Of a stretch of 64,000 bases of DNA, positions 1 to 64,000 are shown one piece after another (within the stretch, counting starts at the first letter, position 1; the number at the start of each line of letters is the position of its first letter). The stretch covers positions 1,612,001 to 1,676,000 of the forward strand of contig NW_026250404.1 of NCBI RefSeq assembly GCF_024521635.1, given 5' to 3'. A program made the translations under genes and the position numbers. The notes beneath the pieces were generated by a model, which saw only the letters and a list, made by a program, of their open reading frames with translations, was not told the origin of the DNA and ran no database searches. Source of the DNA: Tricharina praecox (taxonomy: Eukaryota).

Positions 1-1885
1 GGTCTCGATGACCGTGGTATCGTTATACTTATGATCGACGAGAAGATGGATCCACAGGTTGCCCGTAACATCGTCAAGGGAGAGCAGGACCGCCTGAACT
101 CGGCGTTTTACCTGGGATACAACATGATTCTGAACTTGATCAGGGTGGAGGGAGTTTCGCCCGAGATGATGCTTGAGAAATGTTTCTATCAGTTCCAGAA
201 TACTGCCGGTGTATCTGTGCTAGAGAAGGGTAATATATCCTTTGCATTATATGGTGTGATTATGATGCTAACGACGAGCTAGAACTTGGCGAATTGGAAC
301 GGGAAAAGTCCCTTATTTCGATCGACGACGAGGCCACGGTACGAGAGTACTATGACTTACGGCAGAAACTTGACATGTATGCGAAGGACATGAGGGATGT
401 CATCAACCACCCAAGCTATTGTCTCAAGTTCATGCAGCCCGGCCGTCTCGTCAAAGTCAAGTACGGCAATCACGATTTCGGCTGGGGAGCTGTCGTTGCT
501 TATTCCAAGCGAGCACGCGGCAAGGTAAGCACCCGATGGCTTCGCTATTCTTGCTCACACTAATTCCGTCTAGGAGGAGTTCTCACCCCAAGAGAGTTAC
601 GTTGTGGATGTCCTCTTGTGCGTCGCGCAGGACGCTCCTACATACACAAGGTCGAATCCCGACTTGCCACCGGGCGTCCGGCCACCTGCTGAGGGTGACA
701 ATGGAAAGATGGAAGTCGTTCCAGTGTTGCTCTCATGCCTGGATGGTATCTCAGGACTCAGGATTTTCCTTCCCAATGATATGAAGCAAGCCGAGCAGCG
801 AAATACCGCCAGGAAGAATATTGATGAGATCAAGCGCAGATTCGGTGATGGAATATCAATCCTTGACCCTGTCGAGAACATGAAGATTACAGACGATTCC
901 TTCAGAGCTCTTCTCCGCGTAAGTCCCTTTTAGCTGGAATGCGTGTTACCCCGTAGCTAACTTGCTTTTCAGAAAATCGAGGTCCTCGAGTCGAAGTTGC
1001 TCGTGAATCCCTTGCACAACTCTCCTCGTCTTGTCGATCTCTACAACAAATATAGCTACAAGATGGAAATCACCGAGAAAATGAAAGCTACCAAGAAGAA
1101 GATCACGGTTGCTCATTCAATCATGCAGCTGGATGAATTGAAGTGCAGAAAGAGGGTGCTTAGACGGTTGGGGTTCATCAGTGACACTGATATCGTTCAG
1201 CTCAAGGCGAGGTTGGTCACTCCGGATGTTATAGGTATTATGGCCGTTACTGACGTATCTACAGAGTTGCCTGTGAAATCAGCTCCGGGGACGAACTGTT
1301 GCTTAGCGAGCTGCTGTTCAACCGGGTGTTCAACGAGCTTAGTCCTGAGCTGACCGCCGCACTTCTCAGCTGCTTCGTCTTTGAGGAGAAGAGTAATAAT
1401 GAGCTGCAGTTGAAGGAGGAACTTGCCGTGCCGTTTAGAGAACTGCAGGCGCAAGCCAAGCTGATTGCCAAGATATCGACCGAGAGCAAGTTGGCCGCCA
1501 TGACAGAAGACGAATACGTGCAGAAGTTCAAGCCGCAGTTGATGGAGGTTGTCTACGAGTGGTCGAAGGGGGCTTCTTTCTCGGCTATATGGTGAGACTT
1601 CCAATCCTTTATCATAAAGTTTATTATTTGCTAATACTTTTCCAGTAAAATGACCGACGTCTACGAAGGCAGCTTGATTCGTATGTTCCGTCGTCTCGAG
1701 GAATTGTTGCGACAAATGGCTCAGGCTGCGAGGGTCATGGGCAGTGATGAGCTGGAGAAGAAGTTTGAGGAGTCGCTGTCCAAGGTTAAACGAGGTGAGT
1801 TATCCCCATTACAGAATAAGCGGACCTTTCACTGACACCCTCTGTCTCTTCAGACATCGTTGCCGCTGCTTCACTCTACCTGTAG
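1..1885 (+). CDS. MTR4: Ski2-like RNA helicase Mtr4/Dob1 (exosome/TRAMP cofactor), 3' part; multi-exon, 5' end outside window
   Basis: Spliced translation gives [30 protein letters not shown], the KOW/arch region ([14 protein letters not shown]), [14 protein letters not shown], the DSHCT segment [23 protein letters not shown] and the C-terminal [10 protein letters not shown] (TAG 1883-1885). GT-AG introns separate the ORF fragments. Confidence 0.95.
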
Positions 1886-2298
1886 ATGTGTCGACATATG
1901 AGACAAGTTTGTATATACCTTACGCCTAAACTGCTCGGAGTTTTTGATTGCAAACGGTAACCTAATGAACGAACGTACGTACGGAGAGCCAAAGGATTGT
2001 CATGATTGCGTTCTTTATTTCGGGGGACCTTACATGCTGGTTTTCGTGGTTGATTTTACGTGTGAAGACGTCTCTCTTATGGTTCTTTGTCTGGACTTTC
2101 CAAAAAGCATGGCCCTGCATAGAGTAGATTTAGTCTGGGGCTGTTTCCTTATCCTGAAGCGTTGAGATCAAAATTGTTCGCATCTGCAATGTTCTGTGCT
2201 GCAGAAACGCCAAGACAATGACCCAATTTACACGTTGGTAGCGTGGGTTACCCGACAGCGCGTATCGCCCCAAGTCGTCACGTCTCCCCGGCGACCTC

Positions 2299-2304
2299 AC
2301 GCGT
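2299..2304. promoter_or_regulatory. MluI cell-cycle box (MCB, ACGCGT) upstream of RAD52
   Basis: Perfect ACGCGT ~55 bp upstream of the RAD52 ATG, with a second CGCGT core near 2259. MBF control of repair genes is established in yeasts; function here is inferred. Confidence 0.5.
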
Positions 2305-2359
2305 TCCTTCCCACAAGCTTTCTAAAGCTTACCTGTAATCTCAACAGCACACTGCAGCC

Positions 2360-4399
2360 ATGCATCCAGGCGACCAACACAAGCTCCCGGGCTACACCCA
2401 GAATCCGTACGAGGAGAAGCAGATATCACCCTACACCGCGATCGAGATTGCGACGCTGCAGGCAAAGCTAGATCAACAGCTAGGGCCGGAATTCATCTCG
2501 TCCAGGCCGGGTGCGGGTGGAAAGAAGGTCCATTATATCCAGGCCGAGAAATGCATCAACCTGGCGAACCAGGTCTTTGGCTTCAATGGATGGTCGAGTA
2601 GTATCACGAATATGGAGGTCGATTTTGTATGTTGCCCCTCTCCTCCCTCCTCCCCGTCGCGAGCTAGATGGCATGGCATAGATGAGGAGGCTGACCGGTA
2701 ACTGGATAGCTTGATCAATCGAAAGACAGCAAGTGGAGCATCGGCATATCAGTCACGGTTCGGGTCACACTCAAGGACGGGACGTTCCATGAAGATGTTG
2801 GGTACGGCCAAATGGAGAACGGAAAGAAGGCACAGGTTTTTGAGAAGGCAAAGAAAGAGGGAACCACAGATGGTCTCAAGAGAGCACTGCGATCGTTCGG
2901 AAACGTCCTCGGGAACTGTCTCTACGATAAGGACTATTTGGCAAAGATCACCCGAGTGAAGGCACCGCCTGTGAGTCGGATCGAGTGCTGGATGTCGTTG
3001 TTTCGGTGACTGAGACGTGTGCAGACTGTGTTCAACGAGAAGAGACTACACCGACATGGCGATGAAATGAAGCCCAGCCCTGTGGAACAACAAACAGTAA
3101 AAAACGAGTCGGTGACTGCTCCCCCGACTTTGGCCACGAAGGAAGTAGCTACCCCCCTAGGTATGTCACAAAGCTATTCTTGCAGTGTATATACTGGGCT
3201 GACGCTTATCAATTTCTCCCAGAGCCATTTGACGAGTACGGTGGAGATGAGCTCGAGGAGTTGGGGATATTTGCTGGAGACGACAGTGTCTTTGACGATG
3301 TGATGCCCGACGAGGTCGCCGTCGACGTAAGGGATAATAGTCCTATCGATACACCATCAAAACCTGCTCCTGTACAAAGCACAAATTATACACGACCCCA
3401 ACCACAGCAACCGCCACAATCTCCAACCAAGATGCCTCAGCCGCGTCAACAGCCAGCACCAGTGCGTTCGTATGCACCTCCTCCACCAATCGCTGCCCCT
3501 CTCAGGCCGGGTCAAGGCACGAACTTGGGTCCTCAACAAGGCCCAGGCCCACATGCTCAGTCAAGGCCGGTGTCTAGGCCTCCAGCTCAAGGACCTCAAG
3601 GCCGCCCAGGTATGCCACCTACCAATCGAGCAACTCCTGGGGCGACCACCACCCCGCGACCTCAACAACCTCCCCAGGCTGCCCCACGGGCCCAGCCGCC
3701 GCCTCAGGCCGCTTTACGAGCCCCACCACCTCCCCAAGCCGGCCCACGTCAACAACCTCCTGCTCCAACTGTACCGCGAGCTCCACAGCCTCCTCCCCAA
3801 GCTGTTCCGCGAGCTCAACCACCTCCCCAGCCCACCAACCACCAGCCCGCTGCCGCACCTATTGACCCTATGCCTCAACCCCCAAGCACCCCCTCCAATA
3901 TCCCGCACAACCCCCCGATAGGCTTCTTCACCGGCCGGGCCGCCATGAACCTCAAAAGCGAGCAAGACATGATCCCCGACGCGGCACCAGCTTTCAACCC
4001 ACACCGTCCCACCACACTCCCCCGTTCCGCAGGAATAGACCACAGCAAGTCCTCGCCCGTTCCCCGGAAAGTTCTGCAGCAGGGTGGAACACCCAACTTC
4101 CAGCACCCAAGCTTAACCCCCGGACGACAAATCGGCATGCCACCTGGACGGGGCGGATTCCGTGCTCCCGGACTGGCCGCGGGAACGAAGCGGAGTGCGG
4201 ATGCTACTGGGTACATATAACTCCACCCCCCCCCCCCCCCCCCCCCCTATCAAACCTCCCAGATCTCCCGTCCGTATATAAGCAATAACTAATTCAATCT
4301 ACCAGCGGCAGACCAGCATTGGGAAACACACCTGGACACCAACTGAACGGCCAACCACACCCGAACGGAGGTAACGATCCGAAGAGACCAAGGAACTGA
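2360..4399 (+). CDS. RAD52: Rad52/Rad22 recombination mediator; multi-exon
   Basis: Rad52 domain motifs [38 protein letters not shown] and [34 protein letters not shown]. Pro/Gln-rich C-terminus; last exon after the intron starting at 4211 ends DPKRPRN* (TGA 4397-4399). Confidence 0.95.
4226..4247. repeat. C22 homopolymer in last RAD52 intron
   Basis: Run of 22 C's read directly, inside the intron that begins GTACAT at 4211. Confidence 0.85.
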
Positions 4400-4986
4400 A
4401 TCGATGTTTGATTATTATTAATATTGTTAGGAGCATTTCTTTTTGCTTGGGCTTCTCTAGAGGGCGTTCTTTGATGATGCTGGTACTGAACTTAGGGGGG
4501 AATTTGATCGGATGCTTTACTTCCACTTTTATTTTTACTTTATTGCTAGCTTGTTTGTTTGTTTGTTACATCTTGCTTTACCTTATAATGTTTTTCTGGC
4601 CTGTTACTCTCACATGAACTTTCATCACATCACATCACTAGAAGCGTGTTAGGTATGGTCAAAAATTTACTTCAACTCAACACCATCACCACTAAAGCCT
4701 GCCCCCCCTTAAGAAACACGCAAGGAAAGGAAACAATACAACGGACGGGCGGAGGGTATGCGCTTTAATACAGCAGCAGACAAAAAGCAGACACAGAAAG
4801 GTAAGGGAACAAATATTCATGAGGTATTATAAAACAGGCACAGCAACGACATGTCGGTCGCTCGTAAACCAAGAAAGAAAAAGAAAAAAAACGGTGCAAA
4901 CAAAAGATGAGTTCGAGGTTGGTTTGATCTGCTTCCACTCGACTTCTCTCTCCTCCCCTCTGACCCCCTGCTACCAGGTACACAGC

Positions 4987-6248
4987 TTAGTACCCGTTGA
5001 TCGTCATCCTCTGCTGCGAGCCCCGGCTCAGCTCCCTGTCAGCGGAAGGAGAGATGGGCCTGCTGCTTCCTGCACCGGCGGCGCTCGACTCCTTGAGGGC
5101 CAGCAGCTGCTTGGCGCGGAAGGTCTCGTAGTGGATCTGGGAGGTAGTCTCGATCAGGTCCTGGAGGTGTGTGCGCGTGAGGAAGTTGCGCAGGTAGACG
5201 AATTCACAGTGGGCCTCGTTCTCAACTATCAACTGTTAGACTATGAAAAGTAGGAAGGGAGGAAGATAGGTGAGTACCATTGATAACACCCCATCTGTTC
5301 TGTCGTCCGCGCACTTGCTTGCCCTCAACGATAATGGACTTCTCGGAGCCCACGACGGCGAACGGAATGATGTTCTTGATCTGGGCGTTGAGCGCGCGCT
5401 CCTCCTCGTCGAGCTCATCGTTGTCGTAGGGGTACATCTTCAGGTTGTGGAAGGCGAACTCCTCCTTAATTCGCTCCTTGAATGCGGCGCGCTCCTCCAT
5501 GGTCAGGGAGTCTGACTTCGCAATGACGGGAACGACGTTAACAACGTCGGATAGCTTCTTCAGGACTACGATGTCGATAGGCTTGAGACTGTGAAGGGCG
5601 GAGAGTTAGCGGGGCAATTATTGGTGGAGAGGGAGAGTAGCATACGCGTGTCCAGAGGGCTGGATGAAGAACAGACAGCAGTGAATACGGGTATCCTGGA
5701 TGTACCGTTCCCTCTGTGCAGTGAGCTCCTTTCGGAGGTAGGCAGAGTGCTGATCCTTGATGTACTTGACGATAGGATCCCAGCATCTGTCGTTGTTGAC
5801 TTGGTCTCCGTAACCGGGGGTATCGACAATATTCAGGCGAAGCCTAACGCCATTCTCCTCAATGACTATTGAGTACGATGTTAGAACATGTTCGTAGCTA
5901 TCGTTGACCAGTGTCCTTACTGTGGGAAACGGTCTGAATCTCGGTGGTGGATCGCACGGGCTCATCGGGGGTGAGACGGCCCTTCGAGTCGATGAGGTGC
6001 GAAGCAAAGATGGTGTTGATCAAGGTCGACTTTCCGAGACCCGTCTGGCCTGCACGACAACATTGTCAGCTCTCTCCAACTCCCGAAATAACAGCAGCCC
6101 AAAGCTTATTCCGACGACGACGGGGGCAATGCATACCAACGCATATCACGTTGAACTGGAAGCCACGCTTCAGAAGCTTGCGCTCAATCTGCGAGGTAAT
6201 GCTGTCGAAACCGACATGGCTCCTGGGGAAAACGACTGTTTGGGCCAT
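4987..6248 (-). CDS. CDC10: Septin Cdc10/AspD; multi-exon
   Basis: [76 protein letters not shown] and [24 protein letters not shown]. No C-terminal coiled coil, as expected for Cdc10. Confidence 0.95.
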
Positions 6249-6510
6249 TGCGATCGTAGAGGTATTGACGGAGGAATTGAGCCTTTTTTGGTGGGTCAGA
6301 CGTTTGTTGGCAGCAGGATGACGAGGGCTAGGGAGGGAGGGCAGGTGCTGGAGATGGGGGGGAGATGTAGGTAGATAGTAGTTGTGTAGGCGAGTGAGCA
6401 AGGTGGACGACGCGAAAAAGGGGAAGCGGAATGTCTGGGGGGGGGGGGTCAGGGTTCAGAGTTGTTGGTGGTTGTTGCCAAATAGCGCTAACGGGGGAGA
6501 TGCGTTTGCT

Positions 6511-6522
6511 GATTGGCCAATC
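6511..6522. promoter_or_regulatory. Palindromic double CCAAT box (GATTGGCCAATC) in the CDC10/MRPL32 divergent promoter
   Basis: Perfect 12-bp palindrome giving CCAAT on both strands, between two divergent start codons (6248 and 6690). Confidence 0.45.
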
Positions 6523-6689
6523 GTTGGATCAGTGACCAAAAATCCCCACGCCCGCAACCACCACTACCACACCATACATCGACGACACATCGAATTGGAC
6601 GTCAGATCCGTTCATTCAATTTCCCGCCACTGCGCCAACACTCTCCTCGCACTCGAGTGTATCTCTTCTCTCCGCGAAACGAAACAGTC

Positions 6690-7058
6690 ATGGCGACCAT
6701 GGCGATGTCAGCTACCCGGACCAGCACATTCTATGCGCTGAAGTCGTTCCTGCCGCGGTTGTCGCTGCCCGCCTTCGCCGTTCCCGTGGCCATACACCTC
6801 AACATTCCGGCGCTGCTCCCCGGCATCTTCGAATCGATCCTTCGCGCCGTCCCCAAGAAGAAGCAGTCTCACTCCAGGAAACGTATGCGACAGTTGGCCG
6901 GAAAGGCACTGAAGGATGTCAACGCGCTGGGCAGGTGCTCGTCGTGCGGGAAGGTCAAGCGGTCACATATCCTATGTGAGCACTGTGTGAGGGGCATCAG
7001 GGATATGTGGCTGGGAAAGGGCAACAAGGCAGAGGGGGAGGCGCAAGAGCACGCTTGA
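6690..7058 (+). CDS. MRPL32: Mitochondrial ribosomal protein bL32m
   Basis: Presequence-like N-terminus followed by AVPKKKQSHSRKRMR and a CxxC...HxxCxxC zinc motif (CSSCGKVKRSHILCEHC). Confidence 0.92.
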   Translation: MATMAMSATRTSTFYALKSFLPRLSLPAFAVPVAIHLNIPALLPGIFESILRAVPKKKQSHSRKRMRQLAGKALKDVNALGRCSSCGKVKRSHILCEHCVRGIRDMWLGKGNKAEGEAQEHA

Positions 7059-7403
7059 GGTGGGCCGAGTGAGGGGTACGCGGGTTGGGGACTGGAGAGT
7101 TGTAAAGCGATGGGATACGTTCATACTGGGAATCGGGACGGCTAGATCGACGGGGTACGATCGATGTGTATTATAACTCTAGAGCGCCGGGCGGGTTTGG
7201 TGATTGGCATATCGTAAACTTCTCGTCAAAATGGTTTCACCTTCTTGGAGTGCTGTCACGTGATTCATTGGTGGGGCTGTTTGGTGTAACCTCGAGCAAC
7301 AGCTTCATTACTCTACACGACCCTAAGCCGTCGCCTTGAGAACTTCACCACATCCACCTCTTCCCCCGACATAAGCCGGCCTCGCTCGCGCCTGCTTGTA
7401 GCA

Positions 7404-8685
7404 ATGGTAATCGATCAGCTCTTCGATTTATTTGTGTTGCTCTCCCGCTAACTCAGCAGTAACAGTCAAAACAATTCCTTACAGCCCATGTCGCAGAGGA
7501 CGGTGCGTGCTCCAGTCTAGTCTACTTTTGCTATCAACGATCTTACTGACGTCCTACTCGAACGAAGCCCATGAGTTCGACATCTTCGGCGTTGCTTTGA
7601 CCACTTCCTACGTCGTCACGGTCGGAGGCGATTCCAATGTCAAGTTATGGCAGACTGGTACGCAGGAGCATTCCCTAGTACACCAGTTCGCCGGTGCACA
7701 TCCATTGGGAGCCCATCATGTCGCAGTCAACAGAAACGACGGTTCTCGAGCAGCAACTGCTGGATTCGGCGGAGAGATCATTCTGTGGGACCTCGAGAAT
7801 CTAGAAAAGTTGCACCAGATCAAGGGCCAGAAGGGTACGAGCTTGAGTGGGGGGCCTGTCCAGCCTGAAAGACGGCTGACCATTGTCGCGCACAGGAACT
7901 GAAGGAACATGGGCTGTGGCGCTGTCGCCCACGGGTGACCGGCTGGCAGCGACGACCTGTGACGGAAAGATCAATGTCTGGGATAACACCAAACCGCAAG
8001 AAACCTTGATCACGTATGTGACGAAGGGAAGCTTTGGAATGACTGTCGATATCGTAAGTACCCCCGGTGTTCAACTTCCTCTCCGAGTTAACTGAAGTCT
8101 ATGCAGTCTCCAGATGGACACCTTATCGCGTCGGGACACGAGAATGGTGGTGTTTACATCTTCAATAACCTCACATCCAAGATTCATCACTCCCTCCATG
8201 GTATGTATTTCGTACGTCTACGGAAAGAGTAGTTCTGACTTGGCTTATCGTTAGGTCTGGTCAAGCCGGTTAGATGCGTCAAATTCTCTCCCGGCGGAAA
8301 GCTCCTCGCCGCATGCGGCGATTCCACCGTAGTTGCACTGTTTGATGTCGTATCTGGAGAGCAGGTTGCAAATCTCGCAGGTCACTCAAGCTGGGTGTTT
8401 TCCGTTGCCTGGAACTCTATTGGCGACCATCTGATTAGCGGGTACGAAACAACAGAAGTCCGACCAATCCCTATGATCGCGAGCTGACAGCTAGATAGCT
8501 CCTTTGACGGAAAAGTGAAGGTCTGGTCGGTGGACACTGGCTCGTGTGTGGCCACCCAGAACGAAGCTACAGCCGCTATACATACGGTGCAAAGCATCCC
8601 AAGGGGAGCGGGTATCGGAGAAGGATTCGTGGCTGCTGGTGCGAACAAGAGCATATACTACTACCGTGAGTCGGCCGGGGAATAG
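7404..8685 (+). CDS. SKI8: WD40 protein Ski8/Rec14 (Ski complex, meiotic DSB factor); multi-exon
   Basis: ATG-only first exon, then SKQFLTAHVAED.AHEFDIF, AHPLGAHHV, TKGSFGMTVDISPDG, GLVKPVRCVKFSPGGKLLAACGDS, GHSSWVFSVAWN and SFDGKVKVWS. Confidence 0.88.
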
Positions 8686-9123
8686 ATGCGAGTGGTTTGA
8701 GTATAGAAAGCCTTTGTAATTGATCTGCGGCGTGCGTAGCGCCGCAGCTGCCAGCCAGCATCACTTCTATTTTTACGTGAGAGCCGGTTTCTATTTTAGC
8801 ATCTAAACGCGTCAACCGCGCGGTGATGAGCACGGCTGCAGTGTGCACGAGTGAAACATGCGCTGCGCTACCTGAGACAAGCCAGGGTCGAGGCTGAGCC
8901 ATGAATCTCCTGAACTCTTCTAATCCATAATCCATCTCTCACCGTTCGCCCACCACCCATTTAGAAGCACCGCCTTCAGTCACTCCTTCGAAATCGGATA
9001 CCTCTCGTCGTTCTCTTGTTCTCTTCGTCTGTCACTCTTCCTTCAACTCCCATCTCACTCACACCCCCAACACACCCACCAACACAACTCCAAACCTTCA
9101 ACACCCCAGTTTTACCATCAACC

Positions 9124-9767
9124 ATGTTTAAGCTTAAGTTCCTCGCTACGCTTTTCATTGTGGGTCTTGCGACTCGCGTGTCATCCGCGACCCCTCCCGT
9201 ACGTACAATCTCAAGCTATCTCTGCAGATGCGAATTAGGGTTGACAGTTCCCTAGGCTTGTATTCTCGCTTGCGTCAACGAGGAGAAGTCGGTCAGCGAC
9301 ATCAAGGCAGTCTGCGCCGCCGAGTCCGCCCAGGAATGTCTTGCCGATAGTTGCGACAGCGGCGATTACAGTACTGCTCGCACCTACTTCGAGAATATCT
9401 GCAAGACTGGCGGTTATGAAGTCGGTATGTTCATCAAGACAGCCCTTGAGCTCCCTCCCGATCTGACGTGTCGACTAATGCCCTTCCTCGTCTATTCTAG
9501 CTAAAGCTGTTTCTGCTACCGCCAGCGGTACTGCTAAGCCTACTGCCAGCAGCGGAGCTTCGTGAGTTACCCGAAACATATGTGGCTAAGATGGATATAG
9601 AGATCTGACTGTTAAATAGTTCTACTCTTGGTACCGCATCCGCCAGTGCTTCCGCTGATGCCCCTAACGCGTCTTCCAGCTCTGCCGAGGGTGCCGGCAA
9701 TCGCATTATCGGCAATACTCCTCTATACGTTGGCTTGACTGCGATGGCCATCTTCGTCCTTGGCTAA
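9124..9767 (+). CDS. Secreted, probably GPI-anchored CFEM/Ccw14-like cell-wall protein; 3 introns
   Basis: Signal peptide MFKLKFLATLFIVGLATRVSSA; Cys-patterned TPPACILACV...VC...ECLADSC...FENIC; Ser/Thr/Ala-rich stalk; hydrophobic C-terminus LYVGLTAMAIFVLG*. Confidence 0.75.
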
Positions 9768-10052
9768 GGCACCATACCTCCTAAGTCCCTTTCTTGCGGC
9801 GGCAGAATACCACCATCGCGTGTACAGCATTCTTCACTGGTGATATTGGGCAGCATGGGTAAAGGTTAGCATAATAGCAGGTTCGGATAGAGGTTGTCTT
9901 CAGTGCGTTTGAGAATAGAGGTGTTTCTAAGGCGGGCTTTTGATTTCCCTCGTGCTCCCTCTATCGTGATCCGTACTGTACAAGTGTGATATGTGCATCT
10001 CTTCCCATCATCTTCCCACCAGCTTCCCACCACCTCCCCACCAGAAACGAGT

Positions 10053-10661
10053 TTAATCGGATTTGTTGTCTTTGAGATGATCCACCATTTTCTGCAACTC
10101 GGACTCTCCATCCTTCCGGAACTGTGTCACCTTCTTGATGTTCTTGAGCGTGAGGTCGGACAGGTCCTTCCCCTCAGTCGCACACCTTGCCACCGTCTTC
10201 GCCGTCAACGCGAATCGCATATCCTTCGGGCCGTCCACAAGCTCTAGGATAGCACTCGGCGCCTGATCCGTCTTCAGAGGTTCGATCCTCAGTACCCGCG
10301 TGTACCCTCCAGGCCGCTCCTTATAACGCTCCGCGATATCGCCAAACAATCTCGGGACCATATCTAACGGTGTCTAATATCGATTCCGCGATCAGTCACC
10401 CTTCCACCTTTTCTCCCCCCTCCCTCGCGCACGGCAACGGGGCAGAAATACGTAGAGAATCTGCTCAGCGCGTAGCCGCGAGGCATTGGTTCCCTTCTTT
10501 GCGAGAGTGATACATTTTTCGGCGAGACGCTGCGCTTCCTTCGCTTTCGGGTACGTGGTCGAGATCGATTCGTGTTCGAACAGCGAGGTAACGAGGTTGC
10601 GGAGGAGGGCTTGTCGGTGCGCGCTGTTGCGGCCGAGCATGCGGTGCTTTGTGTAGCCCAT
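10053..10661 (-). CDS. MRPL8: Mitochondrial ribosomal protein bL17m; 1 intron
   Basis: [50 protein letters not shown] and [30 protein letters not shown] are L17 signatures. Confidence 0.93.
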
Positions 10662-10887
10662 CGTGGTGGAATTGGAGGCGACGACGACGTTCGTTCGTGG
10701 AAGACGGGAATGGAGGTGAGCAGTGAGAAATGCTAGTTGGAAAATGGTGGGTTTTGAGCCGCCCCCGCTGATGTGCTAGTGGTAGTTAGTGGCCCTGCAC
10801 CATCGAGACATCCCACCGATGCACCACTAGCTACAGACGACGCAATTTTGGTCAACATAAACAACGGTTACGGGCTCTCTACAATTT

Positions 10888-13800
10888 CTAACTATCAATG
10901 TTGGCAATCATGCCAATCTCACGCAACATCGCCGTCTGCGAATCCTCAGGTCCCAGCTCCCTATCACTGTTGGCATTCATGCCAATCTCACGCAACATCG
11001 CCGTCTGCGAATCCTCAGGTCCCAGCTCCCTATCACTGTTGGCATTCATGCCAATCTCACGCAATATCGCCGTCAGCGGATCCTCAGGCCCCAGCTCCCT
11101 CCTTCGCCACAAACTAAACTCCTCCTCATCCACGATATCGTCTCGCGCTGCTCCCCCGCTGTTACTCCTCTCAATGAGCTGAATCAACCAGCCGAATTTC
11201 TCGAGCTGCTCTTGTCGATCATCATATTTAATATGGCGACCCTTAGTCGTAGGCTCCCGCCGCTCATCCGTAGCCTTGCTCGGTCCTCTATACTCGTCGG
11301 GGATGGGAATATCTCTTCCCTTGACTATGATTTGAAGGCTTAACCTGCTGGAAGAGAGAGGCACGAGGTGGGGGAAAGCAGCGGTCTACGTACTACTCGG
11401 CGGCTCTGACGCCGTGCCATCTTTCACCCGTTCCATCGTCTGCCTGACCACATCCAACACTGTATGGTCGGAGGAAGATAATCGGTTGACATCAGCACCC
11501 GCGCGAATCAGACATCCGCAGTGGTTCTGTCGACGAATATTACCAGCTGCAAGTTGCAGTGCCGTCCAGCCGTCTCCGTTCACTACATCCAGGTACAATC
11601 CCTCGCTGAGCTTCCGTCCTGTCCGTGGTACAAACTCCAGGAGAAACTCCAAGAGCTTCGTTTCCGGCTCCGAAACTGCGAAGTGAAGGAGTGTGTCACC
11701 AGAAACCGGGCGCGCGATCAGATGTTCGTCGTATTCCAAGAGGAGGTGAAGGAATGCTTCGTGGTGACCGACTGCGGCCCAAGCTGCGGGGGTCAACTCG
11801 TCCCAGAATGTGTCTCCAGCCAGATTCCACCAGTCGCAGGTGGCGTGGAAGTTCGCGCCCTGGGCGAGCAGCAATCGACCTGGTTCGAGGGAGCCATATG
11901 CTGCCGCTGTGTGTAATGGTGTGAATGTGCTCATATCCTGGGCTTCGATGTCTGCACCGAGCTCCAGGAGTTTCGCTGTGGCACGAGTGTTGTAACTTTG
12001 TATCGCGAAATGTAGCGGAGTCCTCCTGTCTGCACTTCGTTGATTCACATCCGCACCCGCGGCGACGAGGTCAACTGCTATTGTGTTGCTGCAGAAGAGC
12101 GTGCTTCGTGCCCACTGACCCAGCGGCGTCTTGCCATCTCCTGCGCATGTCGAGTTTCCACTACACCCGTGCCCGAGGAGGGCTCTGACAACAGTCTCGT
12201 TATGGTTTCCTGCAGCTGCTACAATTGGTATGTAATCGCGCTCTGAGTCACCTTCAAGCAATTCCGGCGCCCTCTCTGCAACGAAATCGATGGTTGCTAC
12301 TGTGGATTGACCAGCTCGTACCCCAAGGAAGCCATCGATAGTGTCTATGTGGTACTGCGGCAACATCGCCAGCCACCACACTGCAGCGCCTAGCCAGTCC
12401 AAACATTCGAAAGCACCAAGCTTTTCCAACTCCTGCAGAATCTCGGATGATTGCTGGGCAATCGCATATTCAATGGGCAACGAATCCGCCGATCCCTCGA
12501 ACGAGCACAAATCTTCCATTACATCCGCATGCTGAAGGAGATTCTTCACCGCCGCAAGGTTGTAAGCCCGAAATGCAAACGTTAGCGGCCCTCCGAGGGG
12601 GAATCTTCCGTGGATTTCAATGCACGGGTGGTCCCAGCCCATGTCGTCGTCGAGTCGAGCGCCGGCAAGGAATAAGAGGTTGGTGGTACGAGGGATGTCT
12701 GCCGTGTCAAAGGATATGATCCAGTGGATGGCGGAGTCGCGGATTTTTACGCCGTCGATGTCCAGTGTTTGCGCTGAGGCGCCGGATGCGATGAGAGTCT
12801 GGTGGTGTTAAGGGTTGGGAGAACAAACAGCAGTAGAGAAAGACATGCCTCCAGAACGCCTAGGTGCCCGCCTTTGCAGCACAGAACCAGCAGACTCTCC
12901 CCAAACTCGTTGCAAGCGTTTGGATCCCCACCGGCTTGTATGCAGGCTTCTGCAAGCTCCTTGTCTCCATATATCGCCGCGTTCAATAGGAGGTCGTCAA
13001 CATCATCTCTACCCTCAATGGGCTTTCCGGAACCGATGCACGCTGGAGGTTGATTCGGATAGAAATACTGGTTAAACCCACCCCTCGAATGAAAGTCCTG
13101 TCTCGCCTGGATATATAAATCCGCATCGATGGTCCGCAGGGTCTTTTCCGCCGTCCAGGAGCCCCACGCAACAGCTTCATACAGCCAATCGAGTTGCAAA
13201 TCTTCATCGATGTCGAGTGGACGGTTATGAGCCACATGCCATGCATGAACTACCGCTTGCGCGGGGAGATAATCCGCTTTTGCGGACTGCACGGCGGCAG
13301 ATAACATCCCATCGATATCCGTGGGGCCTCCCAAGCCGAGAGACCGTGCTAGAGCCAGCTGGAAGTATGTGCGGCCACGGGTAGGGCCGCGGGTGGATTG
13401 CGTCAGGTCCGTTATTATCTGTTGTTGTACGTCCAGCGGGATCTCATCCTCGTCTTGCCAGCCGAAGGTTACGTAGTGTGCGTCGCTGAGATATGTCTGG
13501 AGGCTGTGGTCTATTTCTTTTCGTGTGCGGCCGACTCTCGGAGGGGGCGGTGGGCTTCGCAGAGTGTTATCAATGGTTCTCTAGATTGGAGGGCAACAGA
13601 CGGCATACCTCATTTCGGAGTCCACTTCGAGGATGGTTTCGACCATGGAAAGTTCTGAGCACCGCTCCTCCGGGTTATATGCCAACAGCTGTCTACATGC
13701 CAGCTCGAGGACGGCTTTGAACTCCTCTGGTACATTCTCATCCTTCTGGATGAAATCAACCCCGCTCTGCAGAACACTCTCATCCTTCGCACTCCAGCAC

Positions 13801-14657
13801 TCCCTCAGTTCCTCGGCAAAAATATGCAGCAACAATAGACCTAGTGAGTACGCATCACATCTACCCAGCATCTCAGGATGTATCGGGTGTCTCGATTGAT
13901 CCTGCGTCTCGGGAGCATTGGTTATATCCGTGCCATAATACCTCGTCTGCCTATCAGTCGGCAACGAGTCCAGGAATATACACGAGCCGAAGTCGGAAAG
14001 TTTCGCCATATACGGTTGAGCGATATCCAAAACCTTTTCGCCTCGTACGAGCAGAATGTTATCCACCTTAACATCCCCGTGGATAATCCCCATATCATGC
14101 ATTGCCACGAGTCCGCGGGTCACGTCCAGTATGATTGAGTACTTCTCTTCGCCGTCAAGATGGGCTTCTGGACAAGATGGACCGAGGAGGCTGGAGAGTG
14201 TGCGCTCTGCATGCCGTACGACTATTGCCGGGGTGTGAAGGTATGGGGATCCAGGGTCCTCTATTAGATCGTAGGCAATGAGGTTAATGATATGCGGTTG
14301 GTCCCGCAGAGCGCAGAGCGCTTTAAGCTCTTTGTAGAGTTCGTTTGCTCTCCTCTAGACTATTTATCAGTCGGTGGAGATCACAATGTGTGGGGAGCAA
14401 ACCCGATCCGCAAGGCCACCGAGATTTATGTTCTTCACAGCGAGCAGGCCTTCGTCAGAATCGATCCCCTTACCGTCGTAGACGGTAAATTGGCTACCCG
14501 CACCGAGGACCCTGGTGCGATAACCGAAGTGTTCGGATTGGAGTGCGCGTGGGATCTCATGGTGAGTTACTAGCGTGAGGAAGTCGCTTACTGTGCGGAT
14601 CTCGAGAGGGTGAGTAGGAGCCGGTAATTTGGTCGGGGGACGGTTGGAGTGGAACAT
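10888..14657 (-). CDS. Protein kinase + SEL1-like + ankyrin-repeat protein (~1180 aa, 5 exons)
   Basis: Manual splicing (introns 14355-14402, 13555-13608, GC-AG 12799-12848 and ~11325-11393) gives one continuous frame. It contains Gly-loop GAGSQFTVY, AVK, alphaC ELKAL, HGDVKVDN, DFG, TNAPE and DAYSLG. These are followed by SEL1-like YFQLALARSLGLGGPTD...AKADYLPAQA and roughly a dozen degenerate ankyrin repeats (e.g. RTPLHFAIQSYN..LLELGADIEA, FTPLHTAAAYG, GDTLLHFAV, GWTALQLAA). The last acceptor site is uncertain. Confidence 0.85.
10892..11100. repeat. Three tandem 69-bp units in the kinase-ankyrin gene's 3' end
   Basis: Units start at 10892, 10961 and 11030 (CTATCA[A/C]TGTTGGCA[A/T]TCATGCCAATCTCACGCAA...CCCAGCTCC) and encode RELGPEDxxTAxLREIGMxANxD three times. 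Confidence 0.95.
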
Positions 14658-14902
14658 GTTTATTGAGGGATGAGGTTGAGGATAACAGTGCTGAAGTTGA
14701 CGGTTAAAGGTGAGATGTTTCCCCCGCTGTAGAGTACTATCTCCGTAGAACATCATGCACACTGCACGACTCATTGCTTTTTCACGAATCACATAAGATG
14801 ACAAGATCATGGATGATTGATTGGTGGCCAGCTCAGGGATATATCATTATTACTGCAGCGTCTCAAGTACCCCACTTCACTATCCAAATCTCCAGAAATC
14901 CC

Positions 14903-16558
14903 ATGGCCGAACTCGCTCTCGGCATAGCCTCCATCGGACTGACCCTGATCGACGATGCCATCCGAGTGCTCCAGTACTTCCGGCTTGTGCTGGCGGACTC
15001 CAAAAGCCTCGGCGCCGACGCCCGCAAGATCAGCACGCAGACCGCTGTCGAAACCGCGCGGCTGCAAGCATTCCGCGAGTTCCTCCATGACCCCGCCGGG
15101 ACGACAACTCGATTTGAGCTCCTGCCACAGATGCATCAAACTGCGGTTGTCGGCATGATACAGGAGCTCGATATCCTCTTTGCGGCGTATTCGGCCGTCG
15201 TGGTCAAGTATGGGTTGGACTTGGACGTCGATGTTGTGGGTAGGGTGGATGTGGCCGAGGAAATGGTCCGCCGGGCCACACTGACGAGTACGCAGTTGCA
15301 GCTTGGGGCGAGCTGGAAGGCGAAAGCAGCTTGGGGCCTGTTTAAGAAGAAGAATATTGAGGTGGCTGTGCAAAGGCTTGAGGAGTGGAATAATAAGCTG
15401 CAAAACTTCCTTCTGTGCGGTCTGTGTTTTTTGGATGATAAGAAATTGATGGAGTTGAGGGACGGGACTACTATGTAAGTCCCCTCTGCAGGTGCTACGG
15501 AAGGGAGGGTGGGGTTGTTGATGGGATTTCATGGCAGGGAGAAGTTGCGGCTTGCGCCTGGCCTGCGACTGCGTGCGATCATCACTGGCGCCAATGCCTC
15601 CACCGTCGATATCGTCGAAGACGGAATGGTTCTCAGTCCACCCGTGGCGAATAGCTGTCTCCGGACCGTCAATCACACTGGGGGAAAACCAGAAACCGTC
15701 TACGTAGAATACAAACCTTACAAACCTCGACGCGGGGCCACCCAGCCCTCCGATGCAATGATCCGTCGAGTCCGGGCCCTCGGAAACCTCCTCTGCCAGC
15801 CATCAGCTTCAGATGCCGGGTTTCACACGTTATCGTGCAGGTGCATCATCAAGGAGAAGGACCACAACGGAAGGGCATTGAATAGATACGCATTCCTCTT
15901 CCGTCTCCCGGACGGAAACAGTGGGGAGCCCATCTCCCTGTCCGCAGCGATCACAATCCATCACTCCCATCGTCCGACCCTCGGCCAGCGCTTCCAGATT
16001 GCAAAGACACTGGCAACAACAGTCTTCCAACTGCACTCCGTAGGCTGGCTGCACAAATCCATCCGCAGCGAGAACATTCTCTTCTTCGGCGCACCCGGGC
16101 AGATGTACTCGCAGCAGTACCTCGTCGGCTTCGAGTTCTCGCGCGACGAGAACGACACCTCGACCATGGAGCAGGACGACGCGCTGGAACGGAATATCTA
16201 CCGACACCCTGACCGGCAAGGCCCACCTGACACTCGTTTCTCTGTGCTACACGACATCTACTCCCTCGGTGTTATCCTGCTCGAGATAGGATTGTGGCGG
16301 CCGGTAATAGGCTTCGAGGCGTTTGCGGACATGGATCCGGATACGGTCAAGGAGAGGCTGCGGGAACATGCCAACGCAAGGCTGCCGCATTATATGGGCA
16401 GGAAGTATACACGGGCTGTGTTGGAGTGTTTGGACCAGACGCTGGTGGATGGCGATGTGGTGGCGCTGGGCGGTCTGGAAAGGTTCAGAGAGAGTGTGCA
16501 GATTGCGTTTTGTGAGAAGGTTCTGGGGGAGATTGAGGGCGGAGTTGCGTTGGAATAG
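14903..16558 (+). CDS. HeLo/HELL-like domain fused to a pseudokinase (MLKL-like architecture, ~530 aa, 1 intron)
   Basis: N-terminal hydrophobic helix MAELALGIASIGLTL, ETARLQAF and KAAWGLFKKKNIEVAVQRLEEWNNKL are HeLo-family-like. Intron 15475-15537. Kinase-fold motifs VYVEYK, LGQRFQIAKTLA, WLHKSIRSENILFF, LVGFEFSR, YRHPDRQ and DIYSLGVILLEIGLW; both the HRD and DFG aspartates are absent. Confidence 0.85.
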
Positions 16559-17305
16559 TGGTGGGCGGGCCGTCGTGATTCCGAACAGTCGCTTTTGAAC
16601 GTCTGTTTGATTATCGACTATCATCTATAGATCTGTCTTACGTCCGAGGATCTACATATGGGTTTCTGTGCTTTGCGAGTTTCTCGGCCCGTGAGAGAAA
16701 ATCACATTCATCGCTCGAATAACGAGCGATACCCTGTGCGCAATTCCAAGCAGAGCCAAACTTCCAGTCCAGGTTGTCTCGGAGACGTGGATAGTGTTAG
16801 TGAGACTCACGTTACTCTAAACCCACTATAGCCGACTAACCTAGTAAAGACTTGTGGAATTGTCGGTGATTGGTGCAAGGTATTGATGCTTTTGAACTGA
16901 TCGTGAAGATGAGGCTAGGTCTCTACCACAAAAGTAACAATGACGACGATAACGACGACTAGCCTATAGCGATATCGAGAATATCAACGGCCTGTCTAGA
17001 TTATGGCGACCATTTGCCCGATCTTTCTTGCGCGGACAGTTAAAACGCGACGTGCAAAATGGCTGTCCGGATGGAATAACGAGTGATGATAGGTGAAACA
17101 GTGACCGTCAAATTGATTATAATCGGGCTCCTCGACTATAGAACTAGGTACATACCTGTATTTGCGGAAGTGAACTCTATAAAACGAGATTAGAGAGTTT
17201 CCCTAGGCGGGCCTTAGGTTCCCATAACTTTCTCTCTTGCAATCACCCTGTCTGATGTCTCGGACCGACATGTGAGCCGGGTCTTGGCAGCCCGCGGACC
17301 ATACC

Positions 17306-19517
17306 ATGGCCACAAGTGTCCTCGACACATCACTCACGACAACACCCGCGCCAATGCCAGCAAAACGAGGCCAACCGGTAGTCGACATCGACACCACTCT
17401 CAAACGCGTATTCGGAAAGAGGTCTTTCCGATCTGTCCAGCGGGAGGTGATAGAAGTAGGGTTTTCACAATGCGGCAAAAAACTTTAATAACACGTGACG
17501 CTGATGATGTAATTAGGCGGCGCTGGAGGGTCATGATGTTTATTTGCAGGCATCAACCGGTAGGAAATACCCGCCTTTTTGTTGATGAAGCTGGCTGGAT
17601 GGGCAGTTGATGTGTGCGATGGGAAGGTCTTGGGAAGAGCCTGACCTTTCAGCTCCCCGCCGTGGTCGTGGACCATGGTACGACGATAGTTGTTTCCCCA
17701 TTGCTGTCTATCATGGTAAACAGCCCGCGACCTCTCTGCACAATCCGAAGGACGCTGAGGAATTTAGGCAAACCAAGTAGAAGCTCTCCTTGCAGCGGGA
17801 ATCAAAGCGGCAAAGTTGGATAGTTCCATGGACATGCAGGAACGCAACGAGATCTTTAGAGACCTGGAAAGCGGACGTCCCACGCTGCGACTGCTTTATG
17901 GTACATATAAATACCGTTCCATATGTACTGGTTAGTACTCTGGATCTGACTTGGCATAGTGACACCGGAGCTATGCACTACCCCCGGATTTCGCGCAAAA
18001 CTAGGGGTGCTGCACAAAGACGGAGAGCTGAATAGGATTGTAGTTGATGAGGCACATTGCATCTCTGGTTCGTGGCTTCGTTTCACTGGAGGCAGATGAG
18101 GATATGGGAGATGCTGATGAGTGGTAGAGTGGGGACATGATTTCCGTGCGGCGTTTAAACAGCTGTACTGGTTCAAGTGCGAGTTTCCTTCTGTTCCGGT
18201 AATAGTGAGTTTTCTTCAAAAAAGTGCGGTTGGTCTGGATAAGAGGCGGTTGATGGCTGATGAAATGGCGAAAGGCAGTAACTGCTACTGCTACTGCCAG
18301 GGTTCGAGAGGATATCATCAAGATCCTGAGACTACCGCCACCGCCGCAGTTGAAGATATATCTCACTCCAACATCAAGTACCTCCTGTTGCTGTGGTCCC
18401 GATGACTTGCGACGTGCTGATATCAGGGTTTTCAGGGTCAAATCTCCACTACGAGATCCGTTACATAAACGACAGTATCAACCCACTCGACGAGCTGGTG
18501 AAGTGGTTGACAGGTGTATACAAACGACGGAAGGCTCGGGACGGTGGGGCCGAGGAGAGGCATTCGGCGGTTTCGGGGTTGATATATTGCTCGAAGGTAT
18601 GCGTTGCTTGTGGTTTGTATGGAGTTACTCTGCTTATTGACGATTGGCTGCCCATAGAGACAAACGTGTGAAGATGTCGCCAAAGAGCTGCGCGGGCATA
18701 AGATTGGTGCTAGGTCTGCGTTGCACCCTGTTCCAAAAGACATTTATGTGAAGCTGACAGATATTTTGCAGACCATATCATGCAGGACTGAGCAGTGAGT
18801 TACCTCAAGGGAACCTTCCCTCGAGGTGATGACTGATCGTTAATAGACGACGAGAAAAACGACACGACGCAGAACTGGCTCCTCGACAAGCTAGGCTATG
18901 ACATAATCGTGGCTACGACGGCATTCGGCATGGGAATCGATAAGCCCAACGTATACCACCCTCTCCATCTAATCCCACAAAATGCATTTAACTTAAAATC
19001 AACAGGTCCGATTCGTCGTCCATTGGGGTGTCCCCAAGTCGTTCGAAGGGTACTATCAAGAGGCCGGACGTGGCGGCAGAGACGGCAACGCGGCCCGTTG
19101 CATTCTCTTCTACTCACGAGAGTCCCGGGACCGTACGGGATACCTTCTCCAGCTTGAGGCGAGTAAGCAACAGGGCGTCGGCGGTGGCGACGCGCAAATA
19201 CAAACGCAGAGCAAGCTGAAAAGCTATCAAGAGGTCCCTCCTTTCCTCTCTATCCTACTCTCGCTAGTCACTGACTACTATCTGTCGCCCCACAGCTGGT
19301 AAAATACTGCGAAAACACATCTACATGCAGACACCTGGCGATATCACGGTACTTTGGAGATGTCGAACCGCCGGAATGCGACTTTGCTTGCGACATCTGT
19401 AAAGACCGGAACGCGGTAGTCTCGGCGAAACGGAATGGCCTCGCCGCAGAGGAGTGGGTTAGTACTCAGAGGGAGACGAATATGGACTACTACGGTGGGG
19501 TTGATAGTTACGAGTAG
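17306..19517 (+). CDS. Short RecQ-family DNA helicase (helicase core + Zn-binding part of RQC); 13 exons
   Basis: Spliced motifs [95 protein letters not shown] and [15 protein letters not shown]. Confidence 0.92.
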
Positions 19518-20353
19518 AGTCACATTACTGTAGTAACAGTCGAGCATGTCGAATAGAGAGGATCAGTGACGTTTGGGCGTACAGAAAGTTGGCTTAATCT
19601 GACTGCCTTGGACCAGTGGGGAAAGATGATCTGTTTCCGGCCAGTCCAGAAACCGCAAACTCGTTATGCACTCGTGTTAACTGTCAAGAACACTGTGGTT
19701 CGAGAATACCGTACGAGTCGAAAACACCAAGTTCCGATCCCCCGGATCTTCACGATACCTACCTTCCTCTCCGACAGGCAAGCCAATCGTCATCGCTGGG
19801 AGGTCATCAGTAAAGTACTTGTCCCCCGCTGTGCGCAAAAAAAAATACCCCGCGTCAGTCAAATCGTTCGACGTCGTCCGACTCACCCTTCCACGGTGCC
19901 GGGACTGTCCGATCTTCGGCTCGCTAAGAGGTGAGACACATTAGCCGCGACGGACGGACGTGGGTTGCAGGTATCAGCAACCACACCACCCACACACCAC
20001 AACGGTCGTTCCCTCTCCTGGGTAAAAGTCACCGGAGCTGGCCGATACGGAGAATGGACGTGAGAATGGGGTGACAGTAAGCATCGTCGAACCACCACCA
20101 CCAGGCAACGAGGAATCACACGATGACAGGGCGACAGGTTCCGACTGCGGTCGTTGGACACCGTAGACGTAGACGAGATCTGGAGGATGGTCCGTAGAAG
20201 AGACGGGAGCACAGGTGTCGAATAGGAATATATACTGCGGCTACCTGCCTGTCCAAATCTGCTTTCATCCCATCATCATCAGATCACACAAACATCACTC
20301 GCCTCACAACCACACACACACAAAAACCTCCTTCTCCTCCTCCTTCAAATAAA

Positions 20354-20647
20354 ATGAACGCCACTCCCCGCCTCCTCGGAAAGATCCTCAAGGCCGTCGG
20401 TCCCAAGGAGCCGCATCCCTACTTTATCTACCCCAAGACTGCCGCGGCATACCCCATCAACCCCGCGTTCTTGAGTCAACGGTTGGGTCGCACTGCTGGA
20501 GCGTAAGTTGATTCTTCCCTAGATGATTGGTCTGTACTGGGGGATGGTGGCTGATGGGATGATTGCAGATATGTTCCATTCATGGGAGTGGTGTTCCTCT
20601 GGCCTTTTGCGGCGCAGTACATTACCACCCAGACTGGTGGGCCATGA
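20354..20647 (+). CDS. Small (75 aa) single-TM, probably mitochondrial protein (Cox26-like pattern); absent from ORF track
   Basis: ATG 20354; intron GTAAGT...CTGAT...GCAG at 20503-20568. Product MNATPRLLGKILKAVGPKEPHPYFIYPKTAAAYPINPAFLSQRLGRTAGAYVPFMGVVFLWPFAAQYITTQTGGP*. Confidence 0.7.
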
Positions 20648-21147
20648 TCGGATATACAAGTAATCGGTTCGGGAGGAGTTTGTTTTCTGTTTTCTGTTTC
20701 TGTTTCTTGTTTCTTTTCTTTCTGTAAATGGTGGACTGGAGGGGTGTTTGGGTTTTTTGATTTTGATTTTGATTTGATGCTCGCTTTGGTCCTTGGGATG
20801 GAGTTGGGAGCACCGGTGGGAATAGTGGAGGAATCATGAGGGATGGGAATGGCTATTATTTATCGGACGGAATTTGTATAGAGTTGGAAACAAATCTAGA
20901 GCTTTTGGTCGCTATCGAACTTTCTATCGTACCTATGAGTTGAAGACGAATCAGCGGATGCTTAACGATATGTACAGCCGTAAGAGAGAATCTAGGGAAA
21001 CACAGGCGGAGTGGAGGACTGGAGCGCAAACTCCAAGCTCAAAAGCAGAGACATGATCCTATTTCGCGCTCCGCCGCAATCCACTCCTCTCGTAGTCCGC
21101 CCTTTTCCCCACCCCTTGCTCGCCAAACAAAACCGGCAGCACTCACC

Positions 21148-21538
21148 CTACTTCTGCAAGTTCCTAACGATGTTCCCGACCATCTCCTCCACATCCTCTC
21201 TGATTTTGACCTGATCCAGACTCGTCGCCCACTTCCAGACACCCTCAAGCTCTGCGTTCCACCGGTCCTTGATCGTCTCCACAATGCTAGGTCGCGCAAG
21301 ATACGGCCGCGGCGTCTCGGGAATAGTGGCAGGCTTCCGGAGCGCCTCGAGACGCGAGCGGCATTCCCGGAGCGTGTGGGAGTTGCGCGCTGTGCGCTCG
21401 CGCAGAGAGGACGTCGCAAGGTAAACGCTGAAGGAGGTGAGGACTGTGCCGCCGACCTGTTGTTGGGCGTTAGTAGGTAAGTAAGTAGTCAAGAGAGCAC
21501 TGGAGCGGAAAGCGTACGAGTCCGGCGAGGCGGGCCAT
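21148..21538 (-). CDS. MIC12: MICOS complex subunit Mic12 (Aim5); 1 intron
   Basis: MARLAGLVGGTVLTSFSVYLA TM segment plus the ETIKDRWNAELE motif; ~110 aa. Confidence 0.75.
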
Positions 21539-21955
21539 GGTTGCTGTTGTGCTTGGTGGTGGCGGTGGGGTGCTTGGTGGTTTGGGTTGTCGCGGGAGTG
21601 CTGCGGAAGAACCCGCAGACCCGCCAGTCAATCGGTAATTAGTACGTGCCAAGGCCGAGTGACGCATGATATCACCAATACCGGTATTTACCACCTTTAA
21701 GGCTCCATTCACCTATGGTAGTCTGGCTGGCTGGCGGTTTATGACAGACTAAATGGACGCGGAAGCTATTTCGTCACATAAACTCACTCATCGGTTGCTT
21801 CTACATGCCGTATGCAATAATAAATTGATCTCCCTCTCTCTATCCCCATCCTCCCATCCCGTAATCAACTTGACCGTATCTCGAAGAATTCTATATATCA
21901 TACATGAAACAAATCCATTGGTATCACTGAAAGCGTACAAAAATCTAAAACGAGC

Positions 21956-23425
21956 TCAAACAAGTAGCTTCCCACAATACTCTTGTGCATATGCCCTATA
22001 CCTCTGGAGCACATCCGTCTTCGCCAGACCGTCCTTCTGCACACCATACGCATAATGCGCCGCAAGTGCCTGCCCATTAACCACCACATCTGTCACAAAT
22101 CAGTATGCCGTGTTATGGAGAAACGGGGAGGGAGGGAACTAACGTCTCTTAGTAAGTCTAGAAACAACCTGTGTAAGATGGGCCTCATCGTCCCTAGGTA
22201 TCGGGAAAGCCTTGATCACGTCCTTCCCCCAGATAGTCACCATGTTGATGCTTAGGCGCTCATAGTTCATATCCCAGGTGTCAAATTGATACGCTGCCAG
22301 CCCTGTCGCGCCTTTCTCGGCGTTCTGGAAAAATGAGTAGTGCTGCTGTGCCGCCACTCGCCAGTCGTTCCATCCGGGGCCGAAGGCATTGTACTCTGTC
22401 CCGGAGACGGGGGTGAAGTCCATACTGACATCAGCGGGCAGCCAACGGTGCGGGTGAGCGGGGGTTATGTAGGCGTCTTCCGAGGCGATGGAAGACTTGA
22501 TGCGCGGGAGTTTGGATATTTTCCAGTCTGCGAGGTGAGCAACGGGGTTGAAGCCTTTGGGCGGCGTCATCTCTGGAAGGAAGGGGTGCACGGCGCCCAT
22601 ACGTGTGTGCACCCAAGATAGCTCCGGGTTATTGATTACGTTGGCGGAGATCATCAGGTACTCCGGATGTGTGATGCGGTATTGCACCAGCTGCGGGATC
22701 GCATCGTCGTGGATGTAAAGCTGCCGCCCATTAGCTACTTCCTCTCGAGGGAACATGGGGAGCATACAATATCATCGTCGATCTTGATATAAAGCACATC
22801 CGATTCCACACCCTCCCTACTCTCGTCAGCCTCCCATTCCACCCCGTCCAAAGCTGCACCCACCAAGCATTATGAAAGTCTAGCTTATCCTTGGTCGGCT
22901 TCATCTTACGACCACGAACGTATCCCTCCGGTTCGTTTTTCAAAATCTTCTCGAGCGCCGCGAGATCGTGCTCATCCGCCGTATTGGACACAAACACGAC
23001 CTTATCCAAAAACCCGCCATTCTTGACAAGATTTTTCTAACCCTCTTATCAGCCCCCTCCCTAGCACCTCTTTTCCCAGATAGACTCACTCGTAGATAAC
23101 AATCCAGCACTTGCACTCTATCCCACCTCCCATAGAACACCAACGCATGAACCTTGATCTCCGGGGGCTTCTCATACGTCGTTCCGTCGGCGAAGGTATA
23201 CGCTGGGCGGCCGCCCTTCCACCCCTTCCCTGTCGCAAACACGGGTGCTGGTATGGATGGCGAATCGGGTTTCTCCTCCGAGGTATGGTAATGCCGCGGC
23301 GTCCATGCCCAGATGCCCGCGAATAGGAGGAATATGAAGCCGGCGCCGACAATGCCCTGCAGCTTGCGGTTGGTCTTGAGGTGCGTGCCGAGTTGTTGGT
23401 ACTTGTAAGTGTATTGGGGCGCCAT
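21956..23425 (-). CDS. Type II membrane protein, putative GT-A-fold glycosyltransferase-like; multi-exon
   Basis: N-terminal TM (IVGAGFIFLLFAGIWAW); ALVFYGRWDRVQVLDCYL; LYIKIDDDI (DxD-like) reconstructed at an exon end; SANVINNP; ends YCGKLLV*. Confidence 0.6.
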
Positions 23426-23940
23426 CGCGGCGACGGGAAGCAGGTGTGTGAGAGGCGAAAGTGCTCAGGAGGCGGCGGCGGTGGGAGAAGCGATATTTAT
23501 CATGAGACGGAAAGGGTGCTCACAGGGCAAGGTTAAGGGCACAGCTCAGGACAATCTTTACGGAGCTCTGTGCGACGCGTAGGCAAGAATATGCATCCTT
23601 GTCGGATACGAAGATCTATAAGCGTCGCGATCTGCTTTGCTTTTTCTGCGACAACTTATGATACTAGGTATACATTTTAGCTTTTCGAAAGTCTTCATGT
23701 TCATTGTGTAGATACTAGGTATACATTGTATTCATTCAAGGATAGTTCATGTTGTTTCGTCATTTAGTCCACAGCTGAGTAACGCTGGTGTGTTGTGTTG
23801 CCGTCGTAGCTCAGCCCTGCGGAACCAAACGTGTCACCAACTTTTTAGAGCTCCAACTGAATCAACTCTCTGGCCTCCGTCGCCGCACACACCGCCTCAC
23901 AAGCACAACTCCGCTCCACCCCGCCGCGCCAGACCACACC

Positions 23941-24731
23941 ATGAATATCTTCCGGATCTCCGCAGATCTCTTCCACCTAGCGAGTATCTTCATCTTGCTG
24001 TATAAGATGAAAACATCGCGGGTGAGTGCGGGCTGAGAGGGGGGAGGTTGGATGAGGTGGGTGAGGGATAGGTAACTGATGTGACGACGATACTCTAGAC
24101 GTGCGCAGGAATCTCGCTCAAATCGCAATGTCTTTACCTCGTCGTCTATGTTACACGCTACCTCGGTTCGCCTCCTCCCCTCACTGTCTCCGGTGTGTTC
24201 GTGGGTGCGGGGTGAGGATAGGTACTGACCAAGTCAGACATCTTCACGACCTTCAACCGGTCCTACTACAACGACCTGATGAAGATATTCTTCGTCGCGT
24301 CTTCCGCCTACACAATCTACCTGATGACGACCACGTTCAAGCCCACGCACGACCCGGCCATCGACACCTTCCGCGTCGAGTTCCTCTTTCTCGGCGCCGG
24401 CCTGCTCGCCCTCGCCTTTCCGTACCAATACAGTTTCTCCGAGATCCTGTGGAGCTTCAGCATCTGGCTCGAGAGCGTTGCCATCCTTCCGCAGCTGTTC
24501 ATGGTCCAGCGAACGGGCGAGGCCGAAACCATCACGACGCACTATCTCTTCGCCCTGGGCGCCTACAGAGCGCTGTACATCCCGAACTGGATCTGGCGGT
24601 ATGTGGTTGAGGGACATGTGGACCACATCGCGCTGCTGGCGGGCATCGTGCAGACGGTGCTGTACTCCGACTTTTTCTACATATACTATACGAAGGTTAT
24701 GAAGGGGAAGAAGTTTGAGCTGCCGGTTTAG
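23941..24731 (+). CDS. ERD2: ER lumen protein-retaining (HDEL) receptor; 2 introns
   Basis: MNIFRISADLFHLASIFILL, CAGISLKSQ, WSFSIWLESVAILPQLFMVQRTGEAETITTHYLFALGAYRALYIPNWI and GKKFELPV*. Confidence 0.96.
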
Positions 24732-25237
24732 AGGATGGGGCAGCTGCCGGTTGGGTGGGGGGTGGGAACAGTGTACGCAATTCTTAATCCGCACCGAGTG
24801 TGCTCGTGGTGGGAGAACCTTGTTCGTCTGCCGCTCAGGGCTTTCCGACCTCCCAGGCGGCGGCGGCCCTTTAGGTGATGGCCTGTACCGTAAGAAGATC
24901 AAGCTAGCGGAGGTGTTGGTACATGTATGGAGGTGAGATGCTGGTAGGCGAATTTTTGGTGCGTAGCGGGCGTGTTCTTCTGTCCTCCTCCGTACCTTTC
25001 TCTCGGTCGCTATTATGGTGTGCGATTGAAGTGGCCTGAAGGTCATCAAACATGGTGACATTGCATTCATGTGCCAGTCAATTCCATTTCCCCTCACTAC
25101 TCTACATGACCATCGATACAACGTAGGCAATTGGTATTTGGTATATATTACACCACCGCAAGAAAGCATCTGTCCACAGGGAGAAAAGAACAAGAAAAGG
25201 CATAAACACATCTTAGATCACTCCACCGCCTACACTT

Positions 25238-27924
25238 CTATTCCGCCATCTCAACGTCCTCATCCTCTTCCTCGTCGTCTGCACCAATGAACGTAAGTTT
25301 CGTGCCGTTCTCACTAATCTGCCACACATCCAGCCCCTCGTACTCCTCTACACACTTGACCAACGCGTCCTCGGTGAATCCCTTTGCCAGAACACGCTCG
25401 CGGATGACACGCATGAGGACCTCGCTGCCCTTACCGGCCGCGGTGCGGATGATCCGGTAGATCTTGGAGGACATCGTCACGTCAGCACCAGTGTGCGAGT
25501 CGGTGTCGTACAGAGATGCCTTGGAGACTTCGATCAGACGGAGCGCCTCGTCGACGTCTTCCATCACGACGGTATCGGAGAGGCGCAATCGTGCCAGGGC
25601 CTGGGCCAAACGCAAGATACCTAGAAGGGTACGGGGCGAAGTGTGCGAGAAGTGCCTGGACTACAATTAGAAAGCATTCTGATGGGCGGAATTGGGGGGA
25701 TCTTACTTCTTGCCACCCTCCTCCTGCTTCCCCAGCTGCCGTAAACGAACATACGCCTGGGTGACGTAGTCCGCAACTTCCTTGGGCACGGTGGGACGGT
25801 GCTGCCTAGCCTGCGCAATGTATGCCCTCATCTCTGCTGGCGACAGAGGCTCAAAGTCCATCTCGGGGTGTCGGTTCTCCATGTGAACGAAGGTAACGTG
25901 GCGAGCAAGCTCCTCATCGTTCTCGCGAGTAGGGGTATCCAAGATCAGAAACAGGATGTCGAAACGAGAGAGAAGGGCAGCGGGTAGATTGATGTTCTCA
26001 ACGGGTGAGATCTTGGGGTTGTAACGGCCGTAGAGGGGATTGGCGGCTGCAAGGATCGATGTACGTGCGTTCAGTGAAGTCGTGATACCGGCTTTGGAAA
26101 TCGAGATGGTCTGCTGTTCCATGACTTCGTGGATAGCTGTACGATCCGAGTCGTCCATTTTGTCGAACTCATCGATACAACAGATACCATTGTCGGCCAG
26201 AACTAGGGCACCTCCCTCCAGCACCATCTCGTCTGTGACGGGATCCCGCATGACCGCAGCAGTCAAACCGACTCCCGAGGAACCACGACCAGAAGTGTAA
26301 ATACCTCTGGGCGCAACCTTGGTGATGTACTTGAGTAATTGCGACTTGGCCACACCGGGATCTCCCATGAGACAGACGTTGATATCACCACGAATCTTCA
26401 TTCCATCGCCCATTTCCTTGGTCACACCACCGATGAGAAGAAGCAGAAGACATTTCTTGACATCTTCGTGGCCAAAGATTTCTGGTGCGATCGAACGTGA
26501 AAGTGTGTCGTACAAGTTGCCGTGGCTGCGGAGCTCCTCGAAACGTTGCCTGGTCTTCGCATCAAGACCGACTTCATCATACTGCTTCTTGTGCTGCTCA
26601 GCGTGTTGCAGCTCAAGGTAGGTATCCGTCAGCAACCCCGCCTTGATGGCCTTAAACCCGGTGTAAGGTGTCGGCAAGAAGATTCCGGCCATATCGACAA
26701 TGTCACCCGGATTGACGGTACGGCACAGCTCACCGTGAGCCTGAATTGTAAGACTGCGGGGTATGTGACCGACGGGCACTTGTTCCGCCAACTCCTGAAT
26801 CTTGATTTCCTGGAAGGCCAGGAATTTCGAAGCACGAGTGGATGGAAAGAGCTGTCCCCTGGCTTGGTTGTCCTGGCACTCTTTCGACGGACAATCAATC
26901 ATTGGTGTAAAAGACTTTGTCTTGATCTCCTGGAAGATTTCGCTTCCGCATCGATCACATGTGTATGCATTGACAATGACGGCCGGTTTGACGTCCGAAA
27001 CTCGAGTCGCAATACCCCGGACAGTTATGAGATGTCCCAAATGTTCACCACGGACCTGGCGCACCGCCAGTGCTTTGTTTCCGGAGCCGCTTGGGTGTAG
27101 GGGTTTGAAGAAGACCTGGTATCGGCGGGTCAACTCGGCGGGGAAGTACTGAGGCTGGCCATCGAAAGCCGCCGAGCCATCCTCCTGCCGAGTCTCAGCG
27201 GCAGCATTGCGAGCGCGGCGCTGGGCGAGGATAATATCGAGAACATCGTCGTTATATCTTGAGGACGTCAGCCTGGGAGTGCAGCGCGACAAAGACACAT
27301 CATCGGGGGTCGTACGTGGAATCCACTGATGTTGGCGGCATCACAGCATCGATCGCTCTCGAGAAGATGTCGATGTAGTGTGCAGTGTTCTCTTGTATCG
27401 ACTTGACCAAGCGAAGGGACTCTGGACTATTTGCCTCGTACTGGAGCATCGTCAGACCCAACCCTCATCTTTAGTCCGGGTGATCAACGCACCTCCTTCA
27501 GATCCTCCAAATCGATGACAACGGATGGCCGCTCACGGTTCGCGATTTCCTGGAGAAGCTCCATGTACTTGGGCTTGAGTTCTGGCTCTGGTTGCCGTTG
27601 TCGAGGAGCTCTCTGTGCCTTCCTCCCGCCACGACGCCGCGGCGTGTCCTGAATTTCTTCCTCATCATCGACCACCTGCAGATTGGATAGCGCATCGCGA
27701 GCGGCTTCTTCGGTGGACCGTGTGGATTTGAAACTTTTTAGGAAGTCCTGGAATGCCGCTACAACAACATTTACTTGTCAGCTATCGTGGTTCCGCATGT
27801 CCCCTGGACTGACGTCCCTCCAATTGCCACGCCAGTCTCTTTGGGAAGGGTATAGTGGCATGTGAAACAACGCACCTTGTTGCTGATCATAATCGATCCC
27901 GATGTCAATGACTGGAAGAGCCAT
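25238..27924 (-). CDS. MCM7: DNA replication licensing factor Mcm7; multi-exon
   Basis: Zn motif [27 protein letters not shown], Walker [21 protein letters not shown], arginine finger LSRFD and C-terminal VLAKGFTE. Confidence 0.95.
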
Positions 27925-28074
27925 AGGTCACGATGAGTAGGGAATGTAGCGAGTGGTCTTGGAAGTGGTGATTATCGGTTGGTATTGTTTGGGGGAGTTG
28001 GTGGTTTGTTGTCTTGGGGACGGGCGAGGGTAAAGTACAGTGGAGTAGAGTAAGGTAAAGTACAGTAGATCGTC

Positions 28075-28092
28075 AAAACGCGTCGCGCGTTT
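28075..28092. promoter_or_regulatory. Tandem MCB-like elements upstream of MCM7
   Basis: AAAACGCGTCGCGCGTTT: a perfect ACGCGT (28078-28083) and an adjacent CGCG core ~155 bp upstream of the MCM7 ATG. Confidence 0.55.
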
Positions 28093-28640
28093 GGGCTTGG
28101 GGGGCTTGGAGGGCAGTTTCGTTCCTGGCTCAAGGCTTTGGCTGCCATTCCAGACTGCCTCTTCCGCCAGCCAGCCAGCCAATCATATCACCACTTACTT
28201 CGCTGCCACTCCTCGATCATGCCGCCATACGTTTTCGAGTCTAGGGTGTTTGCACCTTCCTCCGCATCCTCCTATGCTTTATGATTCGGTGCCGAAACAG
28301 TTCTTCACGAACTCAAGCACACCCACATGGCATGCTGCTCCATTACCTCGGTCACGGCCAGCTGCTCTAGTTAGTGGTTAGATCCAACTACAAGTGAGGC
28401 ACCACCACCACCTCCGCCACCACCTCCGCCACCACTACCACCGTGGCTGATCGCCGAATTGCCGGCCCGTGGTCTCAGTTGTCTGCACAAGAGAACTCGG
28501 CCTACCTACTCTACCTACTTGTACCTTCTAGTGCACGTGTATGTACCTATCACAAGCAGCAACATCACATCCACCGTGCCGACTTCTACATACGCGCCCC
28601 TCACCCATCCCCATAACCATCACCAACCATCACACCAACG

Positions 28641-31600
28641 ATGCCTCACGCCGCCTCCGCCAACCGCCCTCCGTCAACACCGGCAACAGTGTTCCTGACT
28701 CCGCTTAAGAACTGCCTGCTGAACCTCCCAGCCTCACTCGTCTCAGTGCTCGTCTCCCAGAACACCCCCGCCCAGAATGTAGTCGTCGAGATTACCTTCC
28801 GCGGCTCGACCATGGGCAGCGCTTCGTCCTCGCAGCGCACAGCGTACGCGGGATGGACGGGAATGCAGAGCAAGCGGAAGCCGACGGCTGGCACGCCCAT
28901 GCGCGCCGGCGAGGACGCAGTAATAGAGATGGATCCGGCATTGGCAAAGAACATAGGAGTGACAGAGGGGTCTAAGGTAGCAACTGATCTTCACGCCATG
29001 GCTCAATGTTATAGTTCTAAGCTTGTGAAAACTAGGTATCCATCCAGATACACGTTGATCCGCCGGCAGCGCACACCCTCCACATTGAACCTCTCACGGC
29101 GAGCGATTGGGAGATCATCGAATTGCACGCGTCATTCCTCGAGCTCAACTTGCTATCCCAGATCCGTTGTGTGACCACCGCCCACCCGCTCTCGGTGTAC
29201 CTCTCGCCCACGTCGACCGCGTCTATACGGCTGACGAAGGTGGAGCCCGAGTCCGCGCTGTCTGGCCCTAACGGCTTCGCCAAGATCTCTCCCGACGCAG
29301 AAATCATTGTTGCGCCGAAGACCAGACAGCGGCGGCCTAGTAGGGGCGCAAAATCGACTACGAGTACAGCTCGGACCTCTACGAGGAGAAGACCTGAAGG
29401 TGCCTCCGTGTCTACGGGAAAGACGGCGCTATTCTTGAGGGGCGTGGTGCTGCCGACTGTGCGGCATGTCCCAGTTGCGGACGAGGAGCCCGATCATGAG
29501 GAGGAGAATGACGAAATGAATGGTGGGGGCCGTGGTTTCACGGTGTATCTGGACCCCAGTGCGATCGCATCAAAGCAGCTGCGGAACACGTCGAAGGTTG
29601 TGGTGTCGATTGTTCGGCCGCCGTCGCTGCTACCTCCGAAGGACCCTTCGCAGCAGCAACAGGAACAACAGGGCGACAAGGACAAGGACAAGAAAGATTC
29701 CGAGATTGCCGCGGCGACAAAGATAGTAGCCAACGTCCGACCGTGGGATTTTGCGCCGGATGCGAAACATGTAGCACTCTCCCGTCTTTTGGCAGCTTCC
29801 CTCCATCTCTTCGAAGGAGAAGTCGGTCCCATGGTGCGCCTTGAGGCCGCGCTGCAGCCGGTTCCTCACAAGATACTCGCCAAGGTCAAGATACATCCGT
29901 TTACGAAGGGGGGCAAGGAGGACGGCGTGAGATGGGGCGGAGGAACCAAACGATTGGAGGAAATGGCCATCTCTCGAATCCAGGACGTATTGGGACCCAA
30001 ACGGCTGCGGAACGGCACAAATGCGATGATTGAGGAGGACTTGGCTTCTGTTTCTCCCGGCGAGGGTATTCTAGAGGGCCCGCTTACCGATGGTATGGTG
30101 CTTCCGGCGATCGAGGACTCGCCGATTGCCTCCGGTGGAATAATCAAACTCGAGGTCACAACGATCGAGGGAGCCGATGCTTCTCAAGCACCGTTGTTGA
30201 AATGGTTCATGGCCGGTGACAAGAGACCTACTATCGAGATTGCCTCACATATCCCCAAACCACCGGCGCCAGCGGTTCCGGAGACAATGTTTGTGCCGGA
30301 TGAAGAGGACGAAGTGGTTGGGGTAGATGCTGTTCTCCAATCGGTTACCGAGAACCTTCTTTCTGCGTCGTCGGTGCTTTTGGCTGGTGCTCACGGTTCT
30401 GGTAAAACCTCCGTCGTGCGGTTGATTGCGAAGAGGTTGTCCGGCGCACCGCACTTTTACCGGGTAGTTGACCCTGGGACGCTCTCTAAACTCGCGGATG
30501 AGCGAGTAGCTGTGGTTAAAGAGAATCTCATCCGGTGGTTGTCGGAGGCAACTTGGATGGCAGGCAAATCATCTCGCAGTATTCTACTCCTGGATGATCT
30601 GGACCGGTTATGCGCCACTGAATCCGAAAATCAGGACAACTCGCGGGTTCGACAGCTCGCAGAAGTTGTTGTTTCCACTATCAAGAAATTTACAGCTGGC
30701 AAATTGGTGGTTGTCCTCGGTAGTTGCCAGGCAAAGGAGAGTCTCCACAGTCATCTGGTTAGCACCCATGTTTTCCGGGAAACCATCGCCCTGAAGGCCA
30801 TGACCAAGGAGGGTAGACGGACGGTACTGGAGGGAATCGTAGCTACCCGTGGCGGCGTGCATCCGAGTCTGGACTTCCGGTTGATTTCAGCCAAAACCGA
30901 GGGATACATGCCAGGTGATCTCGCGCTCCTTGTGGATCGTGCTCGCCACGAAGCTGTAGTTCGACTGGTCGATAGCTCCGACTCCACGGTCGTTAATTCG
31001 CTGGTGCTGGGACCCGAGGACTTTGATTCCGCACTAGCCGGCTTTGTCCCTGCTGGTCTCCGCGGTGTCAAACTACAGACCTCCGGAGCTGGCTGGAAAG
31101 ACATTGGAGGTCTGAAGGAAACACGAAAGATCCTCCTTGAAACTCTCGAATGGCCAACCAAATACGCGCCGATCTTCGCCTCCTGTCCCCTCCGCCTCCG
31201 TTCCGGTCTCCTACTCTACGGCTACCCGGGTTGTGGAAAGACTCTCCTTGCGTCCGCCGTCGCCGGCGAATGCGGCCTGAACTTCATCTCAGTCAAGGGT
31301 CCCGAGATCCTCAACAAGTACATCGGAGCCTCCGAAAAGTCCGTGCGTGACCTTTTCGAGCGCGCCTCGGGTGCAAAGCCGTGCGTGCTGTTCTTTGACG
31401 AATTCGACTCGATCGCTCCGAAGCGTGGACACGACTCTACGGGTGTTACCGACCGTGTGGTCAACCAGATGTTGACGCAGATGGACGGAGCCGAGGGATT
31501 GGACGGCGTCTACGTCCTTGCCGCCACCAGCAGACCGGACTTGATCGATCCCGCGCTACTACGTCCCGGACGTCTGGATAAATCCTTGATCTGCGATCTC

Positions 31601-32242
31601 CCCAACGAAGAGGACAGACTCGACATCATCCATGCGGTCGGTGGCAAGGTGCACTTCGATACCGACGTGGATTTGGCAGAAATTGCGAAGAGGACGGAGG
31701 GATACAGTGGGGCGGATTTGCAGGCTGTTGTGTATAATGCCCATCTTGAGGCGGTACAGGGTGTTATCAGCGAGGAGATCAAGAAGAAGGAAGCTATGGA
31801 GGAGAAGCCGGCGGATGATGAAGAAGATGTGGAGTTCTTGGAGTTTGTCTGGGGGGATGCCAAAGGGAAGTCGAAGGGCCTCGACCGCAGGGCCAAAGGG
31901 AAAGAGAGGGGGTTGCTGGTTGAGAAGGTATGCCACTCGCTCACTACACTCGCTCATACACTGCTAACTGAGATATAGATCCAATCCCTTAAATCCTCTA
32001 AATCCGGTAAGAAGTTCACCGACAAACCAGCGGGCGGCGACGCAGAGGAAGGAAAGAAGGAGGATATCTTGATCAAATGGCACCATGTCGAGACGTCGCT
32101 GCAGTCCACCCGACCCAGTATCTCTCAGCAGGAGCAGATCCGACTCAAGAAGATTTACGACGAGTTTATAGGCGCGCGCAACGGCGAGATGCCAAGCGGA
32201 CAGGGTAGCACCGAGGTCGGTGGGCGGAGCAGCTTGATGTAA
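28641..32242 (+). CDS. PEX1: Peroxin Pex1 AAA+ ATPase; 2 introns
   Basis: N-terminal LKNCLLNLPASLV and EPLTASDWEIIELHA. D1 motifs GAHGSGKT/LLDDLD; D2 motifs LEWPTKYAPIF, GYPGCGKT, FFDEFDSIAPKRGHDSTGVTDRVVNQ. Ends GGRSSLM*. Confidence 0.95.
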
Positions 32243-32440
32243 TTGAGTCACGAGCGGGAGCACATACACATTGTTTATTTCGGCTTTTGTCCTTTTTATC
32301 CTTTTTATTTTACTTTGCGCGCATTTAATACCATGTATCTCGTCCGCCGATCACCGTAGGCTCGCTCATAATCGGCATAGCAATAATAGAAACCGCATCT
32401 CACCTCCTTCACGCAGTTATGCGGTTATGCGGCTATGCGG

Positions 32441-32902
32441 TTACGCAGTATAAAAAACCTCCTCAAGCCCCTTCCACCATCCGGGCCCCTCCGCGCTCCC
32501 CACGGCGCCCTCGACGGGGCTCTCCTGCATCCCGTCCGTCATCGCCCACCACTCGCGCACCCGCGGGTTCGCCGCCATCTTGACCATGTCCGCCTCGTAG
32601 TCATCGCCGACATACTTGAATGTTGCGAACAACGTGCGCTCGTTGTCGAAGAATATGGAGTCTAATCGCCGATGTCAGCGAGAGAAGAGAGAGAGTGGGG
32701 GAGGCAGTGAGGGAGGGAGGGGGGGAGAGGGGGAAAGACAGTCGATGATGTTGCAGTCTCGGATCTGCTGCAGGACTTCGGGCCAGACCGCTGCGTGGCA
32801 CGCCTTGTACGCTTCGACCTGCGAGGGCCGGAGGTGCACTATTTGCGCGATGCGGCGGACGTTTTTGGGAGCGCTGGTGGTGGTGGAGGCGGAGGCGGAC
32901 AT
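32441..32902 (-). CDS. L-rhamnose mutarotase-like (RhaM/YiiL/DUF718) protein; 1 intron
   Basis: YKACHAAVWPEVLQQIRDCNIIDYSIF, MAANPRVREWW and W..LEEVFY match the family pattern. Confidence 0.82.
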
Positions 32903-35472
32903 TGCGGCGACGGACGGCGAGCTGGTGGCGGTGATGGAGCGGGACCGCGGGGAGAGATCTCGATTGTGAGTTTACAGTGCGGGGAGCTACATATTTACAC
33001 ACATACAGAGGTATCCATTACGTAGGAACGGAGTAGGGCTGCAGGTCGGGAATCGGTAAAATATGGGCCGAGATCCGGGGGTGCAGTGTGAGGGTGGGTT
33101 GTCCTCTACGGTACTAGGCCCGCGGACTGCGGCGAAGGCTGGAGCTCACTCCGGGTGGAAGCACAAGCGGACGGCGGGCGGCGGGCTTTGGTATGCACGT
33201 GGTACATAATGGCGAATAGCAAAGCATCGGGAGTAGCGAGTGATATTCCATAAGCGCTGCCTACCACGACGCCAGACTAGACATGCAAACTGAAACTTTT
33301 CGTTCCGTGCAAGCGCCGAGAAAGGGCCTTGACTGATTACTATGCTCTAGTCTATGCTGGACTGTCACTGGACTGGAATCTGTACCGCCGAACTTGTAGG
33401 CTAACAGGTAGGTCGCTTCACTGGTGTGTGTGCTGGTAACTACTGGTTAGCTAGTAGGGATGGCAAATAAACCAGCTCGAGCCGATATGTATGTAGATAC
33501 ATGTGAATTGCAGCCGAGTTCTACCGTAGTTGCGCCAAGTACGGTATGTGTCTAGGTAGATGGATGGGATGGAGACGAGTTCTAACTCTTTGGTGGACCA
33601 GGTTTGGGCTCTGCTTGGTATTCGAGCAAGTACCTAGCACCATCGGGACAGACTTCACAATCGGCCCACAATCGGCCCAGATGACATCCGTGGATGGGGT
33701 TTTTACTCTACGAGTATTCCTATGTATGTATGTCCTTCAAGCCCTCAAGGAGACGCTGGACTTCAGTGTTTGTGCGGGGGCGTCTCCTAATATTCTAGCT
33801 AGTCCTCACGGGTGAGAAACGACTATTATGGTAGGTAGCTGACGGAGAAGAGGCTGCCGTCGAGAGCTGAGATGGTCCAATTGTGTGGAATGTGTTGACA
33901 TGTGGGAGGAGGAATGAGTGGTTGCCATTCGTCGTGAGGATGGAACTTCGATGAAGATCACGATAGGTATATCGCCACTATGCTATTCTATTCCAACCAA
34001 AAGCAACGTGCGGAATGGTGGTACGGGTAGTTACAGATCTGATTAAGATCAACACGACGCTGACGAGCCTGACCGAGATCGACACAACTCTGACAGAGCT
34101 CGAGGAGACAAGCTCGTAAAAATGGACTGGACATAAACAAAGCTACGCCTCATGTCTTTGACTAGAAGTTGGCAAAATTGTGACGTCTATCGGATTCAAA
34201 AGTTTTATTTGGAATACCTACGGTACTTAACTACTCCTGTACTACCGTAGTTGGTGGAGTAGGCTCTGCACCGGAGCCGGAAAAGTATCCCGGACCATAC
34301 CCGGAGCCTACAGGCAGACCGTTACGAATTCCGAGACCAAGGGCCAAAATTAACGAACCTGCCTTACAGCTCGGTAGTTAGTGCTCACCGGTGAGTACTT
34401 TAATTATTTAGGGGGGGGGCGGCGCTTTTGCGTTGCAGCAGGGCCGTTGAGAACATGGAGAATATCGCGAGTGTAAAGACATCGCACGAAAGACGTGATT
34501 CGGAGAGCAACAACTCGACAATAAAAAACATTATTGGAGATTGGAGAACGCAGTTCCTTTTCTCCCTGTTTTCGGCGTGAGCTCTCCCGTCATATTGGGG
34601 GTTTCTTGTACGATTCTCTCTCTGTTGTACCGAAAAGCGAAGGTGGGTTTTAAGGAGACTTCCGCACAGAGCCGTCAGTTATATTACCATGGGATTTGCG
34701 GAAAAGGTAGGTACATATCAAAAACCAAATCTACCTTTTCACCACAGATTTAGTTAATGCTGCTATGGGAAGAATCCCATTCTCTAGGGGATCGGCTTAA
34801 TTGAGAAGCTATGGGGAATAATTTGTGATGTTGAGCACCTATGCTGTTCATGAAGTGGAAGAAGGACAAGTCGCATACCAATAGTTAGTACAAGCCATTG
34901 CATAGAGTAGAGTGGTTGAGCCACAGTTATTGCTCTAAAGGGAATGGTGCGGTCTTAACCTGCTGCAACGTAGAAAGCGCTCCGTTTATTTAGAGCTATG
35001 CCTACACACCAATAATCCTGCACTACCCACATAACCGTCTCATCACCGTCCTGACGCATGGGCGGTTATGTTGACTTCGAGACAAGATCGCTGCGGGGGC
35101 GAACACGATGCTTGCTCTACTAATCAATCCCAAACCACCATCCCGATTGTGTCCACACTATCCGTAGGCCCTCACTGCAGATATCCCCCCCGGGCGTTAC
35201 CATATTGCTGGGATTTGCAGTTATTCCTACCTTTGTTGGCCCTGGCGGTCTGGTTAGTGATGTGTACATATGGGCCTAGCGATACGAGGTTGGAAGCGAT
35301 GGGATGGGATGGGACAGGATGGGTGCCTATATCGGCACAGTTAACCCGTTGACCGTCCACTGTTGTGCCTTTCTTCCTGTTACCCCCCTTCCTACACCCC
35401 TTCCGCCCATTATTCCACGTTTTGTTCTGGGAACCCATAACTTGTCGGCGGTCCTACAGCTTTCACGCGACC

Positions 35473-37742
35473 ATGTTACGGCTACTCCTCGGTCCTGCGA
35501 TGGCGGCTGCGATGGTGATGGGTGCGGCCACGGGCAGAAGGAACGCGGACGGTGGGGTGCTGAAGCCGAGGGGATACGAGAATAACGATCCGAAAACCGA
35601 CATGTGCGAGATCGGATTCCATGCGAGTACGTCCCCAACTTCTTACCATGGTCCGAGGAAGTGAAGCAGAGGAGGAGGAAGAGGAAGAGGAAGAGGAAGA
35701 CTAACATCTTTGAAGGCGCTGTGCTGGACAATAAACTGTGGATACATGGAGGATATGTTGGCTACGACAATGGAACGCAGACGGCTGCGCCGAGTATGTT
35801 ATATCGCTCCCTCGGGCAGTCGGAACACGTCGGTCACTCTCATTGCTTGTATATTGATTACGATGGGATGGCATAGATAACTACCTTCGAGAGATAGACA
35901 TCACCAAGAAGTTCAAAGTGGCCTCGAGAGACGAGGCGCCTGTCAAGTTCCTTTTGCAGCGCGACGAGCTGCCGGAGATATCTGCGGCGGTGCTATGGGG
36001 CTATGGCAATTCTCTGCTAGAGCTTGTGGGCCAGTCGGAAGAGGCAGATAAGGTATTTAGGAATAAACAGATCCAGAAAATGGCCGGCCAGCCGGCCGGA
36101 CGGACGGACAGCTCCAGCTGACGGGATGATAGAATTTCCCCGGCTGGAACGCGCCCACAGATGATACAATGTGGGAATACGACCTTCCGAGCGCCGTGTG
36201 GTCGTCTAAAGATATCAAATCCCCAGGCGTAAAAACGACCTGGCATCCCCTAGACGTTAATGTCCCATCACTCGGGAAGGGGTTTTACCTGGGAAATGAT
36301 GCGATGAGCAGCTACAACTGGGCGGATGATACTTGGATCAACGCCTCTACGCCGTGGTCCGAGCGGGATTGGGGGAGGATGGTACATCTGCCAATCGGGG
36401 ACCGCGGACTGCTGGTAACCATCGGCGGCAAGACCAGTGGCGGCAACACACCAGACGGGGTAAACACCAAACGATATTCGTCTTGATCACAAGCATAGTC
36501 CGCTGACGGCTGATGGCAGAACTTGTTTTCAAACATCGACATCTTCAACCTCAACGAAGCCGGCACCCAGAACTCGCCCGAAGGCGTTTGGGCGTCGACG
36601 CAGACTGCAACCGCCGCAAATTCCACGATCGGCCTACCCGTACCTCGCACGGGAGCCTGCAACTGGGTCGTGGCCGCCCCGGATAACTCCACCTTCCAGA
36701 TCTTCATGTACAGCGGAGCGCGGATCGACGGCTCGTACAAAATATTGCGTGATCTCTGGGTGCTCTCGATACCCTCGTTCCAGTGGATCCAGATCGATGA
36801 TGGAACAGTGGGGCCCAGGGAACCCGACACGACACACCCGCTGGGACGCGAGGGCCACACGTGCAACCTTATCGAGAACAGCATGATGATCATGTTCGGT
36901 GGGCGTGAGCTGCCGAATTTTAGCCGCCCCTGTGAGACAACCGCCATCTACGCGTACGATCTGAACAAGCTGTCTTGGGTCGAGACCTTTGATCCAGAGG
37001 TGGCTGCGCAGCCATATAACGTCTCGAAGGCTGTATACAGCGTTATTGGCGGGGAGTAAGTCACCAAATGCCCCTATCTGATTTTCTTGTTTTGACGACA
37101 GTTGCTAACACTCTCGCCAGTGCTCTGGGATCCGGATCATCATCGCAGATGGCAAAGATCAACGACCCCTCCCTACAGACCGCATTCGAGAAGCACCTTG
37201 CCACAGCCGTCAAAACTCCCGACGAGATCGCCGCTTCAAACCCGAGCGGAACCGGCAGCAGCAGCAGCGGTACCGGTAGCAACAATAGTGATAGCTCCAG
37301 CAGTTCAAACACCGCGCCGATTGTCGGCGGAGTGATTGGTGGCGTAGTAGCCGTGGCCGGAATCGTCACGGCGGTACTCTTGTTCCGGAGACGCAGCAGG
37401 AAGGCAAAGGAGCAGTACAGTACTGTTAGCACCCCTAGCCCTAGGTCCGCGGGCGCCGTGGGGCTGGCGGAAATGCCATCTAATGAATCAAAGGACAATA
37501 GGAATCTTTACACCACGGACTATGATGGTCGGTGCCCCGAATATTCAATCTCTTAGACGTATACACGACGGTTTCTAACACCTTTAATACGTGTAGGTGC
37601 CCAGCAATATCAGCAACAAATGATACACCAGCAATACCAACCAACGCACTCACAGCGAGCGCCATCACCGCCCGTAGAGCTACCAACAGAGCAATCGCGG
37701 CCAACAGAGCTCCCAGTAGAGCAACCATATAATCACCGATAG
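35473..37742 (+). CDS. Signal peptide + Kelch beta-propeller + single TM cell-surface protein; ~7 exons
   Basis: Kelch-type motifs LWIHGG, LLVTIGG, IFMYSG, DLWVLSIPSFQW and GHTC..MIMFGG. Ser-rich linker, TM IVGGVIGGVVAVAGIVTAVLLF followed by RRRSRK, and a tail with PVELP/PTELP. Confidence 0.8.
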
Positions 37743-38458
37743 AGCACGCGGGCATCTTTTGTTTCACATATCGGGTTCGCGAAGGGAAGGGTGAAGTTGT
37801 AGGCCTCCGGAACGGTCGTAGTACAATAGTTACCATTCATTGTAGAAATTACCTAATGCTTATAGTTGGAGTATGTGTTTATTTCCTGTTTCTGGGAGAT
37901 ATCTGGAGTTTTGTATATTAGGGCATACCGGCGATGCTTGGGAGCGCGAGCGGGAGAGGGAGACGTCGGGAAATCACGTTCAATCGAAAGTCTTCCATCC
38001 ATCCATTAGAACAGGCGACGAGCGGAAGCTACATACGAACGAGCATGTAAAGCTGCAGAATAAATTAGCGATGTCCAAACCATGAGGTAAGACGCGGAGA
38101 GCCCACTTCGAAACCGACCGACCTAAGATCGGACCGGCGTCCTGGATGGGTGTGGCGTCGTGATGTCTGTCACTCGTCTTGCGAGTTGGCGAGTAAACCC
38201 CAATCATGGCATCTGCAGAGTGCTTCCGGTGGGCGGAAATGACAGGCCCATTCCGACGACTCGGTCCATCCATGACGGGACTGGAGATCGACTTGTTGGA
38301 GGTTCGATCTGCAGGATCTTTCTTCTTTCTTTCGGAACCTTGGTTATATTTGAAAAAATGAAAATGAAAAATCTACAATACGCTGCTACATACAATACGA
38401 AAAAGATAAACTGATAAACGCGAACTCCCGCTCCCCCTCTAAAGTAACAAAAACATTT

Positions 38459-40009
38459 TCAAGCATGAAAGCAATCTACCATCTCCTTCCACCGCCTGGG
38501 CATTCTATCGTCATACGCCTTCTTCCTGTGCGTCTTCGATCGCGGCGTCTCGATGTGTCGCAATTCGCCCTTGAACACATCCTTCCAGGCCTCCTCGCCA
38601 AGCGGGCCATCGGAGCCCGGCAAGAGGACTCGATAATCAGTTGTGAACTTCCGCAGCGCTGGAAACTCGCCGATGGAATCCCGGATCTTGATGGCATCGG
38701 CCGGGCGGATTTGATATCCGTGGGAGGAATCGAGCCGGAGGTCCTCCAGCAGCTTGTGGGTCTCAGGACTGGACTTTAGCGCTTCGAAGACGTCTAACGG
38801 TTTGGCTTTGGAGCAGTAATTCTCGTGCGAGTAGCGGAAGGACCGCAGGCCACTGGCGGCGGCGTGCGGCAGGAACGAGGTCAGCCAGGCGCCGTCGATG
38901 CGGCAGTCGATGAATTCGAGAGTGTCCAGACATCGCGTCTGGCCCTTCCAAGCTCGGGACTCCATCTGCTCGGCGGTCCAGTACCACCAGGGCTCCCCCT
39001 CGCCTGGGTATTTTATGCCCGAATACTCCCGCCGCCGGATACCGGGGGAATAGAATCCACCCGCGACGAGGTTCCGCAGCTTTGGAGCTGCCAGGAGTAG
39101 CAGTATGAGAAAGTTGCAGTCCCAGTGCTTGTCGCGGTCGCGGCCCTGGCCGCGGCCCCAGTAAGAGGTGTTGTCCGGGTCCAAGGGGGGGATGGAGGCT
39201 TCAAAGGATGCGGACGGGGCGATGGCAAGGTTGACGAGACAGGGCCAGAGCGGCATGTTCATGGCCTCCCAAGCCACCGGGCCAGCCCTCATCAGGGGCT
39301 GGATGTGCAGTCCCGCGATGGTGAGAGATCTCAGCCACGGGAGCTGTCGCAGCCACAGCCCCGAGGTCGGTTCTTCCAGGAATTTTTCGGCGTTGCGAAG
39401 CCGCCACTCCACCGCGTCTTGACATACGTCGTGCGGATAACCCTCGCGCTCCCTGATGACGGGCGGAACTTCTATACGGACATCATACTTCAGGCAATGG
39501 TTCTGGGGAAGATCTTTGGTGATCTCGTCCAGGAATTCCATATCTTCCTGGAACTGCTTGATGACTGTCTCATAGGCTAGTGTGTATGGTCTTATCTCGA
39601 AGGGGAGTTCGAGATAGCAGTCGAACATCTGACAGTAGCCACCGAGAAAGAAGTCTGGCATCAGATAGGGCATAGTATAGGCGGATTCGCTGAGATGTAC
39701 GTTCTCGATGAGACGTACGAACTCCGGCTGCTGTGGAAGAAGCCGAAGATATTTCCGCACGGTGAAGTTGTAGAAAGGGCGGTACGTGTAGCTGAACGTA
39801 TAAGGCCCATCCCACACAGGCGGGCACTCGCGAACCGCTGAGAAGTTTCGGAAGACAAACTTTCCAACTTCCGCCAGGCGGCGATTAGTGAGGCGAAAGG
39901 CGGTAATAGGGTGTTGGAATCGTCGGTATGGGTAGTCGCGGGGGAGGTAGGTGAGCTCATCCGCTATGGTGCGAAGGAGCTCATTTGGCAAATCGAGTAA
40001 TTGAGGCAT
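38459..40009 (-). CDS. F-box protein with LRR-like C-terminal region; intronless
   Basis: MPQLLDLPNELLRTIADEL...AFRLTNRRLAEVG F-box, then spaced LRR-like motifs (LPWLRSLTI, APKLRNLV, LDTLEF, LEDLRL, FPALRKF). The ORF is also open further upstream. Confidence 0.7.
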   Translation of the reverse strand: MPQLLDLPNELLRTIADELTYLPRDYPYRRFQHPITAFRLTNRRLAEVGKFVFRNFSAVRECPPVWDGPYTFSYTYRPFYNFTVRKYLRLLPQQPEFVRLIENVHLSESAYTMPYLMPDFFLGGYCQMFDCYLELPFEIRPYTLAYETVIKQFQEDMEFLDEITKDLPQNHCLKYDVRIEVPPVIREREGYPHDVCQDAVEWRLRNAEKFLEEPTSGLWLRQLPWLRSLTIAGLHIQPLMRAGPVAWEAMNMPLWPCLVNLAIAPSASFEASIPPLDPDNTSYWGRGQGRDRDKHWDCNFLILLLLAAPKLRNLVAGGFYSPGIRRREYSGIKYPGEGEPWWYWTAEQMESRAWKGQTRCLDTLEFIDCRIDGAWLTSFLPHAAASGLRSFRYSHENYCSKAKPLDVFEALKSSPETHKLLEDLRLDSSHGYQIRPADAIKIRDSIGEFPALRKFTTDYRVLLPGSDGPLGEEAWKDVFKGELRHIETPRSKTHRKKAYDDRMPRRWKEMVDCFHA

Positions 40010-41075
40010 CGTGATGGTTTTTCTGGGATTGGGCGGACGGGTGTGTCGATCATTATCGCGGGCATATCGTGAGGGAAGTTTTGGTATGATGGGAATACTT
40101 GTAGATGGGGGAATTCTCTTGTAAAGAGAAGAATACATAGATGATTGGACGACGGTCCTCGGTGAGTGACTCATAATGCGCCGCGGGCAGGTAAGGCTCT
40201 AGTGCCCGCACACTCAGCCTCGAACTCAATTCCCAGTCTAGTATAGTACGCCGGCAGTGAAAGTTGATATAAGACAGAGAAGCGGATGTTTGGTTATGTA
40301 GGAGGGTTCGGAGCCGATGTTAACTCGACTGCTGAACAACGCAGCAATGGACTACTAGCGTGCATGACACAAGCGGCAGCCAAGCGGAAGATGGCCGCCT
40401 GAACGTAGGTATTATTTTCGAGCATTAACTCCACACAGGCTTTGTGCTCGTGCTCCACGAAAGCTCTCGTAGTGCTGATCGTTGAAGACAGCGGCTGAGG
40501 TTTGTGTATTGACGAATCTACCTTAGCTTACGGCGGAGCTAGTGGCGGCGACTTCGCCCGGCACAGCCACATATCTAGATATCTACAGTGCAGATACCGT
40601 ACATTAGATGGTTGGTTAGTGTAGTCGTTAGGCAGCCGCCTAGGCGGATCCAACATACAACCTGCTACTGGTACTTACCGGATGTGCTCCTCTGTGCTGC
40701 TGTTGTGCAGAGTCACGATCACACATGAACCTCATTCTCACTCTTAAATCCACTGTCTTTATTGGCGGGAACAGGGACGCCAGTCAGGCCGCACAAGGCA
40801 CGCAACTAAGGAAAGGCGGGGTGGGGGAGAGAGAGGAGCGGGCACGTACATAAGCCTAATATCAGTCATTATCGGTGCATCTAGCCATCACTCCTGAGTC
40901 ATCGACTTTGGTATGTAGAGGCGCCGCAATGGACAAACAAAGACTCCACAGTGTGCACAAGGAGAAACCGTCTCAATTATGTAGTTGCTATGGACCTACC
41001 GGTATCGCCCCAATTGCAGACCATCCCACTTGCCTGGCGCGCGGCACACTGATTAAGATCCAGTAACACGCAAGG

Positions 41076-43309
41076 CTAATTCACGCCCTCACCGCGGAAG
41101 ACGCGCCTGAACTGCTTGGAAATCTCCTCCCTCTTCTTGTACGCAGCGACGATTTCAGCCTCATCCTCGGCGATCATTGAAACCCATCCCGTGGGGTCCC
41201 GCTGCGGGTGGTTCTTGGCAGTCCTGATGCTCCAGGGCTCGTCGTCGTCCTCCGCGGCTCCGTCCGTTTCCCATTTCATGATACGCGGCCTCGGCGTCAT
41301 GACCGGTTGTTTGCGGGCATGACGCGGGGTTCTGGCTTGAAGTCCTGGAGAGGATGCGGGGATGGAGGTGCCCGCTGATATGTCAACCTGGGCTACCTTG
41401 TTCGGCTGCTGTACGTTCTCCTCCGGGCAGGGGTTTCCAGGAGTGAAGTTGAGAGTCTGCTGCTGGTTGGTTCCATTGATTGAACCAATGTTCTGCACAT
41501 CCGTTTTTATAGGGCTAACAGTAGTAGTAGCGGTCGACGGTGTGTTAATTTCTCCGGCAATGGAGCTAGTGGTCATTGAAGAAGTGTTGTTTCCCACTCC
41601 TTCAATTGTGGCTTGTAAATTCTGAGTGACGAGAATATCAAACAAAGGGGAAATGGCTTTTCCGGACTCTGCTTCAACCTGATCACCCGGTTGGACGTCG
41701 CCGACAATCTCCCCCACGGTGGAAGTCTTGGAAATATCCTCTCTGTTCTCGAGAATCTCCGTGTAGTCAACGTTCTGTCCATGATGGCCAGAACCAATCC
41801 CTGGTTCCTCCACACCCTTCTCATTCTTATACGCCCCTTTATCGTCAGGTCGGAATTCTTCAGAATTTTCTTCCATGATGGAAGTTTCAAGAATATCCCC
41901 TCCGTTCTCGAGAGTCTCTATGTGTTGTTGGTCATCGTTCTGTCCATGCTGGCCAGAACTAACCTCCGGGTTTTCCCCATCCTTTGCATCCTTTCCGTTC
42001 TTATATGCCGCTTTATCGTCACGTGACTCAGACCGAACATCTCCAGAATTTTCTTCCATGATAGAAGCCTCAGGAACGTCTTCTGCATTCCCCGAAAGCT
42101 CCATATTGTGCTTATTCTTTCCACGAGACTTGTGCTCGATATCCAGTTCTTCCACGTCGTTCTTGTTCTTGTTCTCAGTACCCATAGTCATATCAACCTC
42201 CAACTGGCCCTCGTGATGAATCTTCTCGACGACTGAAGTCTCGACGATACCGGCCTCTTCTTCTTTGCCCGGCAACTCCTCGTCGCCACCACAATTTCCC
42301 GAGGAAGTACCATGAGTTTTCACCTCCACGTTTCCCTCTAGGCCAGTCGCACCTTTGAAATCATCCAGAAGAAGTTCCAGCCTAGCATCCAGCAGCTTAT
42401 CTACCCGTTCCTCCTCCCGGGTCGGTATATACGTTCCCTTTGGCGACACTTTTGCACAACTTCCGACGAGCTCCCAGACCTCCAAGCCGGAGGAGGAGGA
42501 GGAGTCCGCAGGGCTGGGAGTCCTGCTCTGATCACTGCTCTTCGAGGCTTCAGCTGGCGCTTCTCCGCCCGCTGGTCCGAGGCCCGTTTCTGGGATTTTG
42601 ATTTTGGTTTTGTTTTCTTCTGGATGACCGGAGCCGGAGCCGGCAGAGTGGCGCATGGCGTTCCATTCCTGCAATGAAGCGTGGAAATTGAGGTTGGAGA
42701 ATGGGGGGGTGTTGGCGGTGAGAGTGTCGGTTTTTATCTTCTTCACCTTTCCCGACGACGAATCATCGTCATTTCCAGCGCCACTCCGGTGAGACCCAAC
42801 CGACTCCGGGGAGCTGCTGTCACCACCACCGCTCAGCACTCTAGACGGCAAACTCGTCGGCCGCCACTTTGCCAGCGGTGATTCCAGGAACTTATAGCTG
42901 CTCCGCCGCTGGATCACGTCGGGTCGGCTGGCGTAGATGGAGTTGGGAGAGGCCGTGTCTTCCTCTGGAGAAAGAGGAAGAGGGGCCGAGTGGGGGCCGG
43001 CAGGTGCAGCCGGAGTTCCGATCAGGTCCAGTAGTTCTGTGGATATCGAGTCAGTACACTCATACGGTTGAGGTGAGGCTAAATGTGATACATACCGTTT
43101 TCTTTGGCAACGGCCACATACTCTTTCTCCTCGCCCTCGTCCTTGTCCTCGTCCTTATCTGATTTCTCGTCCGAGGGGATCTGCGGAATACTCCGCAGCT
43201 GCAGGTCATCATCGACGACTGTGACTGACCTTCTCGAGCTGGACCGTGGACGAAATCCGGAAAAGCTGAGAGGTCGGGCCCAACTCCATCGCTTTGGGGG
43301 GTCGGACAT
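41076..43309 (-). CDS. Hypothetical acidic, low-complexity protein with internal degenerate repeats; 1 intron
   Basis: MSDPPKRWSWARP exon, GTATGT...CTGAC...CAG intron, then in-frame with the 613-codon ORF. No recognisable domain. Confidence 0.6.
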
Positions 43310-44050
43310 GGTTTGAGCTTTGTGGATGTGTGTACGGAAGGACGATGTAGAGAAGAGATCGATGGAGGAAAGAGGACAATGGAGAGAAGAGTATAATCGA
43401 GGATGATATGGAAAATGAGAAGAAAAGGCTAGAAGGTCCATGGACGATCTACTATGTGTGGATATCTTACTCACAGCTCATAACTCACAGCTCACAGCAG
43501 CAGTACCTAATGGTGTAGATGTAGATTGTGCGTACGATCGAGGAGCCCTCACTCATAGCCAGCAGTGTACCAAGATGTTAGTCCTCCGGGTAAGGGCGGT
43601 CCTGTTGCCTGCGATATCACTCGCCCGTGTCGATCCGGACCATTTTCCCACGGATGGATCTCCCGAACCCTCGCGTCTATCTGTACCAGGCTACCAGCCG
43701 TTAGCACTCTATTTACATATCAGTAGTTATCGGCGCTTCCTCCCGGCGGCGTACGCATCCGGCCGTGCTCTTAGTGCCAGGTACTCACATAACCCCGCCG
43801 ATCACCACGGCCTCCCGCTCGAGCGCCGGCCTAACTATGACGCAATCGTCACCGTATGTTTATGTAGATCCGTGACAGCAGCATTACGCCAGCGCTTTTG
43901 CCGCGTTGGGATATAAACACCAGTTGTACCGACCAGTACTCACTGCTGCTCCTACATACCGATTGACTACCATACTCGATAACTACACCCGCGCAACCAC
44001 TACCAACACCGATAGAAAACGATACAGAAAGATACAGAAAAATAACCAGC

Positions 44051-45200
44051 ATGCCGAATAACACTTCCAAGGAGGAGATGAAGCTCAATGAGGAGAAGCT
44101 GAAGAACTACGAGCCGTCGCAGTTTAAGAAGGGTATGTGTGTCTGTCTGTTTGTTTACCTGCACCACCTCAGTGATCGTGCTCGTTCTCGTGTAATCCCT
44201 AGCTGAGCCCTCTAGGACACGAGCCACCGATCCAGCACGACACCGCGCCGGGGCTGGAGAAGGACATGAACCCTCGTCCAGTATACAACAAGCTCCCCAC
44301 AGCGGACGGGGGCTACGAGCTATACAAAGCGGCCGGCAAGCTGGCGGGGAAGAAGGCATTGATCACGGGGGGCGACAGCGGGATCGGGCGAGCGATCGCG
44401 GTGCTGTTCGCGATGGAGGGGGCGGACAGCGCGATCACGTATCTGCCGCAGGAGATTGAGGACGCGCAGGAGACGAAGAAGCTCGTGGAGGGGTGTGGTG
44501 CGAAGTGCTTCCTGTTCGAGGCCGATATTAGCACGGCCCAGGCCTGCAGGAAGCTCGTCGATGATGTCCTCAAGCAAATGGGCAGGGTTAATGTCCTCGT
44601 CAATAATGCGGCGTATCAGATGGAGGTCGAGAGTATTACCGACTTGTCGGAGGAGCAGTGGGATTATACGTTCAAGACCAATGTTTACTCGTTCTTCTGG
44701 ATCAGCAAGTACATGTGGGTTTTCCTGAGCGCCTGGGGGGTGGGGGAGCGTCAACGAGCTGATGGAAATAGCGTCCCGCAGCTGAAGTCCGGCGACACGA
44801 TCATCAACAACGCGTCGATAAACCACTACATCGGCAAGCCGAACCTGCTGGATTACTCGTCGACCAAGGGCGCCATCGTCGCCTTCACCAGGGCGCTGTC
44901 CAACCAGCTCTGTGGAAAGGGAATCCGTGTAAACTGTGTTGCCCCTGGACCGGTGAGTAGCTTCCTTCGCAGCCACCAATATCATGTTGAGAGATCTGAC
45001 GGTGGGCGCAGGTGTGGACTCCACTGGTGATATCGACCATGACCACGGAGGATCTGGATTCGTTCGGAAGCACACCTATGGGCAGGCCGGGACAGCCGAG
45101 TGAGATTGCTACGTGCTTTGTGTTCCTTGCCAGTTCGGACTCGAGCATGATCTCCGGCCAGACGTTGCATCCCAATGGAGGAAGCATCATCAACGGTTAG
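44051..45200 (+). CDS. Short-chain dehydrogenase/reductase (general-stress-protein-39/YghA-like); 3 introns
   Basis: ALITGGDSGIGRAIA, LVNNAA, catalytic YSSTK, IRVNCVAPGPVWTPL, PMGRPGQPSEIA and GQTLHPNGG. Confidence 0.9.
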
Positions 45201-47987
45201 GCGGTCGGTGATGGATATGACGGGTAATGGTGGGATTCATGGCCATAATATAGTAGTGCAATGAGCAAAAATGATTGGATGTTTCGATGAATAGCAGAGT
45301 CTCCAAAGGTCTTTGAAGTTTGGAGTGCGATCACTCGTGATGACGTCGACGCGCTATGTACAGTGCCCACTCGGTAAAAAGCGGCGAGACGGATGCGGGG
45401 AATTGGAATTCTAGAACAAAATACCATGCACGCACGCATGACGGCGGGCATGATAAGCGAAGGTGACGAGACGTGCACAATTCCGGCGGCGAATTTGCGG
45501 CGACGACAACGCGGGGATGCATACCGGCGGCGATGGAGAGCGTACACACCGTACTATGTATTCTGCGTTTCACCACGCTGCCAGTAACTGTGAAAGTACC
45601 CAAGACGCCTGTGCAGCAGATGCATGTGATCCCCACGCTCTAGAACATCAGGATCGTTCTGACGATCGATCGTTTGGAGGGGTGTGCAGTGGGACTGTGG
45701 AGTGCGCGCAGTGGGTGGATGAGTCCGACACGTCATGAACCGTTCCTCTTCCCTTCCTTCTCCCTTCCTTCTGCCTTCCTTCTCATTTCCTTCTTCCTTC
45801 CTTCTTCTTCCCTTCCTCCTCGCTGGCGATGCTGCCGGTGATGAGTTGCTTTTGCCACGATCTAGAGCGTCCTCGCTAGCCAGTGCACTGTGCCAGTAGA
45901 GTGCTGAATGTCCGTGGTGAGATGAAACAATGCGGCATGGCGATGTCATAATTGCCGCTCCTTTCTTGAAACAAAAGGTAGTCCGTGCGCTAGGCGTGCT
46001 GCGTGCGTTGTTCTGGAAAGAAGACCGAAGGGAAAGAAGGAAAGAAAGAAACAAGCAAACCCACGCCAATCTCGCCAATCGAGAGCGAAGTTCCACCCCG
46101 CCTTCCACGGAGGTCCATGGGTGGGCTATGGGTGGATACGAAGGGGAATTGATGCTGCGGGCAGATGAACTCGTGAAATGAACTGGACTGAACTGAACTG
46201 AACCGGGCCAGCTGAGCCACGGAGGGTCCAACCCAATCCACTGCGCTTGCTGTTTTCCTCCTCCTCCTCGTCCTCTCTCCCGAGACATCAACGGACCAAC
46301 ACAATCCTCCCCCATTACCTACTACTTTACCGTACTATATACCCACATCGCTGCTACTGCTGCTGCATACCTCCTCACCCGCCGCCCCCTCCGGTCTCCA
46401 GTGCTCGTGTAGCTACAGTACAAGTATCCCACCTCCGCCCTTTATCCCCGAAATCTCCACCCCCTCGCTTCTCCTCCTCATTCTCCGCTTCCACTCGCCC
46501 GCCGCCGCCCACCATCCGCCACCCGCCCCGTTTCATCGCCCCCGTTTCCACCATCTCGCTTCCTCATCCCCCCCGTCCCCGCCTCCACCACCCCGCCCCG
46601 CCCCTCCTCGTCCGCCCAATCAGCCAGAATACATACCATCCCTGCCCTCGTCTCTTCCTTGCATCATTACACTTTCTACCGTCCAGTGCCTCGCAGCGCA
46701 GCCAACGACAGCAGCAATCCAGCCATCCAGCAATCCAACCAGCCAGCCAACCCGCGCCTAGGCTGCTCTACCTTACCTCGCTCTCCGATTAACCAGTGTG
46801 TGCTAGTAGAGTGCATAGACTGTTTCGCTGCTTCGCTGCTTGTGCTGCTCCACCACCACCACCCTATCCAACCCCTCCCCTCCTTACCCTACCACCCATA
46901 ACTACATCCGTCCCAGCGACGACCACCCACACCCCAACCCATCAACGAAGCTCGAATCCCTTTCCCGAAACACCCGAGAGCATCAACTCCCGCGATTCAT
47001 TCATACCATTCATACCAATCTGAGGTAGCAAACTCATCATCCTGAGCGAAGGAAGAAGACGACGGACACTGGCAACCGGAGCATACCTATCCCGTACGTC
47101 ATCCCTTGATAACCGCTTTCCCGCTTGTTGACAGCTGCAAACCGTCTGTGGCGGCTGCCTGCTGTATCCTGCATAACTTATGCCTGACTGAAAGTGGGGG
47201 AGGGAACATTCTAGTTCGGGTCTATTCCCCGTCTGACTCTGCTTTCTCCACACATCGTCCTACCAGCAACCCTTATTGCTCCTACCTCCTCCTCCTCCTT
47301 CATTCCTTCACGCAGCAACAACAGCAGCGGGAACTTCTTCAGAGCTCGAGGGATTGGTGCTTGCATTCTTTACTTCCTTGAGCGGCATCGCGCAGGTCAG
47401 CTATAGCTGTCTTCGTGTTTGCTCTCCCAGACGGACAAAGGAACCGACAACCTTTATCGCACTCCCACCTACCCGCCACTAAAATAAGAATACGCGGGAA
47501 GCTTGCAGCAAGAGTCCACAGCTGCTGGCAATCACCATCTGATCTTCGGGAACGACGGAATTCTCGGATACCAGCTTTCTCTTTTGTTTCCCATCGGCAG
47601 CAGCAAACTGGTGGGTTCTAGTCATCCATTCCTCTGTTGGTTGCTGCTGCTGCACGTGCGCTCTGACTGTAATTCTGACTCGCCTTCTGCTGAGCAGATT
47701 GATCCTTCGGCTAGCTGATTTCTTTGCACACGAAACATCGACCCAGCGGATATATCTACACGTATGTTCCTGTTGATTCTTCCTACTCCCCACCGAGTGG
47801 TGGTGATATTGCATGCACGGTAGCAATGGTTCTAAAGTTGAGTCTCACACCTAGGTCACTACCAATTGCCTCAGAGCCGCACCTGTCGCCATCCCTCTCG
47901 GCATCGTCGTCATCTCTGCACGACTTAACTTGGGTCCGAACACAAAGCCTCCCACCTTACCTCTTCGGCGCAGAAGAACTAGCAACC

Positions 47988-49481
47988 ATGTCTCTTCCGG
48001 CAGCATACCTCCAAGAGATCGATATCCTCAACCAGAGGATATCCCAAGCACAACCGGCGGATATCGTACAGTTCTGTGCAAACTACTTCAATGGTCGCCT
48101 CGAGTCTGAGCGCGTGGAGCATCTCTCCGCTACCATGTCCAATCCATTCGCAACAGTGGGCTCCGATACCTTCCCCGGCACATTCGGCGGAGTAAGCAGC
48201 TCAGGAGGATTCGACGGTGCTCGGGATGCCATCACCGAAGAAGAGGAAGATGTGCACAGTCCCACAACACCCAATTTCAGGCCACAGTTCAGCCCGCAGT
48301 TCAGCATGGGCGGATCTGGCGGCAGCGGTGGAGGCGGTGGCGGTGGTGGAACTGGGCGTCGCGATCATTCCCCTTCTTCCGGCGGAAGAGCCAATTCGCG
48401 TGGTCCTCCTCGTGCTGCTGGATCTTCGTTCCTCGCCCCTTCGCTCAATGCCCACCTCTCGCCGAATGCTGGACAGGATTTCCCCTCCAACTACAACAGA
48501 AACCGCCGAACCTCTGTGTCCGCCGAATCATTAATCCCAAATGCGTCGAATGACGAGTGGTCGCCACCGGTGCACGCCAAAACGCCCGACCAGTTGGCCC
48601 GTCTGAAAGTATCTGTTTCTGGTAACTTCCTGTTCACCCACCTGGACGAAGAGCAGTTCTCTCAGATTCTGCTTGCCTTGGTTGAGAAGCCCATCCCCAA
48701 CAAGGACATGCGCGTCATTACCCAGGGTGACGTCGGAGATTACTTTTACATTGTTGAGAGGGGCGACTTCGACATCTACGTCAACTCGATGGGACGGATG
48801 ATGCCCGGTCCCGACGGGTTGGGAAAGAAGGTCAACTCGATTGGACCCGGCGGTTCGTTCGGTGAGCTGGCGTTGATGTACAATGCTCCCCGTGCGGCCA
48901 CTGTTGTCTCGACGACTCCTCAGAACATTCTCTGGGCCCTTGATCGAGTCACCTTCCGACGCATCCTGATGGAGAACACCTTCAAAAGACGACGGATGTA
49001 TGAGGCCTTCCTCGAGGAGGTTCCCCTGTTGTCGCCGCTCGTGGCCTCGGAACGCTCCAAGATCGCTGATTCCCTCGACACCGATACTTACGAGCCGGGG
49101 GCGACCATCATCAAGGAAGGTGATCCTGGCGACCGGTTCTACTTCATCGAGCAGGGTGTTGCCGAGGTCTACAAGAGCACGGTTCCCGGTGGTGGCTACG
49201 TCCGCACCTTGAACAAGGGAGATTACTTCGGAGAGCTAGCGCTGTTGAACGACGCCCCGCGAGCTGCCAGCATCGTGGCCAAGACCAAGGTCAAGGTGGC
49301 ATACCTGGGCAAAGCAGGGTTCCAACGATTACTCGGACCTGTGGCGGACATCATGAGGAGGAACGACCCTCGGCTAGGCGAGAGTGTCGACCCGCTATCC
49401 GGTGGTGCTCCCGGAGGACTCGACGGCGCGGTTGATCCCATCCAGGAGGCGGCCGGCAGGGGAAGGCCAGTGGAGGTATAG
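47988..49481 (+). CDS. BCY1: cAMP-dependent protein kinase regulatory subunit; intronless CDS
   Basis: D/D domain (QPADIVQFCANYF), inhibitor site RRTSVSAES, and two CNB domains (FGELALMYNAPRAAT, FGELALLNDAPRAAS). Confidence 0.96.
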   Translation: MSLPAAYLQEIDILNQRISQAQPADIVQFCANYFNGRLESERVEHLSATMSNPFATVGSDTFPGTFGGVSSSGGFDGARDAITEEEEDVHSPTTPNFRPQFSPQFSMGGSGGSGGGGGGGGTGRRDHSPSSGGRANSRGPPRAAGSSFLAPSLNAHLSPNAGQDFPSNYNRNRRTSVSAESLIPNASNDEWSPPVHAKTPDQLARLKVSVSGNFLFTHLDEEQFSQILLALVEKPIPNKDMRVITQGDVGDYFYIVERGDFDIYVNSMGRMMPGPDGLGKKVNSIGPGGSFGELALMYNAPRAATVVSTTPQNILWALDRVTFRRILMENTFKRRRMYEAFLEEVPLLSPLVASERSKIADSLDTDTYEPGATIIKEGDPGDRFYFIEQGVAEVYKSTVPGGGYVRTLNKGDYFGELALLNDAPRAASIVAKTKVKVAYLGKAGFQRLLGPVADIMRRNDPRLGESVDPLSGGAPGGLDGAVDPIQEAAGRGRPVEV

Positions 49482-49756
49482 ATGAAGGGGGCTATGTGTC
49501 TGTACGTTCGGGGCGGTTCTTTCGTTTTGATTGTCAGCAATGGTGTTTAGTAAAAGTCTGTTTCCGGGGACCGCGTTGCTGCTGCTCCGACGGGCTTTTG
49601 TGGGGTTTTCGGTAGTTCTGCGTTTTTCGGTTTTTTGTGTTTTCCGCCTTTTTTTTTCTTCTTTATTTCTTTCATTGTTCTTCTTGGACTCGGTATTGAA
49701 TCGTTTGATGAGGAGGGAAATGGGAGTGCGCGGAGGGGCTCCTATGTACTGTGTTT

Positions 49757-49804
49757 ATCACAGGCAAGGGAAAGCGGACAATCACAGGCAAGGGAAAGCG
49801 GACA
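49757..49804. repeat. Perfect 24-bp tandem duplication downstream of PKA-R
   Basis: ATCACAGGCAAGGGAAAGCGGACA twice (49757-49780 and 49781-49804). Confidence 0.9.
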
Positions 49805-50148
49805 AGTTTAAGAGTTTGCTCGAGGGCAAGCAAATGGGGGCTTCTTTGTGTGTGTCGGAGTGGAGTGTATTCGAGGCAATCTTTTTTTTCTTTCTTTTTC
49901 TTTTCCTAATCTTTTTTTCCTTTCCTTCCCTGCCCGTTTCCATTAGTGTTTGTTCCTTTCCATTATTCTAGAACTTTCACGGTGGGCCCTGGGGGGGCGA
50001 TGGTTTAGGGGGTGGGGGGGAGAGGTGTAAGTATGCTACAATGGAGCGAAATCATAGAATATGTAGTCGTTGTTCACCATCGCAATAGTTGATGTTGATT
50101 GTGTCCCATCCATCCATCCATTCTATCATACACCGCCCATCCATCCAA

Positions 50149-50867
50149 CTACCTAGCCCCCGCCCTCTGCCTCTCCAATATATCCCTCCTGACCCCCTCT
50201 GTAGCCAGCTCCACCTCCAGCACGCGTCCCACGGCCTTCTTCCAGCGCACCTCGAGCCGGCCCATCTCGTCGCGCACATCGACCTGCGCCCCCTTGCGCT
50301 CCTTGTTGCACACCTCCGCCTCCGTGCGCAGCGCCATAAGCGATTCCTCGAGCTGCCGCAGCAGCTCCTCCAGCTGCGAGTTGTGCAGCAGCCACGCGTT
50401 CCGTCCGTACGAAGAGAGGAGCGAGAGGTTCGTTAGGCGCGTTGAGAGGTGGGTCGAGGATGTGTACGCTGCGGAGAGGGCGGAGGTGGAGGGGGTGCTG
50501 GTGCTGGGGGAGTCGGGGGTGAAGGTGGATGGGTCGTAGCGTGAAAGGTCGACGCCGTTTTCGAGCGGGAGACCGGATGCCACGCGGCTGAGCTCGAGGG
50601 TCATCGCGGGCGTGAAGGTGCTGGGTAGGAGTGTGGGGAGGGACGGGTGCGGTGTGGACGTGGAGGACGAGGCGAGGGCAGAGGTTATTAACGACGTGAT
50701 CTGGGCCAGCTCGGAGGCGGTTGGGGCGGGCTCGATGTCTAGTTTTGTATTAGCAACGCGAAGGGAAGGGAAGGGGGGTGAAGGGGTGGAGGGTGGAGGG
50801 GAATGGAGGGGGGGAGGGGAGAGCAAGTACAGGGCAGGGAGTCGTGCGAGGCGATTATGAGCGGCAT
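50149..50867 (-). CDS. SPF27: Pre-mRNA splicing factor Spf27/BCAS2 (Cwf7); 1 intron
   Basis: MPLIIASHDSLPYIE, GVDLSRY, RLTNLSLLSSYGRNAWLLHNSQLE, NKERKGAQ and LEVRWKKAVGRVLEVELA. Confidence 0.88.
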
Positions 50868-51289
50868 CGTGGGGTTCGTGGGGGTGGTTCGTGGGTGGTT
50901 CGTGGCGGTGAGCTGTAGATGGAGTATCTACGGGACGGGAAGACGCGTGCAGTTGATGGTTGCTTCCTGTGTTCGCCACGCCAAGAGCGCGTTGGCCGTT
51001 CGGCTATCTAACTAAACTAGTTTCGGCCTTCAGCCTTGCGCCCGCTTCGTTGGGTTGGGTTGGGGCCAGCCCAGACCGTCCATACACGGGCATGTAGCAT
51101 AGAGTACTTAGCGATGACGGGGTGTCTTGTCTCGGTGTGAAGTCCCTCCGTCTCAGCTTCTCAGCCCCAAGCTTTGGTCTGGATATTTTTTACATATATA
51201 TAACAATGGGCGTGCTCGTTATCGGGGAATGGAACTGCTGCTGCCGATATCATACACTTCGAACTATTTAGGTACGCAGTTGACACGAG

Positions 51290-53204
51290 ATGTTTCCAAC
51301 CGCACACCCCACCGCCGCGGGCAGCACCTGGGGAAACGATGCAAGCAGTGTGCGCATGACAGCGTCATCACCAAATCCGCTGGTTATACTTGGGCGTCAG
51401 TCTCGGTTCTCCCAGGAAGGAGATGGGAAGGTGAGTTGCTTCCAAATTCCAATTTGAATATCTACGAGCCGGGCTGACGAACTCAGCCACAGAAACCCTC
51501 GGCACCGAAGGTAGTGCACAGCATCAAGATCCAGAAGAAGGGGGCCGCAACGTACACCACCGTCCCCTCCGGTTCGGTCCGGACATGGGACGCCCTCCTG
51601 TCAAAACTACGCACGCTGCACGGCACTTCGGAAACCCCGTCGATCGTGACGTACTCGGGGGACCTACTTCAAGACGCCTCCTCGTACTCCCATGCATTGC
51701 AGCAGCAACAGGGCGGCTGCCTCCACCTGATAATCTCGTACCCGTCAGACCTCTCCTTGCTCGCCGTGGCGTTCAGCACGCTCCTGGGGCGCCCGCCATT
51801 ACCGGCCGAAGACGCGGCGCTCGTCGCCGCGTACACCCCCGCGCCGCAGAGTAGATTCGAGGGAGGTGAGCCCTGCAACTTCCGCCTCCGGCCGCCAAGG
51901 CTGCTGTTTTTCACACAGGAGCACATACGTTGTCACGTCACTATGGAGAACGCGGGACTGCCGGTCCTGTGTGATTTCTCGAGGTGGAAAAGGGATGTGG
52001 TGGATAAGGGGAAGGTGCCGGCGGGGGTGTCGGAGAGTTCGACTCCATACTCGGCGCCGGGTGCGGCCGCGGTGGCGTTTGGTCAGGAGTACGGGCACAG
52101 CGGTGGTGGGGAGAACTATGCCGGATATACTACACCGACCACGGCGACGGCCGAGAAGGTGCTGCAGCTGGCGAGCTGGCAGTTCTGGGCGGCGTGCGGG
52201 CAGTCGCAGGTGCTATCCACGGTCAGCGCGGAGTTCACCGCGTCGCCGAGTGGATACGAGCACCTTCCGGCAGTGCTGACGGACGAAGTGTCGTTGGCGA
52301 CGTCGACATCGCACCAGTGGGCGATCTACCCTGACCCCTCCGAGGGAGTAGAGCTGGTCGATGAGAAGGACCTGCCGCGCACAAGCCAGATCCGTGTCTA
52401 TGCTAGCCACGATAGGAAGAATGATCCCGACCTCGAGCAGCGTGAGAGCCAGGGCTGGTGGATGGCGAATACGAAGATGATCCCGGCCGGGTTTGCGGGA
52501 AGAGAGGGAGAGAGGTCGTTCCTGTGCGAGGGACTGCCGCAGACGAAGGTCTTCCTGGAGGGATTCCTCGGCGCCTGCGGGCTGCACGGCGCTGAGAGAA
52601 ACGTAGGCCCCCCCGCTGCCCCCTTCCAAAATCCCCAAACAGCCCGACTAACCCCCAAACCTACCAGGACTTCATCACCCACTGGCTCTACACCATCTGC
52701 CTGTCCTTCCCGCCATCTTCATCCTCGTCACCAGAGTCGCACCTGATCCTTATCAAGTTCCTCACGCCGCGCGAGCTGCGGGTGCTACTCCCGCTACGTA
52801 TCAATCCCGTCCCGCACCGGCTCATACGGATCTTCGCCGTGCTCCGCGTTGTGACGCGGCTGCAGCTCCTGCGAGAGGGGATACTCGCCCAGGGCGATTT
52901 TGCGAGGGAGGTCGAGATCGTGCGTGATGCCTATGGCGCGGGGGGGAGCGAGGCGAGGGAAGGGAGGGACGGGAGGGAGAGGGAGGGGTTGACGGTCGTC
53001 GAGGTTGGGGGCGCGTTGCTGCTGGATCTGCAAGAGAGCGGGAAAGGGAGCGGGAGCGGGAAAGGGAGTACTGCGGGCGGGAGTAGGGAGGATACTCCGG
53101 CGCTGGTCGCGGATGCGTTTAGTGAGGCCACGCAGAGTCCGAGTAGGGAGGTGACGCCAGGGCTGCTGCTGGGCGATGAGGGAATGGTTGAGTGGAGGGC
53201 GTGA
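51290..53204 (+). CDS. Putative ubiquitin-like domain fused to an uncharacterised 'KPVIYLY...VVEWGG'-type domain; 2 introns
   Basis: Ubl-like SIKIQK...YSGDLLQD...LHLII. Then RPPRLLFF, FLEGFLGACGLHGAERN|DFITHWL, LRINPVPHRLIRIFAVL and LTVVEVGG. The start codon is uncertain. Confidence 0.55.
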
Positions 53205-54915
53205 TGGTATATCCAAACCTGGCCTGGCATACTGGCACAATACTAAATGACTTCAAATGATGTACCATCAATCGTGACCATCGTCGAAGTTCCATCCTCA
53301 CGACGTATATATCGGCCAGCCATTCCTTTCACAACACCTCGACTATGGGTATCAGCCCTCGGCGGCATATCATTCCAAGTTCCAAGCATCCATCACACGG
53401 TGCTCTGGGATCAGTGCTAAAGGTGTGGGCAGCACGGGGGGGTGCAGGTGGCAGGCGTGTTTGATAGTTTGAGAGAGGAAAGTCTTCAACTGACAACATG
53501 TCGGGGTGGCTGTTGTCGCGGCGGCGTCGAGTGGATCATGGGCTATCACTTGGTTGATTATCGTTTTTTTTGTGGTGAGTATCTAGACGACTACAAAATT
53601 CCGGGCTTTGGGGACAACGTTACAAAAAGCGGTTGGGTGGGGGCTATCGTGGCTGGTGAAAAGGGTTGACTCTTGCTTTATTACATGCCAGTTTCAGTGA
53701 ATTCCAGCTATTCCAGCTAGGTATTGCTCAAGAGTCGAGTCGAGTCGTTGCGACCCAGCACCTATTCAGGGCCATTTGGAACTTTGGATGCCAGAATCTA
53801 GAGGGTAGTTTCCAAGTGACGTAGCCCAGGAAGGGAAACGGCGCAAATGCAGGATGATGGAGAAGTTGAGGTTCTATTCAACTTCGAAGAGCCATCTTAT
53901 CTAGCCACTCGCCAATCTAGTCAACTCCCATTCTCGTTCAGCTTGCTCTACCGAGTGGGTCGCAGAGCCCACGAGGCGGTAAACTCTAAGTTAATTGATT
54001 ACCCTTTATTGAAACTGCCGTGAGTCATTGTACGTGCAGCTTGGGGCTCTGTGAGACCTCACAGGCTCCACAGTGGGGATCTACCGGTAGTAATCATGAT
54101 TCATACATGCAGTGCTTTGGCCATCACTCTTACTTATGGCACTTACGGTAGGTACTTATCGATCAGGCAGCCATCCGATCCGGGAGATCACAGTGTACTC
54201 CTCTGGCACCGTCATGGTACCGGTATGTAACCCGAGATAAGCCAGCGGCCAACCTCGTGGACCGCTGAGCATTGAGCACTGCGAATAGGTAGCTCCAACG
54301 TCCATTGTCGAGCCGTACGTGCCGTGTAACTTCAAACTTTTTGTGTGGTTTGCAGCCCGTGACGTACAGTAGAGTAGGCTCGCCGGGTTACATGGCAGCC
54401 AGCCAGCAGCCGTACGCCCGTAGTGTCTACTCAACCCAGCCCCGATCTCGAAAGCTATCCAACAGCGGCGAAGCGGGACACATTGATGTCCGGCGGGGCC
54501 TGCAGTTGGCCCGTGCCTAGCCCTACGATTACTTACTAGTAGGTATGACCAGATGCTTGCTGCACATCTCTCCGCCCCGCGCGCTATTTACCACCACCAC
54601 CTCTAAGTCTCCGACTGTCAGTGTCACTGCATTGTCCCCCCCCCCCCCCCCCACCTTGCAGGCTCCCGGGACTCCTGATCGTAAAAACCAGGCACGCTGC
54701 GTTCGATTGGGCGGATCCGCGACGGTACGGCGCACATAATCCAGACATCTTGTGCCGCCTTGGTTAGCGGGGTGCGAGCTGCGGCGGCGACCGGCAGAGT
54801 ATATAAACACTACTGGCAGCCCCAGCCATCTCCCAGTCGCTGGCTGCTCAACATTGGTTGTTCGACTCCTGCTACCAACCACGGTTACAGTCACAGTCAC
54901 TTCACCGCGTGCGCA

Positions 54916-57331
54916 ATGGCAGACAAAAAGAAGACCGTGGCTATCATTGGTAACTATCCACCCACCTAGCTACCTAGCTACCCCACCTTCAAACCCCGGT
55001 CAGCGTGTGAGTGAGTATCGGTACATACAGCTAACCCATCCCTCGTGCACACAGGTGGCGGCCCCTCGGGCCTAACCACAGCCAAGTCGATGCTCACAGC
55101 GGGGCTCTTACCCACAGTCTTCGAGGCGCGGCAGAACCCTGGCGGACTGTGGGCGCCGCGGGAGGCCGGTCTAGAGGGCACGCAACTCAACCCGGAGATG
55201 CGGACGAACGCCTCGCTCGCCTGCAATATGTTCTCGGACTGGTTTCCGTATGGGGAGGAGAAGGTGCTGGGTCACTCCGAGGCGGGGCTGGTGGCGGAGT
55301 ATTTGAACAGTTATGCGCAGAGGTTTCTGGGCGGTGGACAATTGAGGTTGGGGTGTGAGGTGGTTGAGGTCGTGCCCGTGGGCCCAAGGGAGGAGTGTGA
55401 GTGGCGTGTGGTGTTTAGGGATGCGGAGGGAGGGGAGGAAGAGGAGACGTTCGATTTCTTGGTGGTCGCGAGCGGTGCTCAGTCGCAACTGTATATTCCG
55501 CACCTCGAAGATCTAGCAAACTTCCCGGGGAAGGCGATCCACAGCTACAATTACGTGGCGGAGGAGATGTTTCCGGCGAACGACGGCGACAGAACCAGAA
55601 GGATTCTGGTTGTTGGGGGATTGCTGTCTGGGGCCGAGATTCCGGCGGAGCTCGCTCTGAGGGTCTCGTCGCTTCCGGAAGAAAGACGCGACAAGGTCGA
55701 GATCCTACATCTTTTCTCGCAGCCTTTCTGGATCCTCCCCAGGCTCTTACCGTTCACGAATGAAAAGGATCCTCAGGCGCCCAGGTGAATGAGAACTCGC
55801 ACCCTCTGAGACCGTGCTGTACTAACTGATGATCAGAGTGCTCCCGCTTGATCAAGTCTTTTTCACTGCCGATGCCGTCATGGGTGCGTCTCCTTCAGAG
55901 AGCCCAGAGGAGAAGAACACCCGGCTCAACGGCCTCCTAAAGGCGTTGATGGGGTCAGACCAAGGTGATATCGGCCCAGAGTATCAAATCGACGACCACT
56001 GGAGCACGAAGACTCCGGGGATCGGTATGTCAGAGTCCTACCACCGGTTTGTCAAAAGCGGTGCTATCAAGCCGATTGTCGGGCGATACGAGGGCATTAC
56101 GGACACCGGCGCTGTACGTGTCTCGCCCGTCCCGAATAGCACCCACAGTACGGACCGCACACTGGAGGGTATCGACACCATCATCTTTGCTACTGGATAT
56201 ACGCCCTGGCCCGCTTTGCGGAAGTTCTTTGCACCCGAGATGTTGCAAAAGATGGGGGTATCGCCGGAGACGGTAAACCCTCACGCCAACTTGCTGTTCT
56301 CGCGCATGCACAAACAGGTCATGCACCCAGAGCTCGGCCGCACGATTGGGTTTGTTGGCCTTCAGATGAGGCCATACTGGGGGCTCAGCGAGATACAAGG
56401 TCGATGGCTGGCCAACATGTTTTCTGGCAAGCTGGACTGGCCGACAGATGAAGAAATAGCGGATTATCGCAAAGGAGTCGATCATCTGGTGAGTATCGGG
56501 AAATTAAACGACGCTCTCTTGCTCAACAGCCAAGGTGGGTATCTCGAGGTGATCGGCGATATCTCGAGGATTTTGGGTATCGATCCATTCACCCCCGCGG
56601 CATCTGTAACATATACCCCGAAATCCTTCATGCCGGCATACTACCCACCTTTTGGAACGGCAGAAACCAACGACGATGCCACGAAAGCAATCCGTAGTCT
56701 TTCGCTCGGTGTCGTCAACAATTCGTTCTCACCCGCGTTCGTTTCCAAAGTAGTCTTTGCGGAGCTGCAGGGCAAGTGGAAACTCACCAGAAACCTTGCA
56801 TCGAAACTTCCGGGATATCCAGAGGGCGAGTTTGTGGGACTGGCCGAGTTCCATCCGCGCATTAGATCATTCACTGCTTTCCACACGGGCGAAGGACAGT
56901 GGACGGCCGGGCCCGCCAAAGCCTCGTACCTGTCTCTCGGGCGCGATGTCCCCGAATATCTGTACTCAGAGGAAGGCGACCTCACCACCAAGAGTGGCCT
57001 GGTCTTCCACGGCAAGCGCAAATACATCTACCACTACGACGACGCCGCCGGTGCGATCACGGCGTGGTTCGTCAAGCTGGACGGCAGCAGCGTCGACAAC
57101 TTCTTCCACCACCTCGATTTCACAAAGACGCCCGAGAAGCTGGGCTCGCCCGGTGTCGAGGGCGACGGCGGCTGGAAGGCTGCCGGGGAACATCTGTGCT
57201 CCAAGGATTGGTACTGGCCCGCGTACCGCTTCGTCTTCCGCGGCGCGAGGCTCGAGAGGTTCTGGATTCGCTACAAAGTGCTGGGGCCCAGCAAAGATTA
57301 TATCTCCGAGGCCATGTATGTGAGGGCGTGA
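54916..57331 (+). CDS. Flavin-containing monooxygenase (FMO-like) with C-terminal DUF6314-like domain; 2 introns
   Basis: FAD motif VAIIGGGPSG, GGLW, FMO motif FPGKAIHSYNY, VVGGLLSGAEI and IIFATGY. C-terminal GKWKLTRNL, YLYSEEG, HLCSKDWY and VLGPSKDY. Confidence 0.85.
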
Positions 57332-58799
57332 TCACAGGCGGGGGGTCAGAGTGGAGGCTTTGGCGTTTGGGTACTGTAGCTGGGAATATGCGGGGTTAGA
57401 TTGCTTTGTTCGCGTTTCTTGCGGCTGCACTTCAATGATATCGACTTGCTCAATACCGTGCTGCATTGGTGATCGGGCAAGACGCTGTGAATCTAAGGCC
57501 GCCTTCGGCGGCGGCTGTCGAGTCGGGCAAGTGGCTGTGCCCCGGCAAAAGCAGACTTGCAAGTTGTCGAGTCCGTTACCTGTCATGGAATGCGGTACAA
57601 TTCATGTGCGTAAATAGCCGGTGCCCATGATAGTACGTGGAGCTTAAATACCAGGTGACAGCCCGCTATGTAACGCAGAGCGCCGTGCGTGCGCACGTCA
57701 CAACATCGATATCTCACCATTCTCGATCCATGGCGACCTTGCCCTGGAGATCTTGGCCTCGTCAGTCGTTAGTTGTGTTTTTCGCCATCCTTCGCTTGCG
57801 AGGAAAGCAAGGTTCTGCACTGGGCAGTGGGAATCACTGCTGTGGTTGGACGAGCCGGGAAGTGCTACCGACGTACGGCGAGTGGCGAGTGGCTACGTTC
57901 TGTGGCTGGTTGGTTGGTTCCATGGATATGGCCATTGGCCGCTAGCGCCTAGCGGGGGTGTCTCGCCTACTCTACTCTACGAGTAGAGCAGAGCAGAGCA
58001 GGCTTCGAGAAGATGCGAAACCGGTAACTGGTGATATCATTCATGGCAGCGAGCAGAGGGCAGCGAGCAGAGGGCAGCGAGCAGAGGGCACTTTTGATGA
58101 ATGCTCGCCCTCGCACATTCCGTTTGGTCTCAACTAACTTCAATTCGAACTCGCTCTCTTCTACCTCCTCCAGTTCCCCCTCCTCCTCCGACCGGATCTA
58201 CACAAGTACTTCTGTATCACCACCAAGTGCCATTCCATTCCAACGGCTCGAGTTGAAGCACCTCGTCCCGTCCGCACTAAAGCCCTTTTCGATTGCCGCC
58301 GCTTATTTTTTTTATATTCCGATTGTTTTGTTTTGTTTTTATTTTTGTTTGGCTTGGGGTGTTCTGTTCAGGACCAATAGTGGACCACGAGACCCAGCGC
58401 CGCGCGAGACCTCGCCATCGTCTGATCTGATTTCCATCCGCATCGCGCATATCCAATCTATCACATCTGTCACATCCGGCTCGGTGCGGATATCGATAAA
58501 CAGCGAGATACCTACTGGTATATCATTTTTGGCTTGTGGGTCGTGGGTCGTGGGGTGTGAAACACTTGGGGGCGAAACCGATACTACTACTGCGTACGGT
58601 ACATTCCTCTGCTACAACTACAACAACGGCTGCATACCACAACTCCATTATCACTGCTGCTGTTATCACTTCTGCTACTACCACTGCTACTGCTCCTGCG
58701 GCCGCTGCTGATCAGGGTCCTTTGTTACCGTACTTTTTTGCCCTTGGGCTTTTCCATACTCTTCTCTTTCTTTGCCCTCCCGTCCACATACGAGCCACC

Positions 58800-60854
58800 A
58801 TGACACCTCGATCGTTTTTTTTATCCTGGAAGAGTTGGAGTACGGCGTTAGCAGTGGCGGTGGTGTTACTATTGACACTGCTTGTGCCTGTGGAAGCCGG
58901 GACACTGCAGCCGGAGCGTCGAGCGAACAGTCCCACCGATGTATGCAAGCGGTACAGCCACCAGAGTAAGTCCTTCGTTCCCGAATGTGTGTTTTAGGGA
59001 AGATGATTGACCGGCGACCGACCGACCTACAGCGGCGCTGGTTAACGGGACCATTTACATCTACGGCGGCCAGGCCCTCAGTCGGGCGGGACAGACCACG
59101 GACCGCTGGAATAATAACTTCTTGACGCTCTCGGTGCGCGAGGACTGGGATACGGACGCCCCAAAGATGGAGGGGTTGCCGGTTCCGGATGGGCCGCCGA
59201 AGGTGGCGAATGGGTATGTTATGTGGTCCGGTCCGGCGAGTGGCTGGTCTGGTTGGAAAGTGTTGCTGACGGGATGGATAGCTACCTCTGGCACGACTAC
59301 GACCGGATATTTCTCTACGGCGGTCTCTACTCCGATGTGGAGCCGCTCGGGCAGCCGACCGAGTTCGTGTTATGGCAGTACGAGATCGCCTCCAGAAAGT
59401 GGTCCGAGGCGCAGACGTCGGTGGCGGAGAACTCGGGGTCGCAGAAGATCGAGCGCGCGGCCGAAGGCGCCGGCGTCAGTGTTCCCGGACGGTCGTTGGG
59501 GTTCTACTTTGGCGGTCATCTGGATCAGTGGACAACACAGGGTTGGAGTAATCAGACCCCCAGGGTTTATCTCAAGAGTCTGCTGGAATTCGATATGGAG
59601 AAAATGCAGTTCCGGAATGTCACCGAGAGCGGACTGGAGAAGGCCGGTGTGCCGGAAAGGGCGGATGGTGTGCTGGTTTTCGTGAGTCACTGCGCTGGCC
59701 TGATTCCGGGTGTTGTTTGTACTGACTGATGCGGATGGTAGGTTCCTTGGGGCGAGGAGGGAATTCTGCTTGCCATCGGTGGCGGCACCAACGACACTTT
59801 CTCGCAGATGAACATCATTGATGTATACGATCTCGGTACAAAGAAGTGGACGAAACAAGCCACAGATGGGCCGAGCCCCAAGTACCGCGTCAACCCTTGC
59901 GCTGCGGTAGCATCGGCTCCCGACGGTTCCTCGCACAATCTCTACTTCTTTGGTGGACAGAACTTGGTGCCTTACATGGAGCAGCTTCAATACGACGATA
60001 TGTACATCCTTACCGTGCCCGCATTCAAATGGATCAAGGTCGACATGGAGAGCCAAAACGTACCCCCAGCAAGAGCCGGTCACACCTGCGATATGGTGGG
60101 CTCACAGATGATCGTCATTGGCGGCTACACGAGCGAGTTGTCCTGCGATGCACCGGGCGTCTACATCTTCGATGCCAGCACTCTGGAGTGGAACACGGGC
60201 TACTCGGCTGCAGCCGGTGGTTACGGCAAATCGTCAGGTGGTAGCAGTGGTGGTGACGGCTCCAATAAGCGGCCTGACAACACCTATAAGGTTCCAAAGA
60301 TCGTCGCCAACGAGGTCGGTGGCGACGAGAACGGCGGTGCAACGATCTCCGAGCCGGTAAAGACGGCGGAGGCGGACTCGCCCTTAGTTACCGGTGACGC
60401 CGGAGACTACAAGTACACCACGTACATCCCAGCGCCAACCGTACTGGTCTCGACAGCCGCCGATGGCACCGTCACCACGAGCACGGTAACCCCCAGCCCA
60501 CCCGACGACAACAGTCCCAATGTCGGCGCCATCGTCGGCGGTGTCGTGGGCGGAATCGTGTTCATTGTCATCCTCATCTTCGCCGGCGCCTATTGGCTGT
60601 ACAAGCGTAAGATCCGGGAGCTCAGGGAGAGCGCCGGAAGACTGGGTGATGCCAATGGATATGAGAAGAACAGCGAGTCGGGCATGGCCGGACTGATGAC
60701 GGGGCATCGCCAAGACGCCGTTATGTTCGGCGAGAGCTCGGATCGGAGAAATACTACCGGGAGCAGTACAGATCTCAACGAGATGATGGGCGAGCCGACG
60801 TTCTGGGGTGTCCTCTTGAGTCCCAGAAGAAGTTTGAGGGTGGTCAATCATTAG
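58800..60854 (+). CDS. Signal peptide + Kelch-repeat + single TM cell-surface protein; 3 introns
   Basis: Signal ..LAVAVVLLLTLLVPVEA; Kelch motifs IYIYGG, IFLYGG, FYFGG, LLAIGG, LYFFGG and RAGHTC..MIVIGG; TM IVGGVVGGIVFIVILIFAGAYWLY followed by KRK; C-terminal FWGVLLSPRRSLRVVN. Confidence 0.85.
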
Positions 60855-61267
60855 ATGTAGGCGTAAGGGATGACGGATATGACCTTTGTAATGAGCGATG
60901 AATGGGATGGGATACCAGGGCTGCTTTTTTACATGTTTTCGTTGGCTTAGGATTGGAGTGTCTTTGGCGTTCATATGTGCGCTTTGCTTTGCTTACCGTA
61001 CCGTACCGAAATCTGTATTATGTATGTAATCTTTCGAACGAGGAATTTAGACGTATGTTTGGATTTACTACTATGCGATCTATTGAGCAGTTGGACGACC
61101 GGGCTGAGTGCGGTTGTCGCCATCGAGTGACGTTCAGTGCTGATCGTAAAAGGCCTAGCGCGGGAAAAGTAACCAACTCTTTTACCGACCTACATACACA
61201 CAACGCACCTTCCGCCCCACCAATCCAATCCGCCCCGCCATCACCCCACGCCTCACGACGACACCAC

Positions 61268-62064
61268 ATGACACGCACACTCCGCGCCCTCGCGGCGCCC
61301 TGCCGCGCCTTCAGCAGCACCGTGCGCATCCTCAACGAGCGAGTCGGGCCACGCATCACACAGTACGACCCGTCGGCGTCCTCCTCCTCCTCCTCCGGCA
61401 GCAGCGCGCAGACCCCCGGCAGCGGCCCACGAGTCCATCGTCCGTACGCGCGCCTCGGGCGCGCGGACCCAGCGACCCGCCAGCGCGCCAGCGAGATCAT
61501 GTCGATGCTGATTACGCCGGGGGCGGGGGCGGCGTCGTCCGCTGCTTCGGGGGCCGCGGTCGCGCCCTTGCCCACGGAGGAGTTCACGCAGCAGGAACTG
61601 CTCAGCTCCCAGCAGAGATTTGTTGCGGGTGATGTTTATGCCCCCAATGATCTCACTATGGAGGAGTTGAATGCTAGGAGGGGCAACAGGAAGCCCGTCA
61701 GGGACGCGTTTGATCTCGTTGGGATTAATCCGATTACGCAGTATAAGGTACACACACAGCTCTTGGTGGCTGGTTGGGAGGGAGTGCTAACGCGCGAGGT
61801 GGTGGAAAGAACTATAACCTCCTCTCGGAATACGTCACGTCGATGGGCCGGATCATGCACTCGAAGGAGACGGGGCTAAGGCCGGTAAACCAGCGGCGCA
61901 TGGCGAAGGCGATCCGTCGCGCTGTCGGTATCGGTTTCTTGCCCAGTGTGCACCGCCACCCTGAGGTGCTCAAGAATCAGGAGAACATGATGACTGGCAG
62001 GATGGGACGTATGGGAGGCATGGGAGGCATGGGTGGCGCGATGGGGGGGCAGGGGAGAAGGTAA
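61268..62064 (+). CDS. RSM18: Mitochondrial ribosomal protein bS18m; 1 intron
   Basis: Presequence (RAFSSTVR), GDVYAPNDL, INPITQYK|NYNLLSEYVTSMGRIMHSKETGLRPVNQRRMAKAIRRAVGIGFLPSVHRHPE. Confidence 0.92.
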
Positions 62065-63811
62065 AGGGTGGCTGCCGGGACATACAATAGAGACGGGGGG
62101 GTTGGATAGCCTGCCGGCGGAGAATCAATGTTTCGGATTGCGTCGCCGCCGCCGCCGGAGACTCGGAGACTCGGAGTGCAGTGTGTGTCAGGTGTCACGT
62201 GGAACGAGTGATCCGCCGTCTGTCCGCCCGACTGTCTGCCGTTCCATAGAGTCCGGACTCTGCCAGCGAATTAAATCTCAATCCATCTCGCCAGCCCTGA
62301 ATACGGAATGCACTGTGCAGTTCGCTCCCCACGTGGAGTCCGAGTCCAACGACTGAGCACGCAACACGGATCCTCGAGATGCATATGTAAGTAGAGAACG
62401 AGGTTGCAAACGCACTCACTTCACTTCCATGCCCGTGCCCGTGTCCGTGTCCGTGCCCGTGTACATGCCCGTGTCCTCGTGTCCAGCCGCAGCCGCAGCT
62501 GCTGGGGCACTGAGGCAGGCGGGCCTCCGTACGTAAATTGTAAAATTGTAAATTGTATGTAATAGCGCGGGACATTTCGTCAAGTGCGACATGTCTCCCA
62601 TGTCTCCCATGTCCCCCTCCCATGCAGGATCGTGTTGAACTGGCGTGATCGTGAAGATCAGAACTCAGGAGTGGATATAGGTGGGTTGTATGTATACATA
62701 CAATTACAGTTCCTGCGCTGCTGCGCATGCGAGCGTGGGGGCCCGTGGTGGTTGATCCACTCCCTCCAGCTCAGCATTCCAGGTACATGCTCGCTCGCTC
62801 GCTCGCTTTTTTTTGCGTGCTCACTGCTGAGGTGATGTGACAGTCCTTTCGTTGTGCAGTTTGAATGTGCAGTTTAAATGTGCCCGCGCATCCTCGTACC
62901 GGTACTATCTACTATGTGCATTGTGAGTACTTCCGAAACTCGGGGAGTCGGGGGCTGCCGTGCTAGAGTACTCGAGAATGTCTCAGTCTCGCTGCGGACG
63001 GGGATCTAGGAATAGCAAAGCAAGCAAGCCCCCGAGCAATCATAAGATGTGTAAGTAACTGCCGGGGGTTGTAACTTGTCCGATGAGCGCTGTGGCTATG
63101 CGCTGTGGCGTAACTGGCGTAACTGGCGTGCCGCTTGGGGGGAGAGGTGTGGACACTGGACTTGTGGAGTTGTGGGCTTGTGGTTTCGTCGTCATTCGAC
63201 CAGGATGTGCGTGTCTGGCGTGCGAGCGAGCCTGTGAGGATCGCCCGCCCTCCGCCGCCCTTCGCTCTCCCGTTGCCAGTGCCGGGAATCAGCCCGAGAC
63301 ACACAGACAGCCAGACAGACCTCGAACGTAAAGCCATAGCCACAGTCCTGTTCGCCCTGGTCCGATGATCCCTCCAACCATCCCTCCATCCCCTCCACCC
63401 TCCCTTTTTCTTTCTCCGCTTGTCGTCGTCAGCTGTGTGTGCGGGTAGGGTGTCGAGTGTTAACTAGCCTTTGGCTTTGTCCACTGTCCTGTCCTGTCCT
63501 GTCCGATCTCTCCTGCCCGCTGCCTCGCCATCTGATGTAGAACGATACGATACCTTCCCTGACCCAACCCAGCCCAGTCCAATCTATTCGGGCCCTGCAG
63601 ATACGTACATACACACAGAATTGTCTGTGTCTAACAGTTGACTTGCTTACCTACATACCTTCCTACCGGCCTCCTCCTCTACTGCTCTCGCGTTCTCTCT
63701 TACGTTCTCTCTTTCTTTCTTTCTTACTCTCTATTCCAGCCCCCGACATCTCACCAGCGTACGATAATCAACTGAGGCCCTTTATTCGTCCATACGCCAC
63801 AAAACACAAAG

Positions 63812-64000
63812 ATGGTGGTATGCAATTCGACACTGTCGGAAACCCACTGCAAGTACCCTCCCCCACATCGCCGCCGCCAAACAAACCGTCCCGATCTTCA
63901 TACTGACAGTCGCCGCAGGGGACGTAGAACCGGTTGCTGGCCCTCTTACATTCCACAAACTGGGCTGGATAATATGCATCGTATGTGGTGGTTTCTTCCT
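63812..64000 (+). CDS. 5' end of a probable TMEM184/OST-alpha (DUF300) membrane protein; truncated by window
   Basis: ATG 63812; intron GCAAGT...CTGAC...GCAG at 63849-63918. Product MVVCNSTLSETHWDVEPVAGPLTFHKLGWIICI..., resembling the recalled N-terminus of fungal DUF300 proteins. Confidence 0.55.
   Translation, partial: MVVCNSTLSETHCKYPPPHRRRQTNRPDLHTDSRRRGRRTGCWPSYIPQTGLDNMHRMWWFLP

What the first reader, a model, noticed from the sequence alone, without database searches (positions are those of the whole stretch)
10888..16558. Head-to-head kinase-ankyrin sensor + HeLo-pseudokinase executioner: candidate fungal RIPK/MLKL-like cell-death module
Seen: two divergent genes with ATGs at 14657 (-) and 14903 (+), sharing only 245 bp. 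One encodes a kinase with intact catalytic motifs followed by SEL1-like and ankyrin repeats; the other encodes a HeLo/HELL-like N-terminal domain plus a catalytically dead kinase fold. Established: fungal HeLo/HELL domains are membrane-targeting death domains related to the MLKL four-helix bundle. They are usually triggered by an adjacent NLR through amyloid motifs (NWD2/HET-S, PNT1/HELLP). Mammalian MLKL is a 4HB-pseudokinase switched on by RIPK3 phosphorylation. Inference: the repeats sense a ligand or non-self allele, the kinase phosphorylates its neighbour's pseudokinase, and the HeLo domain is released. I see no NACHT/NB-ARC domain or amyloid motif. HeLo-kinase fusions alone have been noted in fungi; I do not know this two-gene circuit to be characterised.
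Basis: partly seen in the sequence, partly recalled or inferred. Interest (0 to 1): 0.92.

Follow-up and report, generated by a model that had tools for sequence, protein, structure and literature searches.

The report
Conserved fungal kinase / MLKL-like gene pair
Two head-to-head fungal genes, an active kinase with ankyrin repeats and a HeLo-plus-dead-kinase protein built like the animal cell-death executioner MLKL, stay neighbours across four classes of fungi, which suggests a phosphorylation-controlled cell-death switch not yet described in fungi.

Summary
The window is from Tricharina praecox. Gene A (minus strand, 14657..10888, 5 exons, 1182 aa) has a kinase with all catalytic motifs intact (HGD, so non-RD), a family-specific middle domain, ankyrin repeats and a repeat tail. 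Gene B (plus strand, 14903..16558, 2 exons, 530 aa) has a HeLo domain plus a DUF7580 pseudokinase (HKS for HRD, FEF for DFG). The start codons lie 245 bp apart. Spliced contigs from two runs confirm every intron.

The new result is that the pairing recurs. Of 31 dereplicated metagenomic HeLo-DUF7580 loci with at least 3 kb upstream, 22 carry a divergent kinase gene directly upstream. On the downstream side the figure is 2 of 25 (p = 1.8e-6). Thirteen partners are kinase-ankyrin and two are kinase-WD40. Consecutive locus tags show the same pair in Bacidia, Decorospora and Cylindrodendrum. The kinase and pseudokinase trees share 11 of 23 splits, and flanking genes differ between loci.

Among solved kinase structures, MLKL is the best sequence match to the pseudokinase, though the match is weak. 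There is no NLR domain, RHIM or amyloid motif.

Phosphorylation, binding and toxicity remain inferred. "SEL1-like" is not confirmed, and "RIPK-like" holds only at the level of TKL-type kinases. Five literature searches found no description of this pair.

The parts
10888..14657 (-). Gene A, whole CDS (1182 aa): kinase, middle domain, ankyrin repeats, repeat tail. Exons 14403-14657, 13609-14354, 12849-13554, 11394-12798, 10888-11324 (stop at 10888-10890).
   Evidence: Joints in contigs of runs X1 and X2 at all four introns. The spliced CDS has no internal stop.
13622..14504 (-). Kinase domain of A, interrupted by the 48-nt intron 14355-14402. Motifs: GAGSQF, AVK, alphaC Glu, HGDVKVDN, DFG, APE. 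It is non-RD and TKL-like.
   Evidence: Pfam Pkinase 2.8e-17. Motif positions. HGDxKxxN and DF invariant, and the G of DFG, APE and the alphaC Glu nearly so, in the 24-row alignment A3. Best PDB hits are LRRK2 (1.9e-31), CTR1, ZAK and IRAK4.
12993..13554 (-).
   Evidence: No Pfam family at E<=0.1. By my reading of the table, about 30 of the 150 listed clusters at 50% identity cover this non-ankyrin part in 1.84 billion representatives.
11400..12992 (-). Ankyrin-repeat region of A, holding the GC-AG intron 12799-12848.
   Evidence: Ank_2 8.7e-29, Ank 1e-20 and Ank_4. Joint with CT..GC ends.
10892..11100 (-). Three tandem 69-bp units that encode a 23-aa repeat in the C-terminal tail of A. No known family.
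   Evidence: TRF: period 69, 3.0 copies, 95% matches. The repeat finder family D1. The tail is joined in frame by the 69-nt intron 11325-11393.
14658..14902 (.). 245-bp region between the two start codons. It is transcribed in both directions.
   Evidence: The X1 contig of A reaches 14709, and the X2 contig joins 14707 to 14830.
14708..14829 (+). 122-nt GT..AG intron, read as a 5'UTR intron of B. Its upstream exon overlaps the 5' end of A.
   Evidence: Seen as a joint in run X2 only. The acceptor CAG aligns in L001 and L002.
14903..16558 (+). Gene B, whole CDS (530 aa): HeLo plus pseudokinase. Exons 14903-15474 and 15538-16558, intron 15475-15537.
   Evidence: Joint in both runs. Full-length homologues P0005, P0023 and P0024 start the same way. 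No internal stop.
14912..15409 (+). HeLo domain of B.
   Evidence: Pfam HeLo 1.5e-9, residues 4-169. The family profile hits HET-s 2wvo at 8.9e-10. The AF2 model is all-helical, pLDDT 77.5.
15704..16555 (+). Pseudokinase (DUF7580) of B: VEYK, HKSIRSEN, GFEFSR, YRHP, with a Ser/Thr cluster (DTSTMEQDD) in the activation-loop position.
   Evidence: Pfam DUF7580 1.7e-8. W-H-S-R-N, G-E-R and RHP invariant (Lys of HKS and Phe/Ser of GFEFSR >=90%) in 20 rows. Loop sequences. Best solved kinase hits are MLKL 4m68 (2.5e-4) and 4btf (4.2e-4).

Best explanation
A and B form a conserved two-gene regulated-cell-death or immune module. B is a fungal MLKL-type executioner: a membrane-targeting HeLo bundle held in check by a catalytically dead kinase fold. 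A is its dedicated upstream regulator: an active non-RD, TKL-like kinase whose ankyrin repeats (WD40 in some relatives) act as the input domain.

The most likely mechanism is that a ligand, or a perturbation at the repeats, activates A. A then engages the pseudokinase of B and phosphorylates the conserved Ser/Thr cluster between GFEFSR and YRHP, which frees the HeLo domain to damage membranes.

Shown here: domain content, catalytic residues kept in A and absent from B across both families, splicing of both genes, recurrent adjacency (head-to-head in the metagenomic loci), and co-diversification. Inferred: binding, phosphorylation, direction of control, the trigger and toxicity.
For: 1. Domains and motifs.

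2. Recurrent pairing. The metagenome scan with the B profile kept 80 loci, which collapse to 63 clusters at 90% identity. Of 31 clusters with >=3 kb upstream, 22 have a minus-strand kinase within 5 kb upstream (25 of 35 at >=2 kb, 18 of 27 at >=4 kb). The downstream side, any strand, gives 2 of 25. No same-strand upstream kinase was found. Fisher p = 1.8e-6. The gap from the kinase ORF to the start of the B pseudokinase match has a median of 1328 bp (n=30), so the genes are direct neighbours.

3. Partner architecture, by Pfam: Pkinase plus ankyrin in 13 loci, Pkinase plus WD40 in 2, and Pkinase alone or cut by the contig end in 9.

4. The window's B clade has 15 rows: 11 paired, 0 orphan, 4 not evaluable.

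5. Named genomes. Bacidia gigantensis: KY384_005373 and _005374, with consecutive accessions. Decorospora gaudefroyi: KAF1830817 and KAF1830818. Cylindrodendrum hubeiense: G7Z17_g3647 and g3648. With Tricharina these make four classes.

6. Co-diversification over 26 pairs: Mantel r = 0.536, reached by 0 of 2000 permutations, and 11 of 23 splits shared.

7. Only L002 and L003, of 80 loci, share the window's flanking genes.

8. Resemblance to MLKL. The family profile hits HET-s HeLo at 8.9e-10, and MLKL is its best solved kinase match (2.5e-4). The full-length AF2 model (pLDDT 81.1, pTM 0.84) aligns over its whole length only with AtMLKL3 and mouse MLKL among the Foldseek rows shown.

9. Spliced contigs of both genes in two runs.
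Against: No interaction, phosphorylation or toxicity is shown.

Nine of 31 evaluable B clusters have no upstream kinase and sit among housekeeping genes, so B can exist without an adjacent A. One of the 22 paired clusters (L080) has only my own HMM hit and no Pfam hit. L010, in the window's clade, shows no kinase in its 951 bp upstream.

The activation-loop Ser/Thr is also present in orphan B genes, so it does not discriminate. The match to MLKL is weak (E about 1e-4). The isolated HeLo model gives only noise-level fold matches: MLKL N-terminal domain Z 6.9 and HET-S Z 5.6.

Some partner kinases are HRD-type and fall outside the HGD clade. Tree congruence could partly reflect shared species history. 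Many of the loci appear, by their contig names, to come from a few metagenome studies.
Confidence: 0.5

Rival explanations
1. The same coupled module, but with the opposite sign. A holds B inactive, by inhibitory phosphorylation or by a kinase-pseudokinase heterodimer. Death follows when A is lost, inhibited or modified by a pathogen effector. This is guard or decoy logic, as in the plant ZAR1-RKS1-PBL2 system, or toxin-antitoxin-like logic.
For: Everything that supports coupling fits this equally well. The tight head-to-head arrangement with overlapping 5' ends would suit stoichiometric co-expression of a restrainer and an executioner. A's catalytic residues are conserved.
Against: Nine of 31 B clusters lack an adjacent kinase. 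An unrestrained executioner would be hard to tolerate, unless a kinase is encoded elsewhere. No data bear on the direction of control.
Confidence: 0.2
2. The pair is an allorecognition (heterokaryon-incompatibility) locus. Co-adapted alleles of A and B are compatible, and mismatched alleles that meet after hyphal fusion trigger HeLo-dependent death.
For: Known fungal het systems are tightly linked sensor and executioner pairs with HeLo or gasdermin domains (PMC12881547, sections read). A has repeat domains and a recently expanded 69-bp tandem repeat in its tail.
Against: No population data are available. Contigs from two runs labelled as different organisms show no difference from the window in table 3 and at most three letters in one contig piece (tables 3 and 8). 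The ankyrin region is not more diverged than the kinase between the window and L002 (72% against 72%) or L004 (53% against 52%).
Confidence: 0.1
3. The genes are co-regulated neighbours that share a bidirectional promoter and a pathway, for example stress signalling. A does not act directly on B, and B does not kill.
For: Divergent gene pairs are often co-expressed. No binding has been shown.
Against: The pair persists across four classes while the flanking genes change. The trees are congruent. The consistent pairing of an active kinase with a dead kinase fused to a HeLo domain is hard to explain without direct interplay.
Confidence: 0.15
4. Chance adjacency of two unrelated fungal immune-type genes.
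For: None beyond the prior expectation.
Against: 22 of 31 upstream against 2 of 25 downstream, p = 1.8e-6. Consecutive locus tags in three named genomes.
Confidence: 0.02

Closest known systems
Mammalian RIPK3-MLKL necroptosis axis
   Same: The executioner has an N-terminal helical membrane-targeting bundle (4HB, related to HeLo according to PMC12881547), linker helices and a C-terminal pseudokinase without the catalytic aspartates. An active TKL-type kinase acts upstream. MLKL is the best solved kinase match of the B family profile, and mouse MLKL aligns over the full length of the model.
   Different: The fungal genes are adjacent (head-to-head where strand could be read). A carries ankyrin (or WD40) repeats and no RHIM core. 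A's nearest solved relatives are LRRK2, CTR1, ZAK and IRAK4, not the RIPKs. Similarity of the B pseudokinase to MLKL is weak (E 2.5e-4). Nothing has been shown experimentally. From recall only: RIPK4/ANKK1 combine a RIP kinase domain with ankyrin repeats.
Fungal NLR/amyloid pairs NWD2/HET-S and PNT1/HELLP
   Same: Two adjacent genes: a repeat-bearing sensor and a HeLo or HELL executioner. The HeLo domain of B matches HET-s.
   Different: The sensor has no NACHT or NB-ARC domain. There is no C-terminal prion-forming region in B and no motif shared by A and B. The regulatory part of B is a pseudokinase, and the sensor is an enzyme.
Fungal gasdermin HET-Q1 with its neighbouring protease HET-Q2 and relatives
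   Same: A pore-forming executioner next to an enzyme, which is often fused to ankyrin, WD40 or TPR repeats and activates the executioner by a covalent modification (PMC12881547, figure legend read; PMC8851545, abstract in a search listing).
   Different: The modification would be phosphorylation rather than proteolysis. The executioner is a HeLo-pseudokinase rather than a gasdermin.
Plant MLKLs (AtMLKL1-3, Pm13)
   Same: HeLo-type bundle, brace and pseudokinase in one protein. AtMLKL3 (6ka4) aligns over 631 columns with the model of the B homologue.
   Different: Recall only, not checked in any paper read here: no dedicated neighbouring kinase is known for the plant proteins. B belongs to a separate Pfam family (DUF7580).
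Fungal HeLo/HELL-kinase fusions noted in reviews
   Same: PMC12881547 (figure legend read) states that some HELL domains sit in proteins with a kinase or pseudokinase domain, reminiscent of MLKL. B is one of these.
   Different: The passages and sections I read describe no partner kinase gene, no gene pair and no family-wide analysis.

Membership tests
HeLo domain (Pfam PF14479) | Match to the HeLo profile above the curated cut-off | tested here: met
   38.4 bits against a cut-off of 23.2, E 1.5e-9, residues 4-169. The family profile hits HET-s 2wvo at 8.9e-10.
HeLo domain (Pfam PF14479) | HET-S/MLKL-type helical bundle fold | tested here: inconclusive
   The AF2 model of the window's exon 1 is all-helical, pLDDT 77.5. 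Foldseek finds no match at E<=0.001. VIA-align gives MLKL N-terminal domain Z 6.9, MLA13 CC Z 7.0 and HET-S Z 5.6, all within the noise range for helical bundles.
HeLo domain (Pfam PF14479) | Membrane targeting and toxicity when released | not testable with these tools
   Needs expression experiments.
DUF7580 (Pfam PF24476) | Match above the curated cut-off | tested here: met
   34.9 bits against a cut-off of 27. Most of the 120 listed homologues carry PF24476.
MLKL-type executioners | N-terminal 4HB/HeLo bundle and C-terminal kinase fold in one polypeptide | tested here: met
   Model of the 60%-identical full-length homologue: pTM 0.84.
MLKL-type executioners | Kinase fold lacking the catalytic residues | tested here: met
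   HKS in place of HRD and GFEFSR in place of DFG; the Ser replacing the HRD Asp and the Glu replacing the DFG Asp are invariant in 20 rows, nearly so in 30. The same is seen in locus representatives.
MLKL-type executioners | Specific sequence kinship of the pseudokinase with MLKL | tested here: inconclusive
   MLKL entries are the top kinase hits, but at E 2.5e-4 to 9e-4, just ahead of IRAK4 and LIMK1.
MLKL-type executioners | Activation by phosphorylation of the activation loop by an upstream kinase | not testable with these tools
   A Ser/Thr cluster is present at the equivalent place. No phosphorylation data exist.
RIP kinases (RIPK1/RIPK3) | RHIM motif | tested here: not met
   Neither A nor B has the core pattern [IV]Q[IVLC]G or N.G.Q.G. 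The patterns were typed from recall.
RIP kinases (RIPK1/RIPK3) | Kinase domain closest to the RIPKs | tested here: inconclusive
   The best 60 PDB sequences are LRRK2, CTR1, ZAK, PAK1, IRAK4, Pto, CDK6, STK33 and a tyrosine kinase. No RIPK is listed among them.
Fungal NLR/amyloid sensor-executioner pairs | NACHT or NB-ARC domain in the sensor | tested here: not met
   None in A and none in the 131 window ORFs scanned. The partner genes in other loci are kinase plus ankyrin or WD40.
Fungal NLR/amyloid sensor-executioner pairs | Amyloid motif shared by sensor and executioner | tested here: inconclusive
   A against B by BLASTP shows only kinase-to-pseudokinase similarity. B ends with its pseudokinase. 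No dedicated amyloid-motif models were available.
   No hit at E<=0.1 in the window. The only hit is below the cut-off (25.2 bits against 30.7) and is in relative L034.

The most novel reading that the evidence does not exclude
Filamentous ascomycetes have a necroptosis-like pathway that uses neither NLRs nor amyloids. A repeat-bearing non-RD kinase senses non-self or danger directly, and switches on a neighbouring MLKL-type HeLo-pseudokinase by phosphorylation. The logic of an active kinase controlling a 4HB-pseudokinase executioner would then be shared, by descent or by convergence, between fungi and animals. This gene pair would be its genetically compact form.
Probability: 0.35. Interest if true: 0.92.

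Novelty: new variant of a known kind. Interest (0 to 1): 0.8.

Why it matters
Fungal HeLo and HELL executioners are known to be triggered by NLRs through amyloid templating. How the HeLo-pseudokinase fusions are controlled is open: the 2025 review PMC12881547 (sections read) only notes that they exist and calls for broader study.

A dedicated, co-inherited partner kinase gives a concrete and testable candidate for the missing upstream step. It points to a third class of sensor and executioner gene pair in fungi, after NLR/HeLo and protease/gasdermin. It also bears on whether control of 4HB-type executioners by kinases predates animal necroptosis. The two-gene unit is small enough to move into yeast or Podospora for direct tests.

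Tried and rejected
- Complex prediction on the natural L018 pair (A kinase residues 13-365 with B pseudokinase residues 32-376, both with alignments) returned 'no answer', score 0.00. This is neither support nor evidence against binding.
- The look-up of sequencing runs listed no holder on record as RNA. The two holders were laid anyway.
- No whole genome is held for this window, so within-genome paralogues could not be surveyed.
- Our earlier findings held nothing, by place, by sequence or by words.
- Foldseek on the isolated HeLo model gave no match at E<=0.001. The VIA-align matches are at noise level.
- The word-index homologue searches for A gave only 3 and 6 proteins and did not return the window's own A protein. 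I therefore could not submit the window's own pair for complex prediction, because its kinase domain is split by an intron.
- No terminal or direct repeats flank the pair, so there is no sign of a mobile element.
- The activation-loop Ser/Thr does not separate paired from orphan B genes.
- For three named A-type proteins (Trichophaea, Sphaerosporella, Piloderma), no B protein of the same species appears among the 120 listed of 268 hits. Their pairing is unknown.
- Chance adjacency is rejected on the counts.

Full report
**What is in the window**

The window is fungal. The pseudokinase exon is 100% identical to a Tricharina praecox protein (P0001), and T. praecox is in Pezizomycetes. The neighbours are housekeeping genes: Mtr4, Rad52, a septin, mitochondrial L32 and L17, MCM7, PEX1 and the PKA regulatory subunit.

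Two genes face away from each other, with 245 bp between their start codons. I derived the splice sites by eye. Contigs of two runs then confirmed them exactly. The kind of these runs is not on record and is only guessed to be RNA, but the contigs skip each predicted intron with GT..AG or GC..AG ends.
- Gene A introns: 14355-14402, 13555-13608, 12799-12848 (GC-AG) and 11325-11393.
- Gene B intron: 15475-15537.
- A is therefore 1182 aa (14657..10888) and B is 530 aa (14903..16558). Neither has an internal stop.
- One run also shows a 122-nt GT..AG joint at 14708-14829. I read it as a 5'UTR intron of B whose first exon overlaps the 5' end of A. The tool warns that a contig spanning two genes does not prove a single transcript.

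**Domains**

Gene A:
- Pfam Pkinase at 2.8e-17 and ankyrin repeats (Ank_2 at 8.7e-29).
- All catalytic motifs are present: GAGSQF, AVK, the alphaC Glu, HGDVKVDN, DFG and APE. The kinase is non-RD, because Gly replaces the Arg of HRD.
- A profile of 24 A-type kinases keeps HGDxKxxN and DF invariant, and the G of DFG, APE and the alphaC Glu nearly so. Its best solved relatives are LRRK2 (1.9e-31), CTR1, ZAK, PAK1, IRAK4 and Pto, so it looks TKL-like. No RIPK is among the best 60.
- The middle domain has no Pfam family at E<=0.1, so Sel1 is not confirmed. By my reading of the table, about 30 of the 150 clusters listed at 50% identity, from a search of 1.84 billion representatives, cover its non-ankyrin part.
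- The C-terminal tail holds three 23-aa repeats, encoded by three 69-bp units.

Gene B:
- Pfam HeLo at 1.5e-9 and DUF7580 at 1.7e-8.
- Across 20 and 30 family members, the Ser that replaces the HRD Asp, the Glu that replaces the DFG Asp, and RHP are invariant or nearly so, within the conserved motifs W-HKS-RS-N, GFEFSR and YRHP. The HRD Asp and the DFG Asp are thus missing family-wide.
- The family profile hits HET-s HeLo structures at 8.9e-10. Among all solved kinases its best matches are MLKL entries (4m68 at 2.5e-4, 4btf at 4.2e-4, 6lk5 at 9.1e-4), just ahead of IRAK4 and LIMK1.
- An AF2 model of the 60%-identical full-length homologue P0005 is confident (pLDDT 81.1, pTM 0.84).
- Foldseek matches many kinases at E about 1e-5. 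Among the rows shown, only AtMLKL3 (631 columns) and mouse MLKL (544 columns) align over the whole length.
- The window's HeLo exon modelled alone is all-helical. Its fold matches are at noise level for helical bundles: MLKL N-terminal domain Z 6.9, MLA13 CC Z 7.0, HET-S Z 5.6.
- Neither protein has a RHIM core or a PP-like pattern. A and B share nothing beyond kinase-fold similarity.
- No NACHT or NB-ARC domain was found in the 131 of 169 window ORFs scanned.

**Is the pairing recurrent?**

Of these, 349 encode relatives, and the best 80 were kept as loci.

I searched the loci by tblastn with the window's exons and with a kinase HMM built from the 26 A-like segments. After collapsing the 80 loci to 63 clusters at 90% identity, the counts are as follows:
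- With >=3 kb upstream: 22 of 31 clusters have an opposite-strand kinase within 5 kb upstream.
- With >=2 kb upstream: 25 of 35.
- With >=4 kb upstream: 18 of 27.
- Downstream control, same HMM, either strand: 2 of 25 at >=3 kb and 3 of 32 at >=2 kb.
- No upstream same-strand kinase was seen.
- Fisher's exact p is 1.8e-6.

One of the 22 (L080) has no Pfam support, which would make it 21 of 31. Nine loci with less than 3 kb upstream also show a kinase cut by the contig edge. The gap between the kinase ORF and the B pseudokinase match has a median of 1328 bp. That leaves room only for the HeLo exon and a short intergenic region.

I ran Pfam on 137 upstream minus-strand ORFs, taking one locus per cluster. 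The partners are:
- Pkinase followed by ankyrin repeats in 13 loci: L002, L004, L009, L016, L018, L020, L026, L032, L034, L035, L061, L063 and L072.
- Pkinase followed by WD40 in 2 loci: L059 and L062.
- Pkinase alone, or cut by the contig end, in 9 loci.

Most partners share the HGD signature and form one supported clade (98% SH-aLRT). L049/50, L061, L062, L065 and L072 are HRD-type.

**Results against a universal pairing**

Nine evaluable clusters have no upstream kinase: L022, L028, L045, L052, L056, L068, L074, L078 and L079. Those with annotated neighbours sit mostly among housekeeping-type genes. L010, in the window's clade, shows nothing in its 951 bp upstream. On a tree of 64 B representatives there are 31 paired, 9 orphan and 24 not evaluable. 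Paired and orphan states interleave, needing at least 5-6 changes. The window's clade of 15 has 11 paired, 0 orphan and 4 not evaluable.

**Named genomes**

The phmmer search with A's middle domain, followed by cluster look-ups, shows consecutive gene identifiers for A-type and B-type proteins in three species. The identifiers show adjacency, not orientation.
- Bacidia gigantensis: KY384_005374 and _005373, with accessions KAG8529893 and KAG8529892.
- Decorospora gaudefroyi: KAF1830818 and KAF1830817.
- Cylindrodendrum hubeiense: G7Z17_g3648 and g3647.

Pfam confirms that the partners are Pkinase plus ankyrin and HeLo plus DUF7580. Together with Tricharina, the pair therefore occurs in Pezizomycetes, Lecanoromycetes, Dothideomycetes and Sordariomycetes.

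For Trichophaea, Sphaerosporella and Piloderma, which have A-type proteins, I could not determine whether a B gene is adjacent.

**Co-inheritance**

I built trees for 26 pairs: the window plus 25 clusters whose A segment is at least 180 aa. Clusters with shorter A segments were dropped. Three pairs whose kinase lies downstream (L039, L044, L071) were kept.
- The A-kinase and B-pseudokinase trees give a Mantel Spearman r of 0.536, reached by 0 of 2000 permutations.
- They share 11 of 23 splits, including the window clade of seven.
- Shared species history can produce part of this signal. Either way, it shows that the two genes have travelled together.
- Only L002 and L003, of 80 loci, share the window's flanking genes. 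The linkage is therefore specific to the pair, not a by-product of regional synteny.
- No flanking repeats suggest a mobile element.

**Mechanism**

Both halves are conserved: a catalytically competent kinase fused to ligand-binding-type repeats, and a dead kinase fused to a HeLo domain. The simplest reading is a sensor kinase that controls an MLKL-type executioner through contact between the kinase and the pseudokinase. The most likely target is the conserved Ser/Thr cluster between GFEFSR and YRHP, which reads D.STTEQDD in the window's clade.

That cluster also occurs in orphan B genes, so it is compatible with the idea but not diagnostic. The direction of control (activation or restraint), the trigger and the toxicity are all inferred.

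**Literature**

The 2025 review PMC12881547 says, in the legend of a summary figure, that some HELL domains occur in proteins with kinase or pseudokinase domains, reminiscent of MLKL. Section 18 calls for broader study of HeLo/4HB proteins. The passages I read mention no partner kinase.

PMC10197012, PMC12258605 and PMC9815663 (passages only) deal with NLR N-termini. Five full-text searches, including one for 'DUF7580' that found 0 papers, turned up no description of the pair. Subscription journals and supplements were not searched, so prior description cannot be excluded.

**Verdict**

The biochemical mechanism remains a well-motivated inference. I rate it a new variant of a known kind, namely kinase-controlled 4HB/HeLo-pseudokinase executioners and fungal sensor-executioner gene pairs, and of high interest.

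Noticed in passing
window 14903-15474; protein P0001: The public T. praecox gene model for B (409 aa) starts with an odd short exon and omits most of the HeLo domain. Spliced contigs and full-length homologues support a 530-aa protein that starts at 14903.
   Followed up: yes
window 12799-12848 (-): Gene A has a GC-AG intron (donor GCATGT), confirmed by joints in two runs.
   Followed up: yes
window 10892-11100 (-): Three 69-bp tandem units (91-100% alike) encode a charged 23-aa repeat in A's C-terminal tail. It has no family. In L002 and L003 only the part of the tail before the repeats is matched (53%).
   Followed up: partly
window 14708-14829 (+): An apparent 5'UTR intron of B lies in the intergenic region. 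Its upstream exon overlaps A's 5' end, so the two transcripts would overlap head to head. The joint is seen in one run only. The acceptor is conserved in L001 and L002.
   Followed up: partly
protein P0001: The identical B protein carries two T. praecox locus tags (BZA05DRAFT_385302 and _413255) and is recorded on two contigs. This may be a second identical copy or a duplicate record.
   Followed up: no
L059:3-1260 and L062:3078-4484: In one B subclade the divergent partner is a kinase fused to WD40 repeats instead of ankyrin repeats. Its kinase is HRD-type where the catalytic loop is on the contig (L062).
   Followed up: partly
L072:2820-8230: Two kinase-ankyrin genes lie in tandem upstream of one HeLo-DUF7580 gene.
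   Followed up: no
L078:2604-3634; L079:629-1438: An orphan B gene has a NACHT-type NTPase (NPHP3_N) gene about 6 kb upstream, with ankyrin-like hits beyond it. A close relative has a Plavaka transposase nearby.
   Followed up: no
protein P0126: The basidiomycete Piloderma croceum has a 646-aa protein with A's middle domain (45% identity) and ankyrin repeats, but only a remnant kinase hit.
   Followed up: no

Follow-up and report, generated by a model that had tools for sequence, protein, structure and literature searches.

A HeLo-pseudokinase gene and its divergent ankyrin kinase neighbor in Tricharina praecox: a candidate phospho-switched executioner

Executioners of the MLKL type are an established part of animal and plant biology, and the link of fungi to necroptosis rests on HeLo/HELL domains under amyloid templating. 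In the cup fungus Tricharina praecox, a HeLo domain is found fused to a degenerate kinase domain, with an ankyrin-repeat kinase encoded next to it on the opposite strand. We analyzed this locus within a stretch of 64,000 nucleotides of genomic DNA (the window), the relevant features of which are listed here.

10888-13554, minus strand: partner kinase exons 3-5 (13554-12849, 12798-11394, 11324-10888), encoding a linker region and ankyrin repeats (Ank_2)
10890-10888, minus strand: stop codon of the partner, open reading verified after splicing
13609-14657, minus strand: partner kinase exons 1 and 2 (14657-14403, 14354-13609), separated by a 48-nt intron (14355-14402); Pkinase match, RNA contigs
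14658-14902, no strand: 245-bp interval between the divergent start codons (14657, minus; 14903, plus)
14903-15474, plus strand: HeLo-pseudokinase exon 1, start ATG at 14903; HET-S-type HeLo domain (Pfam HeLo, PF14479)
15475-15537, plus strand: HeLo-pseudokinase intron, 63 nt, in-frame, GT..AG; predicted from sequence, then seen in RNA contigs
15538-16558, plus strand: HeLo-pseudokinase exon 2, linker helices and DUF7580 pseudokinase (Pfam DUF7580, AF2 model)
15713-15715, plus strand: K250 in VEYK, equivalent of the beta3 'VAIK' lysine by homolog alignment
16052-16075, plus strand: HKSIRSEN, degenerate catalytic loop, residues 363-370, with Ser at the HRD Asp place (translation, alignment)
16127-16135, plus strand: GFE instead of DFG, residues 388-390 (translation, homolog and MLKL alignments)
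16154-16165, plus strand: D397-T398-S399-T400 of the activation loop (translation, homolog alignment)
16160-16162, plus strand: S399 codon TCG, candidate phospho-acceptor by conservation among homologs
16556-16558, plus strand: stop codon TAG of the HeLo-pseudokinase, end of exon 2

Gene structure, HeLo domain and degenerate kinase domain

The HeLo-pseudokinase gene (14903-16558, plus strand) consists of two exons and encodes a product of 530 amino acids, as computed from the spliced length. Its 63-nt intron, predicted beforehand from the sequence, is exactly absent between 15474 and 15538 in contigs of X1 and X2, two runs from two studies whose RNA label is our guess, neither being on record as RNA; because the contigs show six canonical splice joints, we treat both as transcript-derived. 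Exon 1 is covered by these contigs without a break up to 15474, starting from 14830 (X1) or 14912 (X2). X1 also shows a GT..AG joint on the plus strand at 14710-14831, a 5'UTR intron of the HeLo-pseudokinase transcript, which therefore begins upstream of 14709 and overlaps the 5' end of the partner. Both genes of the pair are present as spliced contigs in X1 and X2.

The exon 1 product matches Pfam HeLo above the gathering threshold (E 1.7e-9, 38.2 bits against a cut-off of 23.2) and is 46% identical to the N-terminus of a full-length homolog, P0006; the family profile also matches the HeLo structures of HET-s/HET-S (2wvq, 2wvo, and 2wvn; E 1.6e-9). In the AF2 model of full-length P0006 (60% identical; pLDDT 82.4, pTM 0.85), a helical bundle is followed by short linker helices (residues 181-212) and a kinase fold. 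Neither of two patterns of C-terminal prion-forming, amyloid motifs ([IV]Q[IVLC]G, N.G.Q.G) occurs in the 530-aa protein, the C-terminal 339 amino acids of which adopt in the AF2 model a kinase-domain fold in place of such a motif. Two papers (PMC3689799; PMC12881547) describe HeLo as a toxicity domain that forms pores, and the second, a review, also links it to the 4HB of MLKL.

The plus-strand translation of 16052-16170 reads HKSIRSENILFFGAPGQMYSQQYLVGFEFSRDENDTSTM, and the catalytic loop HKSIRSEN lacking the HRD Asp and the GFE replacing DFG are present in it just as they were first read. The exon 2 product matches Pfam DUF7580 (PF24476) above the gathering threshold (E 1.5e-8, 35.1 bits against a cut-off of 27) and also PK_Tyr_Ser-Thr (E 4.5e-5); the Pkinase score of the 530-aa protein, 19.5 bits, lies under the cut-off of 31.7. 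With S365 at the HRD Asp place and G388 at the DFG Asp place, the domain falls outside the motif definition of an active kinase, and no Gly loop pattern (G.G..G or GxGxxG) occurs anywhere in the 530-aa protein. Among 120 homologs, the HRD Asp position is occupied by Ser in 105 and by Asp in 1, and the GFE by Gly in 110 (Asp in 5), Phe in 116, and Glu in 112; none of 66 dereplicated metagenome locus groups has Asp at the HRD position. The same 120 homologs retain the His of HKS (H363) in 119 cases, N370 in 95, Lys or Arg at the K364 position in 104, and R393, which follows the GFE, in 118. For K250 the counts are 97 Lys and 12 Arg among 112 aligned homologs, 107 of which have Glu at E248, two residues ahead. 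The AF2 model of the pseudokinase domain (pLDDT 86.8, pTM 0.89) shows a kinase fold, with Z ~21 against RAF and an rmsd of 3.5 over 257 residues. Judged by this conservation, the HKSIRSEN and GFE motifs are family traits and not chance, and the exon 2 domain is, by its motifs, a catalytically dead kinase domain.

Pfam assigns no function to DUF7580 (PF24476), and the term is absent from the full-text literature searched; we read it here as a putative pseudokinase switch with a conserved Ser and a partner kinase. The family is large, with 3395 clusters at 50% identity that match its profile (E<=1e-30). Among 27 longer homologs tested, DUF7580 stands behind a caspase (Peptidase_C14) domain in seven and behind an active-looking non-RD kinase domain in six, an arrangement that fits a regulatory domain set behind exchangeable effector domains. 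Three types of N-terminal partner of DUF7580 were thus seen: HeLo, caspase-like, and kinase.

Relationship to MLKL and the activation loop

The first-pass annotation had called the substitutions MLKL-style, and the single-sequence search agrees: all five matches that phmmer returned from the PDB at E<=1e-3 are MLKL chains, the best being mouse MLKL 4m68 (E 3e-6), and the GFE of the pseudokinase is aligned to the GFE of the mouse, rat, and human chains. The human MLKL motifs that the annotation had quoted reappear in the PDB alignments ('lhgkirssnflv' and 'GFELRKTQ..'), and T357/S358 are named as its phosphosites in the titles of 8slz and 6bwk. With the family profile, IRAK4 (7e-7) and MLKL (1.5e-6) score about equally. 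A Foldseek search of the PDB with the pseudokinase model recovered a generic TK/TKL kinase fold with MLKL at ranks 21, 33, and 43, a second fold search (VIA) with this model gave no MLKL among the 50 entries listed, and a wide fold search (VIA) with the full-length P0006 model, in which matches are dominated by the kinase domain and the HeLo part is barely probed, placed rat MLKL at rank 24 (Z 17.9 against 19.9 for the top match). RAF, MET, and others come ahead of MLKL in the fold searches, and the ESM Atlas yielded generic kinase clusters only. By profile and fold the pseudokinase belongs among the TKL/TK kinases, with MLKL not singled out.

The fungal protein resembles vertebrate MLKL in its succession of a (here putative) membrane-attacking helical bundle at the N-terminus, linker helices, and a C-terminal pseudokinase, and in the loss of the HRD Asp, the GFE for DFG, and the catalytic-loop remnant H-x-x-I-R/S-S-x-N. 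Two further likenesses concern the vertebrate MLKL/RIPK3 pair: a hydroxyl residue is kept in the activation loop, and an active kinase is the candidate activator. Plant MLKLs (AtMLKL1-3, wheat Pm13), likened here via published descriptions, also join a HeLo-type N-terminus to a pseudokinase. According to the available part of preprint 10.1101/681015, the activity of plant MLKL is modulated by activation-loop serines, and its authors consider plant and animal MLKLs likely convergent; an adjacent partner kinase does not figure in the description given in that part.

The D-T-S-T residues of the activation loop had been put forward as the activating phosphosites, and conservation upholds this for one of the hydroxyls but not for all. 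The S399 position is Ser in 97, Thr in 22, and Phe in 1 of 120 homologs (Ser or Thr in 119), but T398 is Thr in 7 of 120; T400 falls in between, with 63 Thr and 19 Ser (82 of 120). D397 is Asp in 86 of the 120. When HMMER aligns the protein with the T357E/S358E mutant chain of human MLKL, T357 falls on N396, S358 on D397, and S399 on human S360. An acidic residue therefore occupies the MLKL phosphorylation place; as this place is Asp and not Ser, any switch here would differ from that of MLKL, the conserved Ser of the fungal protein sitting at S360. The loop is modeled with low confidence, both in the pseudokinase model (pLDDT 53 for block 201-210) and in that of P0006 (below 50 for residues 410-416).

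The neighboring ankyrin kinase and the recurrence of the pair

The partner gene (14657-10888, minus strand) is intact and, as the RNA contigs indicate, expressed; it encodes a protein of 1182 amino acids. The intron at 14355-14402 is confirmed by contigs of X1 and X2, and the introns at 13555-13608, 12799-12848, and 11325-11393 appear as CT..AC joints in both. A reading of the gene as broken by in-frame stops was rejected: all stops lie inside introns that the RNA contigs skip. Three longer homologs of the partner were found, none of which is the annotated product of the window gene. The protein combines a kinase domain (Pkinase, E 2.8e-17) with ankyrin repeats (Ank_2, E 8.7e-29). Between the two lies a conserved region of ~240 amino acids without a Pfam match.

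The kinase domain carries the motifs GAGSQF (residue 52), AVK (73), HGDVKVDN (177), DFG (206), and APE (232), and E98, H180, D182, K184, N187, D204, and F205 are invariant across 27 aligned partners; it is, on these motifs, an active-looking non-RD (HGD) kinase. The best PDB matches of the partner profile are JAK-type kinases, LRRK2 (E 5.9e-34), CTR1, ULK1, and MLK1. No RIPK occurs among the 60 PDB profile matches listed for the partner kinase, its C-lobe alone gave no PDB match at E<=1e-5, and the RHIM-core pattern is absent from both the partner and the HeLo-pseudokinase protein. Partner kinase and pseudokinase are still recognizable as one common fold (hhalign, 97% probability). RIPK4/ANKK1 and LRRK2, which have kinase-plus-ankyrin architectures, resemble the partner in domain order only, as it too joins ankyrin repeats to a TKL-like kinase domain; the partner differs from them in its HGD catalytic loop and the Pfam-less region. 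The fungal pair differs from RIPK3-MLKL in the ankyrin repeats and the non-RD loop of its kinase and in that the genes are adjacent and divergent; the interval between their start codons (14658-14902) is presumably a bidirectional promoter.

To see how far the arrangement extends, we collected 80 metagenome loci, probably of fungal origin, which were dereplicated to 66 groups, 35 of them with at least 3 kb of upstream sequence. A homolog of the neighbor kinase lies head-to-head within 3 kb in 19 of these 35 groups, and such a partner is absent in 16 with enough flank; the adjacent kinase to which the first-pass annotation had pointed is thus both active-looking by its motifs and a repeated companion. 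Four further head-to-head pairs were seen in shorter flanks and five kinase homologs downstream. The pairing is common, not obligatory. Kinase HSPs number 30 in the 337,865 bp within 4 kb of the gene against 1 in the 283,257 bp beyond 4 kb, a near-gene enrichment of ~25-fold over the far flanks. The metagenome partner reading frames show H[GCAS]D.K..N and DFG, and in 21 of 27 representative loci the kinase is followed by ankyrin repeats encoded on its own strand. The distance matrices of kinase and pseudokinase from 20 loci are strongly correlated (Mantel r 0.856, a value reached by 0 of 5000 permutations), a correlation that is partly due to close pairs and is expected of any linked genes inherited jointly; it is parallel divergence and no demonstration of co-adaptation. 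Pseudokinase distances among paired loci reach ~0.7. In the window, the pair is surrounded by housekeeping genes.

Possible modes of action and their meaning

The reading we favor, to which we give an even chance of being right, is that the neighboring ankyrin kinase drives a HeLo executioner through a phospho-switch. The pseudokinase would act as a phospho-switch that keeps the HeLo domain restrained; the neighbor kinase would detect a trigger via its ankyrin repeats and phosphorylate S399 of the activation loop. The phosphate may then dock on a putatively retained basic pocket, of the kind known from kinase structures, formed by K364, at the HRD Arg place, and R393. Docking would reorder the activation loop and free the HeLo domain, so that membranes would be damaged and the cell would undergo regulated death. 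From the features above we infer that the two proteins bind, that S399 is phosphorylated with an activating effect, and that cells are killed.

The kinase could instead keep the executioner off, with S399 constitutively phosphorylated or the protein held by the ankyrin repeats, such that killing is released when the kinase is lost or inhibited (a pathogen effector could do this), in the manner of a guard or toxin-antitoxin-like system. A conserved head-to-head pair with a common promoter region and joint expression would agree with this, as tight linkage is typical where one product restrains a dangerous other, and Asp at the place of the activating site of MLKL in 86 of 120 homologs could mean a 'pre-activated' protein in need of restraint; yet the 16 of 35 loci without an adjacent kinase would be hazardous were the kinase an obligatory antidote, and we regard this reading as unlikely. 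A signaling scaffold, in which the pseudokinase is an allosteric partner of the active kinase, a relation known from other kinase-pseudokinase pairs, and HeLo serves only as membrane tether, seems to us quite unlikely: the recognizably similar folds of the two domains and the active kinase-DUF7580 fusions in 6 of 27 long homologs, recalling tandem kinase-pseudokinase proteins, speak for it, but the N-terminal domain matches HET-S HeLo, a pore-forming toxicity domain as the sources cited above (PMC3689799, PMC12881547) describe it, and the other N-terminal partner of DUF7580, the caspase, is also a death-type effector.

Heterokaryon incompatibility has also to be considered: the two linked genes would be polymorphic partners, and cells that fuse with mismatched alleles would die. 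Fungal incompatibility is known to involve HeLo proteins as well as linked two-gene systems (PMC12881547), and the ankyrin repeats could supply variable specificity; but the pair is conserved over very divergent loci, as the pseudokinase distances show, and sits among housekeeping genes, which makes such an allorecognition role improbable. As it concerns the trigger and not the mechanism, it is compatible with the phospho-switched executioner. That the domain is not dead, performing atypical catalysis or nucleotide-dependent switching beside a functionally unrelated kinase, is very improbable: H363, N370, K250 (Lys or Arg in 109 of 112 homologs), and E248 would suit nucleotide binding, but the family as a whole lacks both catalytic Asp as well as the Gly loop, and the neighbor kinase is strongly enriched near the gene.

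Within fungi, the protein shares the HeLo family (PF14479) with the HET-S and HELLP executioners, and the pair shares with these and their NLR partners the two-gene cluster of an executioner and a repeat-bearing putative sensor, as outlined in PMC12881547. The systems differ in that a prion-forming C-terminal motif is replaced by a pseudokinase, the NLR partner by an ankyrin-repeat kinase, and amyloid templating by the phosphorylation proposed here. A full-text literature search for fungal fusions of HELL or HeLo to a kinase or pseudokinase returned a single sentence, in this same 2025 review (PMC12881547).

The present locus supplies a candidate activator kinase and one candidate phosphosite within a defined pair of genes, with which the long-open question of kinase-to-pseudokinase death signaling beyond animals and plants becomes directly testable. 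Further reaching, and in our judgment rather doubtful, is the proposal that the pair represents a fungal kinase-driven, necroptosis-like two-gene module of common ancestry with RIPK3-MLKL, in which the ankyrin kinase would perceive a danger signal, and that DUF7580 is a general phospho-switch behind several death effectors (HeLo pore former, caspase-like protease, kinase). The first-pass annotation had left homology and convergence as alternatives, and the pair bears on this choice between a single and a repeated origin of MLKL-like proteins; if the proposal of common ancestry holds, phospho-switched killing by HeLo/4HB domains would be older than the split of animals and fungi.

Gene structure and domain make-up

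The stretch 16052-16170 (+) translates as HKSIRSENILFFGAPGQMYSQQYLVGFEFSRDENDTSTM, identical to the reading of the first-pass annotation, and lies in the open frame 15479-16558; another open frame, 14714-15478, terminates at GTAAGT, and an in-frame intron of 63 nt (15475-15537) was predicted from the sequence. Contigs of X1 and X2, two public runs from two studies, lack precisely this 63-nt segment, which has GT..AG ends. Because the run contigs splice this interval out, the gene has two coding exons, and its RNA-backed product is 530 aa.

Coding exons of the HeLo-pseudokinase gene
14903-15474, + strand, exon 1
15538-16558, + strand, exon 2

Closest to exon 2, at 100% identity, is a Tricharina praecox (Pezizomycetes, family Pyronemataceae) product of 409 aa labelled "hypothetical protein". 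This public model (P0002) starts at an internal ATG and includes an intron (about 15240-15296) unseen in the RNA contigs. As a result, the greater part of the HeLo domain encoded by 14903-15474 is missing from it, and it gives no HeLo match in Pfam. An extra GT..AG joint of 122 nt at 14710-14831 (+), found in X1 only, implies that the HeLo gene has an intron in its 5'UTR, which places the transcript start upstream of 14709, overlapping head-to-head the 5' end of the divergent partner gene, whose start codon (14657, -) lies 245 bp from the HeLo gene ATG. One X1 contig spans both genes.

Exon 1 encodes a HeLo domain (Pfam, E 1.7e-9, 38.2 bits, cut-off 23.2) and shares 46% identity with the N-terminus of P0006, a full-length homolog. 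A profile of 47 family members matches the HET-s/HET-S HeLo crystal structures at E 1.6e-9. For exon 2, Pfam gives DUF7580 (E 1.5e-8, 35.1 bits, cut-off 27) and weak matches to kinase families; the AF2 model of this exon (pLDDT 86.8, pTM 0.89) has a protein-kinase fold, and the top VIA match is BRAF (Z 21.1, rmsd 3.5 over 257 residues). The full-length P0006 model (pLDDT 82.4, pTM 0.85) runs from long N-terminal helices through three short helices (181-212) into the kinase fold.

Catalytic residues, the activation loop and MLKL

The catalytic motifs are degenerate throughout the family, which is large: its profile matches 3395 clusters (50% identity) at E<=1e-30, a number that rises to 5200 when the threshold is relaxed to E<=1e-10. 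An Asp at the HRD position was found in none of the 66 dereplicated metagenome relatives, and the 530-aa protein contains no G.G..G pattern. The exon 2 domain is thus a pseudokinase, and this holds family-wide; the alternative would be an atypical activity of the DUF7580 domain itself.

Residues of the pseudokinase domain in an alignment of 120 homologs (K250 scored in 112)
S365, HRD-Asp position: Ser in 105, Asp in 1
G388, DFG-Asp position: Gly in 110, Asp in 5
E390, E of GFE: E in 112
H363: conserved in 119
S368: conserved in 118
N370: conserved in 95
R393: conserved in 118
Y-R-H-P, 412-415: conserved in 118, 120, 113 and 120
K250, beta3 Lys: K or R in 109 of 112

The MLKL-style substitutions proposed for this domain are evident in the PDB alignments, with GFE opposite GFE and HKSIRSEN opposite human HGKIRSSN and mouse HRNISSSS. 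A single-sequence phmmer search against all PDB chains returned five matches at E<=1e-3, all of them MLKL (mouse 4m68, 3e-6, and 4btf; rat 6vbz; human 6lk5 and 6bwk), the next-best family being tau-tubulin kinase (0.015). The family profile places IRAK4 (7e-7) about level with MLKL (1.5e-6), followed by LIMK1, IGF1R and CLK1. The fold comparison gives Z 19-21 for RAF, MET, MerTK, CTR1, RIPK2 and JAK pseudokinases, and the best 50 entries do not include MLKL; in a Foldseek-independent search rat MLKL reaches Z 17.9, the top match 19.9. Taken together, these results group the domain with the TKL/TK-like kinases, sharing MLKL's unusual substitutions; they decide neither for nor against common descent with MLKL in particular. 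Plant and animal MLKLs are themselves likely convergent, according to a plant MLKL preprint (10.1101/681015).

The loop residues D-T-S-T had been read as the activating phosphosites. Conservation singles out the Ser alone (S in 97, T in 22 and F in 1 of 120 homologs); the Thr before it is T in 7. The Thr after the Ser is T in 63 or S in 19, and D397 is Asp in 86 of the 120. The structure 6bwk, a human MLKL T357E/S358E mutant according to its PDB title, reads GFELRKTQEEMS opposite the query GFEFSRDENDTS, and N396 therefore corresponds to T357, D397 to S358 and S399 to S360, with E395 opposite the Gln preceding the human phosphosite pair. The mouse chain, GFELSKTQNSIS, has its two serines opposite D397 and S399; by the chain offset these would be S345 and S347. 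The activation loop is the least confident region of both models (block 201-210, pLDDT 53; P0006 410-416, below 50).

Ordinary "RD" kinases bind the activation-loop phosphate through residues equivalent to K364 and R393. Since both basic residues are retained (K364, the HRD-Arg position, is K or R in 104 of 120; R393 lies three residues past GFE), S399 is a plausible candidate phospho-acceptor, whose phosphate may dock at K364/R393. For plant MLKL, the preprint cited above describes enhanced killing by a phosphomimetic activation-loop serine (10.1101/681015).

The partner kinase and the recurrence of the pair

The partner gene is intact and expressed. In-frame stops occur in its raw frames (14369-14355, 13583-13581 and 11388-11386), and a broken gene was considered; every one of them falls inside spliced introns, three of the four, and all four introns are skipped in contigs of both runs, with CT..AC ends on the + strand.

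Partner introns
14355-14402, - strand, 48 nt
13555-13608, - strand, 54 nt
12799-12848, - strand, 50 nt
11325-11393, - strand, 69 nt

Once spliced, the frame stays open over 1182 aa, ending with the stop codon 10890-10888, and its kinase motifs form a complete set (GAGSQF 52, AVK 73, HGDVKVDN 177, DFG 206, APE 232); with HGD instead of HRD, the partner is a non-RD kinase. Ankyrin repeats follow C-terminally (Ank_2, E 8.7e-29), a layout common to relatives in Trichophaea hybrida (1343 aa) and Sphaerosporella brunnea (1215 aa). The roughly 240 aa that separate kinase and repeats (12750-13580, -) are conserved in 9 loci; the only Pfam matches there are to ankyrin repeats and fall at the C-terminal end (about aa 197-247). 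The best PDB matches of a profile of 27 partner kinases are a JAK-type kinase, LRRK2, CTR1, ULK1, MLK1 and Roco4, with E-values of roughly 1e-34 to 1e-30; the 60 matches listed include no RIP kinase, and the RHIM core pattern was found in neither protein.

Scanning metagenome contigs with the pseudokinase alignment gave 80 loci in 66 groups (95% nucleotide identity). In 19 of the 35 groups with >=3 kb upstream, a partner-kinase homolog is encoded on the other strand no more than 3 kb from the pseudokinase match; the other 16 lack one head-to-head. Four further groups carry it in shorter flanks and five downstream. As a control, the 337,865 bp lying no farther than 4 kb from the gene contained 30 kinase HSPs and the 283,257 bp beyond contained 1. 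Where HSPs cover the motifs, the partner sequence is H-[G, rarely C/A/S]-D-x-K-x-x-N, and DFG is almost always present. Of 27 representative loci, 21 have ankyrin repeats after the kinase on its own strand; several of the remaining six stop at the edge of their contig. At E<=0.01, 29 of 56 loci have a HeLo match upstream of the pseudokinase, 22 of them above the Pfam cut-off. Kinase and pseudokinase distance matrices correlate over 20 loci (Mantel r 0.856, 0/5000 permutations as high), indicating that the two genes were inherited together over deep divergence; by itself this is co-inheritance, not proof of co-adaptation.

The pair lies among housekeeping genes, thus outside any obvious accessory or repeat-rich region.

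Flanking housekeeping genes (MCM helicase, PEX1-type AAA ATPase, PKA regulatory subunit, BCAS2)
25706-27340, - strand
29036-31975, + strand
47715-49478, + strand
50152-51003, - strand

Several open frames at 17276-19517 (+) may, by their motifs, be fragments of a RecQ-type helicase; one 101-aa piece has no Pfam match at E<=1e-5.

A putative switch and other DUF7580 architectures

According to a 2025 review (PMC12881547), clusters of two or three genes often make up fungal death pathways; the review also mentions a fungal HELL/HeLo domain fused to a kinase or pseudokinase. Full-text searches of openly available papers found none with the term "DUF7580" and no description of the kinase-ankyrin/HeLo-pseudokinase pair, which may be in print elsewhere. 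We infer that the partner binds and phosphorylates the pseudokinase, that the effect is activating, and that killing results: the pseudokinase would keep the HeLo domain inactive, the neighbouring kinase, switched on via its ankyrin repeats, would phosphorylate S399, and reordering of the loop would free the HeLo domain for membrane attack. A role of the pair in allorecognition would be compatible with such a switch. Alternatively, the kinase could exert inhibitory control over the HeLo-pseudokinase, or the pair could act as a non-lethal scaffold.

Other N-termini occur among the 27 architectures scanned from 76 longer DUF7580 homologs. A caspase domain (Peptidase_C14) replaces HeLo in seven (P0125, P0129, P0130, P0132, P0133, P0142 and P0169), from several ascomycetes including Hymenoscyphus, Hypoxylon, Xylaria and Cladophialophora. 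An active-looking non-RD kinase (HHD-x-K-x-x-N and DFG) precedes DUF7580 in six, all from metagenome gene calls (P0173, P0177, P0181, P0182, P0193 and P0194); these kinases resemble the HGD partners only weakly (30-49 bits); the window's own partner scores 322. With caspase, kinase or HeLo at the N-terminus, DUF7580 thus behaves as a C-terminal module behind exchangeable effector domains.
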